NCBI GenBank assembly: GCA_964626705.1 | Contig: CAZVGL010000002.1 | Span: 386-64,385, forward strand | Source of the DNA: an uncultured Candidatus Saccharibacteria bacterium | GTDB taxonomy: Bacteria; Patescibacteriota; Minisyncoccia; Phycocordibacterales; UBA2163 | Direction of reading: 5' to 3' | Length of the DNA: 64,000 bases | Shown: in pieces, positions 1-64,000 of the stretch | Layout of the letters: every line of letters starts with the position of its first letter | Numbering within the stretch: position 1 is the stretch's first letter | Notes under the pieces: generated by a model | Databases searched by the model: none | What the model saw: only the letters and a program-made list of their open reading frames with translations | Told to the model about the DNA's origin: nothing | Made by a program: the position numbers and the translations under genes

Positions 1-154
1 TGACAATATACATGACTCTGGAAGAAAGTTTAAACTTATAGCTCTTCCTGTAGCTTTTGTACTTTCTTGGGCAATAACAATATTTCAGTACAGGAGATTA
101 GATAAGCAGTTTAAAGACATGGAACGTAAGATCTTGGAGGAAAAAGCGAAATAA
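1..154 (+). CDS. 3' end of upstream small membrane protein, possibly ATP synthase protein I (AtpI/AtpZ-like); partial
   Basis: In-frame ORF from the window edge to TAA at 152-154. It encodes a hydrophobic segment (LIALPVAFVLSWAITIF) followed by a charged tail, and sits immediately upstream of atpB as atpI/atpZ does in many operons. Confidence 0.3.
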   Translation, partial: DNIHDSGRKFKLIALPVAFVLSWAITIFQYRRLDKQFKDMERKILEEKAK

Positions 155-155
155 C

Positions 156-959
156 ATGCTAGATATAATACGAGTACAAAGAGATATACCTGCAATAGGT
201 CCAGATACAGTGTTTACACTATTTGGTTTTCCCGTAACAAGCTCACTTCTTCTAGGTATCGCTATAACTTTATTTATTGCATTTTTAGGAATATTTATAA
301 TAAAACGCTTTAAGAACTCACCAAGCAAATCTCAGACTTTTATAGAGATCATTTACGAAGGAATGGTAGATCTTATAGACCAGATCACAGACAATAGAAA
401 AATCTCAGAGAAAATAATCCCGCTTGTCGGAGCATTGTTTGTATTCATCGGTATTTCTAATTTGATAGAGATAATCCCCGGACTTACAAGCATTACTTAC
501 GGCGATACTGCTATCTTTAGGTCACCGACAACAGACTTCAATACAACTTTTGGTCTAGCACTTGCGATGGTTATCATAGTACAGATAGCATCTATAAAAA
601 GCTGGGGGATATTTGGTTTTTTGGGCAAGTACTTCCAGTTCAAACAAGTCTATCTTGGATTTAGACAAGGTATAGGTCCCGGAGTAATGTCTATAATAGA
701 GTTCCTCATAGGACTTCTAGATATAATATCTGAGATTGCCAAGGTTATATCTCTTTCTTTTAGGCTTTTTGGTAACTTATACGCTGGGCAAGTGCTTGCT
801 GTTATAATCCTCGGATTTATAGCATACTTACTACCTACGCTGTGGTCAGGACTTGGAATACTATTTGGTGTTGTGCAAGCTATCGTATTTGGAGCCCTTG
901 TAACAGCATATTATACGATAGGACTAAAGCCTGAAGATGAGGTCGTGCCGACGACATAA
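156..959 (+). CDS. atpB: F0F1 ATP synthase subunit a
   Basis: 267 aa polytopic membrane protein with the conserved essential Arg motif region (LSFRLFGNLYAGQ). It is first in an atpBEFHAGDC order. Confidence 0.9.
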   Translation: MLDIIRVQRDIPAIGPDTVFTLFGFPVTSSLLLGIAITLFIAFLGIFIIKRFKNSPSKSQTFIEIIYEGMVDLIDQITDNRKISEKIIPLVGALFVFIGISNLIEIIPGLTSITYGDTAIFRSPTTDFNTTFGLALAMVIIVQIASIKSWGIFGFLGKYFQFKQVYLGFRQGIGPGVMSIIEFLIGLLDIISEIAKVISLSFRLFGNLYAGQVLAVIILGFIAYLLPTLWSGLGILFGVVQAIVFGALVTAYYTIGLKPEDEVVPTT

Positions 960-1005
960 AACAAACGCTTAGTGCATATTATTAACAATTTTAATATAAA
1001 TTATT

Positions 1006-1224
1006 ATGGAAGAAATAGAATCAGCAAGACTAATAGCAAAAGGGCTCGCAACAATATCAATGTTCGGATCTGCTGTTGGTGAGGGATACCTTATAGGTAA
1101 AGCTCTAGAAGCAATGGGAAGAAACCCTGAGATGTCAGGTCAACTTTTCTCTAAGATGATCATCGGTGTGGCTATGGCAGAATCAACAGCGATTTATGCT
1201 TTGGTAGCATTCTTCATCATTTAA
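1006..1224 (+). CDS. atpE: F0F1 ATP synthase subunit c
   Basis: 72 aa two-helix proteolipid (GLATISMFGSAVGEG...AMAESTAIYALV) with a conserved carboxylate in helix 2. Confidence 0.9.
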   Translation: MEEIESARLIAKGLATISMFGSAVGEGYLIGKALEAMGRNPEMSGQLFSKMIIGVAMAESTAIYALVAFFII

Positions 1225-1236
1225 TAGAAATAAAAT

Positions 1237-1731
1237 ATGGATTTATTAGAAGTATTAGGAAATATAGGTTTTGACTGGAAGCTCGCTCTTGCGAATCTTG
1301 TTAATTTTCTTATTATCTACTATTTACTTAAAAGATATGCTTTTGGACCAATCAGTAAAATGATAAACGAAAGAAAGCAAAAGGTTGAAGAAGGTATACA
1401 GGCAGCCAAAAATGCAGAGGACGAGCTCGCAATATCAAAAGAAGAAAGCGACAAGATAATTAAAGATGCAAAACACGAATCAAATGCTATCGTGGCAAAA
1501 GCACACGACCAAGCTAAAGCCCTACTTGAACACGCAAATATACAGTCTACAAAAGATAAAGACAACATGCTTTCAAATGCTCAAGAAAGAATAGAAAAAG
1601 AAAGACGAGAGATGGAAACAGCATTACAAGCAGAAGTATCTGACCTTATTGTACTTAGTACAGAAAAGATAATAGATAAAGATGTACCTAAAGATATGCA
1701 CGAAAAGATAATAGAAAGCATGACTAAGTAA
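1237..1731 (+). CDS. atpF: F0F1 ATP synthase subunit b
   Basis: 164 aa: an N-terminal TM helix followed by a long charged coiled-coil (KQKVEEGIQAAKNAEDEL...). Position in the operon supports the call. Confidence 0.8.
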   Translation: MDLLEVLGNIGFDWKLALANLVNFLIIYYLLKRYAFGPISKMINERKQKVEEGIQAAKNAEDELAISKEESDKIIKDAKHESNAIVAKAHDQAKALLEHANIQSTKDKDNMLSNAQERIEKERREMETALQAEVSDLIVLSTEKIIDKDVPKDMHEKIIESMTK

Positions 1732-1732
1732 T

Positions 1733-2128
1733 ATGATAAAAACAGAAAACATAGCACGTGCTTTAATAGGACTTATAGAAGATGGAAATGATCCAAAAGA
1801 TGTTGTGGATAATTTTGTAAATTTTGCAAAAAAACACAATATGGAAAGTAGGATTAAAAACGTATTGAACGTACTTGAAGATAAGCTGAATAAAGAGGTA
1901 GAGCATGAAACTATGTATATAAAAACAGCGCATGATGTACCAGCGAAACTATTAACAGAGATCAAAAAGTATCTAAAGCTTCCAGAAGATGCACCAAGCC
2001 ATGTATCTCTTGATAAAAAAATACTAGGAGGCTTCAGGGTTTCATACAAAAATAAATTATATGAATACGGTTTGAAACTAAGGTTGAACAAACTAAAAAA
2101 TCACTTACACTCTAATCACTTAAAATAA
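1733..2128 (+). CDS. atpH: F0F1 ATP synthase subunit delta (short form)
   Basis: 131 aa with a C-terminal [24 protein letters not shown] typical of delta/OSCP. It lies between atpF and atpA. Confidence 0.7.
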
Positions 2129-2129
2129 T

Positions 2130-3626
2130 ATGAGCACTGAATCTTTAATAAAAAATCTAAAAAACAAAATACAAAACTTTGAGGCCACTCCTGAAGTAAA
2201 TGAGATAGGTCATGTAGTAGAAGTAAACGATGGTATAGCTAAAATATCCGGGCTTTCTAAATGCCAGATGTCAGAGATGCTTACTTTCTCAGACAATACT
2301 ATGGGTATTGCTCTAAACCTAGAAGAATACACTGTCGGAGCTATCATAATAGGTGATTACAGTAATATTAAAGAAGGAGATATTGTAAAAAGAACTGGGG
2401 AAATACTTTCTATACCAGTCGGAAATGACTTTATCGGAAGAACTGTAGACCCGCTTTGCACACCACTTGATGGTAAGGGCGACATACATAAAGATGCAGA
2501 TTATCTTGTAGAAAGGATGGCTCCTGCGGTGATGGACAGAGAACCTGTAGACCAGCCTCTAAGTACAGGGATTAAAGCTATCGATACTATGATACCTATA
2601 GGTAGAGGACAAAGAGAGCTCATAATAGGTGACAGACAGACAGGTAAAACTACAGTTGCTATAGACACAATACTTAATCAAAAAGGAAATGATATGGTGT
2701 GTGTGTATGTGGCTATAGGACAAAAGAAATCAAAAGTCGCAAGAACCATAAAGACACTCGAGGAAGCAGGTGCAATGACTTACACCACCGTAGTACTTGC
2801 AGGTTCATCAGACGGACCTGCAATGTCATACCTTGCTCCATATGCTGGAGTGACTATTGCAGAATATTTTATGGATCAAGGTAAAGATGTTCTAGTGGTT
2901 TATGATGATCTTTCAAAACACGCCGTAAGTTATAGAGAGATATCACTACTTTTGAGACGCCCTCCTGGACGAGAAGCATATCCTGGAGATGTGTTTTACC
3001 TGCATTCAAGACTACTTGAACGCGCAGCAAGAAGAAACTCTGAATCTGGTGGTGGATCTATAACAGCACTTCCTATAGTAGAGACTCAAGCAGGAGACAT
3101 CTCTGCATACATACCTACTAATGTTATTTCAATAACAGACGGGCAAATATTTTTAGAATCAGAACTATTTCACAAAGGAATAAGGCCTGCCATAAATGTA
3201 GGACTTTCTGTGTCTCGTGTGGGAGGAGCAGCACAGATCAAGTCAATGAAGAAGACTTCTGGAAAGATGAAACTTTCTCTAGCGCAGTTCAGAGAACTAG
3301 AGGCGTTTTCACAGTTTGCATCTGATCTTGATGAAGAAACAAAGAAGACTTTAAACAGAGGGCGTGTTCTTACAGAACTTTTGAAACAACCTCAGTATTC
3401 TCCAGTAAAAACTGGTCTGCAAGTAGCACTTATATACGCTGCAAACAATGGTCACATAGATGATCTTGAGATCTTCCACGTTGAAAAGTGGGGAAGTGAT
3501 TTTTCTGATTTTCTTGAAGCAAGTAAGAGTGACCTACTTAAAGATATAGAAAACTCTTGGGACGAGGATATAGAAGGGCGACTGAAAGATGCAGTAGGTG
3601 AGTTCATGCAAACCAGAGAAGAGTAG
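2130..3626 (+). CDS. atpA: F0F1 ATP synthase subunit alpha
   Basis: 498 aa. Walker A GDRQTGKT and conserved alpha-subunit blocks ([64 protein letters not shown]). Confidence 0.95.
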
Positions 3627-3647
3627 GTTGCAAAAGCTAAATTCAAA

Positions 3648-4559
3648 ATGAGTAATACAAAACTAATCAAAACAAAGATGGCCTCCGTAGGTAATATGAA
3701 AAAGATTACCAAAGCAATGGAGATGGTCTCAAGAAGTAAGATGAAGAAAGACGTCGGTCTTGCTGTTAATACGCGTGCATATGCTACACGCGCACTTGAG
3801 CTTATGGTTAGTCTCTCTAATGAAACTATGGAGAAAAACCAGTTTCTAATAGCACCCAAAAATACTGATAAAGTACTTATAATACATATTGCATCTAATA
3901 AAGGGCTTTGTGGTGGATACAACTCTTCATCTCTTAGAGCTCTAAATAGTTATTTAATAAGAAGAAGTGATGAAGTAGAGTTTATAACAGTTGGCAAGTA
4001 TGCAAAAAGGCATGCAGAAAATAGTGGGCGAACTACTTTAGAAAAGTTTGAAGACTTCCCAGAAACACCTAAAGTAGAAGATGTGACTGAACTTGGAGAT
4101 CTTGTAATAAAGAAATTCTTATCAGGAGAATATAAAAAAGTTTTGATCTCTTACACAAAGTACGTCTCTGCATTTCATCAGGTACCTACTATACGAAAGA
4201 TCTTGCCACTTTCTTCTATGAGTTTGAAAAACGTAATAGATGAACTTGGTGTTGTAGATACTGGTGAAGAAAACATCGAAGAAGTAGATATAAAGAACCC
4301 CAAGCAATACATATATGAACCAAATGAAGACGCTATTTTAAATATAGTAGTACCAAGACTTGCAAAGCTTCAGATTTATCAAGCATTACTAGAGTCAAAT
4401 GCAAGTGAACAGAGCTCTAGGATGGTAGCGATGAAGAATGCGACAGACAATGCAGACAAGATGGGTAAAGAATTACTCTTAAGTTACAACAAAGCTCGGC
4501 AGGCGGGTATTACAAAAGAGATACTGGAGATCGCGGCCGGTGCAGACGCAGTAAGTTGA
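3648..4559 (+). CDS. atpG: F0F1 ATP synthase subunit gamma
   Basis: 303 aa. N-terminal IKTKMASVGNMKKITKAMEMVSRSKM and C-terminal NKARQAGITKEILEI are hallmark gamma-subunit termini. Confidence 0.9.
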   Translation: MSNTKLIKTKMASVGNMKKITKAMEMVSRSKMKKDVGLAVNTRAYATRALELMVSLSNETMEKNQFLIAPKNTDKVLIIHIASNKGLCGGYNSSSLRALNSYLIRRSDEVEFITVGKYAKRHAENSGRTTLEKFEDFPETPKVEDVTELGDLVIKKFLSGEYKKVLISYTKYVSAFHQVPTIRKILPLSSMSLKNVIDELGVVDTGEENIEEVDIKNPKQYIYEPNEDAILNIVVPRLAKLQIYQALLESNASEQSSRMVAMKNATDNADKMGKELLLSYNKARQAGITKEILEIAAGADAVS

Positions 4560-4584
4560 TAATTAATAATTTCGTAAAATATAA

Positions 4585-5979
<1,395 letters not shown>

Positions 5980-6016
5980 CACGGAGGTTCAACCTCCGTG
6001 TTAGAAATATAATGAG

Positions 6017-6277
6017 ATGAATAAAATCAATTTGGAAATAGTTACTCTAGAAGGAGTGGCTTATAAAGAAGAAGTAGTATCAGTAACACTGTCTACAGAA
6101 AGTGGTATGGTAGGTATCTTTGCTAATCACACTCCACTTGTGTCTATTATAAAAGAAGGGGAGATTGTAATAAAAGAAGAAGACGGCACAGTGCGTTTTA
6201 GAACATCAGAAGGAGTGCTCGAAGTCCGCCCCAAAAGCGAAGTGATACTTGTTGTAGACAAAGTAGAAAAAATTTAA
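6017..6277 (+). CDS. atpC: F0F1 ATP synthase subunit epsilon, N-terminal beta-sandwich domain only
   Basis: 86 aa matching the epsilon N-domain (LEIVTLEGVAYKEEVVSV...GMVGIFANHTPL). The usual C-terminal two-helix domain is absent. Confidence 0.75.
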   Translation: MNKINLEIVTLEGVAYKEEVVSVTLSTESGMVGIFANHTPLVSIIKEGEIVIKEEDGTVRFRTSEGVLEVRPKSEVILVVDKVEKI

Positions 6278-6319
6278 ATAAAAAAACAAGGACTATGCCT
6301 TGTGTGTGAGATCGAGCTG

Positions 6320-6345
6320 CCCCACCTCATGAAGAGGTGGGGGCT
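6320..6345 (+). terminator. stem-loop downstream of atpC (ccccacctc / gaggtgggg)
   Basis: 9-bp GC-rich inverted repeat with a 5-nt loop, 40 nt after the atpC stop. The T-rich run follows only after a short spacer. Confidence 0.4.
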
Positions 6346-6700
6346 ATAGCTCCTTGTATTTTTGCGCCTTATTTACAGCTTCGACTAAGGTCTTAGAATT
6401 CATTTTAAGAATTGTGGAGTCTCAAGGATGTTTTATACTACTACTAAAATAAGTAGGAATTTCATCATTTCACTTATCTCCTTTCTACGCAAAGTTAAAA
6501 ACGGATAAAAAGAACAGGCGCTACTACATAATCCACTATTAAGTCCTGAGAGACTGTTAAAAAAATAGTGGACAAAACATTTTTTTGTTTTTCTTATTAT
6601 GCACCCCCTTTCTGGCTCTTATTATTACAGACGAGGAGTCAGTTAGAACTAAAAGTGATTATATACTCGATATATATCCTTGTCAAGAATTTTTTAAAAT

Positions 6701-6740
6701 GAAAAAGCAAGGGCTGTGCTACTTATAGCCCTTGCTTTAA
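6701..6740 (-). terminator. rho-independent terminator for the minus-strand gene 6743..7117
   Basis: 11-bp perfect stem (aagcaagggct / agcccttgctt) with an A-tract on the plus strand, which is a U-tract on the minus transcript. It lies immediately 3' of the minus-strand stop. Confidence 0.55.
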
Positions 6741-6742
6741 AC

Positions 6743-7117
6743 TCAATACTCATGCATTTGAAGGATCTGTTCATTTGGATCTTTTAGGTCAAGATGAGCT
6801 TGTGAATCTTCTGTGTAAGTCTTTTTATTTTTTACACAAAGAGTTTTATCAATTTCTTCTTCAACAACCTCCTCTTTCTCCTTATGCTTACCGAAGAATG
6901 AACCTACGGCTGATCTGTAATACTTAGAATTTGATGACAATTCTAACTCCGTAATACATTCCGTGACAAGACAAATGAACCTATGTCCTTTAATGTATGG
7001 TTTCATCTTGCCTGAAAGATTACTGACAAGCCTTCCAAACCTTTCAAAATCCATAATTTTCTGTGTACCTTCTGCAACTATCATAGCAGCAGTAAGCTCT
7101 TTAAACATACTATACAT
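6743..7117 (-). CDS. hypothetical protein (124 aa)
   Basis: Clean ORF on the minus strand with its own terminator, divergent from the infA promoter. No family recognised. Confidence 0.5.
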   Translation of the reverse strand: MYSMFKELTAAMIVAEGTQKIMDFERFGRLVSNLSGKMKPYIKGHRFICLVTECITELELSSNSKYYRSAVGSFFGKHKEKEEVVEEEIDKTLCVKNKKTYTEDSQAHLDLKDPNEQILQMHEY

Positions 7118-7264
7118 GGCTTTTTCTCCCTAAAAATTAGAAAGGCTAATGTACAAAATGCTCTCAATTCCTATCCAAAGCATACCAAGAAATATGACTT
7201 TGTCAATGTCAAGATGTGGATATTCAAGAAAACGCCTTATTATGCGGTTTTCCACGTAAAAAGC

Positions 7265-7294
7265 TTGACTTTATATGTACTATTTTGGTATTAT
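7265..7294 (+). promoter_or_regulatory. sigma70-like promoter for the infA-rpmJ-rpsM... operon
   Basis: TTGACT (7265-7270), 18-nt spacer, TGgTATTAT extended -10 (7286-7294). This leaves about a 10-nt leader to the infA ATG at 7312. Confidence 0.45.
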
Positions 7295-7311
7295 GTCCTC
7301 ATTGTCAAAAA

Positions 7312-7527
7312 ATGGTAAATAAAGAACCACAGGAAATAAACGGCGTAGTAGATGAAGCATTACCAAATGCATTGTTTAGAATAACTCTTGAGAACCAAGA
7401 GGAGCCAATTATCGGGTATCTTTCAGGAAAGATGCGTAAATACCGTATAAAAGTTCTTGTGGGGGACAAAGTAATTGTCTTAACTGATCCATACGGAGGA
7501 AAAGGAAGGATCATTAAGAGATTGTAA
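7312..7527 (+). CDS. infA: translation initiation factor IF-1
   Basis: 71 aa (GVVDEALPNALFRITLENQEEPIIGYLSGKMRKYRIKVLVGDKVIVLTDPYGGKGRIIKRL), a strong IF-1 match. The ORF-track start at 7216 is an upstream extension. The ATG at 7312 fits the promoter and the IF-1 length. Confidence 0.85.
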   Translation: MVNKEPQEINGVVDEALPNALFRITLENQEEPIIGYLSGKMRKYRIKVLVGDKVIVLTDPYGGKGRIIKRL

Positions 7528-7603
7528 AATTAAAGATCAAAAATGCAAGATGGCAACTTAAACTGTCATTTTACATTTTTGATATTTATATCTGTTTTAA
7601 TAC

Positions 7604-7717
7604 ATGAAAGTAAAAGCATCAGTAAAAAAAATATGTGCGCAGTGCAAAACTGTGAGAAGAAAACGTCGTGTGTGTGTGATTTGTACGAACCCACGTCATA
7701 AACAAAGACAAGGATAA
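7604..7717 (+). CDS. rpmJ: 50S ribosomal protein L36
   Basis: 37-aa [40 protein letters not shown]. It is below the ORF-track size cut-off, has the classic L36 zinc-ribbon sequence, and sits between infA and rpsM. Confidence 0.85.
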
Positions 7718-7721
7718 TATT

Positions 7722-8096
7722 ATGCGAATTTCAGGAATAACAATACCAGAAAAGAGAATAGAGTACGGACTAACAGCCGTATACGGTATTGGTTTGTCTA
7801 AATCACAAGAGCTTCTAGACAAAGCAAAGATAGACAGAAGTATAAAACCAGCAGAACTTTCAGCTGATCAAGAAAATGAAATAAGAAAACTTGTAGAAGA
7901 GCGAACTATTGAAGGTGAACTTCGAAGAGAAGTATCAGGAAATATTAAAAGACTAAAAGATATAAAGTCTTATAGAGGGTCACGACACTCGAAAAAACTT
8001 CCTGCAAGAGGGCAGAGAACAAAGACAAACTCTAGAACTCTAAAGGGTGCGAAGAAGACCATGGGTTCTGGTAAAAAGAAACTAGATAAGAAATAG
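7722..8096 (+). CDS. rpsM: 30S ribosomal protein S13
   Basis: 124 aa: MRISGITIPEKRIEYGLTAVYGIGLSKSQELL...RGQRTKTNSRTLKG. Confidence 0.95.
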   Translation: MRISGITIPEKRIEYGLTAVYGIGLSKSQELLDKAKIDRSIKPAELSADQENEIRKLVEERTIEGELRREVSGNIKRLKDIKSYRGSRHSKKLPARGQRTKTNSRTLKGAKKTMGSGKKKLDKK

Positions 8097-8097
8097 T

Positions 8098-8532
8098 ATG
8101 GGAAAGAAAAGAATTATAAAAAAAGCAGGGGGTGAAGTAGATAAGGGATTACAATCTCGTTCTCTTGCGCGTCTATCTAAAAAGAAACTAGAAACTGGTA
8201 TACTTCACGTACAAGCAACATATAACAACACTAAACTGATATTCACAGATACGAAAGGTGGTGCTATCATGTGGTCGTCTTCTGGAGCTCTAGGTTTTAA
8301 AGGAGCAAAGAAAGGTACACCTTTTGCAGCAGCAAAAGTGGGGGAGCTTCTTGGTGAAAAGGCTTCAATGATAGGTGTGAAGAATGCCGATGTTGTTATA
8401 AAGGGAGTAGGAGGAGGAAGAGAATCAGCAATACGTGGATTTACCGCAAAAGGTATACAGATTAGTTCAATAAAAGACACTACACCAGTGCCACATAACG
8501 GTCCGCGCCCAAAGAAAGCGCGACGCGTATAA
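8098..8532 (+). CDS. rpsK: 30S ribosomal protein S11
   Basis: 144 aa: ILHVQATYNNTKLIFTDTKGGAIMWSSSGALGFKGAKKGTPFAA...PHNGPRPKKARRV. Confidence 0.95.
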   Translation: MGKKRIIKKAGGEVDKGLQSRSLARLSKKKLETGILHVQATYNNTKLIFTDTKGGAIMWSSSGALGFKGAKKGTPFAAAKVGELLGEKASMIGVKNADVVIKGVGGGRESAIRGFTAKGIQISSIKDTTPVPHNGPRPKKARRV

Positions 8533-8542
8533 AATAATAATT

Positions 8543-9160
8543 ATGATAATAGGCCCAAAATACAAAATATGTAAAAGACTAGGAAGCGGAGTGTTTGATA
8601 AATGTCAAACACATAAGTTTACGCTTGCTGAAGAAAAGTCAAAAAAGAGAAGCAGTTCATCAAGACGACCTCGACAGATGTCTGAATATGGAAAACAGCT
8701 TATAGAAAAACAGAAAATGCGATATACATATGGCGTTGCGGAAAAACAACTTACAAGGTATGTAAAAGAAGCTATTGCAAGAAAAGACTCAAAGCCTGCG
8801 ACACAGCTTATAGAAAACCTTGAATCACGACTTGATAATGTTGTTTACAGACTTGGACTTGCGAAAAGTAGACAAATGGCAAGGCAGATGGTGTCTCACG
8901 GACACATTACCATTAACGGAAGAAAAGTTACAATACCTTCATATAGAATATCGAAAGGATTAAAGATCGGTATAAGAGAAGGAAGTCGTGACAGCGGACT
9001 GTTTTCAACTACGAAAGAAGATTTGAAAGACCATAAGAATCCTTCTTGGGTTATATTTGACGAAAAGACCTTAGAAGGAGAGGTAAAAGGTAAGCCAGTA
9101 GTAGACGCAACAGAGCTATTGTTCGATATAAGTTCTGTTTTGGAATATTATAGTAGGTAG
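8543..9160 (+). CDS. rpsD: 30S ribosomal protein S4
   Basis: 205 aa. S4 domain (LDNVVYRLGLAKSRQMARQMVSHGHITINGRKVTIPSYRISKGLKI). Position in the operon supports the call. Confidence 0.9.
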   Translation: MIIGPKYKICKRLGSGVFDKCQTHKFTLAEEKSKKRSSSSRRPRQMSEYGKQLIEKQKMRYTYGVAEKQLTRYVKEAIARKDSKPATQLIENLESRLDNVVYRLGLAKSRQMARQMVSHGHITINGRKVTIPSYRISKGLKIGIREGSRDSGLFSTTKEDLKDHKNPSWVIFDEKTLEGEVKGKPVVDATELLFDISSVLEYYSR

Positions 9161-9202
9161 TTTTAATAAGATAATATATTTATTAATTTAATTTAAAATA
9201 CT

Positions 9203-10177
9203 ATGTCAGAATACAACGTATCACTCCCATCAAAACCTAAAATAGTTTCTGAAGAGGAGTTCAAAGGAACATATGAAATAGACGGTCTTTATCCAGGGTA
9301 TGGTCATACTCTTGGTAATTCTTTGCGAAGGATCGTTCTATCATCTCTTCCAGGAGCTGCAATTACCTCTGTGAAAATAGAAGGTGTACAACATGAATTT
9401 TCAACAATGGATGGAGTAAAAGAAGACGTTATAAATATATTACTTAATCTAAAAAAAGTAAGACTTCAGATGCTTACTGATGAGCCTCAAACTATTTCAA
9501 TAGAAGTAAAAGGTCAAAAAACAGTTACTGCAAGTGATATAAAAACACCAGCACAAGTAGAAGTACTTAACCCAGACCAGCACATAGCAGAAATAACAGA
9601 CAAGAAAGGAGAGCTTATTGTCGAACTTACAGTGGAGCGCGGTATGGGGTATGTATCAAAAGATGTACTACAAAAAGACAAGGTAGACATAGGAGTAATA
9701 GCACTTGATGCTATCTTTACGCCAATAAAGAGGGTAAACTACGAAGTCGAAAACATGCGTGTTGGAGACAGAACAGACTTTAACAGACTGCGAATGTTTA
9801 TAGAAACAGACGGTACTATCACAGCACACGAAGCGCTTGAAAAATCAATAGAGATAATGATCAACCAGCTTAAAGCGATTATCGGTTTTAAAGAAGAAGA
9901 AATAGAAGCAGAAATTGTTTCTGGGACAGAAGATAGTGCCGAAGAAAATGTAGAAAAAGCAGAAGAAGAAGTTGATACAGAATTTCTAAAGACAAGAATA
10001 GAATCACTCAATCTTTCAGCGAGAAACATAAATGCTCTAGCAGCTGCAAATATACGAACAGTAGGTGGCTTGGCCCGCAAGAAAGAAGAAGATATTCTAG
10101 AGATCGAAGGACTTGGAAAGAAAGGGGTTCAGGAGATAAAGAGAATGCTTGGAAATTACGGTATTATTTTGAAATAA
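9203..10177 (+). CDS. rpoA: DNA-directed RNA polymerase subunit alpha
   Basis: 324 aa. N-terminal dimerisation domain (YGHTLGNSLRRIVLSSLPGAAITSVKIEGVQHEFST) and C-terminal alpha-CTD (LNLSARNINALAAANIRTVGGL). Confidence 0.95.
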   Translation: MSEYNVSLPSKPKIVSEEEFKGTYEIDGLYPGYGHTLGNSLRRIVLSSLPGAAITSVKIEGVQHEFSTMDGVKEDVINILLNLKKVRLQMLTDEPQTISIEVKGQKTVTASDIKTPAQVEVLNPDQHIAEITDKKGELIVELTVERGMGYVSKDVLQKDKVDIGVIALDAIFTPIKRVNYEVENMRVGDRTDFNRLRMFIETDGTITAHEALEKSIEIMINQLKAIIGFKEEEIEAEIVSGTEDSAEENVEKAEEEVDTEFLKTRIESLNLSARNINALAAANIRTVGGLARKKEEDILEIEGLGKKGVQEIKRMLGNYGIILK

Positions 10178-10184
10178 ATTAAAC

Positions 10185-10541
10185 ATGCGACATCATAACA
10201 AAAACAAAAAGTTTGGGAGAGTAAGAAAACAAAGAACAGCACTTATGCGTTCTCTTGCACGCTCTTTAATATTGCACGATAGAATACAAACAACAGAAGC
10301 AAAAGCAAAAGCTTTACGACCATTTATAGAAAAACTTATTACAAAAGGTAAAGATGGGTCAATAGCAGCAAGACGACTTATATTAAGTAGACTTGGTGGA
10401 AGCACTGATGCAACAACTAAACTATTTGATACACTATCTCCAAAATACAAAGAAAGGACTGGTGGTTATACAAGAGTTACAAAAACTGGTACTAGAGTAG
10501 GAGATGCGGCAAAAGAAGCTATAATAGAGTTTGTAAAATAA
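10185..10541 (+). CDS. rplQ: 50S ribosomal protein L17
   Basis: 118 aa: MRHHNKNKKFGRVRKQRTALMRSLARSLILHDRIQTTEAKAKALRPFIEKLIT. Confidence 0.9.
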   Translation: MRHHNKNKKFGRVRKQRTALMRSLARSLILHDRIQTTEAKAKALRPFIEKLITKGKDGSIAARRLILSRLGGSTDATTKLFDTLSPKYKERTGGYTRVTKTGTRVGDAAKEAIIEFVK

Positions 10542-10545
10542 AATT

Positions 10546-10893
10546 ATGAAAAAGATAGAGATAAATGCAGAAGGAGAAAAACTAGGACGAATCGCTACAA
10601 AAGCGGCGGCATTTTTGATTGGCAAAAACGATGTTTCATTTGCACGAAATAAAGTTCTAGACATAGAGGTTAAGGTTATAAACGTATCAAAAATGGATGT
10701 TTCAGATAATAAGAAAGATAGTAAATTATACAAACATTATACGGGATATCCGGGAGGACTGAGGGAAGAGAAAATGGGAAAGATTATAACTAAAAAGGGA
10801 TATGGGGAAACAGTAAAAAAGGCAGTGTACGGTATGCTACCACATAACAAACTTAGACCAATAAGAATGAAGCTATTAACTACAGAAGAATAA
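10546..10893 (+). CDS. rplM: 50S ribosomal protein L13
   Basis: 115 aa: IDAEGQ-type N-terminus (INAEGEKLGRIATKAAAFLIGK), plus YKHYTGYPGGLRE and GMLPHNKL. Confidence 0.9.
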   Translation: MKKIEINAEGEKLGRIATKAAAFLIGKNDVSFARNKVLDIEVKVINVSKMDVSDNKKDSKLYKHYTGYPGGLREEKMGKIITKKGYGETVKKAVYGMLPHNKLRPIRMKLLTTEE

Positions 10894-10894
10894 T

Positions 10895-11317
10895 ATGACA
10901 ACGAAAGATAAACAAAAAATATCATCTACTCACTATATAGAAGCTATAGGTAGAAGAAAGAACGCCATAGCTCGCGTGCGTATTTTCACTGGGAGTAAAA
11001 ATGCTTATAAAATAAACGACCGAACTCTTGAAGACTATTTCCCAGTTAATGAAACTCAAAATAATATAAAAAAAGTATTTGAAGTTGTTGATATTCCTGA
11101 GAAGTTTGATGTATCAGTTCATGTGAAAGGTGGTGGAGTATCTGCACAATCAGATGCTATATTACTTGGTATTGCAAGATCACTTATATTATTTGATCCA
11201 GAACTTAGAGACACTCTTAAAAAAGAAGGATACCTGAAACGAGATGCTAGAGTAAAAGAAAGAAAGAAACCAGGACTCAAGAAAGCTCGAAAAGCCTCAC
11301 AATGGAGTAAACGATAA
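10895..11317 (+). CDS. rpsI: 30S ribosomal protein S9
   Basis: 140 aa ending ...ARKASQWSKR (canonical S9 C-terminus). Contains GRRKNAIARVRI. Confidence 0.9.
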   Translation: MTTKDKQKISSTHYIEAIGRRKNAIARVRIFTGSKNAYKINDRTLEDYFPVNETQNNIKKVFEVVDIPEKFDVSVHVKGGGVSAQSDAILLGIARSLILFDPELRDTLKKEGYLKRDARVKERKKPGLKKARKASQWSKR

Positions 11318-11323
11318 TCTACT

Positions 11324-11881
11324 ATGAAGAAAAAGCTCAACAAAACAAAAGAAGAAATAGAAGATGTTGTGTTTGATGAAATTGAAGAAAGTGGTACTGG
11401 AACTATAAAAAAGTTGCGAGATAAGTTGAAGATTTGCGTTGAGGAAAAACAAGCATACTTGGACGGCTGGCAAAGGTCAAAGGCTGATTTTGTAAATGCA
11501 AGAAAGAAAGATGAGGAAATGCGTACAAACCTTGTATCATTTGCAAAAGAGGGTTTGATATTAGATCTTCTGACTTCAGTTGATAACTTCGATATGGCAT
11601 TTGCAAATAAAGAAGTCTGGGAGAGTGTTGATAAAAATTGGAGAATAGGGATAGAACACATTCATTCACAACTTTTAAAAACCTTAGAAGAGCACGGACT
11701 TGAGCAGTTTGACCCACTTGGAGAGCAGTTTGACCCAACACGTCATGATTCAATAGAAACTGTAGTTGTAGAAAAGAAGACAGATGATCATAAAGTAGTT
11801 GAGGTAATACAAAAAGGATATATATTAGGTGGAAAAGTAATACGTCCTGCGAAAGTAAAAGTAGGACAATTAGAAGTTTAA
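11324..11881 (+). CDS. grpE: nucleotide exchange factor GrpE
   Basis: 185 aa with a coiled-coil N-terminus. GrpE blocks [19 protein letters not shown] and [11 protein letters not shown]. Immediately precedes dnaK. Confidence 0.85.
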
Positions 11882-11894
11882 TTTAAATAATATT

Positions 11895-13832
11895 ATGTCA
11901 AAAATTTTAGGAATAGATTTAGGAACAACAAACTCAGCAATGGCTGTAGTCGAGGGAGGTGAGCCAACAATAATAGAGAATGCAGAAGGTGTACGAACAA
12001 CACCGTCTATTGTTGCTATTTCAAAAACAAATGAAAGGCTTGCTGGACTTCTAGCAAAGAGACAGGCTGTGACAAACCCTAAAAATACTATATTTGGCAT
12101 AAAGCGTTACGTTGGACATATGTTTAATGACGCAGAAATACAAAAAGATGAAAAAACTTCTCCATTTGATATTGCGAAAGGTTCTGACGGAGGTGTTTTA
12201 GTAAAACTTGGAGATAAGGAATATCGCCCAGAAGAAGTGTCTGCTATGATACTCCAAAAACTTAAGAACGATGCGGAGGCACGGCTTGGAGAAAAGATAA
12301 CTGAAGCTGTTATAACGGTACCTGCATATTTTAATGACTCACAAAGAAAAGCTACAAAAGATGCTGGTAAGATCGCAGGGCTTGAAGTAAAAAGAATTAT
12401 AAACGAACCTACAGCAGCTGCACTTGCATATGGTTTTGCAAAAAAGAAAGACGAGAAGATCGTGGTATTTGACTTCGGTGGTGGTACTTTTGACGTATCA
12501 GTACTTGAAGTTGGGGATGACGTAATAGAAGTAAAATCAACAGACGGTGACTCACACATGGGAGGGCGTGACATTGATCAAAAGATAATAAAGTGGATAG
12601 CAGATGAATTTAAGAAAGAAAGCGGTATCGATGTATCTACAGATCCACTTGCGATACAGAGACTTGACGAAGCAGCAGAAAAAGCAAAGCTTGAACTTTC
12701 TTCAACTACAGAAACAGAGATAAACATACCGTTTATTACATCAGATGCATCTGGTCCGAAACACTTACTACTTAAAATGACACGTGCGACTCTAGAAGAA
12801 CTTGCTAGAGAATTTATCGACCGCTCAATAGAAATCACAAAGCGTGCAGTAGAAGCTTCACCTTTTAGCACAAGTGATATAAATGAAGTTATCTTAGTAG
12901 GAGGGCAGACTCGTATGCCTGCTATCTCTAACGCTGTAAAAGAATTCTTCGGAAAAGAACCAAATAAATCTATCAACCCTGACGAAGTAGTGGCACTTGG
13001 TGCTGCTATTCAAGCTGGAATAATGCAAGGAGACGTAAAAGATATACTACTTCTAGATGTTATCCCTCTTTCACTCGGCATAGAAACACTTGGATCTGTA
13101 GCTACTAAACTTATAGAGAAAAACTCTACTATCCCTACATCAAAGTCACAGACATTTTCTACAGCAGCTGACAATCAAACATCTGTGGAGATCCATGTAG
13201 TTCAAGGAGAACGAGCTATGGCTACAGATAATAAATCTCTTGGTAAATTTATCTTGGACGGTGTACCGCCAGCACCAAGAGGTGTACCTCAGGTAGAAGT
13301 ATCTTTCGACGTAGATGCAAATGGTATTTTAAATGTAAAAGCAAAAGATAAAGCAAGTGGAAAAGAACAATCTATAAAGATCGAAGCAAGCTCAGGACTT
13401 TCAGAAGAAGATATTGAGAAAATGAAAAAAGATGCAGAGATAAATGAGAGTGAGGATGCAAAGAAAAAAGAAGCAGTGGATGCAAGAAATCTCTCAGAGC
13501 AGCTTGTATACACAGCCGAGAAAGCACTTAAAGATGCAGAAGGTAAGATAGAAGAAGCTCTCAAAACTTCAGTACAAGCTAAGATAGACGAACTTAAAAA
13601 AGTAAAAGACGGTACTGATACAGAAGCTATAAAATCAGCTTCAGAAGCCCTTTCAACAGAAATGCAAAAGATAGGCGAAGCAATGGCCAAAGCAGCTCCA
13701 CAAGAGCCAGCAGAGGGCACAGAAGGGCAAGCAGGGGAACAAAAAGAAGGTGCTGAAGGTAATGTAAGAGACGCAGAGTTTGAAGAGAAGAAAGATGACA
13801 CTCCACCAGCAGAAGAACCGAAAACAGAGTAA
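11895..13832 (+). CDS. dnaK: molecular chaperone DnaK (Hsp70)
   Basis: 645 aa with Hsp70 signatures [16 protein letters not shown] and [11 protein letters not shown]. Confidence 0.97.
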
Positions 13833-13854
13833 ATAATAATTAAAACCACAAAAA

Positions 13855-13892
13855 AAACAAACGGCTCAAGTCGATGAGCCGTTTGTTTTTTT
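13855..13892 (+). terminator. rho-independent terminator after dnaK
   Basis: 11-bp stem caaacggctca / tgagccgtttg followed by a T7 run. Confidence 0.6.
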
Positions 13893-13932
13893 ACTTGTTT
13901 TTTGATGAAAATGCGGTAAAATAGTGTTAATT

Positions 13933-15015
13933 ATGGCAAGAGACTACTATCAAGTTTTGGGAGTGGACAAGAAAGCAAGTGCTGACGAGGTAAAGAAAGC
14001 ATTCAGAAAACTTGCTCACAAATACCACCCCGACAAAAGTACTGGAGATGAAGCTAAGTTTAAAGAAATTAGCGAAGCTTATGGTGTACTTTCAAATGAC
14101 AAGAAACGGCAAGAATATGATGCATACGGAAGAGTGTTTAATGAAGGCAGTGGCGGCGCCGGGCAAGGTTTTGGTGGATTCTCTGACGGACAGGGTTTTG
14201 ATTTCTCTGGGTTTGCTGACCAAGGTTTCGACATGGGTGACATATTCGGTGGACTAGGGGATATCTTTGGCGGAAGAGGAAGACAACAAACAAAGCGCGG
14301 AAGAGATATTTCTATTGATCTTGAAGTACCGTTTAAAGACGCTATCTTTGGTACAGAAAGAAAAGTACTTTTGACTAAAGTATCAGAATGTAAAACATGT
14401 ACTGGGAGTGGTGCTAAAGAAGGGACAGAGATGGAAACATGTAAAAACTGTAACGGCAAAGGTAAGATACATGAGACTAAGAATTCGATCCTAGGAACTA
14501 TACAAAGTGTACGAGCATGTGATAATTGTTTCGGTACAGGCAAAGTACCAAAAGAAAAATGTAAAGATTGTAAAGGTTTAGGTGTCGCGCGCAAAGAAGA
14601 GGAGATTTCTATTTCAATACCAGCAGGAGTAGACAACGGTGAGATGATACGTCTCTCAGGTGGTGGGGAAGCGGTAGCAGGAGGTATTGCAGGAGACCTA
14701 TACATAAAACTTCATATAAGCCCTGACCCAGTATTTAGAAAAGAAGGAAACAACCTTTCAATGATACTAAATGTAAAGCTTACAGACGCACTTTTGGGTA
14801 GCACATATACAATCTCAACACTTGACGGCGACATTGATATTAAGATACCAGCTGGAGTGTCATTTGGTGAGATACTTCGCGTAGGAGGTAAAGGAGTACC
14901 AACAAGCAAAAAGAGTCGTGGAGACTTACTTGTAAAGATAAATATCACTCTACCAAACAAACTCTCACGTAGTACTAAAAAATTAGTTGAGGAAATGAAA
15001 AAAGAGGGGATTTAA
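13933..15015 (+). CDS. dnaJ: molecular chaperone DnaJ
   Basis: J-domain with HPD (KYHPDK), a Gly/Phe-rich linker and four CxxCxGxG zinc-finger repeats. ATG at 13933 ([11 protein letters not shown]) is preferred over the upstream GTG. Confidence 0.9.
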
Positions 15016-15016
15016 T

Positions 15017-15046
15017 CAACAGTTTACTTTTGTAAACTGTTTTTTA
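15017..15046 (+). terminator. rho-independent terminator after dnaJ
   Basis: Stem aacagtttac / gtaaactgtt with a T-run. It is immediately followed by TATAAT (15051-15056) positioned 8 nt upstream of the next ATG. Confidence 0.55.
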
Positions 15047-15064
15047 GTATTATAATATTACTAT

Positions 15065-15598
15065 ATGAATTCAGTACAAAATTTATTTGCAAGCTCTACA
15101 GGGAGCGCATTAGAGACAGTTACAAACTTGTCGCTTGATACAATTATTTTAATTGTTATCTTTTTCTTATTCTTTATATACGGATTTAAATTTGGTAAGC
15201 GTAAGATCATATCTTTAATGCTTTCTTTGTATGCTTCGATCCCTATTGTACTTTTTTTCCCGTACTTACAGAAAATCGCATTCTTTGGCAACACTGAGAA
15301 GGCGGTACTATATTCACAGATTGGGCTTTTTGTATTGGTGATAATTCTTATAAATGTAGTGCTAAGCAGAATAGTGAGTTTCGAACTCTACCACAGAGGC
15401 TTAAGAAGGCTAATAGAAAATGGTTTTCTTGCAGCAGCTTCTGGCGGACTTCTTATAGCTATTTCATATCATATAATAAAAATATCAGAACTATATGATT
15501 TCGCGAGACCGATAGATGCATTATTTGCATCTACAACGCTCTTTTTCTGGTGGCTCATAGCACCACTTGTAGTTGTTTTCTTTACGACAAGAAGATGA
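15065..15598 (+). CDS. small polytopic membrane protein, possibly CvpA-like
   Basis: 177 aa with 4-5 predicted TM helices. Family assignment is tentative. Confidence 0.4.
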   Translation: MNSVQNLFASSTGSALETVTNLSLDTIILIVIFFLFFIYGFKFGKRKIISLMLSLYASIPIVLFFPYLQKIAFFGNTEKAVLYSQIGLFVLVIILINVVLSRIVSFELYHRGLRRLIENGFLAAASGGLLIAISYHIIKISELYDFARPIDALFASTTLFFWWLIAPLVVVFFTTRR

Positions 15599-15614
15599 TA
15601 CTATAAGGCCTAAT

Positions 15615-17216
15615 ATGAATAAAAAGACCCAAAAGACAAAAGGGGCTAAAAATACAGTGATTTTGACTGGGAATGACCTTACGCCAGATGAAATATACAG
15701 GATCACAGAAGATCCAAAAATACAGGTAGTACTATCTCCAAAGTCATTAATAAAAGTAAGACAATCAAAAAAGTTTCTAGACAAGAAGGTTGCCACAACT
15801 GTAATATATGGGATCACTACTGGCTTTGGACCTATGGCATCACATATCATAGGTAAAAATCAATTACACGAACTTCAATATAACTTAGTGCGCTCACATG
15901 CAGTAGGATTGGGAGATCCTATAGAAGATAGATTTGTTCTTGCTGCTATGGTAGTAAGATTAAACACTCTCGTAAAAGGATACTCTGGTGTGTCAGAAGA
16001 CTTAATAGAACAATTAGCTTTTTTTATAAATAAAAGAATCTTACCTGTAATCCCAGAACATGGTTCAGTAGGAACAAGCGGTGATTTAGTACAGCTCGCC
16101 CACATCGCTATTACTTTAATAGGAGAAGGGGAAGTGGTGTTTGAAGGCAAACGAGAAAATACAGCAAACGTACTTAAAAGATTAAAAAGAAAACCTCATA
16201 CACTTGAACCGAAAGAAGGACTTGCTCTTATAAACGGCACATCTGTTATGTCTGGTATAGCAGCACTTATTGTCGACGACACAGAAAGATTACTTTCTGT
16301 GATATCACGCTCAAGTGCTTTAGCACTTGAGCTTATAAATGGTTTAAACGATGCTTTATCTGCAGAACTACATGCATTACGTCCACATGATGGTCAAAAA
16401 AAGATAGCGTCCACACTTCGTAAATTACTAGCTTCATCTACTCTTCTACATGATAGAAAACAGCTTCAATCTAGAGTAAATGTCATAGACAATGTTTATG
16501 TTACTCCAGAGCATATCCAAGATGTATATTCGTTCCGCTGTGTTGCGCAGATCTTAGGTCCAGCACTTGATATATATAAAAAAACTAAAAAAGATGTAGA
16601 AATAGAGATCAATTCAGTTACTGATAACCCCATCATAGATGTCAAAAAACAAATCTTCCTTCACGGCGGAAACTTCCATGGAGACTATATAGCAACAGCT
16701 GTTGATCAATTAAAGATAAGTATAGTAAAAATGACAATACTTTCAGAAAGAAGAATAAACTTTTTCTTAAACAGAAACGTAAACCAGTTCTTTCCACCAT
16801 TTTTAAATCTAAATCAACCAGGCCTTACACTTGCATTACAAGGTCTACAGTTTGTAGCTACATCAACAACTGCCCAAAGCCAGTCTCTTGCATTCCCTCA
16901 TTCTACACACTCTATCTCCACAAATGCAGACAATCAAGATGTAGTAAGTATGGGTACAGACGCTGCGCTTATTACAAGCAAAGCAATAAAGAATGCGTAC
17001 ACAGTACTTTCTGTAGAATATGCAACGCTTGCACAGGCTGTGGATCATTTAAATGTTTCAAACAAACTCTCACCAGCATCAAAGCTATTGTTCAAAAAGA
17101 CTAGAGGAATAGTACCTAAAATAGTAGAGGACAGAACTCTTACGAAAGAACTAACGAAACTTATTAATATGTTAGAAAAAGATGACGACCTAATACTTTC
17201 TTTCGAAGGTAACTAA
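15615..17216 (+). CDS. MIO-dependent aromatic amino acid ammonia-lyase/aminomutase (HAL/PAL/TAL family)
   Basis: N-terminal YGITTGFG block; MIO-forming tripeptide region GSVGTSGDLVQLAH (Thr-Ser-Gly where Ala-Ser-Gly is usual); full-length lyase-family similarity (about 530 aa). ATG at 15615 is preferred because the track start at 15573 overlaps the previous gene. Confidence 0.85.
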   Translation: MNKKTQKTKGAKNTVILTGNDLTPDEIYRITEDPKIQVVLSPKSLIKVRQSKKFLDKKVATTVIYGITTGFGPMASHIIGKNQLHELQYNLVRSHAVGLGDPIEDRFVLAAMVVRLNTLVKGYSGVSEDLIEQLAFFINKRILPVIPEHGSVGTSGDLVQLAHIAITLIGEGEVVFEGKRENTANVLKRLKRKPHTLEPKEGLALINGTSVMSGIAALIVDDTERLLSVISRSSALALELINGLNDALSAELHALRPHDGQKKIASTLRKLLASSTLLHDRKQLQSRVNVIDNVYVTPEHIQDVYSFRCVAQILGPALDIYKKTKKDVEIEINSVTDNPIIDVKKQIFLHGGNFHGDYIATAVDQLKISIVKMTILSERRINFFLNRNVNQFFPPFLNLNQPGLTLALQGLQFVATSTTAQSQSLAFPHSTHSISTNADNQDVVSMGTDAALITSKAIKNAYTVLSVEYATLAQAVDHLNVSNKLSPASKLLFKKTRGIVPKIVEDRTLTKELTKLINMLEKDDDLILSFEGN

Positions 17217-17220
17217 AAAC

Positions 17221-18768
17221 ATGTCAAAAGAAAAAGACATACTTAAACCATTAAAGTCGGTAGGAGAAACCTTTTCTCTACAAGACATGCTTTCTTTTGA
17301 CACAAAAGATTATATAAAGATGCTCCAAAATAAGGGCGAAGAATTTTGGATAAAAGAAGGAGAAAAGAAAGCCCTTAATCTTTTTAAAAAGGCTGCTAAA
17401 GACGTACCAGCATATAAAGAATTCCTTAAGGTACACAAGATCGACCCGACAAAGATCAAAACTATAAAAGACTTTAAAAATATTCCGATCACCACAAAAG
17501 AAAACTACATCAGTAAGTATCCTCTAGCGGACAGGAACTGGAATGGAAAACTAGAACACCTGAACATATTTGCCGTAAGCTCAGGAACAATAACTAAACC
17601 AACAATATGGCCTCGTGGGTCACTTCAAGAGTTTGAGTCAGCTATAACTCACGAAGCTCTCTTTAATGAATTGTATGAGGTTGATAAACATAAAACACTC
17701 ATAGCTATCGGGTTTCCGATGGGTGTATATATCTCTGGTATGGCTACAAGTATTCCAAGCTGGCTTATCGGAATAAAAAACCCAAGCCTTAACATACTTA
17801 CGATAGGAAACGACAAAGAGAAATTTTTAAATATTATCCCCCAACTACAAAAAGAGTACGAACAAATCCTATTTATTGGGCATCCGTTTTTTATTAAAGA
17901 TGTAATAGAGACTGGTAAAGATAGAAAGATAAAATGGGACAAAACTAAAGTAAAAATGATGTTTTGTAGCGAAGGCTTCAATGAAACATGGAGGTCGTAC
18001 TTAGCAAAACAAGTTAAAAGTGATAAAAAACTCGATATGTTTAATACTTACGGTTCATCTGAACTATTACTCATGGGTAATGAAACACCTAAGAGTGTCT
18101 TTATAAAACAGCTTGCTGAAAAGAAAAATAAAATTAGAGAGTCAGTATTTAAAAGCCCTTCTGTTCCAAATATATTTCAATATAATCCTATTAACCGCTA
18201 CATAGAGTCTGTAGATAATGACCTTATTTTTACAGCCTCAAGCGGTATACCGCTTATCCGATTTAGATTACATGACAACGGTCAGGTTATTTCAAATAAC
18301 GATATGGACGACCTTCTTACTAAGGAATGTCCGGAATGGAAAACGGAATTTAAAAAAATAAAATCAAAGAGTGCCTGGAATTTACCATTTGTTACATTAT
18401 ATGGAAGAAGCAATCAAGCGATGATCTTTTATGCAGCAAATATTTATATAGAAAACATTAATCAGGCGCTCGACCATAAACCTTTTTTAAGCAAGATTAC
18501 AGGGAAGTTTGTAATGGAAAAGAAATACTTAAAAAACATGGATCAATATCTTAATATATATATTGAGCTTGAGGAGTCTGCAGAAAAAGATAAAAAACTT
18601 GCAAAAGATATTCAAATAAAAATAGTTGATACTCTAAAAAAAGTTAACCTAGAATATGCAGATGCATCAGAGAAACTCAATAAAAACTTAGTGCCAAGGA
18701 TCGTCTTAAAACCTTACCAAGACAGGACGTATTTCAAGCTTGGGTTGAAACCAAAATATATTATATAA
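17221..18768 (+). CDS. adenylate-forming enzyme, PaaK / coenzyme F390 synthetase-like
   Basis: 515 aa. Contains an SSGTITKPTIWP AMP-binding P-loop-like motif of the type characteristic of phenylacetate-CoA ligase/F390 synthetase (SSGTTGKP). The C-terminal ~80 aa are an extension. Confidence 0.6.
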   Translation: MSKEKDILKPLKSVGETFSLQDMLSFDTKDYIKMLQNKGEEFWIKEGEKKALNLFKKAAKDVPAYKEFLKVHKIDPTKIKTIKDFKNIPITTKENYISKYPLADRNWNGKLEHLNIFAVSSGTITKPTIWPRGSLQEFESAITHEALFNELYEVDKHKTLIAIGFPMGVYISGMATSIPSWLIGIKNPSLNILTIGNDKEKFLNIIPQLQKEYEQILFIGHPFFIKDVIETGKDRKIKWDKTKVKMMFCSEGFNETWRSYLAKQVKSDKKLDMFNTYGSSELLLMGNETPKSVFIKQLAEKKNKIRESVFKSPSVPNIFQYNPINRYIESVDNDLIFTASSGIPLIRFRLHDNGQVISNNDMDDLLTKECPEWKTEFKKIKSKSAWNLPFVTLYGRSNQAMIFYAANIYIENINQALDHKPFLSKITGKFVMEKKYLKNMDQYLNIYIELEESAEKDKKLAKDIQIKIVDTLKKVNLEYADASEKLNKNLVPRIVLKPYQDRTYFKLGLKPKYII

Positions 18769-18775
18769 TAAACAA

Positions 18776-19963
18776 ATGTCAGATAAAATAAAACAATCTA
18801 TAGATAGTATTCTAGCAAAAGAAATTGAGTCAAAGCCGGTGTTTTTTAATCTAGCAGAATCAGAAGATCATAAAAGGCTAACCGCGCTTATATCTGAAGG
18901 AAAAGTTCAGCGTGTGTCAGACGACTATAGAGAACAGTTACTTGAATTGTTTGGTATAAACAATCCTTCATCTGTTCACGCTGAAGGGTTTGATGAGAAA
19001 TTTGAAGAACATCTAAAAGAGTCCGAAGAAAAAACACCCCTTTGGCAACAGGGTGTGTGGGTATACTTCCCATGGAGTTCAACCTTAACGCACATACTAC
19101 CTGAAGATGATTTTCAATTAGTAAGGACTGCTAGGAATCAGAACTTAATAAGTAAAGAGGAACAAAGTAAATTTTATAATACAACTGTAGGTATTGGGGG
19201 ACTGAGTGTTGGTTCAAGTGTTGCTTTAGGTCTTGTACTACAAGGAGGTGCCAAACATATAAAGTTTGCAGATATGGACAGACTTGCACTATCAAATACA
19301 AATAGGATTATTTCAGGAGTAGACAATCTTGGCATATTAAAAGTTGATATGACGGCACGCAAAATCTATGAGATCAATCCTTATGCACAAATAGAATTAT
19401 TTCCGGAAGGGTTAGGTAAGGAAAATATAGAAAAATTCTTTGAAGGACTTGATATTGTTATCGACGAATTGGACAATCTGGCTATTAAATATCTTATAAG
19501 AGAACAAGCGAAGAAAAATAGGATAGCAGTCGTGATGGCAGCTGACAATGGAGACAATGCTGTGGTGGATGTAGAGCGATACGATCTTGATGAAAATACA
19601 CCGTTTTTCCATGGAAGGATGGGTAATGTGTCTTATGAAGGACTTCTAGGTTTAGATAAGTTTGGTATAGGGAAGATGATTACGAAGCACGTTGGTCCTG
19701 AGAATGTGACGGAAAGGATGCAGCAATCTCTTTTTGAGATGGGGAAGACTATTGTCTCTTGGCCACAGCTCGGTGGTGCTGCAATGATAAACGGCGCAGC
19801 GGTTGCATACTGTGTTCGCAAGATTCTAAATGGACAGCCGTTAGAGGACAATAGAGCGCTTGTATCGCTGGATGAGAAGCTAGTACCAGACTATAATTCA
19901 ACCGAAAAAGTAGGGGAACGAAAACAAATAGCCGATTCATTTAAAAAAATATTTGGACTGTAA
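18776..19963 (+). CDS. ThiF/MoeB/E1-like adenylyltransferase with ~130-aa N-terminal extension
   Basis: Rossmann/E1 block TVGIGGLSVGSSVALGLVLQGGAKHIKFADMDRLALSNTNR matching the ThiF pattern G.GG.GS...D.D..SN..R. The preceding ~130 aa are not recognised. Confidence 0.7.
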   Translation: MSDKIKQSIDSILAKEIESKPVFFNLAESEDHKRLTALISEGKVQRVSDDYREQLLELFGINNPSSVHAEGFDEKFEEHLKESEEKTPLWQQGVWVYFPWSSTLTHILPEDDFQLVRTARNQNLISKEEQSKFYNTTVGIGGLSVGSSVALGLVLQGGAKHIKFADMDRLALSNTNRIISGVDNLGILKVDMTARKIYEINPYAQIELFPEGLGKENIEKFFEGLDIVIDELDNLAIKYLIREQAKKNRIAVVMAADNGDNAVVDVERYDLDENTPFFHGRMGNVSYEGLLGLDKFGIGKMITKHVGPENVTERMQQSLFEMGKTIVSWPQLGGAAMINGAAVAYCVRKILNGQPLEDNRALVSLDEKLVPDYNSTEKVGERKQIADSFKKIFGL

Positions 19964-19966
19964 GAT

Positions 19967-21022
19967 ATGCAAAACGACATAGAAAAAATCATAAAGGACG
20001 GTGTACTGGCTCCATCTGGTGAAAATGCACAACCATGGAGATTTATCGTGGAAGATAATAAAATCCATATATTTAATAAACCAGAAGTTGATCAATCTTT
20101 ATATAACTTTAAACAAAGAGGATCTTATATTGCACATGGTGCACTGATTGAAAACATTACTATAAGCTCGTCTAGATATGGATACAAAACAAATATTAAA
20201 TTATTCCCAGAAGAAGCTACTGCAAACCTTGTAGCTATTCTAACCTTAGAAAAAGCAGGTACGGAAGAAGATTCACTCTATAAGCATATCGAAAATAGAC
20301 ATACTAACAGAAAGTCATATGATGGACGAAAATTATCTAATGAACAAAAGGCGCAATTAATTAATACTGTCAAAGAGATCGACTCTGTAGAATTAGAAAT
20401 TATAGACGAAACAAAATCATTGAATATCTTAGGAGAAGCTTTGGCTGTAAATGAATTAATTCTTTTTAGCAACAAAAAGCTTCATGATTTTTTTTATGAT
20501 CATATTTTGTGGAAAGAAGACGATCAAGATAAGGCAAAAGGTTTTTATGTAAAAACTCTTGAGTTTCTTCCGCACCAACTTAAGGCAGTTAAATTATTCA
20601 AAAGCTGGTTTTTATTAAATATTTTCAATAAATTAATAAAAGTTGCGAACAAAATAGCAAAAGAAAATGCGGAGAAATATACAAAATCAGGAACCTTGAT
20701 TGCCGTTATAGTTAATGGAAATTCTAATTCTGACTTTATAAGAAAAGGAAGGGCTATGCAAAGAGTATGGCTTAAAGCAACAGAACTTGGCTTAAGTATG
20801 CACCCTTGTACTGGTACAGTATTTCTTATGGACAGAATAAAAGGCGGAGATAACAAATCTTTTTCAACCGTGCATATTGATATAATAAAAAATGCTTATA
20901 ACAACATATCCAAAATATTTAATACCGATAAAAAGTCTGCACCACTACTTTTTAGGATTGGATATGCAGACACACCTAGCGCTTGGTCACTTAGACTTAA
21001 TCCAGATATTGTTTATAAGTAA
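19967..21022 (+). CDS. nitroreductase-family FMN oxidoreductase, extended SagB/McbC-like form
   Basis: N-terminal APSGENAQPWRF (nitroreductase P-S-x-x-N-x-Q-P-W motif) and a C-terminal GRAMQRVWLKATELGLSMHP block. At 351 aa it is longer than the ~200-aa simple nitroreductases. Confidence 0.65.
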   Translation: MQNDIEKIIKDGVLAPSGENAQPWRFIVEDNKIHIFNKPEVDQSLYNFKQRGSYIAHGALIENITISSSRYGYKTNIKLFPEEATANLVAILTLEKAGTEEDSLYKHIENRHTNRKSYDGRKLSNEQKAQLINTVKEIDSVELEIIDETKSLNILGEALAVNELILFSNKKLHDFFYDHILWKEDDQDKAKGFYVKTLEFLPHQLKAVKLFKSWFLLNIFNKLIKVANKIAKENAEKYTKSGTLIAVIVNGNSNSDFIRKGRAMQRVWLKATELGLSMHPCTGTVFLMDRIKGGDNKSFSTVHIDIIKNAYNNISKIFNTDKKSAPLLFRIGYADTPSAWSLRLNPDIVYK

Positions 21023-21045
21023 TAATAGTATTATCATATAGTTAT

Positions 21046-22674
21046 ATGAACGTCTTAAGTAATTTAGATCTACTTTCTGTTGGACTAACTATTGCAGGTA
21101 TTGGAATACTTGGATTTGTTATATATTTTAATAATCCAAAAAGTATTACTAGCCGCTCATTTTTATTTTTTTCTATAACCTCCATACTTTGGGGTATAGC
21201 AAATTATATAAATTATAAATTTACTTCAGAAACTGCCATTCTTTGGACATTAAGAATAGCTATCTTTCTTGCTGTATGGCATGCTTTTTCTCTTTTTCAA
21301 CTATTATATGTTTTTCCAAAAAAAGAATTTAAATTTTCTAAATTATATAAATACACCTTAGTTCCATTAGTATCTATAACCTCCCTTATTCTTCTTACAC
21401 CAATAGCTTTTGTAAAAGTGACTAAATTAGCAACACCTGGAGAGGTGTCTATCGTTGCAAAAGGTCCTGGCATGATTGCATTTATTTTATTAATTATCTT
21501 TTTAGTATCAACAGCATTCTATGTTCTATTAAAGAAAATAAATAATGCAAAAGATAACGCAAAAACCCAAGCAACAATGGTATTTATAGGATTACTTATA
21601 ACGTTTGCATTAATTATAACCTTTAACTTCTTGCTACCAGCCTTATTTGATATTGTAAAGTTAATACCACTGGGTGCTATTTTTATACTGCCATTTATAT
21701 TATTTACATCGTACGCAATACTTAAGCATAAGTTATTTGATATCAAGGTCATAACCACTGCTATCATGGCATTTGTACTTTCTATTGTTACATTTCTTGA
21801 AATCATATTTTCAGAAGGACTTGACCAAATAATTTTTAGAAGTAGTGTATTTATTCTTGTACTTGTATTTAGTGTTTTTCTTCTTAAAAGTGTCCGTAAA
21901 GAAGTAGTGCAAAGGCAACAAATCGAAAAGCTTGCAGATACTTTAGCGAAAGCGAATGTGCGCCTGAAAGAACTTGATAAAATGAAGTCTGAGTTTGTTT
22001 CTTTTGCAACACATCAGATACGCGCACCTATAACTGCTATAAAAGGTTACACTTCTTTAATACTTGAAGGTTCATATGGGGAAGTGTCCAGTGAGATGAA
22101 AGAAGCTATTGATAGAATATACAAATCCAGCCAATCTCTAGCTATTGTTGTAGAAGATTATCTAAACATATCTCGCATTGAGATGGGTAGAATGAAATAT
22201 AACTTTAAAGTCTTAGATTTTGGTAAACTCATTCGTGAAATTGCTGAAGAACTAAAACCTACTGTATTAAAAGCAAAGCTTGAGATATTAATAGACATTG
22301 ATGACAGTAAAGAATACAAAGCAAAGATGGACGAGGGTAAGATGAGGCAGGTTGTTATAAACTTGATAGACAATGCAGTCAAATATACAAAAAAAGGGTC
22401 AATAAAAATATCTCTATCCAAAGACGAAAAGAGAAATAAACTGATCGCACAAATCTCAGATACAGGTATTGGTATTGAAAAAGAAACAATGCCGAAACTC
22501 TTCAAGAAATTCTCACGTGCTAAAGATGCGAATGATACAAACATACATGGTACAGGTGTCGGACTTTACATTGCTAAAGTTATGGCAGAAGCACATGACG
22601 GTGGTCGTATTTGGGCAGAGTCAGAAGGAGAAGGGAAGGGCTCACAGTTTTATATAGAAGTGGACAGTATTTAA
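21046..22674 (+). CDS. sensor histidine kinase with N-terminal 7TM-type membrane sensor domain
   Basis: About 280 aa with 7 predicted TM helices, then a coiled-coil. H-box FVSFATHQIRAPITAIKGY, N/G boxes NLIDNAVKYT and GTGVGLYIAKVMAEAHDGGRIWAESEGEGKGSQF. No adjacent response regulator. Confidence 0.85.
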   Translation: MNVLSNLDLLSVGLTIAGIGILGFVIYFNNPKSITSRSFLFFSITSILWGIANYINYKFTSETAILWTLRIAIFLAVWHAFSLFQLLYVFPKKEFKFSKLYKYTLVPLVSITSLILLTPIAFVKVTKLATPGEVSIVAKGPGMIAFILLIIFLVSTAFYVLLKKINNAKDNAKTQATMVFIGLLITFALIITFNFLLPALFDIVKLIPLGAIFILPFILFTSYAILKHKLFDIKVITTAIMAFVLSIVTFLEIIFSEGLDQIIFRSSVFILVLVFSVFLLKSVRKEVVQRQQIEKLADTLAKANVRLKELDKMKSEFVSFATHQIRAPITAIKGYTSLILEGSYGEVSSEMKEAIDRIYKSSQSLAIVVEDYLNISRIEMGRMKYNFKVLDFGKLIREIAEELKPTVLKAKLEILIDIDDSKEYKAKMDEGKMRQVVINLIDNAVKYTKKGSIKISLSKDEKRNKLIAQISDTGIGIEKETMPKLFKKFSRAKDANDTNIHGTGVGLYIAKVMAEAHDGGRIWAESEGEGKGSQFYIEVDSI

Positions 22675-22704
22675 ATAGTGCATGATAAAATCAAATATTT
22701 AATT

Positions 22705-23274
22705 ATGAAAAATATTCAAACAATCACTGAGAAATATTTTCAAATGTTTCCAGAAGATAAGAGGAGTCTAGAACACCTAACAAAACAATTAAAAAAAAGT
22801 GAGGATATTTTTAATCGCAAAAACTTTACAGGCCATGTAGTTGCAAATTCATTAGTTTTGAATTCTAAAAACGAAGTTCTGACTATATTTCACAATAAGC
22901 TAAAGATGTACATACAGCCCGGTGGGCATGTAGACCAGACAGATGAATTAGTTGTAGATGCAACCAGAAGAGAGCTTGCGGAAGAAACAGGACTAAAGGA
23001 TGTAGACTTGGATGAATGGCATAAAGAGACAAGTATTCCTATTTTTATTGAATCTCACTTAATACCGCAAAACGTTCAAAAAGAGGAGGAGGAACATTAT
23101 CATCATGATTTGATGTATATATTTAAAACAAATACAAACGATGTCGAACTACAACCAGAAGAAGTGTCGGACTATAAGTGGATTAACATAAACAAGATAT
23201 TAGAAGATGATCCAGATTCATTTATTGGCAAATCACTTACAAGAATGCTTGAACTAAATATTATAAAAATATGA
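22705..23274 (+). CDS. Nudix hydrolase
   Basis: Nudix box GGHVDQTDELVVDATRRELAEETGL (GX5EX7REUXEEXGU). ATG at 22705; an upstream in-frame GTG at 22678 is also possible. Confidence 0.8.
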   Translation: MKNIQTITEKYFQMFPEDKRSLEHLTKQLKKSEDIFNRKNFTGHVVANSLVLNSKNEVLTIFHNKLKMYIQPGGHVDQTDELVVDATRRELAEETGLKDVDLDEWHKETSIPIFIESHLIPQNVQKEEEEHYHHDLMYIFKTNTNDVELQPEEVSDYKWININKILEDDPDSFIGKSLTRMLELNIIKI

Positions 23275-23891
23275 CAAAAAATATAGAAGTTGAGGTACGT
23301 GGTATTTTAACTAAAAAAGATTACGACCAACTTAATAAAAAACTTCTTAAAGACGGTAAATTTATCTCACATAAAGACAGGGTCTTAATAGATTATTCTA
23401 CATTCATCAAAAAACAGGGTATCAAAAATAGAACTAAGGATATTAGACTAAGGGTTACAAACAAAATACCAGAGATTATAATTAAGTTAGGAAAATGGGG
23501 AGGCAACGACCAGCGTGAAGAACTATCTGTTCTAACAAAAAAAGGAAGTTTTGACACTTTGGTCAAAGCTTTTAATATTCTTGGCTATAGTAAGGGAATG
23601 CTATGTGTTCGTGACATTAAAGCATACAAATATAAAGGTGCAGAATTTGCCGTAGTAAGTATTCCTGGACATGGTTATTTTTATGAAGCTGAAAAGATTG
23701 TAAGTAACAGTAAGAAAGAAAAAGAACAAGCCAGCTTGAAGCTTGAAAAAATATGTAGTGAACTAAACCTTGAAATACTTTCAGACAAAGATCACTGTGA
23801 TTATGTAGAAAAGTTGAATAAAGAAATCAATGAAGTCTTCGATTTTAAGAACTATACAGACGATTACTTTAAAAATAGATTTAATCTTTAA
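23271..23891 (+). CDS. hypothetical protein, possible CYTH (triphosphate tunnel metalloenzyme)-like domain
   Basis: N-terminal IEVEVRGIL resembles the CYTH ExExK/R signature and the size (206 aa) is compatible. Overlaps the Nudix stop by ATGA. Weak call. Confidence 0.35.
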   Translation: MTKNIEVEVRGILTKKDYDQLNKKLLKDGKFISHKDRVLIDYSTFIKKQGIKNRTKDIRLRVTNKIPEIIIKLGKWGGNDQREELSVLTKKGSFDTLVKAFNILGYSKGMLCVRDIKAYKYKGAEFAVVSIPGHGYFYEAEKIVSNSKKEKEQASLKLEKICSELNLEILSDKDHCDYVEKLNKEINEVFDFKNYTDDYFKNRFNL

Positions 23892-23951
23892 AAATACTCT
23901 TGTGTAAAAAATAGCTTTTAAAATAAGCTGTTTTTTGGTATTATTTTGATA

Positions 23952-24941
23952 ATGATAAATAAAGATAAAACATTACTATCTGGCTTAAAACCTACTGGAG
24001 CGCCTCATATAGGCAACTATTTTGGAATGATGAAGCAGATTGTGGATCTACAAAACGACTACAAAGAATCGCTTGTTTTTGTTGCCGACTATCACGCACT
24101 CAATCATATTCAAAATGCTGACGAAATGAGAAAAAATGTTTTTAAAGTAGCGCTAGATTATTTAGCTGTGGGACTTGACCCAAAGAAAGTAACTATATTT
24201 AAACAGTCTGATATACCACAACATGCAGAACTTGCAGTAATCTTTAATACAATAACGACTATGCCATACCTTATGCGAGCACATGCTTTCAAAGACGCAG
24301 AAGCTAAGAATAAAGAAATAAGTGTTGGTACATTTGACTACCCGATGCTTATGGCAGCGGATATACTTATGTATGACACAGATGCAGTGCCTGTAGGACA
24401 AGACCAAAAGCAGCACATAGAAATAACGCGCGACACTGCAGAGAAATTTAATAGAGTATTTGGTGATGAGTTTAAACTTCCAGAGCCTCTGATACTTGAG
24501 GATGTTGCTACAGTACCAGGTGTAGATGGTCAAAAGATGAGTAAGAGCTATAACAACACTATCCCTCTTTTTGCAGAAGATGAGGAGATTCAAAAAGCAG
24601 TTATGTCTATAGTTACAGACTCAAAGAGTCCAGAAGAGAAGAAAGATCCGAAAGAAGATAATATATTTGCTTTACATAAACTTTTTAGTACAGAAGATGA
24701 ACTTAAAGATATAGAGAAAAGATACGAGGACGGGGGAATGGGGTATAAAGAATCAAAAGAGATATTAATAGAAAGTATTAAAAAGTTTATAACTCCACTC
24801 AGAGAAAAGCGAAAAGAACTTGAGAAGAATAGGAAAAGTATAATAAAAATGCTGGAAGAAAATGGAGAAAAGATGCGAAATAGAGCAGAGGAGAAAATGA
24901 AGAAAGTAAGAGAGAAAGTTGGAGTTAGTTTAAAAAATTAA
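23952..24941 (+). CDS. trpS: tryptophanyl-tRNA synthetase
   Basis: HIGH-type motif GAPHIGNYFG, KMSKS motif (GQKMSKSYNN) and about 330 aa. ATG at 23952 sits 7 nt after a TATTAT box. Confidence 0.9.
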   Translation: MINKDKTLLSGLKPTGAPHIGNYFGMMKQIVDLQNDYKESLVFVADYHALNHIQNADEMRKNVFKVALDYLAVGLDPKKVTIFKQSDIPQHAELAVIFNTITTMPYLMRAHAFKDAEAKNKEISVGTFDYPMLMAADILMYDTDAVPVGQDQKQHIEITRDTAEKFNRVFGDEFKLPEPLILEDVATVPGVDGQKMSKSYNNTIPLFAEDEEIQKAVMSIVTDSKSPEEKKDPKEDNIFALHKLFSTEDELKDIEKRYEDGGMGYKESKEILIESIKKFITPLREKRKELEKNRKSIIKMLEENGEKMRNRAEEKMKKVREKVGVSLKN

Positions 24942-24951
24942 ATTTAAAAAC

Positions 24952-26349
24952 ATGAACAGAATTTATATAAAAGATCTAAAAGATCATGCGGAGAAAGAGG
25001 TCACAATAAAAGGCTGGATCGACGTACGTCGAGACCAAGGGAAAATGATCTTCTTCGACTTTAGAGACATGTCAGGCAAAGTACAGGGTGTTGTACTACC
25101 TGGTGCTACAGAAGCGCTTGCAGTAGGGGAGAAAGTACGACCAGAATGGGTTGTAGAAGTACGCGGTAAAGTAAACAAACGTCCTGACAATGCCGTGCAG
25201 GCAGATAAGCTTAATGGAGATATTGAGCTTGAAGTACTTGAAATTATCGTCCTAAACGAGGCTGAGACTTTACCTTTTGACATTGAAGGTGATGGAAAAG
25301 AGATCAATGAAGAAGTAAGGCTTCGTTATCGTTATATAGATTTGCGTCGAGAAAGAATGCAAAAAAACATGCGCAATAGACATGAGATAACTCATTTTGT
25401 AAGAAACTTTTATAAAAAAGAAGGCTTTGCAGAGATAGAGACTCCTAATATGACAAAATCTACACCTGAAGGTGCGCGTGATTATGTAGTACCTTCACGT
25501 GTTGAACAAGGTAAGTTTTATGCACTTCCACAATCTCCACAACAATATAAACAACTTTTAATGTCAGCATCATTTGAGAAATATTTTCAAATAGCACGCT
25601 GTTTTAGAGACGAAGATACAAGAGGAGACCGACAGCCTGAGTTCACACAAATAGATATGGAGATGAGTTTTGTAGAACAAGAAGACGTAATGGCAATAAA
25701 TGAAAAGATGCTAATAGAGCTTGTTAAAACACTTTATCCAGAGAAAAAAATCCAAGAAACTCCGTTTCCAAGGATTACCTACAAAGAAGCTATGGAGAAA
25801 TATGGTAGCGATAGGCCAGACCTAAGAAAAGACAAAAATGATCCCAATGAACTTGCTTTCTGTTGGGTTATTGATTTCCCAATGTTTGAGAAGACAGATA
25901 GTGGAGCATGGACATTTACACACAATCCATTCTCTGCAACACAACCTGAACACACGGATGATTTAATAAAAGGAGAGAATACAGAAAATATACTAGCAGC
26001 ACAATACGATATAGTGTTAAACGGAAGTGAAATAGGTGGTGGAAGTATACGAAGCCATAAACCAGATGTACTTAGAAAAGTTTTCGAAACAATGGGTTAT
26101 GAATCAGAAAGAATAGATACAAATTTCGGCCATATGCTTAAAGCTCTTGCATCTGGTACGCCACCACACGGAGGTATTGCTTTTGGGTTTGATAGACTTG
26201 TAATGCTTCTTCAGAACGAACCAAACATCCGCGAAGTAATACCGTTTGCAAAGACTGGGGAAGGGAAAGACTTAATGATGGATGCGCCGGCAGAAGTAGA
26301 CCCAAAACAACTCGACGAACTTGGGATTAAAATAGCTAAAGATAAATGA
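24952..26349 (+). CDS. aspS: aspartyl-tRNA synthetase (short form lacking the bacterial insertion domain)
   Basis: N-terminal OB fold. Class II motifs FRDEDTRGDRQPEFTQIDMEMSF and GGIAFGFDRLVMLL. 465 aa. Confidence 0.9.
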   Translation: MNRIYIKDLKDHAEKEVTIKGWIDVRRDQGKMIFFDFRDMSGKVQGVVLPGATEALAVGEKVRPEWVVEVRGKVNKRPDNAVQADKLNGDIELEVLEIIVLNEAETLPFDIEGDGKEINEEVRLRYRYIDLRRERMQKNMRNRHEITHFVRNFYKKEGFAEIETPNMTKSTPEGARDYVVPSRVEQGKFYALPQSPQQYKQLLMSASFEKYFQIARCFRDEDTRGDRQPEFTQIDMEMSFVEQEDVMAINEKMLIELVKTLYPEKKIQETPFPRITYKEAMEKYGSDRPDLRKDKNDPNELAFCWVIDFPMFEKTDSGAWTFTHNPFSATQPEHTDDLIKGENTENILAAQYDIVLNGSEIGGGSIRSHKPDVLRKVFETMGYESERIDTNFGHMLKALASGTPPHGGIAFGFDRLVMLLQNEPNIREVIPFAKTGEGKDLMMDAPAEVDPKQLDELGIKIAKDK

Positions 26350-27089
26350 TAACAGAAGAGCAGTCTTATACAATAAAAACAGAGGCGTTTGAGGGTCCGC
26401 TTGATCTTCTTCTTTCTCTTATTGAAAAAAGAAAGCTCTTTATTAGCGACATATCACTTGCGCAAGTTGCAGATGATTATATTGAGTATATAAATGGTCA
26501 AGAAAATTTTCCTGTTGCAAGCACGGCAGACTTTATACTCGTAGCATCTACTCTTGTACTTATCAAATCAAAATCACTATTGCCAACACTTGATTTGTCT
26601 TCCGAAGAACAAGAAAGTATCGATGATCTCGAAAAACGCTTAAGACTATACCAAAGAGTAAAGGAATTATCATTTCATGTAAGTAAAAACTTTGGTAAGA
26701 ATGTTATGTATCCAAAAACTCTTTCAAAAACTGTAATGCCAGTATTTTCACCAGACGAAGATCTTTCTGTTTCAAAGATAAAAGAAGGAGTTATGTCAGT
26801 ACTTCATAACCTACCAAAAAAAATTGCTGCTATACCCAAAAAAGTTGTGGAGAAAGTTATTTCACTTGAAGAAATAATGGAAAATCTTACAGAGAGGATC
26901 ACCAAAAACCTTAGGATGAGTTTTAAAGAATTCTCTGGAATAGGGAAAGCTCAAAAGGTAGATGTTATAGTAAGCTTCCTTGCAATGCTTGAACTAGTAA
27001 AGCAGGGCGCAATATCAGTAAACCAAGATCAGCGCTTCTCTGACATAACAATAGAGTCTGATAACGTGGGAATCCCCAAATATGACTAG
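26346..27089 (+). CDS. scpA: segregation and condensation protein A
   Basis: 247 aa. N-terminal FEGPLDLLLSLIEKRKLFISDISLAQVADDYIEYI is a typical ScpA kleisin N-terminus. Overlaps the aspS stop. Confidence 0.8.
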   Translation: MITEEQSYTIKTEAFEGPLDLLLSLIEKRKLFISDISLAQVADDYIEYINGQENFPVASTADFILVASTLVLIKSKSLLPTLDLSSEEQESIDDLEKRLRLYQRVKELSFHVSKNFGKNVMYPKTLSKTVMPVFSPDEDLSVSKIKEGVMSVLHNLPKKIAAIPKKVVEKVISLEEIMENLTERITKNLRMSFKEFSGIGKAQKVDVIVSFLAMLELVKQGAISVNQDQRFSDITIESDNVGIPKYD

Positions 27090-27121
27090 ATTATTAATGA
27101 TTAGTAGGTTAGTATTTTAAA

Positions 27122-27679
27122 ATGACTCTTGATGCAAAAATAGAAGCATTACTTTTTTATAAAGGTGAGGCAATGAAAGTAAAAGAGCTTGTGAAGCTTT
27201 TGGATGTGGATAAAGAAAGCATAGAAAATGCACTTAATATTCTTAAAGAAAAACTATCTGAAAGAGGGTTGCAGATCATAACAAAAGAGGATGAAATACA
27301 ACTCGTCACAGCTTCAGAAATATCAGGGATTATAGAACAAATCAGAAAAGATGAACTTACTAAAGATTTAGGAAAAGCGGGCGCTGAGACGCTGGCTATA
27401 GTATTATATAAAGGACCTATAACACGTGCTGAGATTGACTATATAAGAGGGGTTAATTCTACTTTTATCTTGCGAAACCTACTTATTAGAGGGTTGGTTG
27501 AAAAAATCTCAAATCCAAATGATCAAAGAAGCTTCTTGTATAAACCAACACTTGAACTTTTGTCATTTCTAGGGGTAAGTAACATTGAAGAACTTCCCGA
27601 ATTTGATACAGTACAAGATGAGTTAAGTAAATTTGCAGATGTAACTGAAGAAGAAAACGAAGAAGTAGAACAAAACTAA
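27122..27679 (+). CDS. scpB: segregation and condensation protein B
   Basis: 185 aa with tandem winged-helix blocks (IEALLFYKGEAMKVKEL...GPITRAEIDYIRGVNSTFILRNLLIRGLV). Confidence 0.8.
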   Translation: MTLDAKIEALLFYKGEAMKVKELVKLLDVDKESIENALNILKEKLSERGLQIITKEDEIQLVTASEISGIIEQIRKDELTKDLGKAGAETLAIVLYKGPITRAEIDYIRGVNSTFILRNLLIRGLVEKISNPNDQRSFLYKPTLELLSFLGVSNIEELPEFDTVQDELSKFADVTEEENEEVEQN

Positions 27680-27681
27680 AA

Positions 27682-28617
27682 ATGATTTCTATTATTAAAA
27701 AAAGCATATACGCAAAAATAATCGTCCTTCTAGGTGTAGTTTTTGTAATAGCTATGCTTATTATATTTACTGGAGATGATAACAGTAAAGTAGTACAGAT
27801 AGATGAGGAAATATATAAATATAATTATTTTGAAGACATATCTATCGAAGCACAGTCTGCTTTTGTATGGGATGTAAACAAACAAAAAGTAATCTTTTCT
27901 ATAAACGGAGACGTGCAGCTTCCACTTGCATCACTAACAAAACTGATGACAGCTATTGTCGCCGATGATATTTTACCAGAATCATCTGTTGTTACAATTG
28001 ATAATAATTCAATTATTTCAGAAGGGGACAGTGGTTTATATGAAAACGAAAAATGGAACTTCAAAGAATTAATGCGATTTACACTTATGGTATCTTCAAA
28101 TGACGGAGCAAATGCCGTAGCGAATGTTGCCGGACTTTTTAAAAATGATTTCCCAAGCAGAAAAGAAGATAATAAAAAATCTTTTGTGCAAGCTATGAAT
28201 GAAAAAGCAAAGGAAATAGGATTAAGTCAGACTTATTTTATAAACCCTACAGGACTTGATACAAATAAAATAGTAAGTGGCGGATATGGTTCGGCTAAAG
28301 ATGCGGCAAAGTTACTTGAATATGCTGTTATAAATGCACCTGACATAGTTGAGCTAACAAGACACACTAGGATTAACTTTGAGTCTCTAAGCGACATAAA
28401 CCATGTTGCGACTAATACAAACTCTTCTATAGATAGGGTCCCTGGACTTATTGCATCAAAGACAGGTTTTACTGATCTTGCTGGTGGGAATCTTGTAGTA
28501 GCATATGATGCAGGTATTAACCACCCTATCATCATAGCAGTACTTGGATCATCACAAAGTGGAAGGTTTGAAGATGTAGAAAAATTAGTCGATGCGAGCT
28601 TAAAATCTTTAGATTAA
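27682..28617 (+). CDS. D-alanyl-D-alanine carboxypeptidase (serine-type, PBP5/6-like)
   Basis: N-terminal TM anchor. SxxK (ASLTKLMT), SxN (SSND) and KTG (KTGFT) motifs in the canonical order. Confidence 0.8.
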   Translation: MISIIKKSIYAKIIVLLGVVFVIAMLIIFTGDDNSKVVQIDEEIYKYNYFEDISIEAQSAFVWDVNKQKVIFSINGDVQLPLASLTKLMTAIVADDILPESSVVTIDNNSIISEGDSGLYENEKWNFKELMRFTLMVSSNDGANAVANVAGLFKNDFPSRKEDNKKSFVQAMNEKAKEIGLSQTYFINPTGLDTNKIVSGGYGSAKDAAKLLEYAVINAPDIVELTRHTRINFESLSDINHVATNTNSSIDRVPGLIASKTGFTDLAGGNLVVAYDAGINHPIIIAVLGSSQSGRFEDVEKLVDASLKSLD

Positions 28618-28618
28618 A

Positions 28619-29692
28619 ATGATTATAGACATTGTAAAAGTATTTACTGCTTCTTCTGCCGCATTTATCATAGGGATGCTTATTACTCCTGCTGTAACAC
28701 ATTATTTATATAAATACAAAGCATGGAAAAAAAACAATGTCGCAGTCGCAACAGATGGCAGGTCTGCTGAGATATCTCAACGTTTACATAATGACGAACA
28801 GAAAAAAACACCTCGTATGGGAGGTATTGTCGTTTGGGGAAGTGCTTTTATAACCATCATTGCAATATGGCTTATCTCTAAAATATTCCCGACTGACTTG
28901 ACTGTAAAACTTGATTTCTTAAGTAGAGACCAAACATGGATACCTCTTTTTACTTTGATGGCAGGGTCACTCGTTGGGATGATAGATGATATCCTTGAAG
29001 TAAAAGGTAACAGTAAACGTCTTGCAGGTGGACTTTCGTCAAAGAAACGTCTTTTTGTAGTTGGTCTTATATCACTTTTTGTAGCATGGTGGTTTTTCAC
29101 AAAGCTCGGAGTTACATCTGTCGGCTTTCCATTCTTAGAAGATATAAACCTCGGTTTTTGGTTTATTCCTTTTTTTGTATTTACCACTATTGCAGTTTAC
29201 GCCGGAGGTGTAATAGACGGATTAGATGGACTCTCAGGTGGCGTGTTTGCTTCAATGTTTGCTGCATATGCTGGTATTGCTTTTTATCAACAACAGATCA
29301 ACCTAGCAGCATTCTGCGCACTTATAGTCGGAGGAATACTCGCATTCTTATGGTTTAATATACCGCCTGCACGTTTTTATATGTCAGAAACTGGTATGAT
29401 GGGTCTCACGATCACACTGACAGTTGTTGCATTTATGACAGACTCACTCGGAGGAGGTCATGGTGTCACAGTACTTCCAATAATAGCTTTCCCACTTGTT
29501 GTTACGGTTTTATCTGTCGTTATACAACTCACCTCAAAAAAATTTAGAAATGGAAAAAAGGTTTTCTTGGTTTCTCCACTCCATCACAATCTTGAAGCTA
29601 TCGGCTGGCCTAGAGAAAAAGTAGTTATGAGATATTGGATAATAAGTGTTATTGTTGCTGTTATAGGTATTTCTATAGCACTCATCGGATAG
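28619..29692 (+). CDS. mraY: phospho-N-acetylmuramoyl-pentapeptide transferase
   Basis: 10-TM protein. GMIDDILEV, the DG/aspartate-rich loop and SPLHHNLEAIGWPREKVV (MraY PIHHHFE-type motif). Confidence 0.85.
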   Translation: MIIDIVKVFTASSAAFIIGMLITPAVTHYLYKYKAWKKNNVAVATDGRSAEISQRLHNDEQKKTPRMGGIVVWGSAFITIIAIWLISKIFPTDLTVKLDFLSRDQTWIPLFTLMAGSLVGMIDDILEVKGNSKRLAGGLSSKKRLFVVGLISLFVAWWFFTKLGVTSVGFPFLEDINLGFWFIPFFVFTTIAVYAGGVIDGLDGLSGGVFASMFAAYAGIAFYQQQINLAAFCALIVGGILAFLWFNIPPARFYMSETGMMGLTITLTVVAFMTDSLGGGHGVTVLPIIAFPLVVTVLSVVIQLTSKKFRNGKKVFLVSPLHHNLEAIGWPREKVVMRYWIISVIVAVIGISIALIG

Positions 29693-29755
29693 ACTTATAA
29701 GTTATACACATCATTTGGTACCTAACAACCAAAAGAGTGTATATAATATAAATAA

Positions 29756-30517
29756 ATGCAGAAAATAATCACAAAAACAATAATACTCCTTGCAGTATTA
29801 ACTCTCGCACTATCTGTAAACTACATCTTTGCAGCATGGACAGGACCAACAGAGGCTCCACCAGGAGGAAATACTCCGACACCTATTCATATTGGTACAA
29901 CAGATCAAGTAAAAGACGGAGGGCTATCACTTACTGGTCTTTCTGTGTTTGGCGGTGGGTATTTTCAGGGTAATGTAGGAGTTGGAGTAGTCACACCCAT
30001 AGAAGCACTTGAAGTTGCTGGTAATATAAAAACAACAGAAGGAATAAAAGTTGGTAACACAATAGACACTGATGCTGGAACTATCCGATGGACAGGTACT
30101 GATTTTGAAGGATACGATGGAACAGAATGGAAATCTCTGACGGCTGAAGGCGGTACAACGACAACAATAGTGTCTACAGATTATACGGAATGTGTTGGTT
30201 TGGGTGGTAGCTGGGTAGAAGTAGGTCAGATTTGTTATATAGCTGGTACAAGCTGTCCTTCTGGATGGGAAGCAGAAGAAAACTATAGCAGTACAGTACC
30301 AAATTCAGGATCTAGTGGCGGAATAGGAAGTACGTGTAATTTCAATGCCCCTCGACCGTCTTGCACGACAGGAAGTCACACAAGAGAAAATTCAGGTGTT
30401 GAAAGTTGTTCTTACGGTTATAAATCTCAGTGTAATACGAGAAACTGTAATCCTAATAGATGTACTGTATCGAGTGTTTCTGCCACTCAAACCGAAATCG
30501 GTTGTACTAAAAACTAA
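29756..30517 (+). CDS. secreted Cys-rich repeat protein (paralog A, one C-terminal Cys-rich module)
   Basis: Signal peptide MQKIITKTIILLAVLTLALSVNYIFA, a Gly/Thr-rich N-domain, then a ~100-aa module with about 10 Cys ending TQTEIGC. The N-terminal ~125 aa are shared with 36202..37248. Confidence 0.7.
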   Translation: MQKIITKTIILLAVLTLALSVNYIFAAWTGPTEAPPGGNTPTPIHIGTTDQVKDGGLSLTGLSVFGGGYFQGNVGVGVVTPIEALEVAGNIKTTEGIKVGNTIDTDAGTIRWTGTDFEGYDGTEWKSLTAEGGTTTTIVSTDYTECVGLGGSWVEVGQICYIAGTSCPSGWEAEENYSSTVPNSGSSGGIGSTCNFNAPRPSCTTGSHTRENSGVESCSYGYKSQCNTRNCNPNRCTVSSVSATQTEIGCTKN

Positions 30518-30580
30518 TTTAGTTAAAATAAAAACCATCAAAAAACCGGCAACAGGCGGATTTTTTGATATAATAACTTT

Positions 30581-31675
30581 ATGCTTAAGAAAATCGACAG
30601 GCCGTTTTTAATAACAGTTATTATCCTAGTAGTTGCAGGATTTTTTATTTTCACTTCTGCATCACTCGGACTTTTAGCACGTGACGGAGCACGATTTTCT
30701 TCTGTAGCATTTAGTCAGTTTTTCTTAGGGATCTTCCTTGGCGCTATAGCACTTCTTATAACAACAAAGATCAAATATACGTTTTGGAGAAAGTACGCAT
30801 TTTATATATTTATAGGATCAGCCATAGCAACATTGCTTGTATTTGTACCTGGTCTTGGTGTGTCGTCAGGAGGTGCACAACGTTGGCTTGATTTTGGTTT
30901 TGTAACATTCCAACCTGCAGAAATGCTTAAGATAGGGTTTGTAATATATTTTGCTGCATGGCTTACAAATGCAAAAGACAGACTACACACAATAGGACAT
31001 GGAATAGTACCTTTTGTTGTACTGCTTGCCATAACAGGTGGAATACTTTTGTCTCAACCTGACACTGGTACACAACTTGTAATACTCGCTTCCGGTATCG
31101 CAATGTTCATCGCTGCTGGCGCAAGGTGGCGTGACATATTTGCACTCGGAGGCATAGCTGGAGTATCACTGACAGTACTTGCGTATATACAACCATATGT
31201 AAAAGACAGGATACTTACTTTCATAAACCCAGCGAGTGATGCTTTAGGTTCTGGCTGGCAGATAAAACAATCGCTTATAGCAATAGGCTCAGGAGAGATA
31301 TTTGGGCGAGGTTTTGGGCAGAGTGTACAAAAGTTTCAATATCTTCCAGAGCCAGTAGGGGACTCTATTTTTGCAGTAGCAGCAGAGGAGTTTGGCTTTA
31401 TAGGAAGTGCTTTTATAATCACACTTTTTCTCTTTCTTGCTTTTAGGGGACTTAAAATAGCAACAAAAGCCCCTGACAACTTTAGTGGACTGGTAGTTGT
31501 TGGAATTGTTATACTTATAGCATCACAGTCGTTTATAAATATAGGGTCAATGCTGGGAGTAATGCCACTCACTGGTCTTCCGCTTTTATTTATAAGCCAT
31601 GGTGGAAGTGCTCTACTTTTTGCATTGGCGGAAATAGGTATTGTACTTAATATATCGAAATTTAGAAAAATTTAA
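30581..31675 (+). CDS. ftsW: SEDS-family peptidoglycan glycosyltransferase FtsW/RodA
   Basis: 364 aa with 10 TM helices. SEDS blocks (GAQRWLDFGFVTFQPAEMLKIGFVIYFA; QSLIAIGSGEIFGRGFGQS). Confidence 0.85.
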   Translation: MLKKIDRPFLITVIILVVAGFFIFTSASLGLLARDGARFSSVAFSQFFLGIFLGAIALLITTKIKYTFWRKYAFYIFIGSAIATLLVFVPGLGVSSGGAQRWLDFGFVTFQPAEMLKIGFVIYFAAWLTNAKDRLHTIGHGIVPFVVLLAITGGILLSQPDTGTQLVILASGIAMFIAAGARWRDIFALGGIAGVSLTVLAYIQPYVKDRILTFINPASDALGSGWQIKQSLIAIGSGEIFGRGFGQSVQKFQYLPEPVGDSIFAVAAEEFGFIGSAFIITLFLFLAFRGLKIATKAPDNFSGLVVVGIVILIASQSFINIGSMLGVMPLTGLPLLFISHGGSALLFALAEIGIVLNISKFRKI

Positions 31676-31685
31676 TTATTTAAAA

Positions 31686-32816
31686 ATGAAAATAGTATTT
31701 ACAGGTGGGGGAACAGGAGGACATTTTTATCCTATAATAGCCGTCGCAGAAGAAATAAATAATGTTGCAAAAGAACAAAGATTGCTTACCCCAAAGCTAT
31801 ATTATATTGCACCTGAAAAATACGATGCACGAGCTCTGTACGAAAACAATATAACATTCAAGAAAAGTCCGGCTGGAAAAATACGTAGATATTTTTCCAT
31901 TTGGAACTTAATAGATAAATTTAAAACAGGTATCGGTGTAATAAAAGCAACACTTCAACTTTTTGCTATTTATCCAGACGTAGTGTTCAGCAAGGGTGGG
32001 TATGCAAGCTTTCCAACTGTATTTGCTGCAAAGATATTACGCATACCTGTTATTATCCATGAGTCTGATGCGGTGCCAGGTAGAGTAAACCTTTGGTCAG
32101 GAAAATTTGCTGTGAAGATAGCTGTGTCATACCCAGAAGCAGTTTCTTTTTTTGACAGAGAAAAGGTTGCTTTCACAGGCAACCCTGTGAGAAGAGAGTT
32201 ATTCACACTCGCACATGAAGGGGCACATGAATACCTTAAACTAGAAAAAAATGTACCAACTATCTTAGTACTTGGAGGTTCACAAGGTGCAAAAAGAATA
32301 AACGATACACTCATGGAAGCTCTACCGAGACTTGTAGAGAAGTACCAAATCATTCACCAAACAGGGAAGAAGAACTTTAAAGAAATAAAATCAACAACAC
32401 GGATAATATTAGAGGGGACAGAGTACGCACATAGATATAAACCGTTTGATTTTCTAAACACCCTTGCAATGCGTATGTCAGGTGGTGCTGCAGACTTAGT
32501 AGTATCTCGTGCTGGATCAGGTGCAATAGCTGAAATAGCTCTATGGGGACTGCCCAGTATTATAGTTCCTATTTCACAAAATGTGTCACACGACCAACAT
32601 AAGAATGCCTTTACGTACTCAAGAAGCGGTGCAACCGTAGTTATTGAAGAAAAAAATTTCACACCAAACCTACTCGCTTCTGAAATAGACCGACTCATAA
32701 GTGACAAGACTCTTACAAAAAAGATGCGTGACGGCGCAAAAGAATTTGCAAAGCCAGACGCTGCACGAAAGATAGCAGAGGGGATTATAGCAACAGCTCT
32801 CAAACACGAGGAGTAA
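31686..32816 (+). CDS. murG: UDP-GlcNAc--lipid I N-acetylglucosaminyltransferase
   Basis: KIVFTGGGTGGHFYP N-terminal motif and a GT-B C-domain. ATG at 31686 is preferred. The track start at 31641 overlaps ftsW and adds 15 non-conserved residues. Confidence 0.9.
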   Translation: MKIVFTGGGTGGHFYPIIAVAEEINNVAKEQRLLTPKLYYIAPEKYDARALYENNITFKKSPAGKIRRYFSIWNLIDKFKTGIGVIKATLQLFAIYPDVVFSKGGYASFPTVFAAKILRIPVIIHESDAVPGRVNLWSGKFAVKIAVSYPEAVSFFDREKVAFTGNPVRRELFTLAHEGAHEYLKLEKNVPTILVLGGSQGAKRINDTLMEALPRLVEKYQIIHQTGKKNFKEIKSTTRIILEGTEYAHRYKPFDFLNTLAMRMSGGAADLVVSRAGSGAIAEIALWGLPSIIVPISQNVSHDQHKNAFTYSRSGATVVIEEKNFTPNLLASEIDRLISDKTLTKKMRDGAKEFAKPDAARKIAEGIIATALKHEE

Positions 32817-33447
32817 TAGTTTTTATTATATTCTCATGAACTTCTTCTACGGACGGAGTAGCATCTATATCTAGAAATATAAAATCAGAGTGATCTTTTA
32901 AAGACTCCATGACTATATCTGTCTTTATACGATATACATCAATCCTATTTTTTATAACCTCATGCGCATCATCGATCCTCTTTGAACCATCTTTTGCTGT
33001 ACGATTTATTAATCTTTCTTGCAGAACTTCATCTGACGCACATAAGCGAATAAAATATCTCTTACTTTCAGGCATCACATAGTGCATAAGTTTATTATAT
33101 GTATCCACTTCATCTTGATTACGAAGTATTCCTTCAAATATAATATGACTTTTCCCATCATTTTTTTTTAATAAAGTTTGCGTGATCAAATCCATCGTCA
33201 TGGCACCAGGAATAGTTTCTCCTTTAATATAAATACTTTCATGTATTATGCTTTTCATATGTTCTGTATAAAAAGGATTCTCTGTAGTCTCTCTTAGTCT
33301 TGTTCCATTGTCATGACGTATAACCTCAATATTTGAATTATCTTTTAATAGAAACTCTTCTAACTTATCTGCTTGAGTCTCTTTTCCAGAACCAGGGGGT
33401 CCAACAACGATAAAAATACTTGGTTTTGTAAATATATTTTTTGACAT
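32800..33447 (-). CDS. P-loop nucleoside monophosphate kinase family protein (adenylate kinase-like)
   Basis: FIVVGPPGSGKETQA P-loop and an AK-like LID segment (KRIDDAHEVIKNRIDVYR). 215 aa. Exact substrate unknown. Confidence 0.5.
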   Translation of the reverse strand: MSKNIFTKPSIFIVVGPPGSGKETQADKLEEFLLKDNSNIEVIRHDNGTRLRETTENPFYTEHMKSIIHESIYIKGETIPGAMTMDLITQTLLKKNDGKSHIIFEGILRNQDEVDTYNKLMHYVMPESKRYFIRLCASDEVLQERLINRTAKDGSKRIDDAHEVIKNRIDVYRIKTDIVMESLKDHSDFIFLDIDATPSVEEVHENIIKTITPRV

Positions 33448-33502
33448 ATGGATATGTTACACTGATTATATTATATAAACAAATCAAGACGTAAAAAGTA
33501 AC

Positions 33503-34849
33503 ATGAGCGAGGATAAGAACAAAGAAATACGAACACGAATAGCGCCGTCGCCGACGGGGGATTTGCATATTGGGACTACACGCACAGCTTTGTTTAGCTA
33601 TCTTTTTGCAAAGCAAAATAATGGGAAGTTTATAATGCGTATTGAGGATACTGATAAAGAACGTAGTGAAGAAAAATTTGAAAAAGATATCCTAGAAGGT
33701 TTAAAATGGCTTGGTCTTAAGGCGGATGAAACACATCGCCAATCAGAACGTACAGATGTATATAGTAAATATATTCAACAAATGCTTGATGCTAATACTG
33801 CTTACATATCAAAAGAAGAAAGTAAAAAAGAAGTTGGAAAAGAAATAGAAGTAGTGCGTCTTAAAAACCAGAATAAGAAAGTTAAATTTGAAGATATAGT
33901 TAGAGGAGAGATAGAGTTCGACACTACAGAACTTGGTGATTTTGTAGTAGCCCGTAGTGTAAGCGAGCCGTTGTATCATTTGGCTGTAGTGATAGATGAC
34001 AACGAAATGTGTATCACTCATGTTATCCGTGGAGAGGACCATATATCTAATACTCCACGTCAGATCCTTATACAAGAAGCGCTAGGAATAGAGCGACCTA
34101 AATATGCCCATATTCCGCTCATTTTGGCCCCAGATAGGTCCAAAATGTCTAAACGGCGTAATGCCACCTCAATTACAGAATACCGCGAAAAAGGCTATAT
34201 TTCTAGCGCTTTGGTCAACTATATGGCTCTACTTGGCTGGAATCCAGGCACAGAACAGGAATTATTTACTTTAGACGAGCTAATAGCAGAATTTAGCCTA
34301 GAAAACATACAGAAGGGTGGGGCTATTTTTGATATAGAAAAGCTCAATTGGTTCAATAAGGAATACATAAAGAAAATGTTGGACACCGAGTGTCCAACAT
34401 TTCTAACAGAGATCAAAAAGTATCTTTCTGGTGATGATGAAATAATAAAGAAAATTATTCCTATAATTACAGAGAGAATAAATGTGTTTGAAGATATTGA
34501 AGAAATGAAAAAAGCAGGGGAGTTAGATTACTTTTTTAATCAGCCAGAATATGACGCAAAAAATTTACTTTGGAAACAAGATAATGATCTAAAAGTTTCA
34601 GCTGAGCATTTAAAGAAAGTTATAAATTTACTTGAAAAAATTTCTGAAGATAATTTTACTCAGGATGAGATCAAAAAAGCAGTCTGGGAATATGCCACAG
34701 AAGTTGGAAGGGGGTCAGTCCTCTGGCCGATGCGCTACGCACTATCAGGTCGCGACAAATCACCAGATCCATTCCAGCTTGCAGAAGTATTAGGAAAAGA
34801 CGAAACTATAAATCGCATAAACAATGCAATTAATAAAATCGCTGGATAA
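33503..34849 (+). CDS. gltX: glutamyl-tRNA synthetase
   Basis: RIAPSPTGDLHIGTTRTALFSY (HIGH motif), KMSKR, and HLAVVIDDNEMCITHVIRGEDHISNTPRQ. 448 aa. Confidence 0.9.
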   Translation: MSEDKNKEIRTRIAPSPTGDLHIGTTRTALFSYLFAKQNNGKFIMRIEDTDKERSEEKFEKDILEGLKWLGLKADETHRQSERTDVYSKYIQQMLDANTAYISKEESKKEVGKEIEVVRLKNQNKKVKFEDIVRGEIEFDTTELGDFVVARSVSEPLYHLAVVIDDNEMCITHVIRGEDHISNTPRQILIQEALGIERPKYAHIPLILAPDRSKMSKRRNATSITEYREKGYISSALVNYMALLGWNPGTEQELFTLDELIAEFSLENIQKGGAIFDIEKLNWFNKEYIKKMLDTECPTFLTEIKKYLSGDDEIIKKIIPIITERINVFEDIEEMKKAGELDYFFNQPEYDAKNLLWKQDNDLKVSAEHLKKVINLLEKISEDNFTQDEIKKAVWEYATEVGRGSVLWPMRYALSGRDKSPDPFQLAEVLGKDETINRINNAINKIAG

Positions 34850-34987
34850 GGTCGTTCCTCGAGGAGGAGTGATAGCGACGGGAGAGGTGCGACCTTGAAG
34901 GAATTGGTACAGATACCTTATTATGGTATACAAATATTAAAAGCAAAAAATCTGACTCTATGTCGGATTTTTTGGTATAATAGTTTA

Positions 34988-35995
34988 ATGTTAAAAAAGA
35001 TAGAAGATAAACAAGACAAAGGGGAAATAATTATCTACCAAACTTCTAAAAAAGAAGTCGGTTTAAAGGTACGACTTGAAAAAGATACTGTGTGGCTTGA
35101 TGCACATCAGATTTCAGAATTATTTAACATCGATAGAACAGTTATTGTCAAACATATTAGAAATGTATACAAGACTGATGAGCTAGCCGAAAAAGCAACC
35201 TGTGCAAAAATTGCACAGGTTGCGGCTGATGGGAAGATACGAAAGATGAATACTTATAACCTAGATATGATTATAAGTATTGGGTATCGTGTTAACTCCA
35301 AGAATGCTACGCAATTTAGAGTTTGGGCGACAAAGGTATTAAGACAACATATTCTACAAGGGTATACAATCAATGAAAATCGGCTTTTAGAGGCGCGAGA
35401 CAAGTTTAGAGAATTACAAACGGCTGTCAGTTTTCTACAAAATAAAGCGCAAAAAAAGCAATTAAAAGGACAAGAAAAAGAAATTCTGAATTTATTAGCT
35501 GACTATTCAAAAACACTTACTATTCTGGAACAATATGATAAAGGAAAACTTAAAACACCGAAAGGTAAAAAAGCAAGTTTTGTTCTTGAGTACGAAAAAT
35601 ATCAAGATGTAGTTTTGGAGCTTAAAAAAGAATTAATTTCTAAAAAAGAAGCAAGCGATATATTTGGCAATGACGTAACTAATAAATTTGACAGTATAAT
35701 AGCAAATCTATACCAGACATTTGGTGGAAAAGAGCTATATAAAGGACTTGAAGATAAAGCGGCGCATCTTTTGTATCTTACTATCAAAGATCACCCTTTT
35801 ACAGATGGTAACAAACGCATTGGGGCATTTTCTTTTGTATATTTTCTAGATAAAAATAATTACCTTCATCGTAAAAATGGAGAGAGAAAAATTAATGACA
35901 ATGCATTAACGGCTTTGGCGCTTCTTATTGCTGAAAGCGATCCAAAAGAAAAAGATGTTATTATAAAAATTATTATTAACCTACTACACGATTAA
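34988..35995 (+). CDS. RhuM-family N-domain fused to Fic/Doc-family domain
   Basis: N-terminal RhuM-like block (DAHQISELFNIDRTVIVKHIRNVY...FRVWATKVLRQHILQGY). C-terminal Doc-type motif HPFTDGNKRIGA (HxFx[DE]GNKR). ATG at 34988 lies 7 nt after an extended -10 TGGTATAAT. The track start at 34895 is in a GC-rich structured spacer. Confidence 0.75.
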   Translation: MLKKIEDKQDKGEIIIYQTSKKEVGLKVRLEKDTVWLDAHQISELFNIDRTVIVKHIRNVYKTDELAEKATCAKIAQVAADGKIRKMNTYNLDMIISIGYRVNSKNATQFRVWATKVLRQHILQGYTINENRLLEARDKFRELQTAVSFLQNKAQKKQLKGQEKEILNLLADYSKTLTILEQYDKGKLKTPKGKKASFVLEYEKYQDVVLELKKELISKKEASDIFGNDVTNKFDSIIANLYQTFGGKELYKGLEDKAAHLLYLTIKDHPFTDGNKRIGAFSFVYFLDKNNYLHRKNGERKINDNALTALALLIAESDPKEKDVIIKIIINLLHD

Positions 35996-36201
35996 AATAA
36001 ATTATGCTCAAAAAGATTATTTTGTTAATACACCGAGCGTTACACCAATACTAAGCCTTAAATATTAATTATCCCACATACTGTAAATGGAATGGAAAAG
36101 GAGTTTCGTATCTTTTCCATCGTCTAAACAAATAATCTTGAGTGGAGATATCCACATACGTTTCGTATTAAATCTTAAAAAAACATATATACTATATATA
36201 A

Positions 36202-37248
36202 ATGCAAAAAATAATAACTAAAACTATAATATTACTCGCAGTTTTAACATTAGCATTATCGGTGAACTATATATTCGCAGCGTGGGTAGGGCCAACAGAA
36301 GCTCCGCCTGGAGGAAATACTCCGACACCTATTCATATTGGCACAACAGATCAAGTAAAAGACGCGGGGTTGTCACTCGACGCTCTTTCTGTGTTTGGTG
36401 GTGGATATTTTCAGGGTAGTGTGGGAGTCGGTGTGGTTACACCTACAGAATCACTTGAAGTTGCTGGTGGTGTAAAGGTTGGCAACAGTACAAATACAAA
36501 TGCTGGAACCATACGCTGGACTGGGACAGATTTCGAAGGATATGACGGGACAGAATGGAAATCCCTAACTTCTGAAGGTGGTACAACTATAATATCTGGA
36601 GATGCTACGGATTGTAATAATGTTGGTGGAAATTGGGTGGAAGCTCAAGGCGTTTGCTATATTCCTGGCACAAGTTGTCCTGCTAACTGGACATCGAAAG
36701 AAAATTATAGCAGTACGAGTGGTGATAGTTGCGCAGGTTACCCAAATGAAGGTAATTATGAGGGTGAACCTTGTGAAAATGCACCATATTCATGTTCAAC
36801 AGGATCTCATGTAAGAGAAAATTCAGGAACTGAATCCTGTAGATACAATCGTCTAGTTCGTCGTCGTGATTGTGCATATCAACCAAATCAATCATGCACC
36901 GCCACTCAAACAGAAGTTGGTTGTGAGAAAGCGTCAACAAAATGTAACAATGATGGCGGCGACTGGAATGATGCCCAAGATGTTTGTTATATAGCTGGTG
37001 CAAGCTGTCCTTCTGGATGGAAATCAAAAGAAAACTATAGCAGTAGTGTACCGAACACTTGCCAAGGAAGAAATGACGAAGGAAATATCTGTGGTCAAGA
37101 AACAGACTGCTCAACAGGCTCTCATGCTAGAGAAAATATTGTCATAGAAAGTTGTGTATATCAAGATACTTACTACTACACAAGCTGTCAGCCAACATTT
37201 GGTACCTGCAATGCTGCTCAAACTGAGATTGGATGTATCATAAATTAA
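36202..37248 (+). CDS. secreted Cys-rich repeat protein (paralog B, two tandem C-terminal Cys-rich modules)
   Basis: Same signal peptide and N-domain as 29756..30517. It is then followed by two ~100-aa Cys-rich modules, each ending [TA]QTE[IV]GC. Confidence 0.7.
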   Translation: MQKIITKTIILLAVLTLALSVNYIFAAWVGPTEAPPGGNTPTPIHIGTTDQVKDAGLSLDALSVFGGGYFQGSVGVGVVTPTESLEVAGGVKVGNSTNTNAGTIRWTGTDFEGYDGTEWKSLTSEGGTTIISGDATDCNNVGGNWVEAQGVCYIPGTSCPANWTSKENYSSTSGDSCAGYPNEGNYEGEPCENAPYSCSTGSHVRENSGTESCRYNRLVRRRDCAYQPNQSCTATQTEVGCEKASTKCNNDGGDWNDAQDVCYIAGASCPSGWKSKENYSSSVPNTCQGRNDEGNICGQETDCSTGSHARENIVIESCVYQDTYYYTSCQPTFGTCNAAQTEIGCIIN

Positions 37249-37265
37249 TTTAAAGTAATGGCTAC

Positions 37266-37293
37266 AAAAAATCCGCAAATTAGCGGATTTTTT
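37266..37293 (+). terminator. rho-independent terminator after the paralog-B gene; its T-tract merges into the next promoter
   Basis: Stem aaaaaatccgc / gcggatttttt with loop aaatta. It is followed directly by GGTATAAT. Confidence 0.6.
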
Positions 37294-37310
37294 GGTATAA
37301 TAATTTAATG
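37294..37310 (+). promoter_or_regulatory. extended -10 (TGGTATAAT) positioned 6 nt from the ATG: leaderless-type start module
   Basis: TATAAT at 37296-37301, then aattta, then ATG at 37308. The same architecture and near-identical sequence occur at 34974-34990 and 30567-30583. Confidence 0.5.
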
Positions 37311-38573
37311 CTTAAAAAGACATTTATTATTCTAATACTAATATTTGTAGGGTTTAGTACCACTCACGCTTCTATTGTAGATGAGCTAAAAGACCGTATA
37401 TCAGACAGAAATACTAAAATAGAAGAACTTGAAAAAGAGATTGTAAAATACCAAAAAGACCTTGAAGTAGTTGGGGAAGAAAAACAAACTCTTAACAGTG
37501 AGGTAAAAACACTAGACATATCGCGACAAAAGATAGGGACTGATATAAAATTAACCCAAAACAAAATAGACTCTACAAATTACCAAATACAAGATCTTTC
37601 CTTAGATATTAACGGAAAAGAAAACAGTATAAGTAAAAACACAGAAGTTATAGCAGAGACGATACGTACGATGAATGAAATAGAGTCTGAATCTCTTATT
37701 GAGATAATACTGTCAAATAACGATCTTTCAGAGTTCCTCAACCAAATAGACACACTGCAACAGTTCCAGTCAAAAATGCGTGATGACATAAAACGCCTAA
37801 CTTCACTGAAAGAAGATCTAGAAGATAAGAAAGGACAAACAGAGAAAAAGAAAAAGGAGCTTGCAAATTTTAAAGGCGACTTGTCTGACCAAAAATATGT
37901 ACTTGATATAAACAGAAAAGACAAAAACACACTTCTTAGTATTACAAAAAACAAAGAGTCTAACTATCAAAAACTTTTAGATGAAAAAGTTGAAGCCCGC
38001 AAAGCTTTTGAACGTGAACTTTTAGATTTAGAATCACAACTTCAGATAGAGATAGATACTTCCAAAATCGCAAAAGCGGGGAAGGGCGTGCTTGCATGGC
38101 CACTTGATAAAGTTACAGTTACACAATATTTCGGTAACACAAAGTTTGCAAAGTCAGGTGGGTACAACGGAAGTGGGCATAATGGAATGGACTTTCGTGC
38201 TACAACTGGTACAAAAGTCAAAGCTGCACTTACTGGAACAGTAGTGGCTGTTGGAAATACAGACGCAGTGAAAGGTTGTTACTCTTATGGTAAATTTGTA
38301 CTAATAAAGCACAACAATGGCCTTTCAACCCTTTATGCTCACTTAAGTTTTGCGAGCGTTAAAAAAGGAGATACTGTAATCACCAGTGATGTGATCGGCT
38401 ACTCCGGCAACACAGGCTACTCAACAGGGCCGCATCTTCACTTTACAGTTTACGCCAGCCAAGGTGTGCAGATCGTCCGTTATGGAGACTACAAAGCTAA
38501 AACAAACTGCGCTGACGCCAATATACCAGTCGCCCCACTTAATGCGTATTTGAATCCTATTGATTATTTATAA
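37308..38573 (+). CDS. M23-family peptidoglycan endopeptidase with N-terminal coiled-coil (EnvC/NlpD-like)
   Basis: Signal/TM anchor, then about 230 aa of coiled-coil. LytM domain with HxxxD (GHNGMDF) and HLH motif (YSGNTGYSTGPHLHFTVY). Confidence 0.85.
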   Translation: MLKKTFIILILIFVGFSTTHASIVDELKDRISDRNTKIEELEKEIVKYQKDLEVVGEEKQTLNSEVKTLDISRQKIGTDIKLTQNKIDSTNYQIQDLSLDINGKENSISKNTEVIAETIRTMNEIESESLIEIILSNNDLSEFLNQIDTLQQFQSKMRDDIKRLTSLKEDLEDKKGQTEKKKKELANFKGDLSDQKYVLDINRKDKNTLLSITKNKESNYQKLLDEKVEARKAFERELLDLESQLQIEIDTSKIAKAGKGVLAWPLDKVTVTQYFGNTKFAKSGGYNGSGHNGMDFRATTGTKVKAALTGTVVAVGNTDAVKGCYSYGKFVLIKHNNGLSTLYAHLSFASVKKGDTVITSDVIGYSGNTGYSTGPHLHFTVYASQGVQIVRYGDYKAKTNCADANIPVAPLNAYLNPIDYL

Positions 38574-39063
38574 AATATTGTATTTTATATTGTGCGACAC
38601 TAAAATAGGCGATTGGTCTAAGAGGGTATAGAAGAGTGAGAAAAGAGTCTCAAAATTGATCTGTGAGGTATTTTTATAGGTACTATGGTACCAGTAGGTA
38701 TTGGTCGCAAGCTTGTTATTTTTAGAGAAAATTTAAAAAGTGGTTTTTTATTTAAAAGTAATAAAATATATTTTATAGAGAATTTAGAAAAAGAGATGGG
38801 TGAAGACATTTTTGGAAAACAGTAGTATCAAACTAAGTAGCACACATCTGATACAACTTAACGCACACAGAGTCGTGTACGCGTTTTTATTTCTATTTAA
38901 AGGGAAGTAGCTTAAGAGGAATCCCACCCTTTGTTTTAATATCAATGTCGGAAAAGATATATTGTGCGACGTATATATAAAATAAACATCTCGCCAAAAC
39001 GATACCTTCCCTTTTAAAACATATCTAAATTATTTTTATTTATGTGTGGTCAATTATTTAATA

Positions 39064-39106
39064 CAAAACCACCCGCGTGTCTTACGACACGCGGGTGGTT
39101 TTTATT
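39064..39106. terminator. bidirectional stem-loop terminator
   Basis: 13-bp perfect stem ccacccgcgtgtc / gacacgcgggtgg flanked by A- and T-runs. It is 3' of the minus-strand gene ending at 39113. Confidence 0.65.
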
Positions 39107-39112
39107 TTTAAA

Positions 39113-39499
39113 TTATCTCATGGCGACATGGTTCTCAACACCCCAACATTTGGAAGATGCAAGCCACGGTGTAGTCCCCTCTTTTTCGAAGAGATACTCC
39201 GCATAGTTCATATTACCTTCAAGCGTATATAAATTGATTCCAAGCCTATCAGCGGTCTTGCCGTGGTAATACTCATTGATCTGCATTACACCGACGTCAG
39301 ACTTATTAACCTTGCCTCTTATTACATCGCCATCTTCGCCAAATTGTCGGAAGCTTGATTCGCATCCGGCAACTTCTGCCATGACGGGATAATTTTCAAA
39401 GTGCTCACGCACGTACTCCTCAACAGTTGGAGATTCCATGAATCTCGTATTATCTGTATGAGCCACACTTCCCTGCTGTTCTATTATAGAAGCTTCCAC
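39113..39499 (-). CDS. lytic transglycosylase-like (SLT/lysozyme-like) protein
   Basis: E-S catalytic block (AGCESSFRQ) and GVMQINEYYHG resemble family-1 lytic transglycosylase motifs. The annotated start is a GTG. An in-frame upstream signal-peptide-like extension lacks a canonical start. Confidence 0.6.
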   Translation of the reverse strand: MEASIIEQQGSVAHTDNTRFMESPTVEEYVREHFENYPVMAEVAGCESSFRQFGEDGDVIRGKVNKSDVGVMQINEYYHGKTADRLGINLYTLEGNMNYAEYLFEKEGTTPWLASSKCWGVENHVAMR

Positions 39500-39664
39500 A
39501 AGTGGAGCTCCGGTAGTCGAACTAAGAAATGCTAAGATTAATATTGTTATTTCTATGATAAGCGTTTTTTATTACTGTTAATATCTCTGTCTTTTGACAA
39601 AAATAAAAAGCTGACCTAAGCCAACTTCTTCATCTGTCATAACATATTGTTAACATCTTGTCAA

Positions 39665-39692
39665 GCCCATCAGGAAAGTCTTCCTGATGGGC
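39665..39692 (-). terminator. stem-loop 3' of the minus-strand gene 39711..40259
   Basis: 12-bp perfect inverted repeat gcccatcaggaa / ttcctgatgggc with loop agtc. Confidence 0.45.
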
Positions 39693-39710
39693 GAAATACT
39701 GCTCTTCTAT

Positions 39711-40259
39711 CTATCTTAACCACATCCTTTGTACATTCACACCCATTGGAACACCGTCTTGTTGTGGAGTGGCTTCTAAAATATACCTAAAATACAGCAT
39801 TTCTCCTTCCGGTATCTTAAGAGCAGTTTTTTTTCCTGCCTGATTTTTAATAGGAAATATAACTCTATTATCACCAGTGGTAATAGACATTACTCCATCC
39901 GGAGTAATGTTCCCATCAGACCCAACACCAGTTATTGGAATTGTATATCTTTTATCCACATATGCCTTTATGCACGGAACAGCAAGGCAGACATTTTGCA
40001 GATTGGTCCAGACAGTAATTTCGTCTACTTTCAGATCAACCCATTGATCTGCATTTATACTAAATTCACAGACAGTGGTTTCTGTATCCTTCACTAATTC
40101 TCTTGTGTTACAACTCGTAATTCTTAAAGAGTATCCTTTTCTTTTATCTGTCGTACTTTCTTGCAAGTTAGCAATACTTGCACAAAATAGAAAAAACATT
40201 AGGAAAGACAAAATTGCGCCACTACAATTATGTTTATACATACAACACCCCCTATACAA
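39711..40259 (-). CDS. secreted hypothetical protein
   Basis: 182 aa with an N-terminal signal peptide (AILSFLMFFLFCASIANLQ). No recognised domain. Confidence 0.5.
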   Translation of the reverse strand: MYRGCCMYKHNCSGAILSFLMFFLFCASIANLQESTTDKRKGYSLRITSCNTRELVKDTETTVCEFSINADQWVDLKVDEITVWTNLQNVCLAVPCIKAYVDKRYTIPITGVGSDGNITPDGVMSITTGDNRVIFPIKNQAGKKTALKIPEGEMLYFRYILEATPQQDGVPMGVNVQRMWLR

Positions 40260-40364
40260 AGATTATACTTCTAATTTTTTAAATCAAATTTACGTCAAAA
40301 TACAAAAAAAATACTACCCAAAATAGTAGCATTTTTCTCTACATATGTCAATGTCGGTACAACT

Positions 40365-40817
40365 TTACTGTTTCTTCATCCTACTTTTAAACAGCCCAGA
40401 TAAGCTCCAGATATGGTTTGAACTCATGCTTGCAAGCACTAAGAATGCTGCTATATATATAATATGTTCATCTACCAAGTATGCATGCTCGCCTACTTTT
40501 GGAAACGTAAGTCCTGGGAAGTAATATAGAGCCATCATTAAAGCACCAAGATGTGCACTGCATCTGACAAGAATACCAAGTATCAAAGCTGCACCTATAA
40601 GTGTAAGCCCCCATTGGTTAAGGAAATCAATAAACGGTAGTATCTCAGGTGATGCAAGCCATCCATAAAACCCTGAAAATGTGTTAGCGTGTTCTAGAAA
40701 ACCTTTAGCTGTCCATTCTGGATTCGTGACTTTTGTAAGCCCTGCGTATAAAAACAACCAACCAAGTGTAAGACGTAGTATAAGTACTGCTGAATCTGTT
40801 TTAATTAATTTCTTCAT
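40365..40817 (-). CDS. DoxX-family membrane protein
   Basis: 150 aa with 4 TM helices. LRLTLGWLFLYAGLTKV is a typical DoxX N-terminus. Confidence 0.75.
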   Translation of the reverse strand: MKKLIKTDSAVLILRLTLGWLFLYAGLTKVTNPEWTAKGFLEHANTFSGFYGWLASPEILPFIDFLNQWGLTLIGAALILGILVRCSAHLGALMMALYYFPGLTFPKVGEHAYLVDEHIIYIAAFLVLASMSSNHIWSLSGLFKSRMKKQ

Positions 40818-41253
40818 ATTGTGTATTAATATTTAGATTATTATTCTTTGATTTTATCATTGCAATCAAACTAAGTATAAAGATAGTTGTGGATAATGTT
40901 GCAGAAATCATACAATACGAACAGATAGATTCCAATATAAACAACTGCGTATATACGAACCACATAGACATTAGAAACCCTACACCAGAAAGACTAAGGA
41001 GTGACATAAGGATTTTTCTATTTTTTGATCTTAAATATAAAATACTCAAGACAAATATAGAGATATAAAAAACCATTCCAAGCACTGCTACTGGTATACC
41101 CAATATTGTGGAGTAAATACTCGTAGTTACAAAATCACAACCTTCGAAGATAGAACAGTTTACACTATCGTGAGTAAACCGCTTTATAGTTAAATATGTA
41201 GCATCAGAAATACCAACAATACTTAATATTAAAATAGTAATATTAGACCACAT
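40801..41253 (-). CDS. vitamin K epoxide reductase (VKOR)-family protein
   Basis: 150 aa membrane protein. Loop Cys pair (VNCSIFEGC), GIPVAVLG and the active-site CxxC (CSYC) in the last TM. Overlaps the DoxX start by 17 nt. Confidence 0.65.
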   Translation of the reverse strand: MWSNITILILSIVGISDATYLTIKRFTHDSVNCSIFEGCDFVTTSIYSTILGIPVAVLGMVFYISIFVLSILYLRSKNRKILMSLLSLSGVGFLMSMWFVYTQLFILESICSYCMISATLSTTIFILSLIAMIKSKNNNLNINTQYEEIN

Positions 41254-41380
41254 AGTTATTTTGCTATTGCTATAAAGACATTTATTAGAGAGAGAGCGGT
41301 ACTTACAAAACCAGTAATAAGGGCTATCAGTGTTGGCTTATTGTTATACCACTTTATTTTAGTATTTATTGTCATTGTTT

Positions 41381-42205
41381 TTATTTTAACTCTTTTTGTT
41401 GCTTAAGAAAAGCGAGTGCTCCGTATAAACCACCAAAGTCTTTAAGTTCTGCTTTTTTTATTACAGGTAATTCTGGAAACTTAGTATTGATCTCGCTCAA
41501 ATACTTTTTAACGGCTTTTACATCTATAGCTGGATCCCCCACTATCATAGAGCCACCAAGTACTACCGTGTCTGGCGACCAGTGCAATATCGTATTATAA
41601 AGTCCGTATGCGAGAGTTTTCGCAAGTTCGTCCCATATTTTTGGATCTGTTACCTCATATGCTTTTTTACCAGTCTTTTCTTCAAGAGCAGCGCCAGATA
41701 TTAAACTCTCTAGACTTTTGTTATCTTCAATATCCACTATCTGATGCCCTGGCTCAAAACCAAACGTGTTTTCATCAATCTTTCCATCTTCGTATTTTGC
41801 ACCACCAACACCTGTACTTACCGTTACATACACACTTATACCTTCCCTACTACCAGCACCATTATTCATCTCTCCAAGCCCAACCAATGCAGTATCGTTT
41901 TCTATAAATACAGGCATGCCAACTATCCTCTCTAATTCTTCTTTAAGTGGTTTGTTATTCCAATCTTCAAGCACTGACGAGTTCACTATCATTGTTTTGT
42001 CTTTATCAAAAGGGCCCCTCACTCCCCCGCCCACTGCACTAATATTTTCACCACCTATAAGTTCATCTGCGACTTCTTTAAAAACCCTCATTCCCTCTTC
42101 AAAATCCTTCGGAGTCTCTACAACCTTAGGCTCGCCAAAAGTCTCACCATCCTTCGAAAATGCCAACCTCATCTTTGTCCCCCCAATGTCGAATAGTAAA
42201 TACAT
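41381..42205 (-). CDS. ROK-family sugar kinase (glucokinase-like)
   Basis: LFDIGGTKMRLA, IENDTALVGLGE and VSTGVGG blocks. The ATG giving MYLLFDIGGT is preferred. The track start at 42235 adds 10 residues. Confidence 0.8.
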   Translation of the reverse strand: MYLLFDIGGTKMRLAFSKDGETFGEPKVVETPKDFEEGMRVFKEVADELIGGENISAVGGGVRGPFDKDKTMIVNSSVLEDWNNKPLKEELERIVGMPVFIENDTALVGLGEMNNGAGSREGISVYVTVSTGVGGAKYEDGKIDENTFGFEPGHQIVDIEDNKSLESLISGAALEEKTGKKAYEVTDPKIWDELAKTLAYGLYNTILHWSPDTVVLGGSMIVGDPAIDVKAVKKYLSEINTKFPELPVIKKAELKDFGGLYGALAFLKQQKELK

Positions 42206-42302
42206 AATATATAAATTATATCGCAATTTTGGCAATAAAAAAACCGATAGTCCAAATTAGATATAAAATCTAACGAACTATCGGTTATAATTATTAAATA
42301 CA

Positions 42303-43175
42303 TCACTTAGAAACATACTGCTTTATACTCTGAAGAGTGGTGTAGACCTCTCTAATCTCCTCCCATCCAGCATCCTTTGCTATAGATTCAGCTATCCAGA
42401 AATCATCATTCAGTTCAGCTTTCTCCATAGCTAGTTTATAGAATTTTTTGGCTTTATTTTTACCAATTAATTCAAGTGTAAGGCCTATCTCGTAAGAATT
42501 GCTTCCGTCTTTATCTTCTTTTTCAAATGCTTCGAGTGTAGCGTTCAAGATATCTTCTTTTTCTGCCATCATGCCTAGCCCTTCAGCAAGCCCAGTAAAC
42601 ATCTCAACCACACTAAAATCATTATTACCAAAAGCACATACACCCATTGAGTCCAGGTCGCTTATAATAGTAAGTACTGCCTTCCTGTTTAACTCTTCTG
42701 CTCTTTCTTTCATTCCCAAATCTTCAGCACCATTTGCAGCCCATACTATAGCAATACAACCAACCTCTGTCTCAAGTTCTTTTTCTATTGCAAGATTAGC
42801 AAACTCAACGTACAGATCATTCATATCAAGATTTCTGAAAGCTTTTGCTGCAGATACTAATCTACCACAGTCACAATAGTCTGAATCTTTAGAGAGTCTA
42901 AGAAAGTCAGTAAGTTCACTCATGTATTTCTTTGACAACACAACCTCAACTTCTAAAAGATCAATTATAATATCTACTCTACGTTCAGCAACAAACTCTG
43001 AAAGATTTCCAGAATCTTTGTGTTCCTCTTTTAAATGATCCGTAGCTTTTTCTAACTCTACTTCAATGTTTTTGATATATCTTTCTCTCGCTTCATCTGA
43101 AGATAACTTGAGTAAGAGTCCTTTCTTAACATTGTCTTTTCTGAAATCTTCTCTGGTTAATAATCTCTTTTCCAT
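42303..43175 (-). CDS. hypothetical all-alpha protein (290 aa)
   Basis: Clean ORF and last gene of a three-gene minus-strand unit. No motif recognised. Confidence 0.5.
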   Translation of the reverse strand: MEKRLLTREDFRKDNVKKGLLLKLSSDEARERYIKNIEVELEKATDHLKEEHKDSGNLSEFVAERRVDIIIDLLEVEVVLSKKYMSELTDFLRLSKDSDYCDCGRLVSAAKAFRNLDMNDLYVEFANLAIEKELETEVGCIAIVWAANGAEDLGMKERAEELNRKAVLTIISDLDSMGVCAFGNNDFSVVEMFTGLAEGLGMMAEKEDILNATLEAFEKEDKDGSNSYEIGLTLELIGKNKAKKFYKLAMEKAELNDDFWIAESIAKDAGWEEIREVYTTLQSIKQYVSK

Positions 43176-43223
43176 TTTTTCTCCTTTTTAATTTTCTAAA
43201 TTCTTTTCTGCCTATTTATCCAA

Positions 43224-43568
43224 TTAATTGCCTTCAAAAATAAAATGTTTCCACTTCTCATCTTTCATTTTACATCGCAACCTGTTCATCCCCCTGACAA
43301 AAGCCCGCCTTATAGATTTTGGCGTAACATTGCAATAATCACATTGACTTGCGTTTGATATTTCTTCACAAGTCATTGGTTCAATTCCTTTTAATCCATA
43401 AAGCCCGTAAAATGATTTAATGATCTTGGTATAATTGTAACGACGTTTTCTGTCATCTTTCAAGTCACTAAGTAACGTGTATACTGTTAGAAACCCTTTT
43501 ACGCTTAGGTCTTCTCTTAATCCAAGATCGCTTAGAAATTTTTTAATATTTCTCTCAGTTTTATCCAT
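43224..43568 (-). CDS. small protein with sigma-70 region-4-like HTH
   Basis: 114 aa. C-terminal LYGLKGIEPMTCEEISNASQCDYCNVTPKSIRRAFVRGMNRLR follows the sigma region-4 pattern (FGL..G...T.EEI....V....IRQ....LRKLR). No region 2 is present. Confidence 0.45.
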   Translation of the reverse strand: MDKTERNIKKFLSDLGLREDLSVKGFLTVYTLLSDLKDDRKRRYNYTKIIKSFYGLYGLKGIEPMTCEEISNASQCDYCNVTPKSIRRAFVRGMNRLRCKMKDEKWKHFIFEGN

Positions 43569-43580
43569 TTTGTTTTCCTT

Positions 43581-44081
43581 TCAAATCTTTAAATTTTCTA
43601 GTCTCTTAATTAAGATTTCCTCAGTATCTTTAAAAATTTTTAGAAAATTTTCCTGAGCTTCTTTTGAATCCAACATTTCTGTTGCAGTTCGTGCATAGTA
43701 GAAAAATCCCTTTGTAAGGGCTTTGAAAAAATATTCTTTCAAAAAATCGTCTTCTCTTTCTAGTGCACTCATTACATAATTATTAGTCTCTGTCTTTTTA
43801 AAAAGATACGAGAATAATTCTGGGGTTGCTGATGAAAGTATCTTGTCATAATTCTCCTCCTTTTCATTGTGTGCTATGTGCGAAAGACAAATCTTATAGA
43901 GCAGTTCAATCGATTCAGCACATAATTTTGGATCTTTTAATTTATCTTTTTTTATAGCCTCAGCAAGGATGCCGACATCAATTTTCTCAAATTTCTTATT
44001 ATAAAATAATTCTGTAAGCGGTTTTCCATCAGCAAGCTCAATAATTTCATCCAGTGTCTTTCTTTCGTTTCCTTTTTTCAC
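43581..44081 (-). CDS. hypothetical protein (166 aa)
   Basis: Clean ORF and first gene of the three-gene minus-strand unit. No family recognised. Confidence 0.5.
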   Translation of the reverse strand: MKKGNERKTLDEIIELADGKPLTELFYNKKFEKIDVGILAEAIKKDKLKDPKLCAESIELLYKICLSHIAHNEKEENYDKILSSATPELFSYLFKKTETNNYVMSALEREDDFLKEYFFKALTKGFFYYARTATEMLDSKEAQENFLKIFKDTEEILIKRLENLKI

Positions 44082-44202
44082 TTTTATTATCCTTTCAAAT
44101 AACTGTTGTAAAATATATAAGTTTCTATTTTTTTACTTCTAGTAAAATATAAACATAAATAGATAGCCGAGTCAAGAGCTGTGTTTACGTATTATATAAA
44201 AA

Positions 44203-45144
44203 TTATCTTATTAATTTTTTAAATTCCTCAATCATCGGTACTTGTTCTGCATCAAGTCCATATTGCTGTGCTGTATAGTATGCTGCCCAGTCAGCTGTGA
44301 GAAGTGATGCAAACACTTTGTGATATTTGTCTTTACCTTTTATATCGACGACTTCCACTGGTAGCCCTCTATCTTTATACATCTTTTCTAAAACTTCCAT
44401 CCTTTTTAATATCCTTTCATCATCTTCTGCATCTTTTAAAATTAGAAAATGAAACTTCTCTGTTAGTTCTTTTACAGAATACCCTTCTATCTCATTATGA
44501 TTCATCTCTGGCAAGACATTGTAAAATGCCGGCACCTTCCCTGTCTCGTTTAACTTTATCTTCCAGTTGTAGGCTATCGGTTCATTTCGTGTCGAAGAAT
44601 ATATCACAGGCACTTTACCCTTTAACTTCTCTGCCAAGGTTCGACCTTGGACTTCGTAAGAAGATAGATCAAGTGTTTCAGCGAGCTTACTTATATCTTC
44701 GAGCATTTCTTCATCTCCTATTATTTTCAAAAGTGCTTTAAGTGAATATCCCAGTGCATTCCTTGACTGAATGCCGGTATCTGGCATTTGTATATACGGT
44801 ATAGAGTATTCTTTTGCCAACTCTACAAGTCTTCCCCCTACTGATATTACAGCCATAGGTAGACCGTTCTCAATCCACTGCTCAAAAGCACTTACTACCT
44901 CTTCTGTATTACCAGAGTATGAACTTAATATAAGTAGTCTATCTTCAAAACCACTTGGAATTCCGTAATCACTGTAGACCGTCATATCAAGGTCCAACCT
45001 TAATATTTTTAATAAATCTGCTGCTAGATGAGAACCACCCATACCTGCGACAATAAATTTATCTTTCTTTTCAAGCTTATCTGCATTCTCCACAATTGGT
45101 TCATATTCAAACTGTTTATTAAAATTTTTAATTGATTCGTACAT
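44203..45144 (-). CDS. SIS-domain bifunctional phosphoglucose/phosphomannose isomerase-like
   Basis: SIS block KFIVAGMGGSHLAADLL...LILSSYSGNTEEV. About 314 aa from the ATG giving MYESIKNF. The track start at 45252 would overlap the upstream gene. Confidence 0.7.
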   Translation of the reverse strand: MYESIKNFNKQFEYEPIVENADKLEKKDKFIVAGMGGSHLAADLLKILRLDLDMTVYSDYGIPSGFEDRLLILSSYSGNTEEVVSAFEQWIENGLPMAVISVGGRLVELAKEYSIPYIQMPDTGIQSRNALGYSLKALLKIIGDEEMLEDISKLAETLDLSSYEVQGRTLAEKLKGKVPVIYSSTRNEPIAYNWKIKLNETGKVPAFYNVLPEMNHNEIEGYSVKELTEKFHFLILKDAEDDERILKRMEVLEKMYKDRGLPVEVVDIKGKDKYHKVFASLLTADWAAYYTAQQYGLDAEQVPMIEEFKKLIR

Positions 45145-45151
45145 TGTATTT

Positions 45152-45748
45152 TTATTTATATTCAAAATTTGGCATCGAATAATCTTTAAACTCATCCAAA
45201 AGTGGTTTGTTATATAAAAGCCTTGAGATAACTTCCGCATGCGAAAGTGCACCAGTTAAAGCATTGTGTGGTTTAGGCTCTTCAGGTACGCCGACATATT
45301 TAAGCTCTGAGTCTAAGCTAAGTGCTGTGTGATTGTTCTTCAAAGGTGGTGTGATCCCACTTTTTATCATATGCATATATGCAAGTGTATGCACGTCTAT
45401 TATTCTATGTGCAAAAGGCCAATTAAGATGCCCTCGATGTGCTGCAGCTTGCAAGAAATCCCTATCAAAAGAAACGTTTTGCCCTGCCATCGTAAAATCT
45501 TCTATACCACTTGCCCATGCAATGAAGGCACGTACTATTTCTGTTTCTGATTTCTTAGTCGGGTCTGTTATTTCGTCTTTTGTAAATCCATTTACTTCAA
45601 GTGCGCCGTCATCAATATGCGCACCATGCCAGATCTTACATTCTTCATAGAATCTATTTTCTGGATTATAAAAATCAACAGCGCCAATACTTACAATAGA
45701 GTGCTTATTATAATCAACCCCAGATGCTTCTATATCTACAACTATCAT
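45152..45748 (-). CDS. DEDDh 3'-5' exonuclease (DnaQ/RNase T-like)
   Basis: Exo I VVDIEASG, Exo II SFDRDFL and an Exo III H-x4-D region. 198 aa. Confidence 0.75.
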   Translation of the reverse strand: MIVVDIEASGVDYNKHSIVSIGAVDFYNPENRFYEECKIWHGAHIDDGALEVNGFTKDEITDPTKKSETEIVRAFIAWASGIEDFTMAGQNVSFDRDFLQAAAHRGHLNWPFAHRIIDVHTLAYMHMIKSGITPPLKNNHTALSLDSELKYVGVPEEPKPHNALTGALSHAEVISRLLYNKPLLDEFKDYSMPNFEYK

Positions 45749-45792
45749 AGTTTTATTATATCACACCGTGCCAGTTTGATTAGGAATGAAAA

Positions 45793-45824
45793 GAGAGCCC
45801 AGAAGTTTCTTGAACTGGGCTCTC
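45793..45824 (-). terminator. rho-independent terminator 3' of the lipoprotein gene
   Basis: 10-bp stem gagagcccag / ctgggctctc followed by a U-run on the minus transcript. Confidence 0.55.
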
Positions 45825-45861
45825 ACTACTCGTTGTGAATTAAGTACAAAAATGAGTATGA

Positions 45862-46194
45862 CTACATTATGCCTTGTGGTACTTTTACAACCTTTCCTTT
45901 CTCTTCTTGCGGATAAGCTATACTCCATTCACTATCTGTCTTGACGTGGAAGATTTTTAATCTACTACCTTTGTGATTTTTACAAAGGCATATGGTCGCT
46001 TGTGCTAATATATCTTGTTGATCAATATCTTCCCGTCTCAAAGGCCTCCACATTAATATCTTTTGAAACATTTTTTGATATTCTTTCCATTTTTCAACTG
46101 TTACAAATGGAGTTACTGCTAGCCTGCTACCAATACAACCACTTATAGGAAAGGTACATAGTGCAACCAGAGTCTTATTAGAATCTTTTTTCAT
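45862..46194 (-). CDS. putative lipoprotein
   Basis: 110 aa. N-terminal MKKDSNKTLVALCTFPISGC has a lipobox-like ISGC. Confidence 0.5.
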   Translation of the reverse strand: MKKDSNKTLVALCTFPISGCIGSRLAVTPFVTVEKWKEYQKMFQKILMWRPLRREDIDQQDILAQATICLCKNHKGSRLKIFHVKTDSEWSIAYPQEEKGKVVKVPQGIM

Positions 46195-46317
46195 TTAAAA
46201 TTCTCTAATCAAATCTTCCGGTAAGTCAACATTAAATTTCTCATCTGCTTTCACCTGATCGGCAAGCGTCAATACAAATATACATATAACAAGCAACGAA
46301 AAGTACTTTTTCTTCAT
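46195..46317 (-). CDS. small secreted peptide (40 aa) translationally coupled to the lipoprotein gene
   Basis: MKKKYFSLLVICIFVLTLADQVKADEKFNVDLPEDLIREF. AGGAGA sits 7 nt upstream of the ATG. Its stop TAA abuts the next ATG (TAAATG). Not in the ORF track because of its size. Confidence 0.35.
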   Translation of the reverse strand: MKKKYFSLLVICIFVLTLADQVKADEKFNVDLPEDLIREF

Positions 46318-46428
46318 CTTTCCATCTCCTAAATAAGTTAAAAAGCTTAATTAAAAAGAAAAAACGAATAATTACAATAACTACCTGAACAGAAGTTTAT
46401 CACTAGGCCAAAATAAGTCAATAAAATA

Positions 46429-46827
46429 CTACTTTAACCCTTTACAATTCCCTGCTGGGGTGTAGCCGGCTTTGCGGGCTTGTTCTATGGAGTCAAACCA
46501 TATTTTATTCTTCTCTGATATTCTCTTTCCTCCTCCACACCACGGATAGTGGTATTTGGAGCCATTCTTAGAGGCTACAAGTAGACCTTGAGCTGTAGTT
46601 AGTGTATTAGTGCTGCCTACTTCCTTCCCTGCATTTAAAACACTAGCTGAGAGGTATTCTGGGAACTCTATTCTTACCTGCTCTCTATTATCCTCAATAA
46701 GAGACAACCTGCCCAAGCCAAAACCAGCAAATCCTATGAGGATTATAAGGGCTATAGTATAAAGCTCGCTTTTGGTCAGATCGTCAACCTTTTGCTTGCT
46801 TTTTCTATAATATTCTGCTATATTCAT
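46429..46827 (-). CDS. membrane-anchored protein with C-terminal Ada-like Zn-ribbon domain
   Basis: One TM helix, then YHYPWCGGGKRISEKNKIWFDSIEQARKAGYTPAGNC. This resembles the Ada N-terminal metal-binding motif (..FF.S.EEA..AGFRPC..C). Confidence 0.45.
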   Translation of the reverse strand: MNIAEYYRKSKQKVDDLTKSELYTIALIILIGFAGFGLGRLSLIEDNREQVRIEFPEYLSASVLNAGKEVGSTNTLTTAQGLLVASKNGSKYHYPWCGGGKRISEKNKIWFDSIEQARKAGYTPAGNCKGLK

Positions 46828-46846
46828 ACTTACATTATAAACAATT

Positions 46847-47119
46847 ATGGCACATAAAAAAGCTGGAGGTTCAGCAAAAAACCTAAGAGATTCAAACCCT
46901 AAATATTTGGGTACTAAACTATACGCAGGACAGGATGCTAAAACTGGCTCTGTTATCGTGCGTCAAAGAGGTACTAAGATAATGGCTGGTAAGAATGTAG
47001 GAGTAGGAAAAGACCATACACTCTTTGCTCTAACAGAAGGGAAAGTAAGTTTCCGCAACAAGAGAAAACTTCACTTCGATGGCAAGACAGTTATCAAAAA
47101 AGTAGTGGATGTTATTTAA
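46847..47119 (+). CDS. rpmA: 50S ribosomal protein L27
   Basis: [24 protein letters not shown]...; 90 aa. Confidence 0.95.
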
Positions 47120-47126
47120 AACAAAA

Positions 47127-47160
47127 AACCACCCTGTCACTCGCGAGTGACAGGGTGGTT
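47127..47160. terminator. bidirectional rho-independent terminator between rpmA (+) and rplI (-)
   Basis: 17-bp perfect palindrome aaccaccctgtcactcg / cgagtgacagggtggtt flanked by A6 and T6. Confidence 0.7.
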
Positions 47161-47170
47161 TTTTGTTTTA

Positions 47171-47614
47171 TTAAATAGGACTTACAATTAATTTAAATAC
47201 TGCTTTTATATCTTCTACTTTTGCAGTAATATCAAACTCTCCTGTTTCTTTGACAGGGTGTTTTAATTCTATGTGTTCTGGCTTAAGATCTATATGATCT
47301 TGTTTTTTAAGTTCTATCACTATCTCTTCTATATGAATACCTTTAAAGAGATGTCCTTTGTCGTTCGCTTTACCACTCATATGCACCTCTGCACCGTTTA
47401 ATGAGCGCATATTTTTTATAAGTAAGTCTTTATGTATCTTGTCTTCTGTTTCTTGGTTTTGTTTTGTTTTTTCAAGATTATTAACTTTTTTATCTGTTGC
47501 AGGTTCTGCTAAATTGTTTTTAAATAAAAAATTCATAGCATATCCGTCGGACACCTTTTTAATATCATTCTTCCGCCCTATTTTAGGCACGTCTTTTAGT
47601 AGTATTACCTTCAT
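47171..47614 (-). CDS. rplI: 50S ribosomal protein L9
   Basis: MKVILLKDVPKIGRKNDIKKVSDGYAMNFLFKNNLAEPAT; 147 aa. Confidence 0.9.
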   Translation of the reverse strand: MKVILLKDVPKIGRKNDIKKVSDGYAMNFLFKNNLAEPATDKKVNNLEKTKQNQETEDKIHKDLLIKNMRSLNGAEVHMSGKANDKGHLFKGIHIEEIVIELKKQDHIDLKPEHIELKHPVKETGEFDITAKVEDIKAVFKLIVSPI

Positions 47615-47620
47615 AGCTCC

Positions 47621-48877
47621 CTATTCTAACAAAAGTTCTACCGCTTTATCAAGTTGTGGATCAAGTCCTGCTTTGAAGTCATCTGCAGTGAGCTCCACTT
47701 CTACATCTGCAGATAGTCCGCCATCTGATATAGAGTTTCCGTTTGGTGTGAGCCAACGCGCAACTGTTACTTTAAGTGACGTTTCTGGAGTGATCTTCAC
47801 AAGCTCCTGCACAGACCCTTTACCAAAACTTCTTGTTCCTACAAGCATTGCGACATCATGTTGTTGAAGTGCACCTGCCAGTATCTCTGACGCAGAAGCA
47901 GAACCTTGGTTTTGAAGTATTACCATTTTTAATTTATCAGTAAAAATATTATATCCCTTACTTCTATGCACTCTTGGTTTTGCATTCTCTCCGAAGTCTT
48001 CTGTCACTACCACCTTTCCTGCAGGCAAATACCAGCTTGCCATATCTATTGCCGCTTCAAGGAAACCTCCAGGGTTACCACGTAAGTCCAAGATCATCTT
48101 GTCACTTCCAGAAATAATAAATTCACGAAGTGCGTCTCGGAATAGGTTTGTAGATATTGCAGAGAAATTATGTAGCTCTATTACAAATACACCGTCCTCA
48201 CGAAACTCCGTGTCTATCGTAGGGATTTGTATCGTGCCTCTTATTATCTCTATCTCAAGAAGCTCATCTTCTCCTTCACGAAATATCGTAAGGTTTACAG
48301 CTGTACCACCTTCTCCACGTATAAGCTTCACTGCTTTGTCTATTGTCATCCTATCTGTTGCTATACCGTCAATTTTAAAAACTTTATCTCCTGCCATCAT
48401 ACCGGCGCGCTCTGCAGGACTTCCTTTAAGAGGAGCTATTACAGTAAGCACTTTGTCTCGTATCCCTATTTCCATCCCAACACCTTCAAAGTTCCCTCTT
48501 ATATCTGATTCAAATATCTCAGCATCTTCAGGTGGAAAAAAAACTGTATATGGATCTCCAAGAGAACCTGCAAGCCCCTGAATAGTTCCGTATAATTTAT
48601 CCTGATCTGTAGCAACATTAGTAGTTGTTGCAGAAACAAACTTTTCATTTATTGCATTCCATGTCTTCCAAAGTGGAGAAAAATCTATTACGGCAGGAGC
48701 AAGACTGCCGTCGTTTGAAACAGGCAAAGCAGAGCTTATATCACCATTCTTTTTTCCACCTAAAAAGAAACCAATAAAAAATACTCCGGCCACAAGCAAG
48801 ACTGTCACTATTGTCCAAGCAATAGAATATTTTTTAGTTTTTAGTTTTTCTGGGTTTTCCCCTAAAGAAGTTTCCAT
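47621..48877 (-). CDS. carboxy-terminal processing peptidase (S41, Ctp/Prc family)
   Basis: N-terminal TM helix, a PDZ domain (GVGMEIGIRDKVLTVIAPLKGSPAERAGMMAGDKVFKIDG) and S41 catalytic blocks (ILDLRGNPGGFLEAA; SASASEI). Confidence 0.85.
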   Translation of the reverse strand: METSLGENPEKLKTKKYSIAWTIVTVLLVAGVFFIGFFLGGKKNGDISSALPVSNDGSLAPAVIDFSPLWKTWNAINEKFVSATTTNVATDQDKLYGTIQGLAGSLGDPYTVFFPPEDAEIFESDIRGNFEGVGMEIGIRDKVLTVIAPLKGSPAERAGMMAGDKVFKIDGIATDRMTIDKAVKLIRGEGGTAVNLTIFREGEDELLEIEIIRGTIQIPTIDTEFREDGVFVIELHNFSAISTNLFRDALREFIISGSDKMILDLRGNPGGFLEAAIDMASWYLPAGKVVVTEDFGENAKPRVHRSKGYNIFTDKLKMVILQNQGSASASEILAGALQQHDVAMLVGTRSFGKGSVQELVKITPETSLKVTVARWLTPNGNSISDGGLSADVEVELTADDFKAGLDPQLDKAVELLLE

Positions 48878-48966
48878 AATTAATTTTAATTATCGCAAAA
48901 TTTTAAGATGCGGTCAAACAATAGACTTATGTACAAAATCTACTTGTTGGAGAATAGACAAATAGT

Positions 48967-48981
48967 TATAATAAAAACATG
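48967..48981 (+). promoter_or_regulatory. TATAAT-N6-ATG leaderless-type start module for corA
   Basis: TATAAT 48967-48972, aaaaac, ATG 48979. Confidence 0.35.
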
Positions 48982-49893
48982 TTAACTAAATATACTCATA
49001 AGAATGTCACTTGGATCGACCTTGAATCCCCCACGAAAGAAGAAGTTCATAGAGTAATGAACGAATACTCTATTCACCCAACTGTTGCAGAAGAACTTTT
49101 AATGCCTACCATGAAACCACGTGTAGATTTGCACGATAATTTTATTTATCTAATACTTCACTTCCCCGCTTTCAAACATACCCACAACCACAAACAAAAC
49201 CAAGAGATCGACTTCATAGTTGGTAAGGATTTTATTGTTACGACACGCTATGACACTATCGATCCACTTCATAAATTCTCAAAGATCTTTGAGACAAACT
49301 CAATATTGGACAAAAGTGACATAGGCACACATGCTGGTTTTGTATTTTTCTTTATGATAAAGAAACTTTACAAGTCGCTTGAACATGAACTTGAATATAT
49401 CGAAGATTCACTCGAAAAGATTGAAGAGGATATATTTAAAGGCCAAGAAAAAGAGATGGTCGTGGCACTCTCTATGGTAAGTCGTGACCTTCTTAACTTC
49501 AAACAGGCAATGCGCTCTCATAAGGAAGTATTAGATTCGTTTGATGAAGTCGGTATAGAATTCTTCGGAAAAAGCTTCTCTCACCATGTAAAATCTATAA
49601 TAAGTGAGTACTATAGAATAAATAATATGATAGGTACACATAATGATTCACTCTATGAACTTCGTCAAACAAACGACTCCCTTCTCTCAACAAAACAGAA
49701 CGAGGTAATGAAGACATTGACTATAATGGCTCTGATAACATTCCCATTGTCACTTATCGCATCTATCTTTGGTATGAATACCAAAGTCCTTCCTATAGTC
49801 GGGCAAGCTAATGACTTTTGGATAGTTATGGGTATGATGCTTCTATTAACATCTGTTATGTTTATATACTTCAAGTTTAAACGAATGCTCTAA
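48979..49893 (+). CDS. CorA-family divalent cation transporter
   Basis: 304 aa. Two C-terminal TM helices with an FGMNTK (GMN) signature between them. Confidence 0.8.
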   Translation: MLTKYTHKNVTWIDLESPTKEEVHRVMNEYSIHPTVAEELLMPTMKPRVDLHDNFIYLILHFPAFKHTHNHKQNQEIDFIVGKDFIVTTRYDTIDPLHKFSKIFETNSILDKSDIGTHAGFVFFFMIKKLYKSLEHELEYIEDSLEKIEEDIFKGQEKEMVVALSMVSRDLLNFKQAMRSHKEVLDSFDEVGIEFFGKSFSHHVKSIISEYYRINNMIGTHNDSLYELRQTNDSLLSTKQNEVMKTLTIMALITFPLSLIASIFGMNTKVLPIVGQANDFWIVMGMMLLLTSVMFIYFKFKRML

Positions 49894-49894
49894 A

Positions 49895-51343
49895 ATGAAA
49901 AAAGAGGAGGAAAAAATACCTATAATACTTCAAAACACTTTAGGTAATAAAAAGGAAGAATTTACACCACGCAAAGAAAGCGTGGTTACTATGTATAACT
50001 GTGGGCCTACAGTTTATAACTATGCAACTATAGGTAACCTCCGCGCATATGTTTTTGCAGATACACTAAAGAGAATGTTTGCATATAACGACTACGGAAT
50101 AAAACAAGTTATAAATATAACTGATGTAGGACATCTAACATCTGACGCAGACGAAGGTGAAGACAAGATAGAAACTGGCGCAAAGCGTGAAGGCATAAAA
50201 GTAGCAAAAATAATAAAACAATACACCGATGCTTTTATGGATGATATGCAAAAACTTAATATTGATATTTCTAAAATAGATTTTCCTAAAGCAACAGAAA
50301 ATATACCAGAGCAAATAGCTTTCATCCAAACTCTTGATGAAAAAGGTTATACATATAAAACAAGTGATGGAATATACTTTGACACATCTCTTAGATCTGA
50401 TTATGGCAAGCTTGGAAATATAGATACTAAAGGTCTCGAAGAAGGAGCAAGGGTGGAAAAAAATAAAGAAAAGAAAAACCTTACTGATTTTGCACTTTGG
50501 AAGTTTTCAAAACCTGAAGAACAAAGACAGCAAGAATGGGATTCTCCTTGGGGTGTCGGCTTCCCTGGTTGGCATATAGAATGTTCTGCGATGTCTCGCA
50601 AACTTTTAGGTAACCAAATAGACGTACACACAGGCGGAGTGGACCACATACCAGTGCACCACAATAATGAAATAGCACAGACAGAAAGCGTAACAGGAAA
50701 GCAATTCGTAAATTATTGGATGCATAATGAATTTATAACTATAGAAGGACAGAAAATATCTAAATCTCTAGGAAATGGGATACTTCTTAAGAACGTGATC
50801 GACCGTAGGTTTTCTCCACTATCACTTCGTTATTGGTTTCTAACTGCACATTACAGAACGCAAGCAAACTTCACATGGGAAGCACTTGAAGGAGCGCAGA
50901 CAGCACTATTTAAACTACATAAGCATTTTGTAGAGGACTATGGCGCAAAAAATGGAATGGTAAATGAAGAATACAAAAATAGATTCCATGAGTTCATAAA
51001 TGATGACTTAGACACACCGAAAGTAATAGCTCTTATGTGGGACTTAATCAAAGACGATAATGTACCAGATGCAGATAAGCGCTCTACCCTACTTGATTTT
51101 GACAAAGTACTTGGGCTTGGCCTTGATCATTCTGATAAAAAACTAGTAACATTACTTTCAGGCAAAGGTGAGAAACTAGAGCTTGGTAAGCTACCTAAGA
51201 CTATTCAGAAACTCATAGACGACAGAGAAGAAGCGCGGAAAAACAAAGATTTTACAAAAGCCGATGAACTTAGAGATAAACTCAAAGAAAAGGGTTACGA
51301 AATAGAAGACAAAGAAGACGGTCCTGAGGTACATAAAATCTAA
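49895..51343 (+). CDS. cysS: cysteinyl-tRNA synthetase
   Basis: CGPTVY, WHIECSAMS, HTGGVDHIPVHHNNEIAQ and KISKS motifs. 482 aa. The HIGH position reads YATIGN. Confidence 0.85.
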   Translation: MKKEEEKIPIILQNTLGNKKEEFTPRKESVVTMYNCGPTVYNYATIGNLRAYVFADTLKRMFAYNDYGIKQVINITDVGHLTSDADEGEDKIETGAKREGIKVAKIIKQYTDAFMDDMQKLNIDISKIDFPKATENIPEQIAFIQTLDEKGYTYKTSDGIYFDTSLRSDYGKLGNIDTKGLEEGARVEKNKEKKNLTDFALWKFSKPEEQRQQEWDSPWGVGFPGWHIECSAMSRKLLGNQIDVHTGGVDHIPVHHNNEIAQTESVTGKQFVNYWMHNEFITIEGQKISKSLGNGILLKNVIDRRFSPLSLRYWFLTAHYRTQANFTWEALEGAQTALFKLHKHFVEDYGAKNGMVNEEYKNRFHEFINDDLDTPKVIALMWDLIKDDNVPDADKRSTLLDFDKVLGLGLDHSDKKLVTLLSGKGEKLELGKLPKTIQKLIDDREEARKNKDFTKADELRDKLKEKGYEIEDKEDGPEVHKI

Positions 51344-51355
51344 TTACAAAGACCA

Positions 51356-51394
51356 CTTAAACCGCTCATTTCAGCACGAAATGAGCGGTTTAAG
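51356..51394 (+). terminator. stem-loop terminator after cysS
   Basis: 17-bp stem cttaaaccgctcatttc / gaaatgagcggtttaag with loop agcac. Confidence 0.55.
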
Positions 51395-51482
51395 TTATCC
51401 CCAATCTAAACACAGGTTACACACTTTTTACATCAATTTGGCAAGATGTTAGATTTTTTGTTTATGCTAAAATAAATCTAAT

Positions 51483-52886
51483 ATGGTAGTTAATCAAACA
51501 TCTCAAAAGTCTAATTTACGAATACCTCCACAGAATATTGATTCTGAAAAGGCACTCTTGGGTTCTATTATGCTCAAGCCTGATATCTTAAACGAGATCA
51601 CAACTATCATCACTCCTGATTCATTCTACGCTGAGAAGCATAGGATGATATATAAAACGATATTTGAACTCTTTGGTAAGAACGACCCTATCGATCTTCT
51701 TTCTGTTTCATCACGAATGAAAGAGAAAAAGCAGCTAGACCAAATCGGTGGAAGAAGCTATTTGTCAGAGCTCGTGAACCTTGTCCCCTCCGCAGGAAAT
51801 GCAAAACACTATGCAGGTCTTGTACAAAAGACTGGGATGATGCGCTCTCTAATAAATGCTGCTGACTATATTTCTTCTCTCGGTTATGATGAAGAACATG
51901 ACCTAGATGAGATGCTCGACAAAGCAGAAAAAAAGATTTATGAAGTTACAGAATCCCCTACTTTACATAAATTTACAGAGATCAAAGACTCACTCGGAGA
52001 AGCTTGGGACAGGATAGACCACTTGCACAAATCAGATGGTGAACTCCGAGGTGTACAAAGCGGATTTAGAGATTTGGACAATATGCTTTCAGGTTTTCAA
52101 AAATCTGACCTTATAATCCTCGCTGCGCGCCCTTCTATGGGTAAGACTGCTTTCGCACTCGACATAGCTCGACAAGCTGCTATACATCACGATGTACCAG
52201 TTGGAATATTTTCTCTCGAGATGAGCTCTCAACAGCTCGTAGACAGAATGCTCGCATCCGAATCAAAAGTAGATGCATGGAAGCTGCGTACAGGTAAGCT
52301 AACCGTAGACTCAGAGTTTGATAAGATACGAGAGGCACTTGATACACTTGCAAAAGCTCCCATCTTTATAGATGATCAACCAGCAAACAATATTCTAAAG
52401 ATGCGTTCTGTCGCTCGTAGACTCAAAAGTGAGCGCGGCATAGGGCTTATAATAGTAGACTACCTTCAGCTTATGGCACCGACAAATACTAAAGCATCAG
52501 ACTCTATGACTCAACAAGTTACAGAGATCTCCCGTTCTCTTAAGACTATGGCGCGTGAGCTTGAAGTGCCTGTAATAGCTCTGTCACAGCTTTCTCGTGC
52601 CATAGAACAAAGGAAAGGTAAACCAAGGCTTTCTGACCTTCGTGACTCTGGTTCTATCGAGCAGGATGCAGACGTGGTGATGTTTATACATAGAGAAGAT
52701 AAGATGAGTGACGACGCTGAAAAGACGAATATCGCAGAGATTATGGTAGAGAAGCATAGAAATGGACCAGTAGGTAAAGTAGATCTCTTCTTTGATGAAA
52801 AGAGAGTTACGTTCAACAGTATCGATAAAAGTAGTTTCGGTGACTTTGCAGAGTCTGAAGAAACTAGCGTAGATGCAGATTTCTAA
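51483..52886 (+). CDS. dnaB: replicative DNA helicase DnaB
   Basis: N-terminal PPQNIDSEKALLGSIM. Walker A ARPSMGKTAF, Walker B IVDYLQLM and RecA-like C-domain motifs. 467 aa with no intein. Confidence 0.95.
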   Translation: MVVNQTSQKSNLRIPPQNIDSEKALLGSIMLKPDILNEITTIITPDSFYAEKHRMIYKTIFELFGKNDPIDLLSVSSRMKEKKQLDQIGGRSYLSELVNLVPSAGNAKHYAGLVQKTGMMRSLINAADYISSLGYDEEHDLDEMLDKAEKKIYEVTESPTLHKFTEIKDSLGEAWDRIDHLHKSDGELRGVQSGFRDLDNMLSGFQKSDLIILAARPSMGKTAFALDIARQAAIHHDVPVGIFSLEMSSQQLVDRMLASESKVDAWKLRTGKLTVDSEFDKIREALDTLAKAPIFIDDQPANNILKMRSVARRLKSERGIGLIIVDYLQLMAPTNTKASDSMTQQVTEISRSLKTMARELEVPVIALSQLSRAIEQRKGKPRLSDLRDSGSIEQDADVVMFIHREDKMSDDAEKTNIAEIMVEKHRNGPVGKVDLFFDEKRVTFNSIDKSSFGDFAESEETSVDADF

Positions 52887-53494
52887 TGAATTCAATAAAC
52901 AAACTAACAGAATTATTTTCCAAATTCCCAGGGATTGGACCACGCCAAGCGAAGCGTTTCGTATATTTTCTGCTTACTAGAAACAATTCATTTTTAGAAG
53001 AGCTCTCTCGCCTATTACTTGAACTTAAGAAAGAAGTTTCTACATGTGGGTCCTGCATGAGGTTTTTTTCAAACTCTTTACACAATACTAAGGTATGCGA
53101 AATATGTAGAGACCAAAACAGACAAAGTGAGATGCTTATGATAGTCGAACGAGACGCTGATTTTGAAAATATTGAGAAAAGTAAGATCTATGACGGTAAG
53201 TACTTTATACTTGGTGGTAAAGTGCCGATACTTGAGAAGAATCCAGAAAACAGAATAAGAGTAGCTGAGCTAAAAGAAAGAATGGAAGATGAAAATATAA
53301 AAGAGATTATTCTCGCTCTACCCGTTAACCCAGATGGAGAAAATACAGAACGTTACGTAAGAGAACTTCTCTCACCTATTGCTGAACAAAACTCTATTAA
53401 GATATCTATACTAGGTAGAGGTCTCTCCACAGGTATAGAGCTCGAATACCCAGACTCCGACACTCTAAAGAATGCATTTAAGAACAGAACATAA
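52886..53494 (+). CDS. recR: recombination protein RecR
   Basis: HhH FPGIGPRQAKRF, a C4 zinc finger (CGSCMRF...CEICRD) and a Toprim domain. Start overlaps the dnaB stop. Confidence 0.9.
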   Translation: MNSINKLTELFSKFPGIGPRQAKRFVYFLLTRNNSFLEELSRLLLELKKEVSTCGSCMRFFSNSLHNTKVCEICRDQNRQSEMLMIVERDADFENIEKSKIYDGKYFILGGKVPILEKNPENRIRVAELKERMEDENIKEIILALPVNPDGENTERYVRELLSPIAEQNSIKISILGRGLSTGIELEYPDSDTLKNAFKNRT

Positions 53495-53526
53495 AAAAAC
53501 TCTAGAGCTAACTCTAGAGTTTTTTA
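53494..53526. terminator. bidirectional terminator between recR (+) and rplU (-)
   Basis: aaaaaactctagag cta actctagagtttttt: 9-bp perfect stem with flanking A/T runs. Confidence 0.65.
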
Positions 53527-53529
53527 TTT

Positions 53530-53853
53530 TTATTTAAGAGATTCTATCTTTACAGTATTGAAAATTTGTCTATGACCTCTTGTTTTGTTGTATCTAGACT
53601 TGGCTTTGTATTTAACTACATTTACTTTCTTTGCTTTTCCTTCTTCTACAAAACTTCCAATAACCTGTGCTTTGTCAATATATGGGGTTCCAAGCTCAGT
53701 GTTTTTGCCGTCATCAATAAGAAGCACTTTATCAAAAGTGATCTTGTCGCCTGCTTTAGGCTCATTTGGAAGTCGCTCTATCTTTACTGTATCTCCCTCA
53801 GATACACGATATTGCTTACCTCCAGTCTCTATTACTGCAAATTCTTTAGCCAT
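53530..53853 (-). CDS. rplU: 50S ribosomal protein L21
   Basis: MAKEFAVIETGGKQYRVSEGDTVKIERL; 107 aa. Confidence 0.9.
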   Translation of the reverse strand: MAKEFAVIETGGKQYRVSEGDTVKIERLPNEPKAGDKITFDKVLLIDDGKNTELGTPYIDKAQVIGSFVEEGKAKKVNVVKYKAKSRYNKTRGHRQIFNTVKIESLK

Positions 53854-53891
53854 AATCGTTATATATTACACTATATTAAGAAATAATCAAG

Positions 53892-54983
53892 CTATTCCTC
53901 CTTCTCAGGCTTTTCTACCAAAAGCGTATCAATATCGGCAGATTCACCGGTTATTTTCAGGACATCCTTATCTATCTTGCCGAGCTCTTTTGAGGCTGAA
54001 TTGTAATGGTTTACAGTAGTAGAAAGAGAGTTACCAACCTTCTTAAAGTACTCGTCATAGCTCTTCAGGTGTCTTGTAAGCCCTTCTACTTGCTTACCGA
54101 TCTGCTTTGCAGACTCCTCTATCTTGAACGCCCTGAAGCCATACAGCACAGACTGTAAATACGCCGCAAATGTCGTCGGAGAGACTATGATCACGTTCTT
54201 GTCTTTATAAGCATAATCTATCAGGCTTCTAGTATTTACTTTTACAGACCCGACTTCATTTACAAGTAAGTCATAATAAATCCCCTCTGCAGGAATAAAC
54301 ATAAATGCAAACGGAAGCGTACCATCTTTCGGCTTTATATATTTTGCTGTCTCGTCTATCCTCTTTTTAAGATCATTTTTAAAGTCTTTCTGAAGCTCTT
54401 CTTTTCTGTGTTCGTCTTCTTCATTTACTACACGATTGTAGTTGTCGAGTGAGAACTTCGCATCCACAGGTATCATTCCTTCTTTTGTCATTATCACTGC
54501 ATCTACTGTTTCCCCACCGTCAAACTGATACTGAAGCTTATAGGAAGTCGCAGGTAAGATGTTGCTCAAGATTAGCTCCAAACTCGCCTCACCCAAGTTC
54601 CCTCTCTGTTTTTGGTGTTTAAGTACTTTCTCTAAGTTTTGTAACTGCTCCGCAATAGTAAATACTTGCTTACTAGATTCATTAGCCTCTGCCATACCTT
54701 TTGATACATCTGTGAGGTGCTTTATCATTTGCTCATTTACGTCCTGCACAAGCCTTTGGGATTGATTAAACTGATGCCTTACAGACTCACTCATCTGTTT
54801 TGTAGACTCACCAAACTTACTGTCCATCACTCTTGTAAGTTCTTGGAGTTGGTTTTGTATAAGCATATTAGATTGACCGTCTTCTTTGCTTCCCTTCTTA
54901 CGCATAACAAACCAAATAATCACACCGTTAATAGCTGTGAAGACGATTAATATTATTACGATTAAACCAATAGCACTTGTCAT
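53892..54983 (-). CDS. rmuC: DNA recombination protein RmuC
   Basis: N-terminal TM helix, coiled-coil, conserved QRGNLGEASLELILSN block and C-terminal RmuC nuclease-like region. 363 aa. Confidence 0.8.
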   Translation of the reverse strand: MTSAIGLIVIILIVFTAINGVIIWFVMRKKGSKEDGQSNMLIQNQLQELTRVMDSKFGESTKQMSESVRHQFNQSQRLVQDVNEQMIKHLTDVSKGMAEANESSKQVFTIAEQLQNLEKVLKHQKQRGNLGEASLELILSNILPATSYKLQYQFDGGETVDAVIMTKEGMIPVDAKFSLDNYNRVVNEEDEHRKEELQKDFKNDLKKRIDETAKYIKPKDGTLPFAFMFIPAEGIYYDLLVNEVGSVKVNTRSLIDYAYKDKNVIIVSPTTFAAYLQSVLYGFRAFKIEESAKQIGKQVEGLTRHLKSYDEYFKKVGNSLSTTVNHYNSASKELGKIDKDVLKITGESADIDTLLVEKPEKEE

Positions 54984-55003
54984 AATTACTCAATTCTACC
55001 ACA

Positions 55004-57691
55004 CTATTTCTTCCTAAAGAATAAGAAGTATTTTGCCACCTCTATAGTAAATAGATTAAATATTCCAAGTACTCCAAGTGCAGCGAATTGAGGTATTGTA
55101 AGTGTAGTAAGTGACAGTAGCGTTCTAAGTGGTGAAAGAGACACTGCAGCTATTAGCAATAACACACTAAAGAAGAAAGCAATAATTAGGAATTTGTTTG
55201 AGAATATATTTATTTTCCAAAGCGGAGTATCAAAACTCTTAAGAGAGAATGTAAAGAATATCGAATCTATAGAGATAGCTACGAACATCATCGTACGCGC
55301 TGTTTCCACTGGTATACCCATCTTAAGAAATAAGAAATAAAGTCCTGCAAGCACAACACCTGTTATCACTCCAATAGTCAAAATAAATTTCTTTATCCTA
55401 GGTGTAAGAATATTTTTTGAAGCACTTGAGCGTGGGTTGCGTTTCATCAGATTCTTATCTCCTTTTTCAAATGCAAAAGCAAAACTCATAAGCCCTTCTT
55501 CTATAATATTTGCCCAAAGGATCTGTACTGGTAGAAGCGGTATTGGTGCACCAAATGCAAGAGCTCCAACTATTACAAACACTTCCACAAAACTTGTTGA
55601 GAGAAGATATGAAAGGATCTTTTTTAAATTATCAATAATCTTTCTTCCCTCTTCTATTGCAGATACTATTATAGAGAAGCTATTGTTAAGAAGTATTATA
55701 TCTGCCGCTTCTTGTGCCACTTCTGTACCACTTCCCACAGCGATACCTATGTTTGCAGAGCGGAGTGCTGGTGCATCGTTTATACCATCCCCCGTCATCG
55801 CTACTATCTCTCCGTCTCCACGTAGAAGCCTAGCAATGCGCAACTTCTGGTCAGGAAGCATACGTGAAAACACTTTTACAGTTTTAAGTGTCTTCAAGAG
55901 TTCTTTATCATCTTGAAGTTCAGTATCACTTCCCAAAAGCGCCCTGTCATCACTTTTTGCAATACCAACTTTTATAGCAATATTTTTGGCAGTTTCTGGA
56001 TTATCTCCTGTAAGCATTATTACACGCGCTCCAGCACCTTTTACTTTTGCTATAGCTTCTTTTACATCTTGCCGAACTGGATCTTCAAATGCCATAAATC
56101 CTGCAAAGATCGTCTTTTCTGCAATACTTTTTCCTTTATCTTTTGTATTCTTTTTGTCTGTCGACTTTGCATCTAATATTTTCCCCCATGCTACATCTTT
56201 ATATGATATTCCTATAAAGCGCATCCCCTGTGCACTTTTCTTTTTCTGTATTTGCTTGAAAGATGCGTAATCTTCTGTAGACAACTCTTCTACTTTTCCA
56301 TTCTTGAGTACATGTGTAGAGTGATCAAGTAAAGACTCAGGTTCTCCTGAAAAATAAATCCTATTCCTTTTATATTCCTTATTTTTATTTAAAGATGCAC
56401 CAAATCTGTTCTTAGATTCAAATTTTAGAAAATCTATCCTATTATTTTCTTTCTCTAGTTCTTCTTGTGATATCCCCATCTCAAGACCTGCGACAACTAT
56501 CGCTTTTTCTATTGGTCTACCTTGTACTACAAGTTTTTGTGCACTATCTCCTTCTTCTACAAATGCATCCGACGCAAGCACAGCCATCGTAAGAAGTGTT
56601 TTATCATCTTGTACTACTTCCTTAGAAGCATCTCTTAAAGATTCTAATGTATACAAAGATGCAAGTTTCATCTTCGCTTCTGTGAGCGTACCTGTTTTGT
56701 CTGTAAGTATTACTGTTGTAGCACCTAGAGTCTCAGCAGCAAGTAAATTCCTAACCAAACCTCCATATTTAAGTATTGACTCCATACCGAGCGCTAGGAC
56801 TACTGTCACAGCAGCTGGAAGTCCTTCCGGTATAGTAGCAACAGCAATAGCTATAGCTATTAGGAACATCTCACTAAATGGTTCACCACGTAAAATACCC
56901 AGCCCAAAGATAAGCACTACAGCAGCTATTATTATATATACAAGGAAACGAGCCACTTTTCGTATACTTTGTTGAAGTGGTGTAGCTTGATCCCCTATTG
57001 TTCCAAGCTGTTTTGCTATAGCCCCAACTTCAGTATTCTTTCCTGTCGCTATCACAACACCAATACCACTTCCTGAAGATACTAGTGTGCCCATATACGC
57101 CATATTCTCACGCTCTGAAAGTGATTTCTTATGTGTAAGTGTTTCCGTATTTTTATGCATTGGTGCCCACTCTCCAGTCAAAGAAGCTTCGTTTACAGAA
57201 AGATTATTTGCTTCAAGTATTCGTATATCTGCTGGCACCTGTGAACCACCTTCTAAGATAACAATGTCCCCAGGCACAAGGTCTTGAGACAAGATAACGA
57301 CCTTTTTACCCTCTCTTATTACAGTCGCTCGTCTTACTTGTGATTTATTAAGTTTTTCAAATGCTTTAGACGCCCTCTCTTCTTGGAAGACTCCTATGAT
57401 AACGTTTATAAAAAGTGCAGCAAAAATAACTATTGAATCTAAAAATTCACGAAGGAATAAGGTCGTCAATCCGGCGACAAGAAGTATAATAACAAGCGGG
57501 TTTTTAAACTGCTTTATAAATTTATCAAATATAGTAAGCTCTTCTTCTGTTTCAAATATATTTTTACCATATCTATTCTGAAGCATGTCTACCTTTTTTT
57601 GACTTAGTCCATTCTTAAAATCAGTAGATAATGTGCGCTCAATATCAGCCGGCGCAAATGTCTCCCACGATACATGTCTTTGTTTTTGCAT
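55004..57691 (-). CDS. P-type cation-transporting ATPase (type II, Ca2+-ATPase-like)
   Basis: 895 aa. TGES (LTGEW), DKTGTLTE phosphorylation site, MTGDGINDAPAL hinge and 10 TM segments. Confidence 0.9.
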   Translation of the reverse strand: MQKQRHVSWETFAPADIERTLSTDFKNGLSQKKVDMLQNRYGKNIFETEEELTIFDKFIKQFKNPLVIILLVAGLTTLFLREFLDSIVIFAALFINVIIGVFQEERASKAFEKLNKSQVRRATVIREGKKVVILSQDLVPGDIVILEGGSQVPADIRILEANNLSVNEASLTGEWAPMHKNTETLTHKKSLSERENMAYMGTLVSSGSGIGVVIATGKNTEVGAIAKQLGTIGDQATPLQQSIRKVARFLVYIIIAAVVLIFGLGILRGEPFSEMFLIAIAIAVATIPEGLPAAVTVVLALGMESILKYGGLVRNLLAAETLGATTVILTDKTGTLTEAKMKLASLYTLESLRDASKEVVQDDKTLLTMAVLASDAFVEEGDSAQKLVVQGRPIEKAIVVAGLEMGISQEELEKENNRIDFLKFESKNRFGASLNKNKEYKRNRIYFSGEPESLLDHSTHVLKNGKVEELSTEDYASFKQIQKKKSAQGMRFIGISYKDVAWGKILDAKSTDKKNTKDKGKSIAEKTIFAGFMAFEDPVRQDVKEAIAKVKGAGARVIMLTGDNPETAKNIAIKVGIAKSDDRALLGSDTELQDDKELLKTLKTVKVFSRMLPDQKLRIARLLRGDGEIVAMTGDGINDAPALRSANIGIAVGSGTEVAQEAADIILLNNSFSIIVSAIEEGRKIIDNLKKILSYLLSTSFVEVFVIVGALAFGAPIPLLPVQILWANIIEEGLMSFAFAFEKGDKNLMKRNPRSSASKNILTPRIKKFILTIGVITGVVLAGLYFLFLKMGIPVETARTMMFVAISIDSIFFTFSLKSFDTPLWKINIFSNKFLIIAFFFSVLLLIAAVSLSPLRTLLSLTTLTIPQFAALGVLGIFNLFTIEVAKYFLFFRKK

Positions 57692-57740
57692 TGCTTTAAT
57701 TATAGCAGATTTGTTAATTCTCTGTTAAGATTAAACTATT

Positions 57741-58190
57741 ATGTTACATACACAAATTAAAGAAAAGATAAAAGAAGCAATGAAAGCTAAAAGTGAAGTG
57801 GAGCTTTCTGTGCTTCGTGGGCTATCAAGCGCATTTACAAATGAATTAGTAGCAAATAAGAAAATGCCTAGTGATATGCTTACAGATGACGAAGTGCTTT
57901 CTGTTATTAAAAAACAAGCTAAACAACGCAAGGACTCTATAGAACAATTCAAAGCAGGCGGCAGAGAAGAGCTTGCAGAAAGTGAGGAAAAAGAGCTTGA
58001 GATACTATCTGCATATCTTCCAGAAGAGATGCCTAAAGAAGAGGTTGAGAAAATAGCAATTGCAAAAAAAGAAGAGCTTGGCGTGGAAGACAAATCAAAG
58101 ATGGGAATACTTATGGGTGCAATAATGAAAGAGACTAAAGGTAAGGCAGACGGCTCTGTAGTAAAAGAAGTTGTAGAAGGATTGTTTTAA
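57741..58190 (+). CDS. GatB/YqeY-domain protein
   Basis: 149 aa. Typical YqeY layout (KEAMKAKSEVELSVLR...LSAYLP...MGAIMKETKGKADG). Confidence 0.8.
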   Translation: MLHTQIKEKIKEAMKAKSEVELSVLRGLSSAFTNELVANKKMPSDMLTDDEVLSVIKKQAKQRKDSIEQFKAGGREELAESEEKELEILSAYLPEEMPKEEVEKIAIAKKEELGVEDKSKMGILMGAIMKETKGKADGSVVKEVVEGLF

Positions 58191-58198
58191 TAGACAAC

Positions 58199-58234
58199 AA
58201 AAAACACCCACGCCTTCGGCGTGGGTGTTTTTTG
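58199..58234. terminator. bidirectional rho-independent terminator
   Basis: aaaaacacccacgcc ttcg gcgtgggtgtttttt: 10-bp GC-rich stem with a UUCG loop and flanking A/T runs. Confidence 0.7.
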
Positions 58235-58243
58235 TTGTCTACA

Positions 58244-58822
58244 TTATTCTGTAGCTATAAATTTAACTCGTACTGGATCTCCTTTTCCGTCAGATAAAAG
58301 TAGGTCTTTTGTAAGATCAAAGGCATTATCACCGTCATCTTGACGAATCGCTGCATGATAAGCCCTACCTGCTTCCATCCCTCTTAGAAGTTCAACTGTT
58401 CCAGAGTTTACACCAGCAATGAAAAGCTGTGCACCTAGTGCATTTCCAAGGATACCATTGTTATCTTCATGAATAACTACCCATCCTGTATTCTCAAGTG
58501 TAACAAGCTCTATATCTACCGTAAGCCCTGCTTTTTGGTCACGAACAAGTATTGCATTCTCACCTGAAAGAGCTACATCAGAAGCCTTTTCTTCAACTAC
58601 TTCTGTTTCAACCTCTATATTATTTGTAGGTTCTGCAGTATCTCTCATTGGAATCCATGTTCCCAAAAACCCTATTATAATACCTACAATAAAGGTTATG
58701 ATCATTCTCATACTAAAAAAACTTTCTCTTTCCATATTATTATTTTCTGTTACTTGTAATAATTCCATAAATTTAGAATGTCTATATTTTACACCCTTAT
58801 TAATCAAAATCAAACCTTGCAC
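58244..58822 (-). CDS. membrane-anchored hypothetical protein
   Basis: Single TM helix (IITFIVGIIIGFLGTWI) followed by a soluble domain. The start is probably an internal Met. Overlaps the upstream gene by 13 nt. Confidence 0.45.
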   Translation of the reverse strand: MQGLILINKGVKYRHSKFMELLQVTENNNMERESFFSMRMIITFIVGIIIGFLGTWIPMRDTAEPTNNIEVETEVVEEKASDVALSGENAILVRDQKAGLTVDIELVTLENTGWVVIHEDNNGILGNALGAQLFIAGVNSGTVELLRGMEAGRAYHAAIRQDDGDNAFDLTKDLLLSDGKGDPVRVKFIATE

Positions 58823-59673
58823 AAAGCCTGACTTTCTTTCATAATATCTTCTACTTTTTTATTATCTATACCTATTGATTTTAAAGTTTCTTCATTATCT
58901 TCAAGATTTCTACATAAAACGATCTTTTTCTGCAAAAGAATATCCTTTTCTGCAGATGTAAGTGTCGTAAGTGCGGTTATGGGGTGTATCCCTGTTTCAT
59001 CTATCAAATCCTGCAAGCCTTCACCTTTCGGATAGTTCCACGACATAAGCTTCATACCAACACACTTACTATATTTTATAACGTTCTTACTAAATCTTGT
59101 ATTTGTTATAAGCCAATCTTCACTTATAAGTTCACTTCCTTCTTTTTGTTCACGCTTTCTTATATCTTCAAAACGTGAGTGCACATAAAGAGCTACCTTT
59201 AAGTCCGATGTTATACCAAGCTTATTATGAAACTTTATTTCTGCTCCGATTTTCTTACCGTCCTTTTCTGCAAGAATATCAACCTCATGTTCTACACATT
59301 CGCCTTTTACCATAGTGCCTATTCTTACATTTTTATACCCTCTGGCTTTAAATATCTCCGCTATAAAATTCTCAAACGGATATCCAGATGGACCAAGTGC
59401 AAGTATGGCACGCTTGAGTGAATACTTCGCAGCAACAGGTCTTTCAGCACCCTCTAGGTGTTCAAATGCATGCTTATATATTGTAGACGTCGTCATCCCA
59501 TCTTTAAGTTCTTTTTCAATCTTCCCGATCACCTCTTCCGTTGCAACATCTGACGCACCTGAGCGCCTAAGAGATCCACGTAGCTTATTAACATCAAATA
59601 CTTCCTCTGTGCCATCTTGTTTTATGATTGTTACTTGTTTCATCATTACGATATTATACCACCTCCGAGACAT
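58810..59673 (-). CDS. ATP-cone domain fused to restriction-endonuclease-like (Mrr-type) domain
   Basis: N-terminal MKQVTIIKQDGTEEVFDVNKLRGSL is ATP-cone-like, as in NrdR/NrdA. The central FIAEIFKARGYKNV...VEHEVDILAEKDGKKIGAEIK fits a PD-(D/E)xK Mrr-type core. Confidence 0.6.
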   Translation of the reverse strand: MSRRWYNIVMMKQVTIIKQDGTEEVFDVNKLRGSLRRSGASDVATEEVIGKIEKELKDGMTTSTIYKHAFEHLEGAERPVAAKYSLKRAILALGPSGYPFENFIAEIFKARGYKNVRIGTMVKGECVEHEVDILAEKDGKKIGAEIKFHNKLGITSDLKVALYVHSRFEDIRKREQKEGSELISEDWLITNTRFSKNVIKYSKCVGMKLMSWNYPKGEGLQDLIDETGIHPITALTTLTSAEKDILLQKKIVLCRNLEDNEETLKSIGIDNKKVEDIMKESQALCKV

Positions 59674-60746
59674 TCGTCATCATTATATACTACAATAGAC
59701 TGCCCTACGGCTACTGTATTTTGGCTTTCATCGAAAACGATTGTCTCACCATCAATTTTACAATCTTGAAGTTCTTGCCTATATCTTATGCGAGCCTTAT
59801 ATTTCTTATCTAAATCTGGCACTTTTCCACTTACCCAGTTCACATCTTTTATTCTTATACTTGTGCCGTTAGAAGTAGGTCTCGTTTTGAGACCGTCAGC
59901 TCTAACGATATGCGATACCGTAATAGTATTATTTTCAATATCTTTTAAGATTATATAATACGGCTTATCATTTATGCCTTTATCTATAATATTAAAACCA
60001 TGCCTCTGACCTATAGTTAAGAATGTCACTCCAGTATGCTCGCCTATCACCTTAGCACTCTCATCAAGCACATTCCCTTTTTTTTCTTTAATATAATTTT
60101 TAAGAAAATCCGCAATATCAAGCTTGCCTATGAAACAAAGTCCTTGGCTATCTTTTTTCTTTGCAGTTAAAAGCCCAAACTTTTCTGCAAGCTCTCGTAC
60201 TTTAGACTTTGGAAATTCTCCAGTCGGAAACAGAGTATGTTTGAGCTGTTCTTGTGTAAGCGTCCACAGAAAATAAGTTTGATCTTTATTATCGTCATTA
60301 CCCACCAACATTTTATATTTACCATCCTTTTCTCTGACCCTCGCATAGTGTCCTGTAGCTATGTAGTCTGCACCCATCTCAAGTGCTTTTTTTAAGAATG
60401 CTCCAAACTTTATTTGTTTATTACACATTACATCTGGGTTTGGAGTATTCCCTTGCCTGTACTCTTCAATCATATAGTCGATAATCCCCTCTTTATATTC
60501 TTTCTCTAGGTCCAGAGTTAAAAATGGTATTTCTAACTTTGCACATACTCGCATAGCGTCCAGCCTATCGCGCCTCCAATCACACGGCAAAAAATCAGGG
60601 TGCCATACTTTTATGAACACACCTGTTACGTCGTACCCACGCTCACACAAAAGCGCAGCAGCCACAGAGCTATCCACCCCACCTGAGAGCCCTACAAACA
60701 CCTTTTTGCCTTTAATCTTTTCCATAATCATTATATAAAACCACAA
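59646..60746 (-). CDS. mnmA: tRNA-specific 2-thiouridylase
   Basis: PP-loop VFVGLSGGVDSSVAA, catalytic Cys blocks and the C-terminal tRNA-binding domain. 366 aa. Confidence 0.9.
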   Translation of the reverse strand: MWFYIMIMEKIKGKKVFVGLSGGVDSSVAAALLCERGYDVTGVFIKVWHPDFLPCDWRRDRLDAMRVCAKLEIPFLTLDLEKEYKEGIIDYMIEEYRQGNTPNPDVMCNKQIKFGAFLKKALEMGADYIATGHYARVREKDGKYKMLVGNDDNKDQTYFLWTLTQEQLKHTLFPTGEFPKSKVRELAEKFGLLTAKKKDSQGLCFIGKLDIADFLKNYIKEKKGNVLDESAKVIGEHTGVTFLTIGQRHGFNIIDKGINDKPYYIILKDIENNTITVSHIVRADGLKTRPTSNGTSIRIKDVNWVSGKVPDLDKKYKARIRYRQELQDCKIDGETIVFDESQNTVAVGQSIVVYNDDECLGGGIIS

Positions 60747-60752
60747 ATATTA

Positions 60753-60793
60753 AATTAGAGCAAAGCAGGGTCAGACCCTACTTTGCTCTAATT
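60753..60793 (-). terminator. stem-loop 3' of mltG
   Basis: About 16-bp stem agagcaaagcagggtc / gaccctactttgctct with one mismatch. Confidence 0.5.
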
Positions 60794-61807
60794 TAGATAG
60801 ATATTTTTCTTTCTTACATGCTCTTTAAATGTAGCGCTATAGTGCATGTTGCCGCTCATGTCAGATAGGAAGAATAAGTAATCAGACTCTATTGGATCTA
60901 TCGCTGCACGTATAGAATCAAGCCCAGGATTTGCTATCGGCGTCGGAGGAAGTCCTTTATTTGTATATGTATTATATGGATGATCATCCCTTAAATCATC
61001 TGTTGTCAGAGTAAATGAATTCTTACCATTAGCATATACAAATACAGCATCAACCTGAAGAGGCATGCCTATTCTCATACGTTCCCACAAGATTCCTGAT
61101 ATAGTCCTTCTCGTCTGCGTAGTACGTGCTTCTTTTTCTAAAATAGATGCCATTTTTATTACATCATCTATCGGCATTCCAGAGTCTCTTATGTCTTGAT
61201 CTATTTCTGCTATTTTTTCAAAAAAGTTATTATTAAGCTCACGCGCAACTTCTTTTGCTTCTACATTAGGAAGAAACAAATACGTATCTGGGAACAAATA
61301 CCCTTCTTTACCAGCCACTAATACCGCAAATTCTTCTTTATCAAAAGAGTCTGACTTGTTTTCAAGTATCCTTCCTATTTCATAACTCGTAGCTCCTTCT
61401 GGTATTACAACTTCTATCAAACTTAAGTCAAAATCTCCACTTGTAATCCTACGAGCAACACTTAATACACTTTCTGGCTTATCAAAAAAATAATCACCAG
61501 ACAGGACTCCGTCTTCTCCATTTAACAATATCGCAAGATTGCGAAGCCATAAAGATGACCTCACAATACCCTGCTTCTTAAGCTGATCAGCAACACCAGA
61601 TAAAGTACTACCCTTTTCTATGGTTATAGTACTCTCTTTAGGAAATGCTGATGGTGCTCTAAATATTGCTATATAAAAAGCAGATACTACAACAAAAAGA
61701 GCTATAGCTATAAGAACCGTTTTTCTTTTATGACAATTTAAATATATGATGGTTTTTCTGTAATATTTAAAGAAATGCCATTTTATTATCTGTGATAATT
61801 TATACAT
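60788..61807 (-). CDS. mltG: endolytic murein transglycosylase MltG (YceG family)
   Basis: N-terminal TM helix, a LysM-like insert and YceG core blocks (LFPDTYLF; GLPPTPIANPG). 339 aa. Confidence 0.85.
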   Translation of the reverse strand: MYKLSQIIKWHFFKYYRKTIIYLNCHKRKTVLIAIALFVVVSAFYIAIFRAPSAFPKESTITIEKGSTLSGVADQLKKQGIVRSSLWLRNLAILLNGEDGVLSGDYFFDKPESVLSVARRITSGDFDLSLIEVVIPEGATSYEIGRILENKSDSFDKEEFAVLVAGKEGYLFPDTYLFLPNVEAKEVARELNNNFFEKIAEIDQDIRDSGMPIDDVIKMASILEKEARTTQTRRTISGILWERMRIGMPLQVDAVFVYANGKNSFTLTTDDLRDDHPYNTYTNKGLPPTPIANPGLDSIRAAIDPIESDYLFFLSDMSGNMHYSATFKEHVRKKNIYLN

Positions 61808-61813
61808 GTGTTT

Positions 61814-63142
61814 TTAAATAGGTAGATCAGAAGGTGCTTCTGATTTCTTTGAAGGTACTCTTGCGATGGTTGGTGTCTGAACATTACTTCCTGGGAAGTG
61901 ATACATTGTAGCAAGCTCTTCCGTATTCATAACGAAAGGCTGTGTTTTGTAAGGATGGAAGAAATATGATCTTCTTCTATATGCATCAAACACTCTTCTT
62001 TTAGCATTGTTCTGAAGTGTTTCTTTATAGTCCTGCCATGGGTAATCAAAACGTGCCATATATCGTGTTGGTACAAACTGATTTAATGTATTTGAGTTAA
62101 ATTGTTTCGTAAAGCCGATCATACCTACAATATTAACCGGTCGAAACTTATCTTTGTCTGCTATATAAATACCCCTTATACCAACATCAAAGCCGAGTTT
62201 AGTAAGACTTCTTTCAACCGAGCCGACAATTTCCTGCTCTCCTTTACTTAAACTTGGTATTTCCGGAAACCCTGCTGGTGATAGCATTCTGGCGCTTTTT
62301 GTTTTTGGATCTCTTTGCATAAGATCGTTTACAAGCTCTTCCACTTCATCTTTCCAACCCGTTGTACCAAATAAAGTACCCCTCTTTTTCTTTTCTTTTT
62401 TATTTACTCGGACCATTATCTGATACCAAAGCTGCTCTCCCTTACCAAGACTGCCCATAAACTCAAGCATAGGTGCCAAAGGATCAACTTTAAATTCTTC
62501 TTTTGGATCTTTATCAAGTCCATAGTCAACATATGTTTTTATCGGCCATGCATCTGGGTTTTTAAGTTTAAAATCAGAACCCCAAATAGCTTTTTCGTTT
62601 AAGTCAAACCTGATCATCTTTGTATAATCGTCAGCTTCTACAACTTCTACTTCAGGATACTGTGCATATATTTGCGCTTCCACAACTTCTTTCCAAAATG
62701 TCCTTGTTCTTATAAAAAATTTTACATCTCCTTCAATAGACACTATTTCCATTGAAAAAGATGTTCTAGCTTTACCTGTTATCTTTCTATCAAACCATGT
62801 CGTCTCTCCACCACTCTGATGAAGTCCCATAAAAACAGACTCCATAGCAAGTGGTGACTTTAATATCTCTCTAGGTAGTTTTATCTCCAGAAGCGTGTAC
62901 TCTTGTTTATGAAAGAAATCTATCCTGACATATATTATCCATAAACTCCAAAATATATAGAGTAGGAAAAGCGGTAACCACACAGGATACAACATACCAA
63001 CAACAGAAAAAGAATCTCTTAATAATTCTGGTGCCATCCTCAACAAGACATATAAAATAACTACCAATACACTGATAAGAAACCCAAAAACTGGGAATCC
63101 TAATTCTTCTTCGAAAAATTCTACTGTTTTACCGCCTATCAT
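61814..63142 (-). CDS. conserved hypothetical membrane protein (442 aa)
   Basis: Two N-terminal TM helices and a large C-terminal domain. Immediately upstream of, and co-oriented with, mltG. No family recognised. Confidence 0.5.
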   Translation of the reverse strand: MIGGKTVEFFEEELGFPVFGFLISVLVVILYVLLRMAPELLRDSFSVVGMLYPVWLPLFLLYIFWSLWIIYVRIDFFHKQEYTLLEIKLPREILKSPLAMESVFMGLHQSGGETTWFDRKITGKARTSFSMEIVSIEGDVKFFIRTRTFWKEVVEAQIYAQYPEVEVVEADDYTKMIRFDLNEKAIWGSDFKLKNPDAWPIKTYVDYGLDKDPKEEFKVDPLAPMLEFMGSLGKGEQLWYQIMVRVNKKEKKKRGTLFGTTGWKDEVEELVNDLMQRDPKTKSARMLSPAGFPEIPSLSKGEQEIVGSVERSLTKLGFDVGIRGIYIADKDKFRPVNIVGMIGFTKQFNSNTLNQFVPTRYMARFDYPWQDYKETLQNNAKRRVFDAYRRRSYFFHPYKTQPFVMNTEELATMYHFPGSNVQTPTIARVPSKKSEAPSDLPI

Positions 63143-63189
63143 GTATATATAATACCTTAAATAAAGATAAGAAAAAACACTTCGATGTT

Positions 63190-63232
63190 AAAAAACCGCC
63201 TCATCGCTTGTAAGCGACGAGGCGGTTTTTTA
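63190..63232. terminator. bidirectional rho-independent terminator
   Basis: aaaaaaccgcctcatcgctt gta agcgacgaggcggtttttt: about 17-bp stem flanked by A6/T6. Confidence 0.7.
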
Positions 63233-63233
63233 A

Positions 63234-64000
63234 TTATTTAACGAGTGAATATTCCCCGTTTTTATTTACTTTAAAGTAATCTCTATTTTGTAAGTTTACT
63301 ATAATAGTATTGTCTTTTATATATCGCTCTTTTCGAACCTTATCTATAATACCTTCTCTCGTAAGATGTCCGTTCTTTTTTAATATTTCTGATATAACGT
63401 CTTTAACTACACCACTTGTATATCCCCATTCAGAAAGTGCATAAAGTCCTCTTCCTACAAGTACAAAACGTGGATCTTTTATAAGCTCATTGTGACATGT
63501 TGCTGTATGAGCCTTTCTTTCAAAAAAGTCTCCTATTGCTTTTGCAACTTCAGTAAAATGCATTGGTGAACCATGTTTCTTTATAGCTAAGTATGCATAG
63601 TCACGCATTCCTTTAACTTTAACATTTGAAGATTCTGCAACACCCCATTCTCCAAGAGGGTTCTTACCAAGCATTTTTGAGATCATAAGCCATCTTCTGG
63701 CATTGTCTTCATTTTTGTATTTTTTATTTAAATCTTTAACTTCATTTAGGAACTTAGAAAGCAAATCCTGCTCAGACACAAGGTCGTCATAAGTAAGACC
63801 TTTGTAAACATTTCTCAACCCTTTGTTTACAGATTCTTGCAAACCACCGTCAACATACCAATGACTTTTAAATTCATCGTCTTCTTTTTTCTTATTAAAT
63901 GCATCACCAAGATCAAGTAAAAGTAATGTATGGTTTTGAGCACCTTTATCTTTAGAGATAAGCTCTAGCAGCTCATCTTCTGAAACAATACCTCCAAGAG
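63234..64000 (-). CDS. HARE-HTH-like domain protein; 5' end beyond the window
   Basis: PMHFTEVAKAIGDFFERK...TCHNELIKDPRFVLVGRGLYALSEWGY fits the HARE-HTH pattern (PMhyrEI....RFvrvGRGLYgLrEW). The reading frame stays open through 63843-64000, so the Met at 63842 is probably internal. Confidence 0.45.
   Translation of the reverse strand, partial: LGGIVSEDELLELISKDKGAQNHTLLLLDLGDAFNKKKEDDEFKSHWYVDGGLQESVNKGLRNVYKGLTYDDLVSEQDLLSKFLNEVKDLNKKYKNEDNARRWLMISKMLGKNPLGEWGVAESSNVKVKGMRDYAYLAIKKHGSPMHFTEVAKAIGDFFERKAHTATCHNELIKDPRFVLVGRGLYALSEWGYTSGVVKDVISEILKKNGHLTREGIIDKVRKERYIKDNTIIVNLQNRDYFKVNKNGEYSLVK

Follow-up and report, generated by a model that had tools for sequence, protein, structure and literature searches.

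Seven co-directional genes packed almost end to end in the genome of an uncultured Candidatus Saccharibacteria bacterium raise the question of whether they form a single pathway and, if so, what that pathway makes. In the window, by which we mean the whole 64,000-nucleotide stretch of DNA that was analyzed, the ORFs encode an MIO lyase (15615-17216, with another possible start, TTG, at 15573), a PaaK-fold ligase (17221-18768), a ThiF-like protein (18776-19963), a nitroreductase-fold protein (19967-21022), a 7TM histidine kinase (21046-22674), a Nudix protein (22678-23274, with another possible start, ATG, at 22705) and a CYTH-like protein (23271-23891). All seven are real and lie on the + strand at the coordinates given in an earlier note on this DNA, with successive gaps of 4, 7, 3, 23 and 3 (or 30) nt and a 4-nt overlap between the last two. 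The family calls of that note hold for each gene in Pfam and NCBIfam profile searches, complemented by AlphaFold models for the ligase and the CYTH-like protein, and its statement that no terminators separate the genes agrees with a consensus scan, which found no terminator-like hairpin between any of them. Upstream, the scan located such hairpins 3' of dnaK (13851-13892) and 3' of dnaJ (15018-15041, + strand), the latter a 10-bp stem followed by a T-run that is a consensus-pattern match only and is likely to mark the upstream limit of the transcription unit. The sole further + strand matches there are both weak, one at the 3' end of an upstream membrane-protein ORF (15548-15565) and one intragenic (23544-23573). 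This ORF (15065-15598, + strand) encodes a 177-aa multi-pass membrane protein with no Pfam, NCBIfam or PADLOC match, and may be an accessory first gene; homologues lie directly 5' of the MIO gene in five other loci (L007, L008, L016, L022 and L038) and are missing from most cassettes.

Comparison with 44 related Patescibacteria (CPR) loci shows that the conserved unit consists of five genes, from the MIO lyase to the kinase, and is common in this group. The MIO gene lies directly 5' of the ligase gene in 41 of 43 evaluable loci (it is missing nearby in L034 and L049) and the ThiF gene directly 3' of it in 33 of 39, with three more elsewhere in the locus. A nitroreductase gene is present in 29 of 38 evaluable loci, with five more elsewhere (it is displaced in L011 and L014), and the kinase gene is downstream of the ligase gene in 27 of 33; some cassettes carry an additional methyltransferase. 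Protein identity between loci is only ~30-70%, and the same gene order is found again, set between different flanking genes, in dozens of divergent genomes, so the arrangement reflects more than chance. The earlier note treated all seven genes as one unit and suggested co-occurrence in relatives as a check. The first five are indeed linked in most of the 44 loci, but Nudix and CYTH genes are near the cassette in none of them, and the conserved unit is therefore five genes, not seven. Small ORF families in these loci lie on the opposite strand inside large conserved genes, and we read them as antisense shadows.

The last two genes are unrelated neighbours of the cassette. One encodes a Nudix hydrolase (Pfam NUDIX, E = 7.8e-12), co-directional with the cassette and outside it. 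The other falls under the Pfam CYTH threshold (17.8 versus 23.2 bits), while its AlphaFold model (pLDDT 92) matches the triphosphate-tunnel/CYTH structures 1yem and 7nsd (TM 0.65/0.79) and some of its homologues carry PF01928. It is a CYTH/triphosphate-tunnel metalloenzyme widely conserved in CPR in many other contexts, with 304 homologues at E <= 0.001 and 52-62% identity among the 120 matches listed.

The clearest indication of what the cassette makes comes from its third and fourth genes, which, as judged by sequence, each encode one half of an oxazolone synthetase (TrzS/Rv1355c, OxzB and TyzB/TyzC kind) that is divided between two proteins here. The ThiF-like protein (ThiF, E = 6e-23) matches the NCBIfam Rv1355c family with 324 bits (E = 1.4e-96) over model positions 8-342 of 722, and the nitroreductase matches the same family with 194 bits (E = 5e-57) over positions 375-713. 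The two are fused into one protein in L008, L018 and L022, and the Rv1355c equivalog model, with a cut-off of 476 bits, gives fused CPR orthologues 500, 485 and 474 bits. The Gly-rich loop and the AD.D...SN.NR and DE.D motifs of the ThiF-like protein are conserved among 39 homologues, consistent with an ATP-dependent cyclase forming the N-terminal half of the synthetase. Its supposed extra N-terminal domain is normal Rv1355c-family architecture, the model match beginning at residue 16. The nitroreductase is of the Acg type, with further matches to PRK14851 (4.5e-64) and the Acg family (2e-41) and with conserved APS.EN.QPW and R.TNR (FMN) motifs, and is predicted to be the flavin-dependent desaturase that forms the C-terminal half. 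Oxazolone synthetases have been experimentally characterized since 2021, and for this family it has been demonstrated in vitro that N-acyl-Trp or N-acyl-Tyr is first cyclized in an ATP-dependent step and then desaturated in an O2-dependent one. The block is thus not without a characterized counterpart, as had been supposed: these two proteins belong to the Rv1355c/TrzS family, the chemistry of which is published for OxzAB, TyzACB and TrzAS. The part of that claim that stands concerns the combination, as the five-gene cassette is a novel variant for which no description was found in the searched literature.

The first enzyme would supply the acyl precursor. It matches Pfam Lyase_aromatic (E = 6.7e-156) and is a predicted MIO-dependent aromatic amino-acid ammonia-lyase or aminomutase of the tyrosine-enzyme type, two activities between which sequence cannot distinguish here. 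In NCBIfam it matches the FlxA tyrosine ammonia-lyase best, at 581 bits versus a cut-off of 700, and it is below all NCBIfam equivalog cut-offs; in the PDB it is nearest to the tyrosine aminomutase SgTAM (2ohy, E = 6.8e-93). Among 42 CPR homologues the Thr-Ser-Gly MIO triad and the catalytic residues Tyr65, His95, Asn207, Tyr305 and Arg308 are invariant. Tyr415 of SgTAM, the second phenol-binding residue, is replaced by Phe. We considered and rejected assignment as a histidine ammonia-lyase (HAL): histidine, named earlier as a possible substrate, is unlikely because the position of the HAL-specific Glu414 is occupied by an invariant Gln (Gln441, in the same 42 homologues) and tyrosine enzymes are this protein's nearest relatives. 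While the enzyme family is well established, tyrosine is the probable substrate.

The second protein is a PaaK-fold adenylate-forming ligase of ~515 aa that constitutes a separate family, with 856 cluster representatives at E <= 1e-30. It has no Pfam match, and its weak NCBIfam matches (PaaK, 3.9e-13; FlxY, 2e-10) are both far under the cut-offs. A Foldseek search with its AlphaFold model (pLDDT 89) returned PaaK1 as the top PDB match (E = 5e-21, TM 0.65/0.77), followed by BT_0428 and then by the CoA-independent ligases NatL2, AjiA1 and ClxA, and both structures and sequence models place it nearest to CoA ligases. We propose that it is an aryl-acid:amino-acid ligase, with adenylate formation indicated by fold and motifs and the amide-forming step inferred. 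Natural fusion proteins bear on its partners: ligase-ThiF, ThiF-ligase, ELFV dehydrogenase-ligase and dehydrogenase-ligase-ThiF arrangements were all found, in cassettes that again hold a nitroreductase and a HisKA_7TM kinase. The fusions among ligase, ThiF and dehydrogenase therefore indicate that the ligase passes its product to the cyclase, and those that begin with a dehydrogenase show that one amino-acid deaminator can be exchanged for another in first position.

The kinase, which matches Pfam HisKA_7TM, HisKA and HATPase_c, was previously described as an orphan. It is co-conserved with the enzymes even in the variant cassette with a different first enzyme, whose kinase aligns with it over essentially its full length at 33% identity. 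A stand-alone CheY-like receiver domain with no DNA-binding output is encoded in the mapped surroundings of the cassette in 14 related loci, and in 17 when anywhere in the retrieved locus is counted; no response regulator was found within the 64-kb window.

Taken together, the reading we favour, to which we give about an even chance, is that the five genes encode a non-canonical way of making a reactive oxazolone (azlactone), or the related N-acyl-dehydroamino acid, alongside a dedicated sensor kinase in the membrane. The lyase would deaminate an aromatic amino acid, with tyrosine as the likeliest candidate, and so release an aryl-acrylate, for instance 4-coumarate. The ligase would adenylate this acid and pass it straight on to an amino acid at its alpha-amino group, and the resulting N-(arylacryloyl)-amino acid would be formed without the acyl-CoA-dependent N-acyltransferase that typifies known oxazolone clusters, for which the ligase step would stand in; no N-acyltransferase was found in the Pfam list of the window neighbourhood or in the set of families conserved across the 44 loci. 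By homology with TrzS, TyzB/TyzC and OxzB, the ThiF-like protein would adenylate the carboxylate and close the oxazol-5(4H)-one ring and the nitroreductase would introduce the alpha,beta double bond, yielding an unsaturated oxazolone or its ring-opened dehydro form. As co-conservation suggests, the kinase may detect this hydrophobic, labile product or a related cue, and may signal through the single-domain CheY-like receiver that is adjacent to the cassette in many relatives and not in this window. The general idea of the earlier note, deamination followed by adenylation and further modification with involvement of a kinase, is thereby retained, except for histidine as substrate. Several points count against this model: many CPR bacteria are found in anoxic settings, whereas desaturation by TrzS requires O2; the ligase is most like CoA ligases; a few loci have one component missing near the cassette; and the window holds no response regulator. 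The authors of known oxazolone systems suspect a signalling role for these compounds, and the cassette is a candidate chemical signalling system, open to testing, of these ultra-small, little-understood bacteria.

Two alternatives, each of them unlikely but credible, alter only part of this scheme. The end chemistry could be unchanged but the ligase a normal aryl-CoA ligase of the FlxY or PaaK sort, with an unlinked N-acyltransferase moving the aryl-acryloyl group from CoA to the amino acid, as its nearest structures and models (PaaK1, BT_0428, FlxY) are CoA ligases and all known oxazolone clusters use acyl-CoA and an acyltransferase. However, no acyltransferase is conserved in the 44 loci or the variant cassettes, PaaK-family ligases independent of CoA are known, and ligase-ThiF fusions with no transferase between them favour direct hand-over. 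The kinase, in turn, could sense an external cue (amino acid, host surface or stress) and merely regulate or share the operon, which we regard as a minor possibility; it is the last gene of the operon, HisKA_7TM has no ligand on record, and the receiver partner is a lone domain lacking a DNA-binding output. Its linkage survives both the swap of the first enzyme and changes in gene order, as expected of a synthase-receptor pair, although this is not decisive.

Readings that give the enzymes a different purpose fare worse. The targets of most ThiF-like enzymes are proteins, peptides or tRNA, and the E1-like protein and nitroreductase might likewise modify a macromolecule in a RiPP/TOMM- or ThiS/MccB-like manner, with lyase and ligase supplying a group for a peptide or protein C-terminus. 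The equivalog-level scores of fused CPR orthologues to the small-molecule enzyme TrzS, the absence of YcaO, gaps of at most 23 nt between the five genes and the lack of a conserved small ORF of at least 50 aa in or beside the cassette make this improbable, despite the similar pairing of E1-like and FMN dehydrogenase proteins in TOMM clusters. That all seven genes serve one pathway, with the Nudix and CYTH proteins processing adenylate or pyrophosphate by-products, fits the tight spacing and the absence of a predicted terminator among them in the window, but is very improbable given their linkage in 0 of 44 related loci and the broad conservation of CYTH in many other CPR contexts. That the block serves to degrade aromatic amino acids or histidine, or to scavenge nitrogen from them, is scarcely credible: several degradation pathways do open with an ammonia-lyase and then an acid-activating ligase, yet the HAL signature is missing and the ThiF and FDO proteins are members of a biosynthetic family. 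The earlier verdict of 'not hut, not paa, not TOMM' accordingly stands, as no genes for urocanase, imidazolonepropionase, ring oxidation, beta-oxidation or YcaO are present.

The favoured oxazolone route shares elements with several known systems. TOMM (SagBCD) clusters share with this block the pairing of E1-like protein and FMN-dependent dehydrogenase, but YcaO and a precursor peptide are absent here and the nitroreductase is Acg/FDO-type rather than SagB-type. Gene pairs such as CqsA/CqsS encode an autoinducer synthase and a membrane sensor kinase, and here too an enzyme set for a hydrophobic small molecule adjoins the gene of a polytopic histidine kinase; there is no sequence relationship, and ligand sensing by the CPR kinase is putative. 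FlxA and FlxY, the tyrosine ammonia-lyase and PaaK-like ligase of the flexirubin starter unit, show the same lyase-then-ligase pairing and are the best named NCBIfam relatives of the first two proteins. In contrast to them, the CPR proteins are under the equivalog cut-offs (581 versus 700 and 40 versus 520), the ligase has ~90 aa more and constitutes a family of its own, and no polyketide or flexirubin genes are present. In the benzoxazole pathways, the PaaK-family ligases NatL2, AjiA1 and ClxA activate an aryl acid as its adenylate and, with no CoA involved, join it to another small molecule (PMC7204872, PMC12519233). They have the PaaK fold in common with our ligase (structural matches E ~1e-13 to 1e-17) at ~14-16% identity, and their acceptor is an aminophenol while the putative acceptor here is an amino acid.

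The closest counterparts are the oxazolone pathways themselves. The tyrazolone pathways OxzAB (Pseudoalteromonas rubra) and TyzACB (M. tuberculosis), and the NasY-ThiF-nitroreductase clusters that yield stieleriacines (bioRxiv 10.1101/2020.06.11.147165; PMC10404671; PMC12479983), have the same cyclase/desaturase logic; TyzB and TyzC are separate proteins, like their CPR equivalents, and Stieleria clusters include an extra methyltransferase, as do some CPR cassettes. They differ in relying on an N-acyl amino acid synthase that takes fatty acyl donors, and in having no linked sensor kinase. TrzAS (Rv1356c-Rv1355c) is the N-acyl tryptazolone pathway of Mycobacterium tuberculosis, M. smegmatis and Rhodococcus jostii RHA1 (PMC12856293). 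Compared with it, the CPR cassette has no TrzA-type N-acyltransferase and instead contains the MIO lyase, PaaK-fold ligase and 7TM histidine kinase, and its acyl group is probably aromatic and amino-acid-derived rather than drawn from a short fatty acyl-CoA. The two domains that are fused in TrzS are separate genes in the window, while some CPR versions are fused just as in TrzS, and CPR orthologues reach the score of the curated Rv1355c model.

The seven co-directional open reading frames that the earlier note had described as a single unit are all found on the + strand at the positions it gave them, and its seven family calls were upheld by Pfam and NCBIfam searches, together with structure models for the second and seventh proteins. 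The genes encode an MIO-family enzyme (15615-17216), a PaaK-fold ligase (17221-18768), a ThiF-like protein (18776-19963), an Acg-type nitroreductase-fold oxidase (19967-21022), a 7TM histidine kinase (21046-22674), a Nudix protein (22678-23274) and a CYTH-type protein (23271-23891). Gaps of 4, 7, 3, 23 and 3 nt separate the first six, the last two overlap by 4 nt, and the same genes appear in independent gene calls on identical public contigs. As proposed, no internal terminators were seen: a consensus scan returned no terminator-like hairpin between the seven genes. It did place such hairpins 3' of dnaK (13851-13892) and 3' of dnaJ (15018-15041), the only other + strand matches there being weak ones at 15548-15565, in the 3' end of a membrane-protein ORF, and at 23544-23573, within a gene. 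The dnaK/dnaJ intergenic hairpin is a perfect 18-bp, bidirectional terminator-like structure flanked by A-runs and T-runs. The membrane-protein ORF (15065-15598; 177 aa, polytopic, without family assignment) ends 16 nt upstream of the lyase gene and may head the transcript. Its homologues lie directly upstream of the MIO gene in five other loci, with dnaJ just upstream of the homologue in four of these and a contig end in the fifth. The whole 64-kb window, with a G+C content of about 36% and nearest protein relatives in metagenome-assembled genomes of Patescibacteria (CPR), has no riboswitch or other Rfam RNA element and no tRNA. Genes change from + to - orientation at about 38600-39700, where the cumulative GC skew also turns over.

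Fetching loci anchored on the ligase gave 45 loci from species-representative genomes, two of them identical, leaving 44. They carry the labels Doudna-, Kaiser- and Lloydbacteria, Paceibacterota, Parcubacteria group, Patescibacteria group and 'uncultured Candidatus Saccharibacteria' bins, and one is a high-GC Bryobacteraceae contig. Counting only loci whose contig extends far enough, the MIO gene directly precedes the ligase gene in 41 of 43, and the ThiF gene directly follows it in 33 of 39, three further loci having ThiF elsewhere. For the nitroreductase the count is 29/38 loci (five more elsewhere) and for the 7TM kinase 27/33 (one more elsewhere). Since protein identity to the window is only about 30-70% across loci and the flanking genes vary, this gene order is kept by selection. 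The Nudix and CYTH genes, counted as members of the unit in the earlier note, are linked in 0 of the 44 related loci and drop out of it. The CYTH-type protein falls under the Pfam CYTH threshold, and its structure model (pLDDT 92) matches triphosphate-tunnel/CYTH structures; PF01928 is present in several homologues. Its N-terminal signature is ExExR, not ExExK, and the family is very widely conserved in CPR (52-62% identity among the 120 homologues listed, a few of which come from DPANN-labelled archaeal bins).

Some loci depart from the common arrangement. Four carry a class-I SAM methyltransferase between nitroreductase and kinase (L013:13676-14395, L017, L025 and L038), in parallel to the methyltransferase of the Stieleria N-acyl-dehydrotyrosine clusters; further occasional accessories are a second methyltransferase-like protein, an ATP-grasp ligase and a TrmB regulator. 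L027 (JBBTRX010000009.1) has a second ligase and ThiF pair at 15203-17484, about 3.7 kb downstream of a first complete MIO-ligase-ThiF set, which is a duplication of the ligase-cyclase pair alone. Two loci, L034:7791-12042 and L049:8886-13150, hold a reduced cassette that consists of a nitroreductase, a ligase and a kinase gene. Neither an MIO lyase nor an ELFV dehydrogenase is encoded in its vicinity, and L049 has a ThiF gene some 6.4 kb upstream of it. On the non-CPR Bryobacteraceae contig (L028, DATDHK010000034.1, 60% G+C), an MIO gene is followed by a ligase-like region that matches the window's ligase by tblastn and is split into short ORFs, and the contig has no ThiF, nitroreductase or kinase gene. 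This locus may be a pseudogene or a remnant of horizontal transfer.

The third and fourth proteins identify the chemistry of the cassette most directly. In the Rv1355c family model (NCBIfam NF005901, 722 positions), the ThiF-like protein covers positions 8-342 (324 bits, E = 1.4e-96) and the oxidase, which starts 3 nt after it, positions 375-713 (194 bits, E = 5e-57). Because these ranges are complementary, the two proteins are the halves of one known protein type, and the 'extra' N-terminal region that had seemed unusual in the ThiF-like protein belongs to the normal architecture of the Rv1355c family. ThiF-oxidase fusions of 726-747 aa occur in three CPR loci (L008, L018 and L022), with scores of 500.1, 485.1 and 474.2 bits where the curated equivalog cut-off is 476; for the split pair in the window, the rough sum is 518 bits (324 + 194) against the same cut-off, which applies to a whole-protein score. 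The ThiF motifs for the ATP loop and the catalytic Asp (GxGxxG, AD.D..SN.NR and DE.D) are kept in 39 CPR homologues and the oxidase motifs APS.EN.QPW and R.TNR in 35, so both proteins look catalytically competent. Rv1355c is TrzS, which together with the N-acyltransferase TrzA (Rv1356c) makes N-acyl tryptazolones; its ThiF domain carries out the ATP-dependent cyclisation of N-acyl-tryptophan and its flavin-dependent oxidase domain an O2-dependent desaturation (PMC12856293). The same chemistry was first demonstrated for OxzB of Pseudoalteromonas rubra (bioRxiv 10.1101/2020.06.11.147165) and also for the separate M. tuberculosis proteins TyzB and TyzC (PMC10404671). The cyclase/oxidase core thus belongs to a family that is already known and characterised.

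The first protein belongs to the MIO family (Pfam Lyase_aromatic, E = 6.7e-156). FlxA, the flexirubin tyrosine ammonia-lyase, is its best match in NCBIfam (581 bits against a cut-off of 700). The protein scores 412 bits with the tyrosine 2,3-aminomutase (TAM) model (cut-off 501), and among solved structures it is closest to those of SgTAM, a tyrosine aminomutase, and AdmH, a phenylalanine aminomutase. We aligned 42 CPR homologues with Pseudomonas putida histidine ammonia-lyase (HAL; sequence verified against 1gkm) and SgTAM. The catalytic residues Tyr65, His95, Asn207, Tyr305 and Arg308 are invariant in all 42, as is the MIO triad, Thr-Ser-Gly; His95 corresponds to the phenol-binding His93 of SgTAM. 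Tyrosine is our best guess for the substrate, although Tyr415 of SgTAM is replaced by Phe in the window protein, and the sequence cannot separate a lyase from an aminomutase.

No Pfam family matches the ligase, and in NCBIfam it resembles PaaK (3.9e-13) and FlxY, the flexirubin ligase (2e-10), only weakly. An AlphaFold model built from 21 homologues is confident (pLDDT 89), and its best PDB matches are PaaK1 (E = 5e-21, TM 0.65/0.77) and BT_0428, followed by NatL2, AjiA1 and ClxA. By this predicted fold the protein can be placed in the PaaK superfamily and no further. NatL2 and ClxA, both of the PaaK family, need no CoA to join an aryl-adenylate to another small molecule (PMC7204872; PMC12519233). 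An exhaustive profile search returned 856 cluster representatives at E <= 1e-30, and four fusion proteins were found among the best 150 of these: ligase-ThiF (P0283), ThiF-ligase (P0296), ELFV amino-acid dehydrogenase-ligase (P0356, its dehydrogenase closest to the tryptophan dehydrogenase ScyB at 277 bits) and dehydrogenase-ligase-ThiF (P0270). The variant cassettes run nitroreductase, dehydrogenase-ligase(-ThiF), (ThiF), alpha/beta-hydrolase and HisKA_7TM kinase, and no ELFV dehydrogenase is present in the 44 MIO-type loci. The fusions and variant contexts therefore suggest that the ligase works directly with the ThiF cyclase, and that the job of the first enzyme is to convert an amino acid into an amine-free carboxylic acid, which would be an aryl-acrylate when made via the MIO lyase or an arylpyruvate via the dehydrogenase. 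In dehydrogenase-type cassettes the alpha/beta-hydrolase gene lies between ThiF and kinase (L052:11732-12607 and L054:11839-12711); ring opening of the oxazolone by this enzyme could yield an N-acyl-dehydroamino acid.

More familiar assignments fit the locus poorly, and the earlier statement that it is not hut, paa or TOMM was borne out. Histidine had been left beside aromatic amino acids as a possible substrate, and the first protein does score 456 and 444 bits with histidine ammonia-lyase models, under their cut-offs of 524 and 539. The S-H 'selectivity switch' might be taken as a further HAL feature, but is rejected as such, since SgTAM, a tyrosine aminomutase, carries the same motif. With Gln in all 42 CPR homologues at the position of the imidazole-binding Glu414 of HAL, histidine is an unlikely substrate, and the Pfam list of the neighbourhood includes no hut genes (hutU/hutI). 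A phenylacetate-CoA ligase would agree with the fold of the second protein, which reaches 48.7 bits with the PaaK equivalog against a cut-off of 646 and has no paa genes beside it. A TOMM/RiPP cluster of the SagBCD kind would need a YcaO cyclodehydratase and a precursor peptide. YcaO is absent from the neighbourhood Pfam list, and we found no conserved small ORF of at least 50 aa; the small ORF families obtained by clustering lie on the opposite strand inside large conserved genes and are read as antisense shadows. Anti-phage defence was considered for the combination of a Cap2-like E1, CYTH and Nudix proteins, and PADLOC matched no system. The ThiF-like protein gave just generic E1 Rossmann matches (<=32 bits), the ATPase region of the kinase two partial matches (37 and 34 bits) to the candidate-system model PDC-M43B, and the lyase, ligase, oxidase, Nudix, CYTH-type and upstream membrane proteins none.

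The kinase has complete kinase domains by Pfam (HisKA_7TM, HisKA and HATPase_c). Its counterpart in the variant cassette aligns over nearly the full length, including the membrane domain (33% identity, E = 3e-85), and this retention suggests that the kinase belongs to the pathway as an integral part. In 14 loci the displayed cassette neighbourhood includes a single-domain CheY-like receiver (Pfam E = 2.4e-19), whose family occurs in 17 overall; a profile of this cassette-linked family found no receiver domain in the 64-kb window.

In the pathway we propose, the lyase would convert an aromatic amino acid to an aryl-acrylate, and the ligase would form aryl-acryloyl-AMP and hand its acyl moiety to an amino-acid amine. 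This amide formation is the least secure step, and is proposed because no acyltransferase was found with these cassettes, ligase-ThiF fusions exist, and NatL2 and ClxA couple without CoA. The ThiF-like protein would then close the oxazol-5(4H)-one ring and the oxidase would yield a 4-arylidene oxazolone. The end product might alternatively be a ring-opened N-acyl-dehydroamino acid, like the stieleriacine-type products, which the variant-cassette hydrolase would fit. Most plausibly, the kinase senses the hydrophobic, hydrolytically labile product. We think it very improbable that the aryl-acryloyl oxazolone instead acts, without diffusing freely, as a GFP-chromophore-like electrophilic azlactone that is captured covalently by the 7TM kinase, serves it as a light- or redox-sensitive chromophore, or acylates a host-cell surface target. 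Absorption at 360-400 nm and lability towards nucleophiles are indeed properties of the known tyrazolones and tryptazolones, and acid and methanol destroy oxazolones (PMC12856293). The logic would be analogous to that of the photoactive-yellow-protein chromophore, built by a tyrosine ammonia-lyase and ligase pair. For the membrane domain of the kinase, a rough alignment showed neither a conserved Cys nor a conserved Lys that could be a covalent attachment site. If true, this would give ultra-small episymbionts a new self-made chromophore and receptor, or a covalent contact-signalling system.

The observation in the earlier note is thus confirmed and its interpretation upheld in part. Known families in an unknown combination holds for the acyl-donor arm and the kinase linkage, and not for the cyclase/oxidase core, which had already been characterised. 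In the literature we found no description of an MIO lyase or ELFV dehydrogenase with a distinct PaaK-fold ligase as acyl-donor arm, of the constant 7TM-kinase linkage or of the distribution across Patescibacteria, and nothing relevant tying oxazolones, MIO lyases or this gene set to that group. Beyond seven known families in a row, the locus represents a cassette that is conserved phylum-wide and whose proposed product and receptor can be tested. To our knowledge, Patescibacteria have tiny genomes with almost no recognised secondary metabolism or chemical signalling. The whole proposal can be tested by heterologous expression, since all four enzymes are small and should, by prediction, be soluble. 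Such work could supply new biocatalysts for azlactones and a first entry point to the ways in which CPR bacteria perceive one another or their hosts.

Oxazolone natural products have been known only since 2021, with a physiological role that is explicitly unresolved, and the authors of the known systems suspect that they are signals (PMC12856293; bioRxiv 10.1101/2020.06.11.147165). That oxazolone-forming enzymes are tied so firmly to a membrane sensor kinase throughout an entire bacterial radiation is the strongest genomic hint to date in that direction. The oxzAB, tyzACB and trzAS clusters, whose products are N-acyl 4-arylidene-oxazol-5-ones, have an adjacent N-acyltransferase or N-acyl amino acid synthase that makes the substrate, whereas no such gene occurs in the window neighbourhood (Pfam list), the conserved families of the 44 loci or the variant cassettes; the CPR cassette instead suggests an N-acyl amino acid precursor made from amino acids and ATP alone, by a CoA- and lipid-independent route that suits organisms without fatty-acid metabolism.

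Follow-up and report, generated by a model that had tools for sequence, protein, structure and literature searches.

Results of our analysis indicate that the locus described here is best read as a small-molecule pathway arranged around a split oxazolone synthetase and not as a peptide-modifying system, a reading that we favour with modest confidence. Its genes form a module that is conserved in Patescibacteria, i.e., bacteria with tiny genomes, and that comprises a PaaK-like ligase, a split oxazolone-synthetase pair, an amino-acid-deaminating enzyme, and a histidine kinase with a 7TM domain; no description of this combination was found in the literature searched. The window itself comes from a MAG of the Patescibacteria (Paceibacteria). 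The predicted product, an unsaturated oxazolone, is possibly a signal. The relevant features of the window (the whole 64-kb stretch of DNA that was analysed) are as follows:

15018..15041, + strand, terminator-like hairpin after dnaJ (10-bp stem, then TTTTT)
15065..15598, + strand, multi-pass membrane protein of 177 aa, without a family match
15615..17216, + strand, aromatic amino-acid ammonia-lyase of MIO type (PF00221, E 7e-156)
17221..18768, + strand, PaaK-fold adenylate-forming ligase, divergent, of the lyase-associated subtype, 515 aa (TIGR02155 and AF2 model)
18776..19963, + strand, putative ThiF/E1-like cyclase, 395 aa (NF005901, E 1.4e-96)
19967..21022, + strand, putative flavin-dependent oxidase of the nitroreductase superfamily (Acg/TyzC-like), 351 aa (NF005901, E 5e-57)
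21046..22674, + strand, sensor histidine kinase with an N-terminal 7TM domain (PF16927 HisKA_7TM, PF00512, PF02518)
22678..23274, + strand, Nudix hydrolase, downstream of the kinase
23271..23891, + strand, protein of 206 aa, downstream of the Nudix hydrolase

The first-pass annotation had singled out the three ORFs for the ligase, the E1-like protein, and the oxidase (17221-18768, 18776-19963, and 19967-21022, all on the + strand). Their positions are exact, and the genes are separated by gaps of 3-7 nt, but the block of 17221-21022 was drawn too narrowly, as the lyase gene (15615-17216) and the kinase gene (21046-22674) belong to the same conserved module, across which the intergenic gaps are 3-23 nt. 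The hairpin after dnaJ is the upstream boundary of the transcription unit, and no terminator-like sites were found on the + strand between 15600 and 23500. The gene of the 177-aa membrane protein is probably the first of the transcript, while its membership in the module is uncertain: its homologues lie directly 3' of dnaJ in four further loci, so its position may be a matter of dnaJ synteny only. The Nudix hydrolase and the 206-aa protein are possibly co-transcribed with the module; among the related loci the Nudix gene had no match, and the family of the 206-aa protein recurred in one (L022).

Oxazolone synthetases work in two steps: at the expense of ATP, a ThiF-like domain closes an N-acyl amino acid to an oxazolone, which is then desaturated by a flavin-dependent oxidase (PMC12856293; PMC10404671; 10.1101/2020.06.11.147165). 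Judged by sequence, the 395-aa and 351-aa proteins are the N-terminal and C-terminal halves, respectively, of such an enzyme of the Rv1355c/TrzS type. The NCBIfam equivalog NF005901 ("Rv1355c family protein") has 722 positions and a curated cutoff of 476 bits, and the concatenated ThiF and oxidase sequences match it with 522.7 bits in one stretch (residues 16-740 to model positions 8-713 of 722). Taken singly, the ThiF protein (positions 8-342, 324 bits) and the oxidase (positions 375-713, 194 bits) score below the cutoff because each corresponds to one half of the model.

The ThiF protein is 37% identical to a Rhodococcus Rv1355c-family protein (E 2e-63) and 32-38% identical to actinobacterial members of the family. 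The Pfam ThiF domain, recognised also in the first-pass annotation, is found at residues 121-256 (E 6e-23). The motif GIGGLSVG (139-146), the residues D166, R177, and K189, and the motif DELDN (D230/D233) are invariant in 18 homologues, so that the Gly-rich nucleotide loop, the Arg finger, and the Mg-binding Asp of an oxazolone-synthetase ThiF protein are intact. In the alignment with the Rhodococcus protein, D233 stands opposite the Asp of EECDS; in TrzS, the Mg-binding Asp217 is essential (PMC12856293). The N-terminal domain of about 130 aa that had been pointed out earlier was estimated roughly correctly (about 107 residues precede the E1 core and are confidently modelled in the predicted structure), but it is a feature of the whole family: the Rv1355c-family model covers it with its own N-terminal part, its hairpin W.[YF][FY]PW occurs in 59/63 fused and 56/80 split family representatives, and the WPQL signature is likewise conserved throughout the family. 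The binding of a peptide substrate, for which this position serves in MccB and in the TOMM E1-like subunit, need not be assumed here: the characterised members of the family use small molecules, so the role of a peptide clamp (RRE) is not needed, and no RRE-containing structure aligned to the ThiF protein beyond the E1 core.

By its Pfam matches (PF00881/PF14512), the 351-aa protein is a member of the nitroreductase superfamily, and the earlier label SagB-like holds for it at superfamily level only. No SagB-type NCBIfam model matched it at E<=0.01; it was matched best by the C-terminal half of Rv1355c-type fusions and by the Acg family, a group of FMN oxidoreductases (E 2e-41; the best PDB match by sequence is Acg, 2ymv). 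It is 22% identical to the Rhodococcus Rv1355c-family protein and shares with the actinobacterial fusions the FMN-type motifs APSxxNxQPW and R111/N114/R115. As in the family, the oxidase adjoins the ThiF part, its gene starting 4 nt downstream of the ThiF gene. In TrzS of M. smegmatis, the oxidase residues used for reference are Arg540 and Gln651. A separate observation concerns the Arg of the ELRWP motif, which is kept in the Rhodococcus and Mycolicibacterium fusions (n=2), whereas the CPR oxidases have L, N, or S in its place; this difference counts against the oxazolone reading.

The 515-aa protein is a PaaK-fold adenylating enzyme, in agreement with its initial description. It has no Pfam match of its own, but the TIGR02155 PaaK model matches it with E 3.9e-13, a profile of 25 ligase sequences retrieved only PaaK structures from the PDB (best 4r1l, E 2.9e-12), and its AF2 model (pLDDT 90.7) is similar in Foldseek to PaaK1 (2y27; E 1.4e-21, TM 0.77). 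The core motifs of ANL ligases, here SSGT.(G/T).P, YGSSE, RF.LHD.G, and GRS, do not vary among 25 homologues, and the same is true of the C-terminal catalytic Lys (Lys510). At 48.7 bits against a cutoff of 646 for the TIGR02155 phenylacetate-CoA ligase equivalog, the protein represents a distant branch, and therefore neither its substrate nor its acceptor can be read from the PaaK name; the match to FlxY (NF053551, E 2e-10) is also below the family cutoff. The identity of a GH3 acyl-acid amido synthetase was considered and rejected, as PF03321 did not match the ligase and matched 3 of the 25 homologues weakly (best 2e-5); AtGH3.15 is a distant structural neighbour (E 5e-11).

Of the NCBIfam models, that of the FlxA tyrosine ammonia-lyase (NF053541) matches the lyase best, with 581 bits against a cutoff of 700. 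The switch His (SHA) and the aromatic-type motif DNQDVVSM are present, the HutH motif NQEDHVSM is absent, and the motifs GFGPMA and GDLVQLAH match those of a Persicobacter FlxA-like enzyme. By this homology and these motifs, it is most likely a tyrosine ammonia-lyase that would yield p-coumarate. A natural ThiF::lyase fusion (Rosetta-stone) was found in one relative (P0279/L096). In 38 of 71 loci, a deaminating enzyme, namely the lyase, a ScyB-like ELFV dehydrogenase, or a HisC-like or IlvE aminotransferase, is encoded no more than two genes away from the ligase; in about half of the loci none adjoins the ligase, which counts against the oxazolone reading. In most of the related genomes, an aromatic amino-acid dehydrogenase or an aminotransferase stands in for the lyase, and the ligase is then of a second subtype. 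All nine lyase-linked ligases (9/9) form one cluster, with 50% identity inside it and about 31% to the remaining ligases; the ligase subtype co-varies perfectly with the presence of the lyase, and the ThiF protein shows no matching split. Since the deaminase and the ligase subtype are exchanged between genomes, the acyl part appears to vary while the cyclase is nearly constant.

These assignments suggest a route from tyrosine through p-coumarate and an N-coumaroyl amino acid to an unsaturated oxazolone. By homology and motifs, the lyase would deaminate L-tyrosine to p-coumaric acid. The ligase is proposed to activate this deaminated acid by adenylation and to join it, either by acting itself as an amide ligase or by way of CoA, to the alpha-amino group of an amino acid, the formation of an amide being suggested by gene context. 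The resulting N-acyl amino acid would be adenylated at its carboxylate by the ThiF protein, and attack by the amide oxygen would give a 2-substituted oxazol-5(4H)-one, as may be expected from homology to TrzS, TyzB, and OxzB, for which cyclisation to an oxazolone was demonstrated biochemically (PMC12856293; PMC10404671; 10.1101/2020.06.11.147165). The FMN oxidase, again by homology, would introduce a double bond between C-alpha and C-beta to yield a 4-ylidene-oxazolone, whose ring may then open and leave an N-acyl dehydroamino acid. The kinase might, speculatively, sense the product or control its synthesis. The order assumed in the first-pass annotation (an adenylating enzyme, an E1-like carboxylate activator, and FMN-dependent oxidation) is thus retained. 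Named members of the family (Rv1355c-family proteins, actinobacterial plasmids) share only 22-38% identity with the proteins of the module, which could therefore act on a different substrate. Many Patescibacteria live at low oxygen. Desaturation by TyzC and TrzS needs O2 (PMC10404671; PMC12856293), which counts against the oxazolone reading.

The same end chemistry could also be reached if the ligase were an ordinary acyl-CoA ligase and an unlinked N-acyltransferase made the N-acyl amino acid; we consider this unlikely, though it is the alternative that fares best. The structures nearest to the ligase model are those of true CoA ligases (PaaK1, BT_0428, HCL), and FlxY-type ligases are annotated as CoA ligases. 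Against this, CoA-independent ligases of the PaaK family exist (PMC7204872, PMC9400959), and the other steps are tightly clustered while no acyltransferase was seen: the Pfam calls, which cover most of the 64-kb window, include no N-acyl amino acid synthase (OxzA/TyzA/TrzA/NasY), the related loci have none as a recurrent gene, and none was found in L092, L094, L096, and L098. The lack of such a synthase also counts against the favoured reading, in which the formation of the amide by the ligase is a proposal.

The conservation of the ThiF protein is at housekeeping level (median identity of 65.7%, vs. 55% for DnaJ and 46-50% for L13/S9), which is unusual for an enzyme of specialised metabolism and counts against the oxazolone reading. 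It speaks for another reading, in which the protein acts on a conserved macromolecule, such as a tRNA nucleoside, like TcdA, or a protein C-terminus, with the ligase and oxidase serving the same target and no free metabolite being formed. The gene also lies amid housekeeping genes (dnaK/dnaJ, trpS/aspS) in conserved synteny, and TcdA, the best PDB match of the ThiF protein by sequence (E 1.4e-14), forms an oxazolone-type ring on t6A (PMC12596934). We regard this explanation as improbable, as it is the Rv1355c/TrzS family that the protein matches over its full length (324 bits vs. 46 for TcdA), the variable deaminase and co-varying ligase point to a small acid as a substrate, and no carrier or precursor gene is present.

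A TOMM/azoline RiPP system with YcaO and a precursor encoded elsewhere is largely refuted and, in our view, very improbable. Pairs of E1-like and nitroreductase-superfamily proteins do occur in TOMM clusters (SagBCD/McbBCD), where azole-type heterocycle formation is followed by FMN-dependent oxidation, but these need a YcaO protein and a ribosomal precursor, with the E1-like protein as the peptide-binding partner, and none of this is present here. YcaO (PF02624) and TfuA are missing from the precomputed Pfam annotation of sister contigs, which spans most of the window, neither YcaO nor a precursor appears in the Pfam-annotated related contexts of other lineages (n=3), no extra family recurs across 80 Patescibacteria loci, and the region from 14.9 to 23 kb is free of short ORFs rich in Cys/Ser/Thr, so that the earlier remark on the absence of YcaO and a precursor near the block holds. 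Moreover, the oxidase matches the Acg/TyzC-type FDO group and not SagB models, and the ThiF-oxidase pair scores above the Rv1355c-family threshold. An equally faint prospect is a sulfur-carrier system of ThiF/MoeB type that activates a small GG-ended protein, for which generic ThiF/MoeB similarity (E 1e-16 to 1e-19) would speak, but ThiF/MoeB equivalog scores are far below cutoffs, no rhodanese domain or sulfurtransferase lies nearby, and no ORF of 30-130 aa in the window ends in GG (0 of 399 small ORFs); in the absence of such a ThiS/MoaD-like protein, the thiocarboxylation suggested earlier is unsupported.

The logic of the locus had been described as new. This does not apply to an E1-like protein paired with a nitroreductase without YcaO, which has already been characterised in OxzB (bioRxiv 10.1101/2020.06.11.147165), TyzB/TyzC (PMC10404671), and TrzS (PMC12856293). 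In these oxazolone synthetases, the ThiF domain itself is the cyclodehydratase and acts on a small N-acyl amino acid (10.1101/2020.06.11.147165; PMC10404671; PMC12856293); neither YcaO nor a peptide is needed, which explains why both are missing here. The replacement of the acyltransferase by a ligase is a different matter: no description of it was found in the literature searched, and it sets the module apart from described oxazolone synthetases. [quoted passage not shown] The TrzAS system of M. tuberculosis, M. smegmatis, and Rhodococcus (PMC12856293) has the N-terminal extension, WPQL, and Acg-like oxidase in common with the module, whereas here the halves are separate genes, the N-acyltransferase TrzA is replaced by the PaaK-fold ligase and ammonia-lyase, a 7TM histidine kinase is linked, and the hosts are Patescibacteria. 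OxzAB of Pseudoalteromonas rubra (10.1101/2020.06.11.147165) and TyzACB of M. tuberculosis (PMC10404671) combine ATP-dependent cyclisation by ThiF with desaturation of an N-acyl aromatic amino acid by a nitroreductase-superfamily enzyme, as proposed here, and TyzB and TyzC are split as well. However, they use fatty acyl-CoA and the acyltransferases OxzA/TyzA, with no ligase, lyase, or kinase reported, and TyzB, with 318 aa, falls well short of the 395 aa of the ThiF protein.

The ThiF-nitroreductase pair is also found in the NasY-ThiF-nitroreductase clusters of stieleriacines, thalassotalic acids, and kyonggic acids (PMC12479983), in which, unlike here, an N-acyl amino acid synthase uses fatty acyl donors to form the acyl amino acid (PMC12479983). 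These clusters make N-acyl dehydrotyrosines, and those of Stieleria carry a methyltransferase (PMC12479983). In L098, too, a methyltransferase gene follows that of the fused enzyme, which suggests that the pathway may end in a ring-opened dehydro-N-acyl amino acid. The pairing of a tyrosine ammonia-lyase with a PaaK-like ligase resembles FlxA/FlxY at the start of flexirubin synthesis (NF053541, NF053551), but the scores are below cutoffs, and the genes downstream encode the ThiF/oxidase pair and not polyketide/aryl-polyene functions. NatL2 and ClxA of benzoxazole pathways share the PaaK fold with the ligase (E ~1e-17 and 5e-15; PMC7204872, PMC9400959, PMC12519233) and convert an adenylated aryl acid to an ester or amide without CoA (PMC7204872, PMC9400959, PMC12519233), an activity like the one proposed for the ligase; they differ in their aminohydroxybenzoate substrates, the lack of a ThiF partner, and an identity to the ligase of only about 14-15%.

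The arrangement of the module is widely kept among relatives. The ligase gene is directly upstream of the ThiF gene in 61 of 74 related loci, the oxidase gene is directly downstream of it in 47 of 71, and in 45 of 64 a 7TM histidine kinase gene of the same strand follows within 3 kb. Fused ThiF-oxidase forms with the same gene context occur in Doudnabacteria and Roizmanbacteria, and the kinase adjoins the fused forms in these two lineages and in L096.

The three genes that the first-pass annotation had placed at 17221-21022 as a PaaK-like ligase, an E1-like protein and a SagB-like dehydrogenase were found exactly there, separated by gaps of only 3-7 nt. That extent is too narrow, however, since the tightly packed run of plus-strand genes in which they sit also includes an aromatic ammonia-lyase and a 7TM histidine kinase. 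The main features are as follows:

15018-15041, plus strand, terminator-like hairpin behind dnaJ, after which the run starts
15615-17216, plus strand, aromatic ammonia-lyase (PF00221)
17221-18768, plus strand, ligase, 515 aa
18776-19963, plus strand, E1-like (ThiF) protein, 395 aa
19967-21022, plus strand, nitroreductase-like oxidase, 351 aa
21046-22674, plus strand, 7TM histidine kinase

The order of the run is 177-aa membrane protein, lyase, ligase, E1-like protein, nitroreductase-like oxidase, 7TM kinase, Nudix hydrolase and 206-aa protein. Beyond the dnaJ hairpin, no terminator-like site occurs before ~23.5 kb, and promoter and terminator scans yielded nothing above background except the dnaJ terminator. 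The window stems from a MAG of Patescibacteria (Paceibacteria/Parcubacteria) with low GC. The 177-aa multi-pass membrane protein (15065-15598), encoded between dnaJ and the lyase gene, matches no family, and its homologues are encoded directly after dnaJ in four other loci. After the kinase, with no terminator between, come the Nudix hydrolase and the 206-aa protein (22678-23891), the latter weakly matching CYTH (E 0.003); neither is conserved with the module.

By sequence, the E1-like/oxidase core falls into a known family at NCBI's own threshold, once its split into two proteins is allowed for. In the 395-aa protein, the ThiF domain occupies residues 121-256, and the E1 core follows a well-modelled extension of ~107 residues. 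The 351-aa protein is a nitroreductase-superfamily member whose specific matches are to Acg-family FMN oxidoreductases and to ThiF-nitroreductase fusions (their C-terminal halves), and not to SagB. The NCBIfam model NF005901 ("Rv1355c family protein") is matched by ThiF at positions 8-342 (E 1.4e-96) and by the oxidase at positions 375-713 (E 5e-57), and the two proteins joined in silico score 522.7 bits over one end-to-end stretch, the curated cutoff being 476 bits. Comparison with plasmids by tblastn retrieved actinobacterial "Rv1355c family" proteins of 32-38% identity, and BLASTP against the Rhodococcus member gave 37% identity over residues 80-369 for ThiF (E 2e-63) and 22% for the oxidase (E 4e-19). 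An all-against-library HMMER search with ThiF returned 952 clusters at E<1e-30, the best 150 of which include 63 fusions of 600-1100 aa. Because the alignment of these fusions starts at about residue 15-20 of ThiF, the N-terminal extension is a family-wide feature, and so are its W.[YF][FY]PW hairpin motif and the WPQL motif at ThiF residues 329-332. The FMN motifs are conserved in the oxidase; counting against the assignment, an Arg kept in two actinobacterial fusions is absent from the oxidases of Patescibacteria (CPR). Among solved structures, that of AclA from Tenacibaculum discolor (9egb) is nearest to ThiF; literature searches found nothing on AclA. On a plasmid of Streptomyces sp. NBC_01471 (L083:5917-7715), the same N-terminal extension occurs in a split ThiF (NF005901 422 bits, positions 8-341), whose gene is followed by one for a GNAT acetyltransferase and lacks a flavin oxidase partner; this represents another variant of the Rv1355c family.

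Rv1355c is TrzS, which uses ATP in its ThiF-like domain to cyclise N-acyl-tryptophan and, in its fused flavin oxidase, O2 to desaturate the product to N-acyl tryptazolone (PMC12856293). The same chemistry on N-acyl tyrosine has been described for TyzB/TyzC of M. tuberculosis (PMC10404671) and OxzB of Pseudoalteromonas rubra (10.1101/2020.06.11.147165; review PMC12596934), and a ThiF and nitroreductase pair also accompanies producers of N-acyl dehydrotyrosine (PMC12479983). None of these systems involves a YcaO or a peptide substrate, which removes the paradox of an E1-oxidase pair without a YcaO; such a pair is established chemistry. Peptide binding by the N-terminal extension is unsupported, as the extension is family-wide and the known relatives use no peptide substrate, and so is thiocarboxylation, no short ORF ending in GG being present in the window. 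As the three ORFs are present, while no YcaO, TfuA or N-acyltransferase occurs in the sister-contig Pfam calls covering most of the window and no short ORF with a Cys/Ser/Thr-rich tail occurs in the block, the original observation is confirmed apart from the SagB-like label and the narrow coordinates. The pair, which belongs to the Rv1355c/TrzS family and has no YcaO within those Pfam calls, is not a TOMM system. The interpretation given in the first-pass annotation is partly supported: activation of a carboxylate followed by FMN-dependent oxidation was judged correctly.

The 515-aa protein, for which there is no Pfam match and which matches TIGR02155 and FlxY weakly, is predicted to be a complete PaaK-fold adenylate-forming enzyme, as had been proposed. 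A profile built from 25 members of the ligase family found only PaaK structures, the AF2 model (pLDDT 90.7) superposes on PaaK1, BT_0428, NatL2, AjiA1, HCL and ClxA, and the P-loop, YGSSE, Asp, GRS and C-terminal Lys motifs are conserved. The similarity to GH3 enzymes in Pfam and structural comparison was too weak to use. Formation of esters or amides without CoA exists in the PaaK fold, as in NatL2 and ClxA (PMC7204872, PMC9400959, PMC12519233).

The lyase matches PF00221 at E 7e-156 and, among families, scores highest against FlxA, the tyrosine ammonia-lyase of flexirubin biosynthesis (581 bits, under the cutoff of 700). We aligned it with HutH of Priestia and Klebsiella, the tyrosine aminomutase CmdF and a Persicobacter FlxA-like enzyme. 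Phe-specific enzymes are excluded by the switch His, which the CPR lyases retain; these lyases have DNQDVVSM in place of NQEDHVSM of HutH and share GFGPMA and GDLVQLAH with the Persicobacter enzyme. The "SH" of NLVRSHAVG was rejected as a signature of histidine ammonia-lyases, its His being common in the alignment to histidine and tyrosine ammonia-lyases and tyrosine aminomutases; the motifs that discriminate between these enzymes lie elsewhere and indicate a tyrosine ammonia-lyase-like enzyme. The best inference is that the lyase is a tyrosine ammonia-lyase, which would yield p-coumarate. Flexirubin biosynthesis also begins with a tyrosine ammonia-lyase and a PaaK-like ligase. All CPR lyases (those of the window, L013, L034, L047-L050, L070, L075 and L077) have Thr-Ser-Gly (GTSGDL) as the MIO-forming triad; the usual one is Ala-Ser-Gly.

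We mapped the window proteins onto 80 related loci of GTDB species representatives, all from Patescibacteria, and clustered all ORFs. In 61 of 74 loci the ligase gene immediately precedes that of ThiF, in 47 of 71 the oxidase gene immediately follows it, and in 45 of 64 a homologous 7TM kinase is encoded no more than 3 kb downstream. Genes for receiver-only response regulators often adjoin the module. Regulators of this kind, of 120-145 aa, flank kinase homologues elsewhere; in the window, the Pfam calls, which span most of its 64 kb, include no response regulator. In 38 of 71 loci, a gene at most two positions from that of the ligase encodes an enzyme for removal of an amino acid's alpha-amino group: an MIO lyase in 9 (besides the window), an ELFV dehydrogenase in 17 (best NCBIfam match: tryptophan dehydrogenase ScyB), a HisC-like class I/II aminotransferase in 8 and an IlvE-type class IV aminotransferase in 4. 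In loci without such a deaminase, the genes upstream of the ligase are unrelated housekeeping genes. No N-acyl amino acid synthase (NAS) recurs among the 80 loci.

The ligases form two families, and this partition matches the lyase context exactly. All nine lyase-linked ligases fall into one cluster (50% identity among themselves, ~31% to other ligases) and all the others into the second, while ThiF shows no matching partition (60-62% identity throughout). The second subtype may act on a 2-oxo acid or, with the amino acid provided by the dehydrogenase or aminotransferase, on a different acid.

The order in Doudnabacteria and Roizmanbacteria is a response regulator, then ELFV dehydrogenase, ligase, fused ThiF/oxidase, (hydrolase), histidine kinase and response regulator, the Roizmanbacteria ligase being 33% identical to that of the window (E 2e-97). 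In locus L096, a natural ThiF::lyase fusion (P0279, L096:153-2927, 924 aa) heads an otherwise identical module, with ligase, oxidase and 7TM kinase next, and the order in locus L098 is lyase, ligase, fused ThiF/oxidase and methyltransferase. A unit of deaminase, PaaK-fold ligase, oxazolone synthetase and two-component sensor is therefore kept across distant CPR lineages. The long fusions from outside CPR, P0291 (Chloroflexota) and P0382, have no adjoining ligase or kinase. A family of ~305 aa, without a Pfam or NCBIfam match, is encoded between the oxidase and the histidine kinase in nine loci (L004:10459-11370 and eight others) and may be an accessory tailoring enzyme.

In the pathway that we propose, the lyase would convert Tyr to p-coumarate, as its homology and motifs suggest, and the ligase, judging from its context, would adenylate the acid and join the acyl group to an amino acid at its amino group. 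ThiF would then adenylate the carboxylate of the N-acyl amino acid, with ring closure to an oxazol-5(4H)-one, and the FMN oxidase would introduce the C-alpha=C-beta double bond; both reactions have been shown in homologues, and here family membership and conserved motifs point to the former and conserved FMN motifs to the latter. More speculatively, ring-opening might give an N-acyl dehydroamino acid (cf. PMC12479983), and the adjacent kinase might sense the product or control its synthesis. Against this pathway stand the modest identity to the named actinobacterial family members and the absence of the acyltransferase that defines the described pathways: those come with NAS, and the module in the window does not. 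An operon in which a PaaK-fold ligase replaces the acyltransferase, the deaminase is interchangeable and a 7TM kinase is linked goes unmentioned in the oxazolone literature that we found, and full-text searches for oxazolone, or ThiF and nitroreductase, with Patescibacteria returned nothing relevant (oxazolone-colitis papers only).

Action of ThiF on a macromolecular substrate, as in the case of TcdA, its best PDB sequence match, would also fit. The median identity to the window proteins across loci L002-L081 is 65.7% for ThiF, 73% for DnaK, 55% for DnaJ and 46-50% for L13/S9, and 32% for the ligase and 37% for the oxidase (32-41% for the ThiF partner enzymes overall), although the choice of loci by ThiF peptide patterns biases the ThiF figures to some extent. 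Across Patescibacteria, ThiF is thus more conserved than DnaJ, TrpRS, AspRS, L13 and S9, with only DnaK higher, and even allowing for the bias so strong a constraint would be compatible with a macromolecular substrate as well.

Extending the small-molecule pathway, we regard it as conceivable, though rather unlikely, that the unit is a lineage-wide signalling cassette of Patescibacteria, in which the deaminase, ligase, ThiF and oxidase would make an amino-acid-derived unsaturated oxazolone or ring-opened N-acyl dehydroamino acid, swaps of deaminase and ligase would diversify the acyl group, and the 7TM kinase with receiver-only regulators would perceive the product. If true, the unit would serve in quorum or host sensing, and natural oxazolones would have a first physiological role. 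Signalling or stress adaptation has been proposed for these compounds by the authors of the M. tuberculosis work (PMC12856293), and since the module is hard-wired to a sensor kinase in many genomes, signalling can be put to a direct test. Were the PaaK-fold enzyme a CoA-independent N-acyl-amino-acid ligase, it would be of use as a biocatalyst and would represent a novel way of making N-acyl amino acids. That this module of five to six genes is kept across Paceibacteria, Doudnabacteria and Roizmanbacteria makes it likely to matter for their biology. Few biosynthetic pathways are known from Patescibacteria, whose genomes are tiny, and the group is regarded as nearly devoid of specialised metabolism. 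In annotation, such pairs of "ThiF family adenylyltransferase" and "nitroreductase" should not be called thiamine, molybdopterin or TOMM genes.

Elsewhere in the window, a Fic/RhuM-domain protein (34895-35995) and a membrane redox pair of VKOR and DoxX, adjacent to each other (40365-41253, minus strand), are encoded amid housekeeping genes. Outside it, on a sister contig, an island (L087:1-7548) ahead of the ATP synthase operon with which the window opens encodes a ThsB-like TIR protein, a Bsp6I-like restriction-modification pair and a serine recombinase.

Follow-up and report, generated by a model that had tools for sequence, protein, structure and literature searches.

In the mosaic adhesive trimer (MAT) proteins of Bdellovibrio bacteriovorus, the N-terminal domain is invariant and the C-terminal tips can be exchanged (Caulton et al., 2024, PMC10769870; PDB 8OND, 8ON4, 8OL4, 8OML, 8OJN). 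Phage tail-fibre and receptor-binding proteins (e.g., Gp53-like_C, PF21882) are likewise built from a modular stalk and a receptor-binding tip, with fast tip evolution and mosaic recombination. Specialized conserved signal peptides (YSIRK/GS and KxYKxGKxW) are known from Gram-positive surface proteins, and prepilins carry class III signals. Here we describe two paralogous genes, A and B, in a 64-kb stretch of DNA (64,000 nt, hereafter the window) from an ultrasmall, uncultured member of the Patescibacteria. On balance, we consider it just probable that they encode short exported proteins of the fibre or adhesin kind, whose binding tips are swappable and evolve fast.

As in MAT fibres, A and B are members of a family with several paralogues, in a bacterium dependent on other cells, with a constant N-terminal part and structurally diverse, exchangeable tips of previously unseen folds. 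The stalk motif GNVGIGTxxPxxKLxVxG is common to both, and two relatives (P0107 and P0134) bear a MAT-like GI.FPDGT.QTTA motif. In contrast to MAT fibres, A and B lack the S74 chaperone domain, their leader is different in sequence and Patescibacteria-specific, and none of the MAT tips with reported structures (PMC10769870) is their disulfide-rich knob. For A and B, a surface location is probable and a trimeric state possible. Length is a counterpoint to a fibre reading: A and B comprise 250-350 aa with a single stalk unit, whereas MAT or phage fibres reach 600-1,100 aa or more, with long beta-helices in MAT.

Architecture of the two proteins

The proteins encoded by A and B (Table 1) share 68% identity over 261 columns (BLASTP, E 2e-112). 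Both ORFs exist exactly as the first-pass annotation had called them, and its account of their layout was borne out. The signal peptides, described as near-identical, match at 28/28 residues; the N-domain, described as Gly/Thr-rich, has 20-21% Gly and 14-18% Thr, with zero Cys; and where it saw one module of about ten cysteines in one protein and two in the other, A has exactly 10 Cys and B exactly 20 (10 + 10). The module ends, given as [TA]QTE[IV]GC, read ATQTEIGC (A), ATQTEVGC (B module 1), and AAQTEIGC (B module 2). An exact match of A (P0003) is present on 13 contigs. That of B (P0001) is on 21 contigs from several samples with identical sequence, which points to diversification between species and not inside the sampled population. 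A tblastn search of the 64-kb window found no third paralogue.

Table 1. Features of the A and B region, in window coordinates.
Feature	Position	Strand	Description and basis
Promoter-like element, A	29742..29755	+	TATAAT hexamer (29742-29747) and 8 nt before the ATG; sequence read, consensus match only
Gene A	29756..30517	+	253 aa: signal peptide, conserved leader, stalk motif, one Cys module; ORF
Signal peptide, A	29756..29839	+	aa 1-28, MQKIITKTIILLAVLTLALSVNYIFA↓AW; by inspection
Conserved family leader, A	29840..29965	+	aa 29-70, TGPTEAPPGGNTPTPIHIGTTDQVKDGGLSL..SVFGGGYFQG
Gene-conversion-like tract 1	29864..29918	+	54/55 nt identical to 36310-36364 (B leader)
Stalk unit, A	29966..30145	+	aa 71-130, GNVGVGVVTPIEALEVAG...AGTIRWTGTDFEGYDGTEWKSLT
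Cys module, A	30191..30505	+	aa 146-250; Cys positions, module alignment, Cys covariation
Gene-conversion-like tract 2	30231..30302	+	64/72 nt identical to 36983-37054 (B module 2)
Terminator-like hairpin, A	30540..30580	+	hairpin with T-run, then TGATATAAT and 6 nt to ftsW ATG; repeat families D5, D6
Promoter-like element, B	36188..36201	+	TATACT hexamer and 8 nt before the ATG; sequence read, consensus match only
Gene B	36202..37248	+	348 aa: signal peptide, leader, stalk, two tandem Cys modules; ORF
Cys module 1, B	36613..36924	+	aa 138-241; canonical 10-Cys pattern C1-C10
Cys module 2, B	36943..37236	+	aa 248-345; canonical 10-Cys pattern
Terminator hairpin, B	37268..37307	+	AAAAAATCCGC-AAATTA-GCGGATTTTTT, then TGGTATAAT and 6 nt to M23 peptidase ATG; D5, D6
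DoxX	40365-40817		PF07681, E 9.7e-11
VKOR-family gene	40801..41253	-	DsbB-type disulfide oxidoreductase analogue; Pfam PF07884, E 2.3e-25

The signal peptide of A, read by inspection, has an n-region of +2, a hydrophobic core of 14 aa, and an I-F-A↓A site meeting the (-3,-1) rule; the AF2 model places a helix over aa 2-28. Both proteins are thus predicted to be exported via a Sec-type signal peptide. Leader columns W28, G30, P31, P35, G38, N39, P43, Q51, G55, and L57 are nearly invariant in 65 homologues. Like the YSIRK/GS, KxYKxGKxW, and prepilin class III signals, this export signal is conserved across the surface-protein set of one genome, implying recognition by a dedicated pathway or partner, but its motif is ALSVNY[IL]FAAW-GPTQAPPGGNT, lacking a G↓F..E signature.

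The stalk of B is 6 aa shorter than that of A. The stalk profile weakly matches the beta-helix region of MAT fibres (8OND, E 6.6e-5; 8ON4, 8OL4, and 8OML weaker), the match being a short motif whose best single stretch has an i-E of 0.006. The unit recurs as a repeat in giant surface proteins of Bacteroidota, Krumholzibacteriota, Moranbacteria, and Saccharibacteria. Unlike phage tail-fibre genes, A and B are chromosomal, lie at conserved housekeeping loci with no phage genes around, and encode a Sec signal; tblastn recovered the stalk motif in only 1/50,697 phage records. In the AF2 model of A (mean pLDDT 72), leader and stalk have low confidence (pLDDT 44-72), the stalk forming four short strands (60-72), and the module is mostly >90 except in loops. 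Residues 131-348 of B were modelled with a pLDDT of 87.6 and a pTM of 0.73.

A cysteine-rich module with hypervariable loops

The two B modules are 50% identical to each other, and the second is 45% identical to the A module (BLASTP, E 8e-23). The latter represents a subtype without C4 and C9 and with an additional Cys pair inside the C7-C8 loop. Among 107 modules, the cysteine count is even in 105 and exactly 10 in 78; loss of C4 goes with loss of C9 (both kept in 89, neither in 14, one in 4). This pattern suggests that five disulfides hold the module together. Framework segments have a mean pairwise identity of 43-49% and keep polar residues (W, H, R, N, E) as well as the TEIGC end, whereas loops C4-C5, C5-C6, and C7-C8 have 8-10% identity and range from 0 to 26 residues. 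A catalytic or metal site would be an equally good explanation for the conserved H, R, N, and E, which is a counterpoint to a binding role.

The first-pass annotation did not recognize this domain, and neither did our searches of Pfam, NCBIfam, and PDB sequences or Foldseek comparisons with PDB and BFVD. A local C-P-S-G-W motif recalls the Fibrobacter succinogenes major paralogous domain (PF09603/TIGR02145), but the Cys module is about half as long with another Cys pattern, and hmmscan gave no PF09603 match to Cys modules even at E up to 1. By these profile and structure comparisons, the module is an undescribed domain of ~100 aa with a conserved, predicted disulfide framework and three hypervariable loops. 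Bacterial VKOR homologues have a role in disulfide formation, and the VKOR gene 3.5 kb downstream of B supports a probable extracytoplasmic disulfide-forming capacity in this genome.

Tip swapping and unequal rates of evolution

Judged by its homologues, the leader-bearing family is one of Patescibacteria (Paceibacteria/Parcubacteria-type MAGs). The Cys module is found in 74/106 leader-bearing homologues (~70%). The remainder have at least six other C-terminal regions, some of them lectin-like or tail-fibre-tip-like: P0076 joins Fib_succ_major (PF09603, E 5.7e-36) to an A/B-type leader, sub-threshold matches include Pgp3-C-terminal and, in two relatives and reminiscent of phage fibres, H_lectin and Gp53-like_C, and Gly-rich regions, TSP1-like inserts, and other types also occur. 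Tips differ between genomes even at one locus, as at the B position (L010).

The first-pass annotation proposed a diversifying surface or adhesin family varying in module number. The shared N-terminal part and variable C-termini are as it described, and a surface or adhesive role is probable. Variable module number does exist but is rare: in the 120 best-scoring homologues of B, B itself and P0002 are the only clear two-module proteins, with P0117 possibly a third; a separate module-only search added P0138. The main axis of variation, as the alignments indicate, is loop hypervariability and whole-tip swapping rather than module number. Compared across related genomes, copy number is several in relatives, with no single stable copy.

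Cross-genome identity is 93-95% for ftsW, 89% for murG, 77% for gltX, and 79-85% for the M23 peptidase, versus 50-60% for A/B-like proteins. The A-B comparison gives a dN/dS of 0.07-0.15 for leader and stalk and of 0.61 for the module. By these measures, the tips change far more quickly than the genes around them. The signal peptides stay identical while synonymous sites are saturated (pS 0.81). Leader identity is 83-94% between same-genome paralogues versus 59-88% (mostly 64-80%) across genomes, and on this comparison leaders evolve in concert inside each genome.

A search for gene-conversion signatures between the copies revealed two short, apparently recent tracts. The first corresponds to a stretch of 50+ nt that had been called identical; it is near-identical, the longest perfect run being 32 nt, and its local pS is 0.35 versus 0.58-0.81 in adjacent segments. 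In the second, 22/24 third codon positions match B module 2, versus 14/24 for A against B module 1.

Possible functions

If A and B are adhesins, the signal peptide and the ~40-aa leader would bring the protein out of the cell, and the leader would probably attach it to a surface component of the same cell. The single tail-fibre/MAT-like stalk unit could space, and possibly oligomerise, the protein, leaving the C-terminal tip as the putative binding part, with two tips in tandem in B. Tips diversify fast between species and, at fixed positions in the chromosome, give way to unrelated binding domains; purifying selection, with gene conversion now and then, would keep the leader uniform in each genome. 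The ligands are likely to be surface structures of host or partner cells.

Alternatively, A and B could be type IV pilus accessories, either adhesins associated with the pilus tip or docked on the pilus, or substrates of its machinery, with a conserved hydrophobic N-terminus and leader recognized by or assembled with that machinery. One study reports host binding via type IV pili in cultured Saccharibacteria (PMC11623550). In the window organism (L084), UBA2163 (L002), and co234_bin49 (L003), a third conserved family locus is found immediately upstream of a type IV pilus operon, which comprises pilB-pilC, a trio of prepilin-like genes, and a gene for a 433-aa protein. Its gene bears the Cys module in two of the three genomes, the tips differing between L002/L003 and L084. 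P0129 joins a prepilin-like GFTLL N-terminus to a terminal Cys module, and the invariance of the signal peptide at saturated synonymous sites resembles that of the structural N-terminal helix of a pilin. However, A and B are not themselves beside pilus genes, the class III signal that the three L084 prepilin-like genes show (G↓F-T-L-I/L-E, with Glu5) is missing from their N-terminus, and adjacency is weak functional evidence in small, compact genomes. We therefore regard a pilus role as unlikely.

A role on the cell's own envelope, in peptidoglycan binding or remodelling during growth and division, would explain the location beside mraY, ftsW, murG, and genes for a D,D-carboxypeptidase and an M23 peptidase. 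The mraY/ftsW and gltX/M23 positions are kept in at least six related assemblies, the conserved H, R, N, and E of the module would fit such a role, and fibre tips are able to bind muropeptide, as the crystallisation of the MAT tip Bd2439 together with GlcNAc-MurNAc shows (PMC10769870). Synteny among such close genomes is, however, mostly shared ancestry, and family members also occur at an unrelated locus. Evolution 3-8 times faster than that of the neighbours, hypervariable loops, and whole C-terminal domain swaps are unexpected for housekeeping envelope proteins, and we find this explanation quite improbable.

Polymorphic toxin systems have as their hallmark a conserved N-terminus with variable C-termini, and A and B could by analogy be toxins or secreted effectors whose N-terminal trafficking part delivers variable toxic C-termini to competitors or hosts. 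The module is small and disulfide-rich, as are many toxins, but its weak single-member Pfam matches to Sublancin, WAP, and anemone toxin (E 0.04-1) are at chance level, and Pfam and other profile searches gave no toxin family at a meaningful E-value. The recognizable alternative tips are binding domains (Fib_succ_major, lectin-like, tail-fibre-tip-like, TNF-like) and not enzymes, and no small immunity-type gene follows A, where ftsW starts 64 nt on, or B, where the M23 gene starts 60 nt on. A toxin function is thus very unlikely.

Genomic context and signals

The A-B gap of 5,684 nt contains the ftsW, murG, gltX, and Fic (RhuM+Fic) genes previously listed, plus an adenylate-kinase-like gene on the minus strand that had been left out. 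That A and B flank this 5.7-kb segment is correct, but the bracketed set does not form a unit: relatives without Fic (L001, L004, L006, L008, L010, L011) have kept the gene order mraY-[A]-ftsW-murG-gltX-[B]-M23. Fic is thus a later, lineage-specific insertion, and the bracketing has no mobile-element meaning. This synteny largely refutes the idea that A and B, as direct repeats, mark the ends of a mobile or recombining cassette carrying Fic, which is hardly credible. The intervening genes are essential housekeeping genes, and no transposase or integrase lies between the copies. In favour of the idea, a 37-nt D5 unit recurs upstream of Fic and downstream of B, and in the P0002 genome a B-like gene with two modules comes right after mraY and is itself followed by M23, the expected remnant of A-B recombination; the P0002 contigs, however, have 3.7x coverage and may be assembly joins through the repeated leader.

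The hairpin unit downstream of A is a copy of that downstream of B. A promoter scan found no enrichment. In the alignment, the TATAAT-N8-ATG layout of A also stands upstream of the orthologues G57_A, G57_B, and L008_B; with only 8 nt between hexamer and ATG, the transcript of A may be leaderless or nearly so.

Paralogous, probably secreted proteins in five parts

Much of the first-pass annotation of genes A and B, which had taken them for a paralogous secreted pair from a diversifying surface or adhesin family, holds. Both open reading frames are present as it had drawn them (coordinates of all features are in the table), and their products are paralogues (BLASTP 68% identity, 261 columns, E 2e-112). 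Residues 1-28, the signal peptide that it had called near-identical, are the same in A and B; the N-domain is rich in Gly (20-21%) and Thr (14-18%) and has no Cys. There are exactly 10 Cys in A and 20 (10 + 10) in B, where the module is doubled, and the three modules end in ATQTEIGC, ATQTEVGC and AAQTEIGC. The A module is 45% identical to the second module of B (BLASTP). No further A/B paralogue was found in the 64-kb window.

An alignment of A with 64 homologues (A1) divides the protein, from the N-terminus, into a signal peptide, a leader, a stalk unit, a short variable linker and the Cys module. In the predicted signal peptide, a +2 n-region and a 14-residue hydrophobic core precede a ..NY[IL]FA|AW site that, by inspection, obeys the (-3,-1) rule; residues 2-28 are helical in the AF2 model. 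Many columns of the ~40-aa leader (W-GPTQAPPGGNT-TP-H[VI]G---QVKDGGL) are nearly invariant, and a database search with the leader alone returned three fragments. The ~60-aa stalk unit (GNVG[IV]G--P---L-V-G ... AGTIRWTG-DFEGYDG--W-SLT) reaches a pLDDT of 60-72 in single-chain AF2.

Coordinates of genes and other features in the window and in related sequences
Feature	Sequence	Position	Strand	Remark
Gene A	window	29756-30517	+	253 aa
Gene B	window	36202-37248	+	348 aa
Near-identical leader stretch, A and B	window	29864-29918, 36310-36364	
37-nt unit (CGGATTTTTTGGTATAATAaTTTAATGcTtAAAAAGA), three copies	window	30557-30593, 34964-35000, 37284-37320		precede ftsW, Fic and M23 peptidase gene
Adenylate-kinase-like gene	window	32800-33447	-	end overlaps murG end by 17 nt
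RhuM+Fic gene	window	34895-35995		true start probably ATG 34985
DoxX and VKOR-family genes	window	40365-41253	-	3.5 kb 3' of B
Tandem family genes, A position	L008	3-599, 604-1755		second gene with GGEQDL "neck" and different tip
B-position gene	L008	6339-6752		partly masked by N
B-position gene	L010	4011-4664		TSP1-like insert
Type IV pilus operon	L084	3403-12667
Type IV pilus operon	L002	784-6634
Type IV pilus operon	L003	3173-11302
P0002 locus	L087	7279-8223		ENA ERZ650162
P0002 locus	L088	5611-6555		ENA ERZ650159
Extended family ORF	L005 (MFAC01000005)	10001-12070		Candidatus Campbellbacteria
Stalk match in phage record	LR756500.1	348199-348321

A cysteine module with three hypervariable loops

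We extracted 107 modules from all retrieved proteins. The Cys number is even in 105 of them and exactly ten in 78, and the consensus reads C1-x3-GG-W-x-C2Y-x5-C3PSGW-x5-NYSST-x4-C4-[loop]-C5-[loop]-C6sTGSH-R-N-x3-E-C7-Y-[loop]-C8-x5-C9-A-x2-TEIGC10. Mean pairwise identity is 43-49% in the framework segments versus 8-10% in the three loops, whose length runs from 0 to 26 residues. Disulfide pairing was assessed through Cys covariation: both C4 and C9 occur in 89 modules, neither in 14 and a single one of the two in 4 modules, and because they are kept or lost together, a C4-C9 disulfide is suggested. The A module is of a subtype that lacks both, and its third loop contains two additional Cys. 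In the AF2 models the module of A exceeds a pLDDT of 90 outside the loops, and the tandem modules of B reach 87.6 (pTM 0.73); the predicted fold is one short helix plus beta-hairpins. Adjoining DoxX and VKOR-family genes lie 3' of B in the window, and the same pair is kept 3' of the M23 gene in two related contigs (L087 and L088). Together they are a plausible candidate route to extracytoplasmic disulfides for Cys-rich proteins with predicted export.

We found no match of the Cys module to a well-known domain, and the first-pass annotation had not recognised one either. For A and B, Pfam, NCBIfam and PHROGs returned either no match or only matches with E above 0.03. Scanned singly, 34 modules gave stray matches (E 0.04-1) with no family matched by more than one member, and beyond these none matched EGF, TSP1, WAP, FOLN or other known Cys-rich extracellular domains. 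Fib_succ_major (PF09603) was likewise absent from A, B and these 34 modules. The module profile hit nothing below E 7.9 among PDB sequences, and Foldseek searches returned noise only (best E-values 0.35-1, rmsd above 20 Å), both for the full-length A and B tandem-module models against PDB and for the latter against BFVD. No description of the family was found in the literature searched.

When 1.84 billion cluster representatives were searched exhaustively with phmmer, the module turned up in only 31 clusters at E ≤ 0.001, and its profile recovered only four proteins from a word-indexed protein database. In the 31 clusters it is C-terminal in nearly all matched proteins, one exception being P0142; P0138 has two modules in tandem, so that its upstream copy is internal. 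Other contexts include positions behind FN3 domains, a prepilin-like N-terminus (P0129) and Gly-rich regions.

One leader, many tips

A search with B retrieved 162 proteins; wherever a source is named, it is a Patescibacteria, Parcubacteria or Paceibacteria MAG. Among the best 120 of these 162, the canonical leader occurs in 106, and 74 of the 106 bear the Cys module; in 15 of the 74 a TSP1-like insert is added. The other leader-bearing proteins have at least six further kinds of C-terminal region, giving at least seven tip types on one leader. Single-linkage clustering of tips merged everything via shared stalk or TSP1-like pieces; motif classes were used instead. One tip is a Fib_succ_major domain (E 5.7e-36 on P0076), a family seen only in this alternative-tip relative, and sub-threshold matches point to H-type lectin, Gp53-like tail-fibre tips and the TNF-like Pgp3 C-terminal domain. 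The window organism itself apparently has four leader-bearing paralogues with two tip types, one paralogue having a distinct GGEQDL-neck middle region.

The TSP1-resembling inserts (~45 aa, C-x-x-F-x-Y-S-x-W-G-x-C...TQTRTV...C..G.P....C) lie between stalk and tip and are sometimes duplicated; they were found in P0085-P0087, P0093, P0097, P0098, P0109 and P0112. One family ORF, in L005, reads past ..TEVGCVKT and extends over 689 aa into a glycoside-hydrolase-looking region, possible causes being gene fusion, loss of the stop codon or an error in the sequence.

Conserved loci

Gene A lies 3' of mraY, and an M23 peptidase gene lies 3' of B. Two corresponding loci, mraY-[A-like]-ftsW-murG and gltX-[B-like]-M23, are kept in relatives (L001, L004, L006, L008, L010, L011 and L012), some with extra copies, so the first-pass alternative of a single stable copy finds no support. 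For example, L008 has two tandem family genes between mraY and ftsW. Tips are also exchanged at fixed loci: at the B position of L010, the TSP1-like insert is followed by a different Cys-rich C-terminus in place of the module.

A third locus was found in L084, a contig apparently of the window organism from the same sample series. Here two leader-bearing genes (351 and 259 aa) with other tips stand directly 5' of pilB-pilC, three prepilin-like genes and a 433-aa gene. In UBA2163 (L002) and co234_bin49 (L003) a Cys-module gene takes their place at this locus. Upstream of the type IV pilus operon, which is kept in all three, come one or two leader-family genes and the gene of a 348-aa protein that has GWAWSSNIGWISF-type repeats and, at its C-terminus, acidic ones. 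The small genes of this region have no Pfam match.

Evolutionary rates and gene conversion

Between genomes, flanking proteins are 75-95% identical and A/B-like proteins only 50-60%. When A is compared with B, the module has a dN/dS of 0.61, leader and stalk one of 0.07-0.15. Leaders evolve in concert: within a genome, those of paralogues share 83-94% identity regardless of locus or tip, compared with 59-88% (mostly 64-80%) between genomes. Synonymous sites of paralogues are near saturation (dS 0.6-1.5, comparable to 1.1-1.4 for ftsW between genomes), and the uniformity of leaders therefore reflects older conversion events and strong purifying selection. This selection reaches even the signal peptide, identical in A and B at 28/28 aa with a pS of 0.81.

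Recent conversion tracts are also present. The stretch of 50 or more identical nucleotides reported earlier for A and B is near-identical (54/55 nt, within the leaders), its longest perfect run being 32 nt. A second tract joins the A module and the second module of B (64/72 nt); 22/24 of its third codon positions are identical, versus 14/24 for other module pairs. In the H52 genome, a perfect 125-nt tract from the ATG is common to two genes with different tips. The B sequence is the same on 21 contigs from several samples, and nothing suggests hypermutation within the population.

Likeness to adhesive fibres and possible function

We lean, by a modest degree, towards reading the family as small exported proteins built like miniature adhesive fibres. 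The leader would serve export and docking; a single stalk unit would carry the interchangeable C-terminal tip, which would bind. The commonest tip, the Cys module, would offer its three loops as a variable binding surface. The data show the architecture, the lack of any known relative in the searches made, the pattern of paired Cys, the hypervariable loops, the exchange of tips, the conserved loci, the contrast in rates and the conversion tracts; export, retention at the surface, oligomeric state, binding and the nature of the ligand are inferred from them.

The nearest parallel is with the mosaic adhesive trimer (MAT) fibres of Bdellovibrio bacteriovorus, which are trimeric, with an invariant N-terminal domain and swappable tips for prey recognition (PMC10769870). 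The A1 profile matches PDB entry 8OND (E 6.6e-5 for the whole sequence, i-E 0.006 for the best stretch) and, at E 0.04-0.07, 8ON4, 8OL4 and 8OML. All MAT matches run through a short GNVGIGT..P..KL.V.G motif in the MAT beta-helix region; a similarity this short points to a shared architecture but does not prove that A and B belong to this class. The A/B family likewise combines a conserved N-terminal part with diverse tips among paralogues. However, MAT fibres have 600-1,100 or more aa with hundreds of beta-helix residues, whereas A and B have 253 and 348 aa and a single ~60-aa stalk unit; their oligomeric state could resemble that of the trimers. The same stalk unit, often in several copies, is also part of predicted surface proteins of great length in Bacteroidota, Krumholzibacteriota, Moranbacteria and Saccharibacteria. 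A tblastn search of 50,697 phage records with the stalk gave one match (50% identity over 46 aa, E 3e-5), in the unannotated record of an uncultured 462-kb jumbo phage.

The ligand may lie on a host cell, a suggestion made by analogy with MAT fibres and because cultivated Patescibacteria are epibiotic, as PMC10633639 and PMC11623550 describe. Apart from a few Saccharibacteria, for which type IV pili have been implicated, little is known of how uncultured Patescibacteria recognise their hosts and stay attached to them. The family combines small size and ease of synthesis with abundance and clear modularity: its display part is conserved and its tips evolve fast. Should the tips recognise hosts, their sequences would help to predict host range from metagenomes, and they would supply baits for host pull-down and a new compact disulfide scaffold with three variable loops. 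The pairing of a conserved base with a swappable tip, as in phage fibres and Bdellovibrio MAT proteins, is also extended to a third group whose members live on other cells. Modular fibres with swappable tips are already known from phage receptor-binding proteins and MAT fibres. Against the libraries and literature searched, what appears undescribed is the Patescibacteria-specific leader, the very small protein format, the five-disulfide knob with three hypervariable loops, and the three fixed chromosomal "slots" for family genes. A fuller and distinctly speculative reading makes the leader a Patescibacteria-specific display system, a dedicated N-terminal signal for sorting and docking that would fit a single genome-specific partner (possibly the type IV pilus apparatus). 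Recognition tips would plug onto it interchangeably, and the five-disulfide knob with its three hypervariable loops would be a new binding fold that determines to which host cells these uncultured epibionts can attach. If so, these genes would be readable host-range determinants for much of microbial dark matter.

An accessory role in type IV pili is unlikely, despite the third locus adjoining the pilB-pilC operon and the module behind the prepilin-like N-terminus of P0129. Type IV pilins have a class III signal, in which a short basic leader and G|F(T/S)L(I/L)E with Glu5 are followed by a hydrophobic helix. This signature is present in the three pilin-like genes of L084, whereas A and B start MQKIITKTIILLAV.., without the Gly-Phe junction and without Glu5. 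Paralogues have pilB/pilC neighbours in L084, L002 and L003, but A and B in the window lie elsewhere.

Still less probable is a role in the organism's own envelope, for which synteny is the one argument; evolutionary rate and tip swapping contradict it. That A and B are polymorphic toxins is more doubtful again: no immunity gene follows them (ftsW begins 64 nt after A and the M23 gene 60 nt after B, with a terminator-promoter unit in front of each), neither yields a C-terminal toxin domain in Pfam or NCBIfam, and the recognisable tips are binding domains.

We also rejected a diversity-generating retroelement target. No second copy of any A/B part occurs elsewhere in the 64-kb window (blastn, word size 7), and this lack of a template-like repeat argues against such a system. 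The variable regions of Mtd and C-type-lectin targets keep their length, whereas the module loops, varying from 0 to 26 aa, do not. Nor does B vary among the 21 contigs that carry it.

The Fic gene and other neighbours

Between A and B lie ftsW, murG, the adenylate-kinase-like gene, gltX and the RhuM+Fic gene, and the first-pass annotation had treated the pair as bracketing this segment. All the assemblies that keep both loci lack the Fic gene, and the B-like gene follows gltX directly, after ~60-120 nt. This makes Fic a lineage-specific insertion, and the "bracketing" does not define a unit. The same synteny rejects a composite element around Fic and refutes a mobile cassette carrying it, which we regard as extremely improbable.

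The TTG-start RhuM+Fic ORF is probably too long. Its likely ATG is preceded by a terminator hairpin, TGGTATAAT and 6 nt, and the JGI product from there has 335 aa. Each 37-nt unit combines a terminator tail with an extended -10 box, followed after 6 nt by an ATG that encodes M-L-K-K, a layout that suggests leaderless mRNAs. Its second and third copies are 92% identical, and the Fic insertion possibly copied this promoter/start unit. A promoter and terminator scan showed no enrichment over shuffles.

The B-like protein P0002 has two modules, and its genome shows the order scpA-scpB-Dac-mraY-[P0002]-M23, with the whole A-ftsW-murG-gltX stretch missing between mraY and P0002. This is either real recombination between A and B leaders or an assembly join via the repeat (coverage 3.7x). 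The adenylate-kinase-like gene is absent from L010 and L011, where gltX directly follows murG, and its equivalent in L008 is only 27% identical; the murG-gltX spacer is therefore another variable spot.
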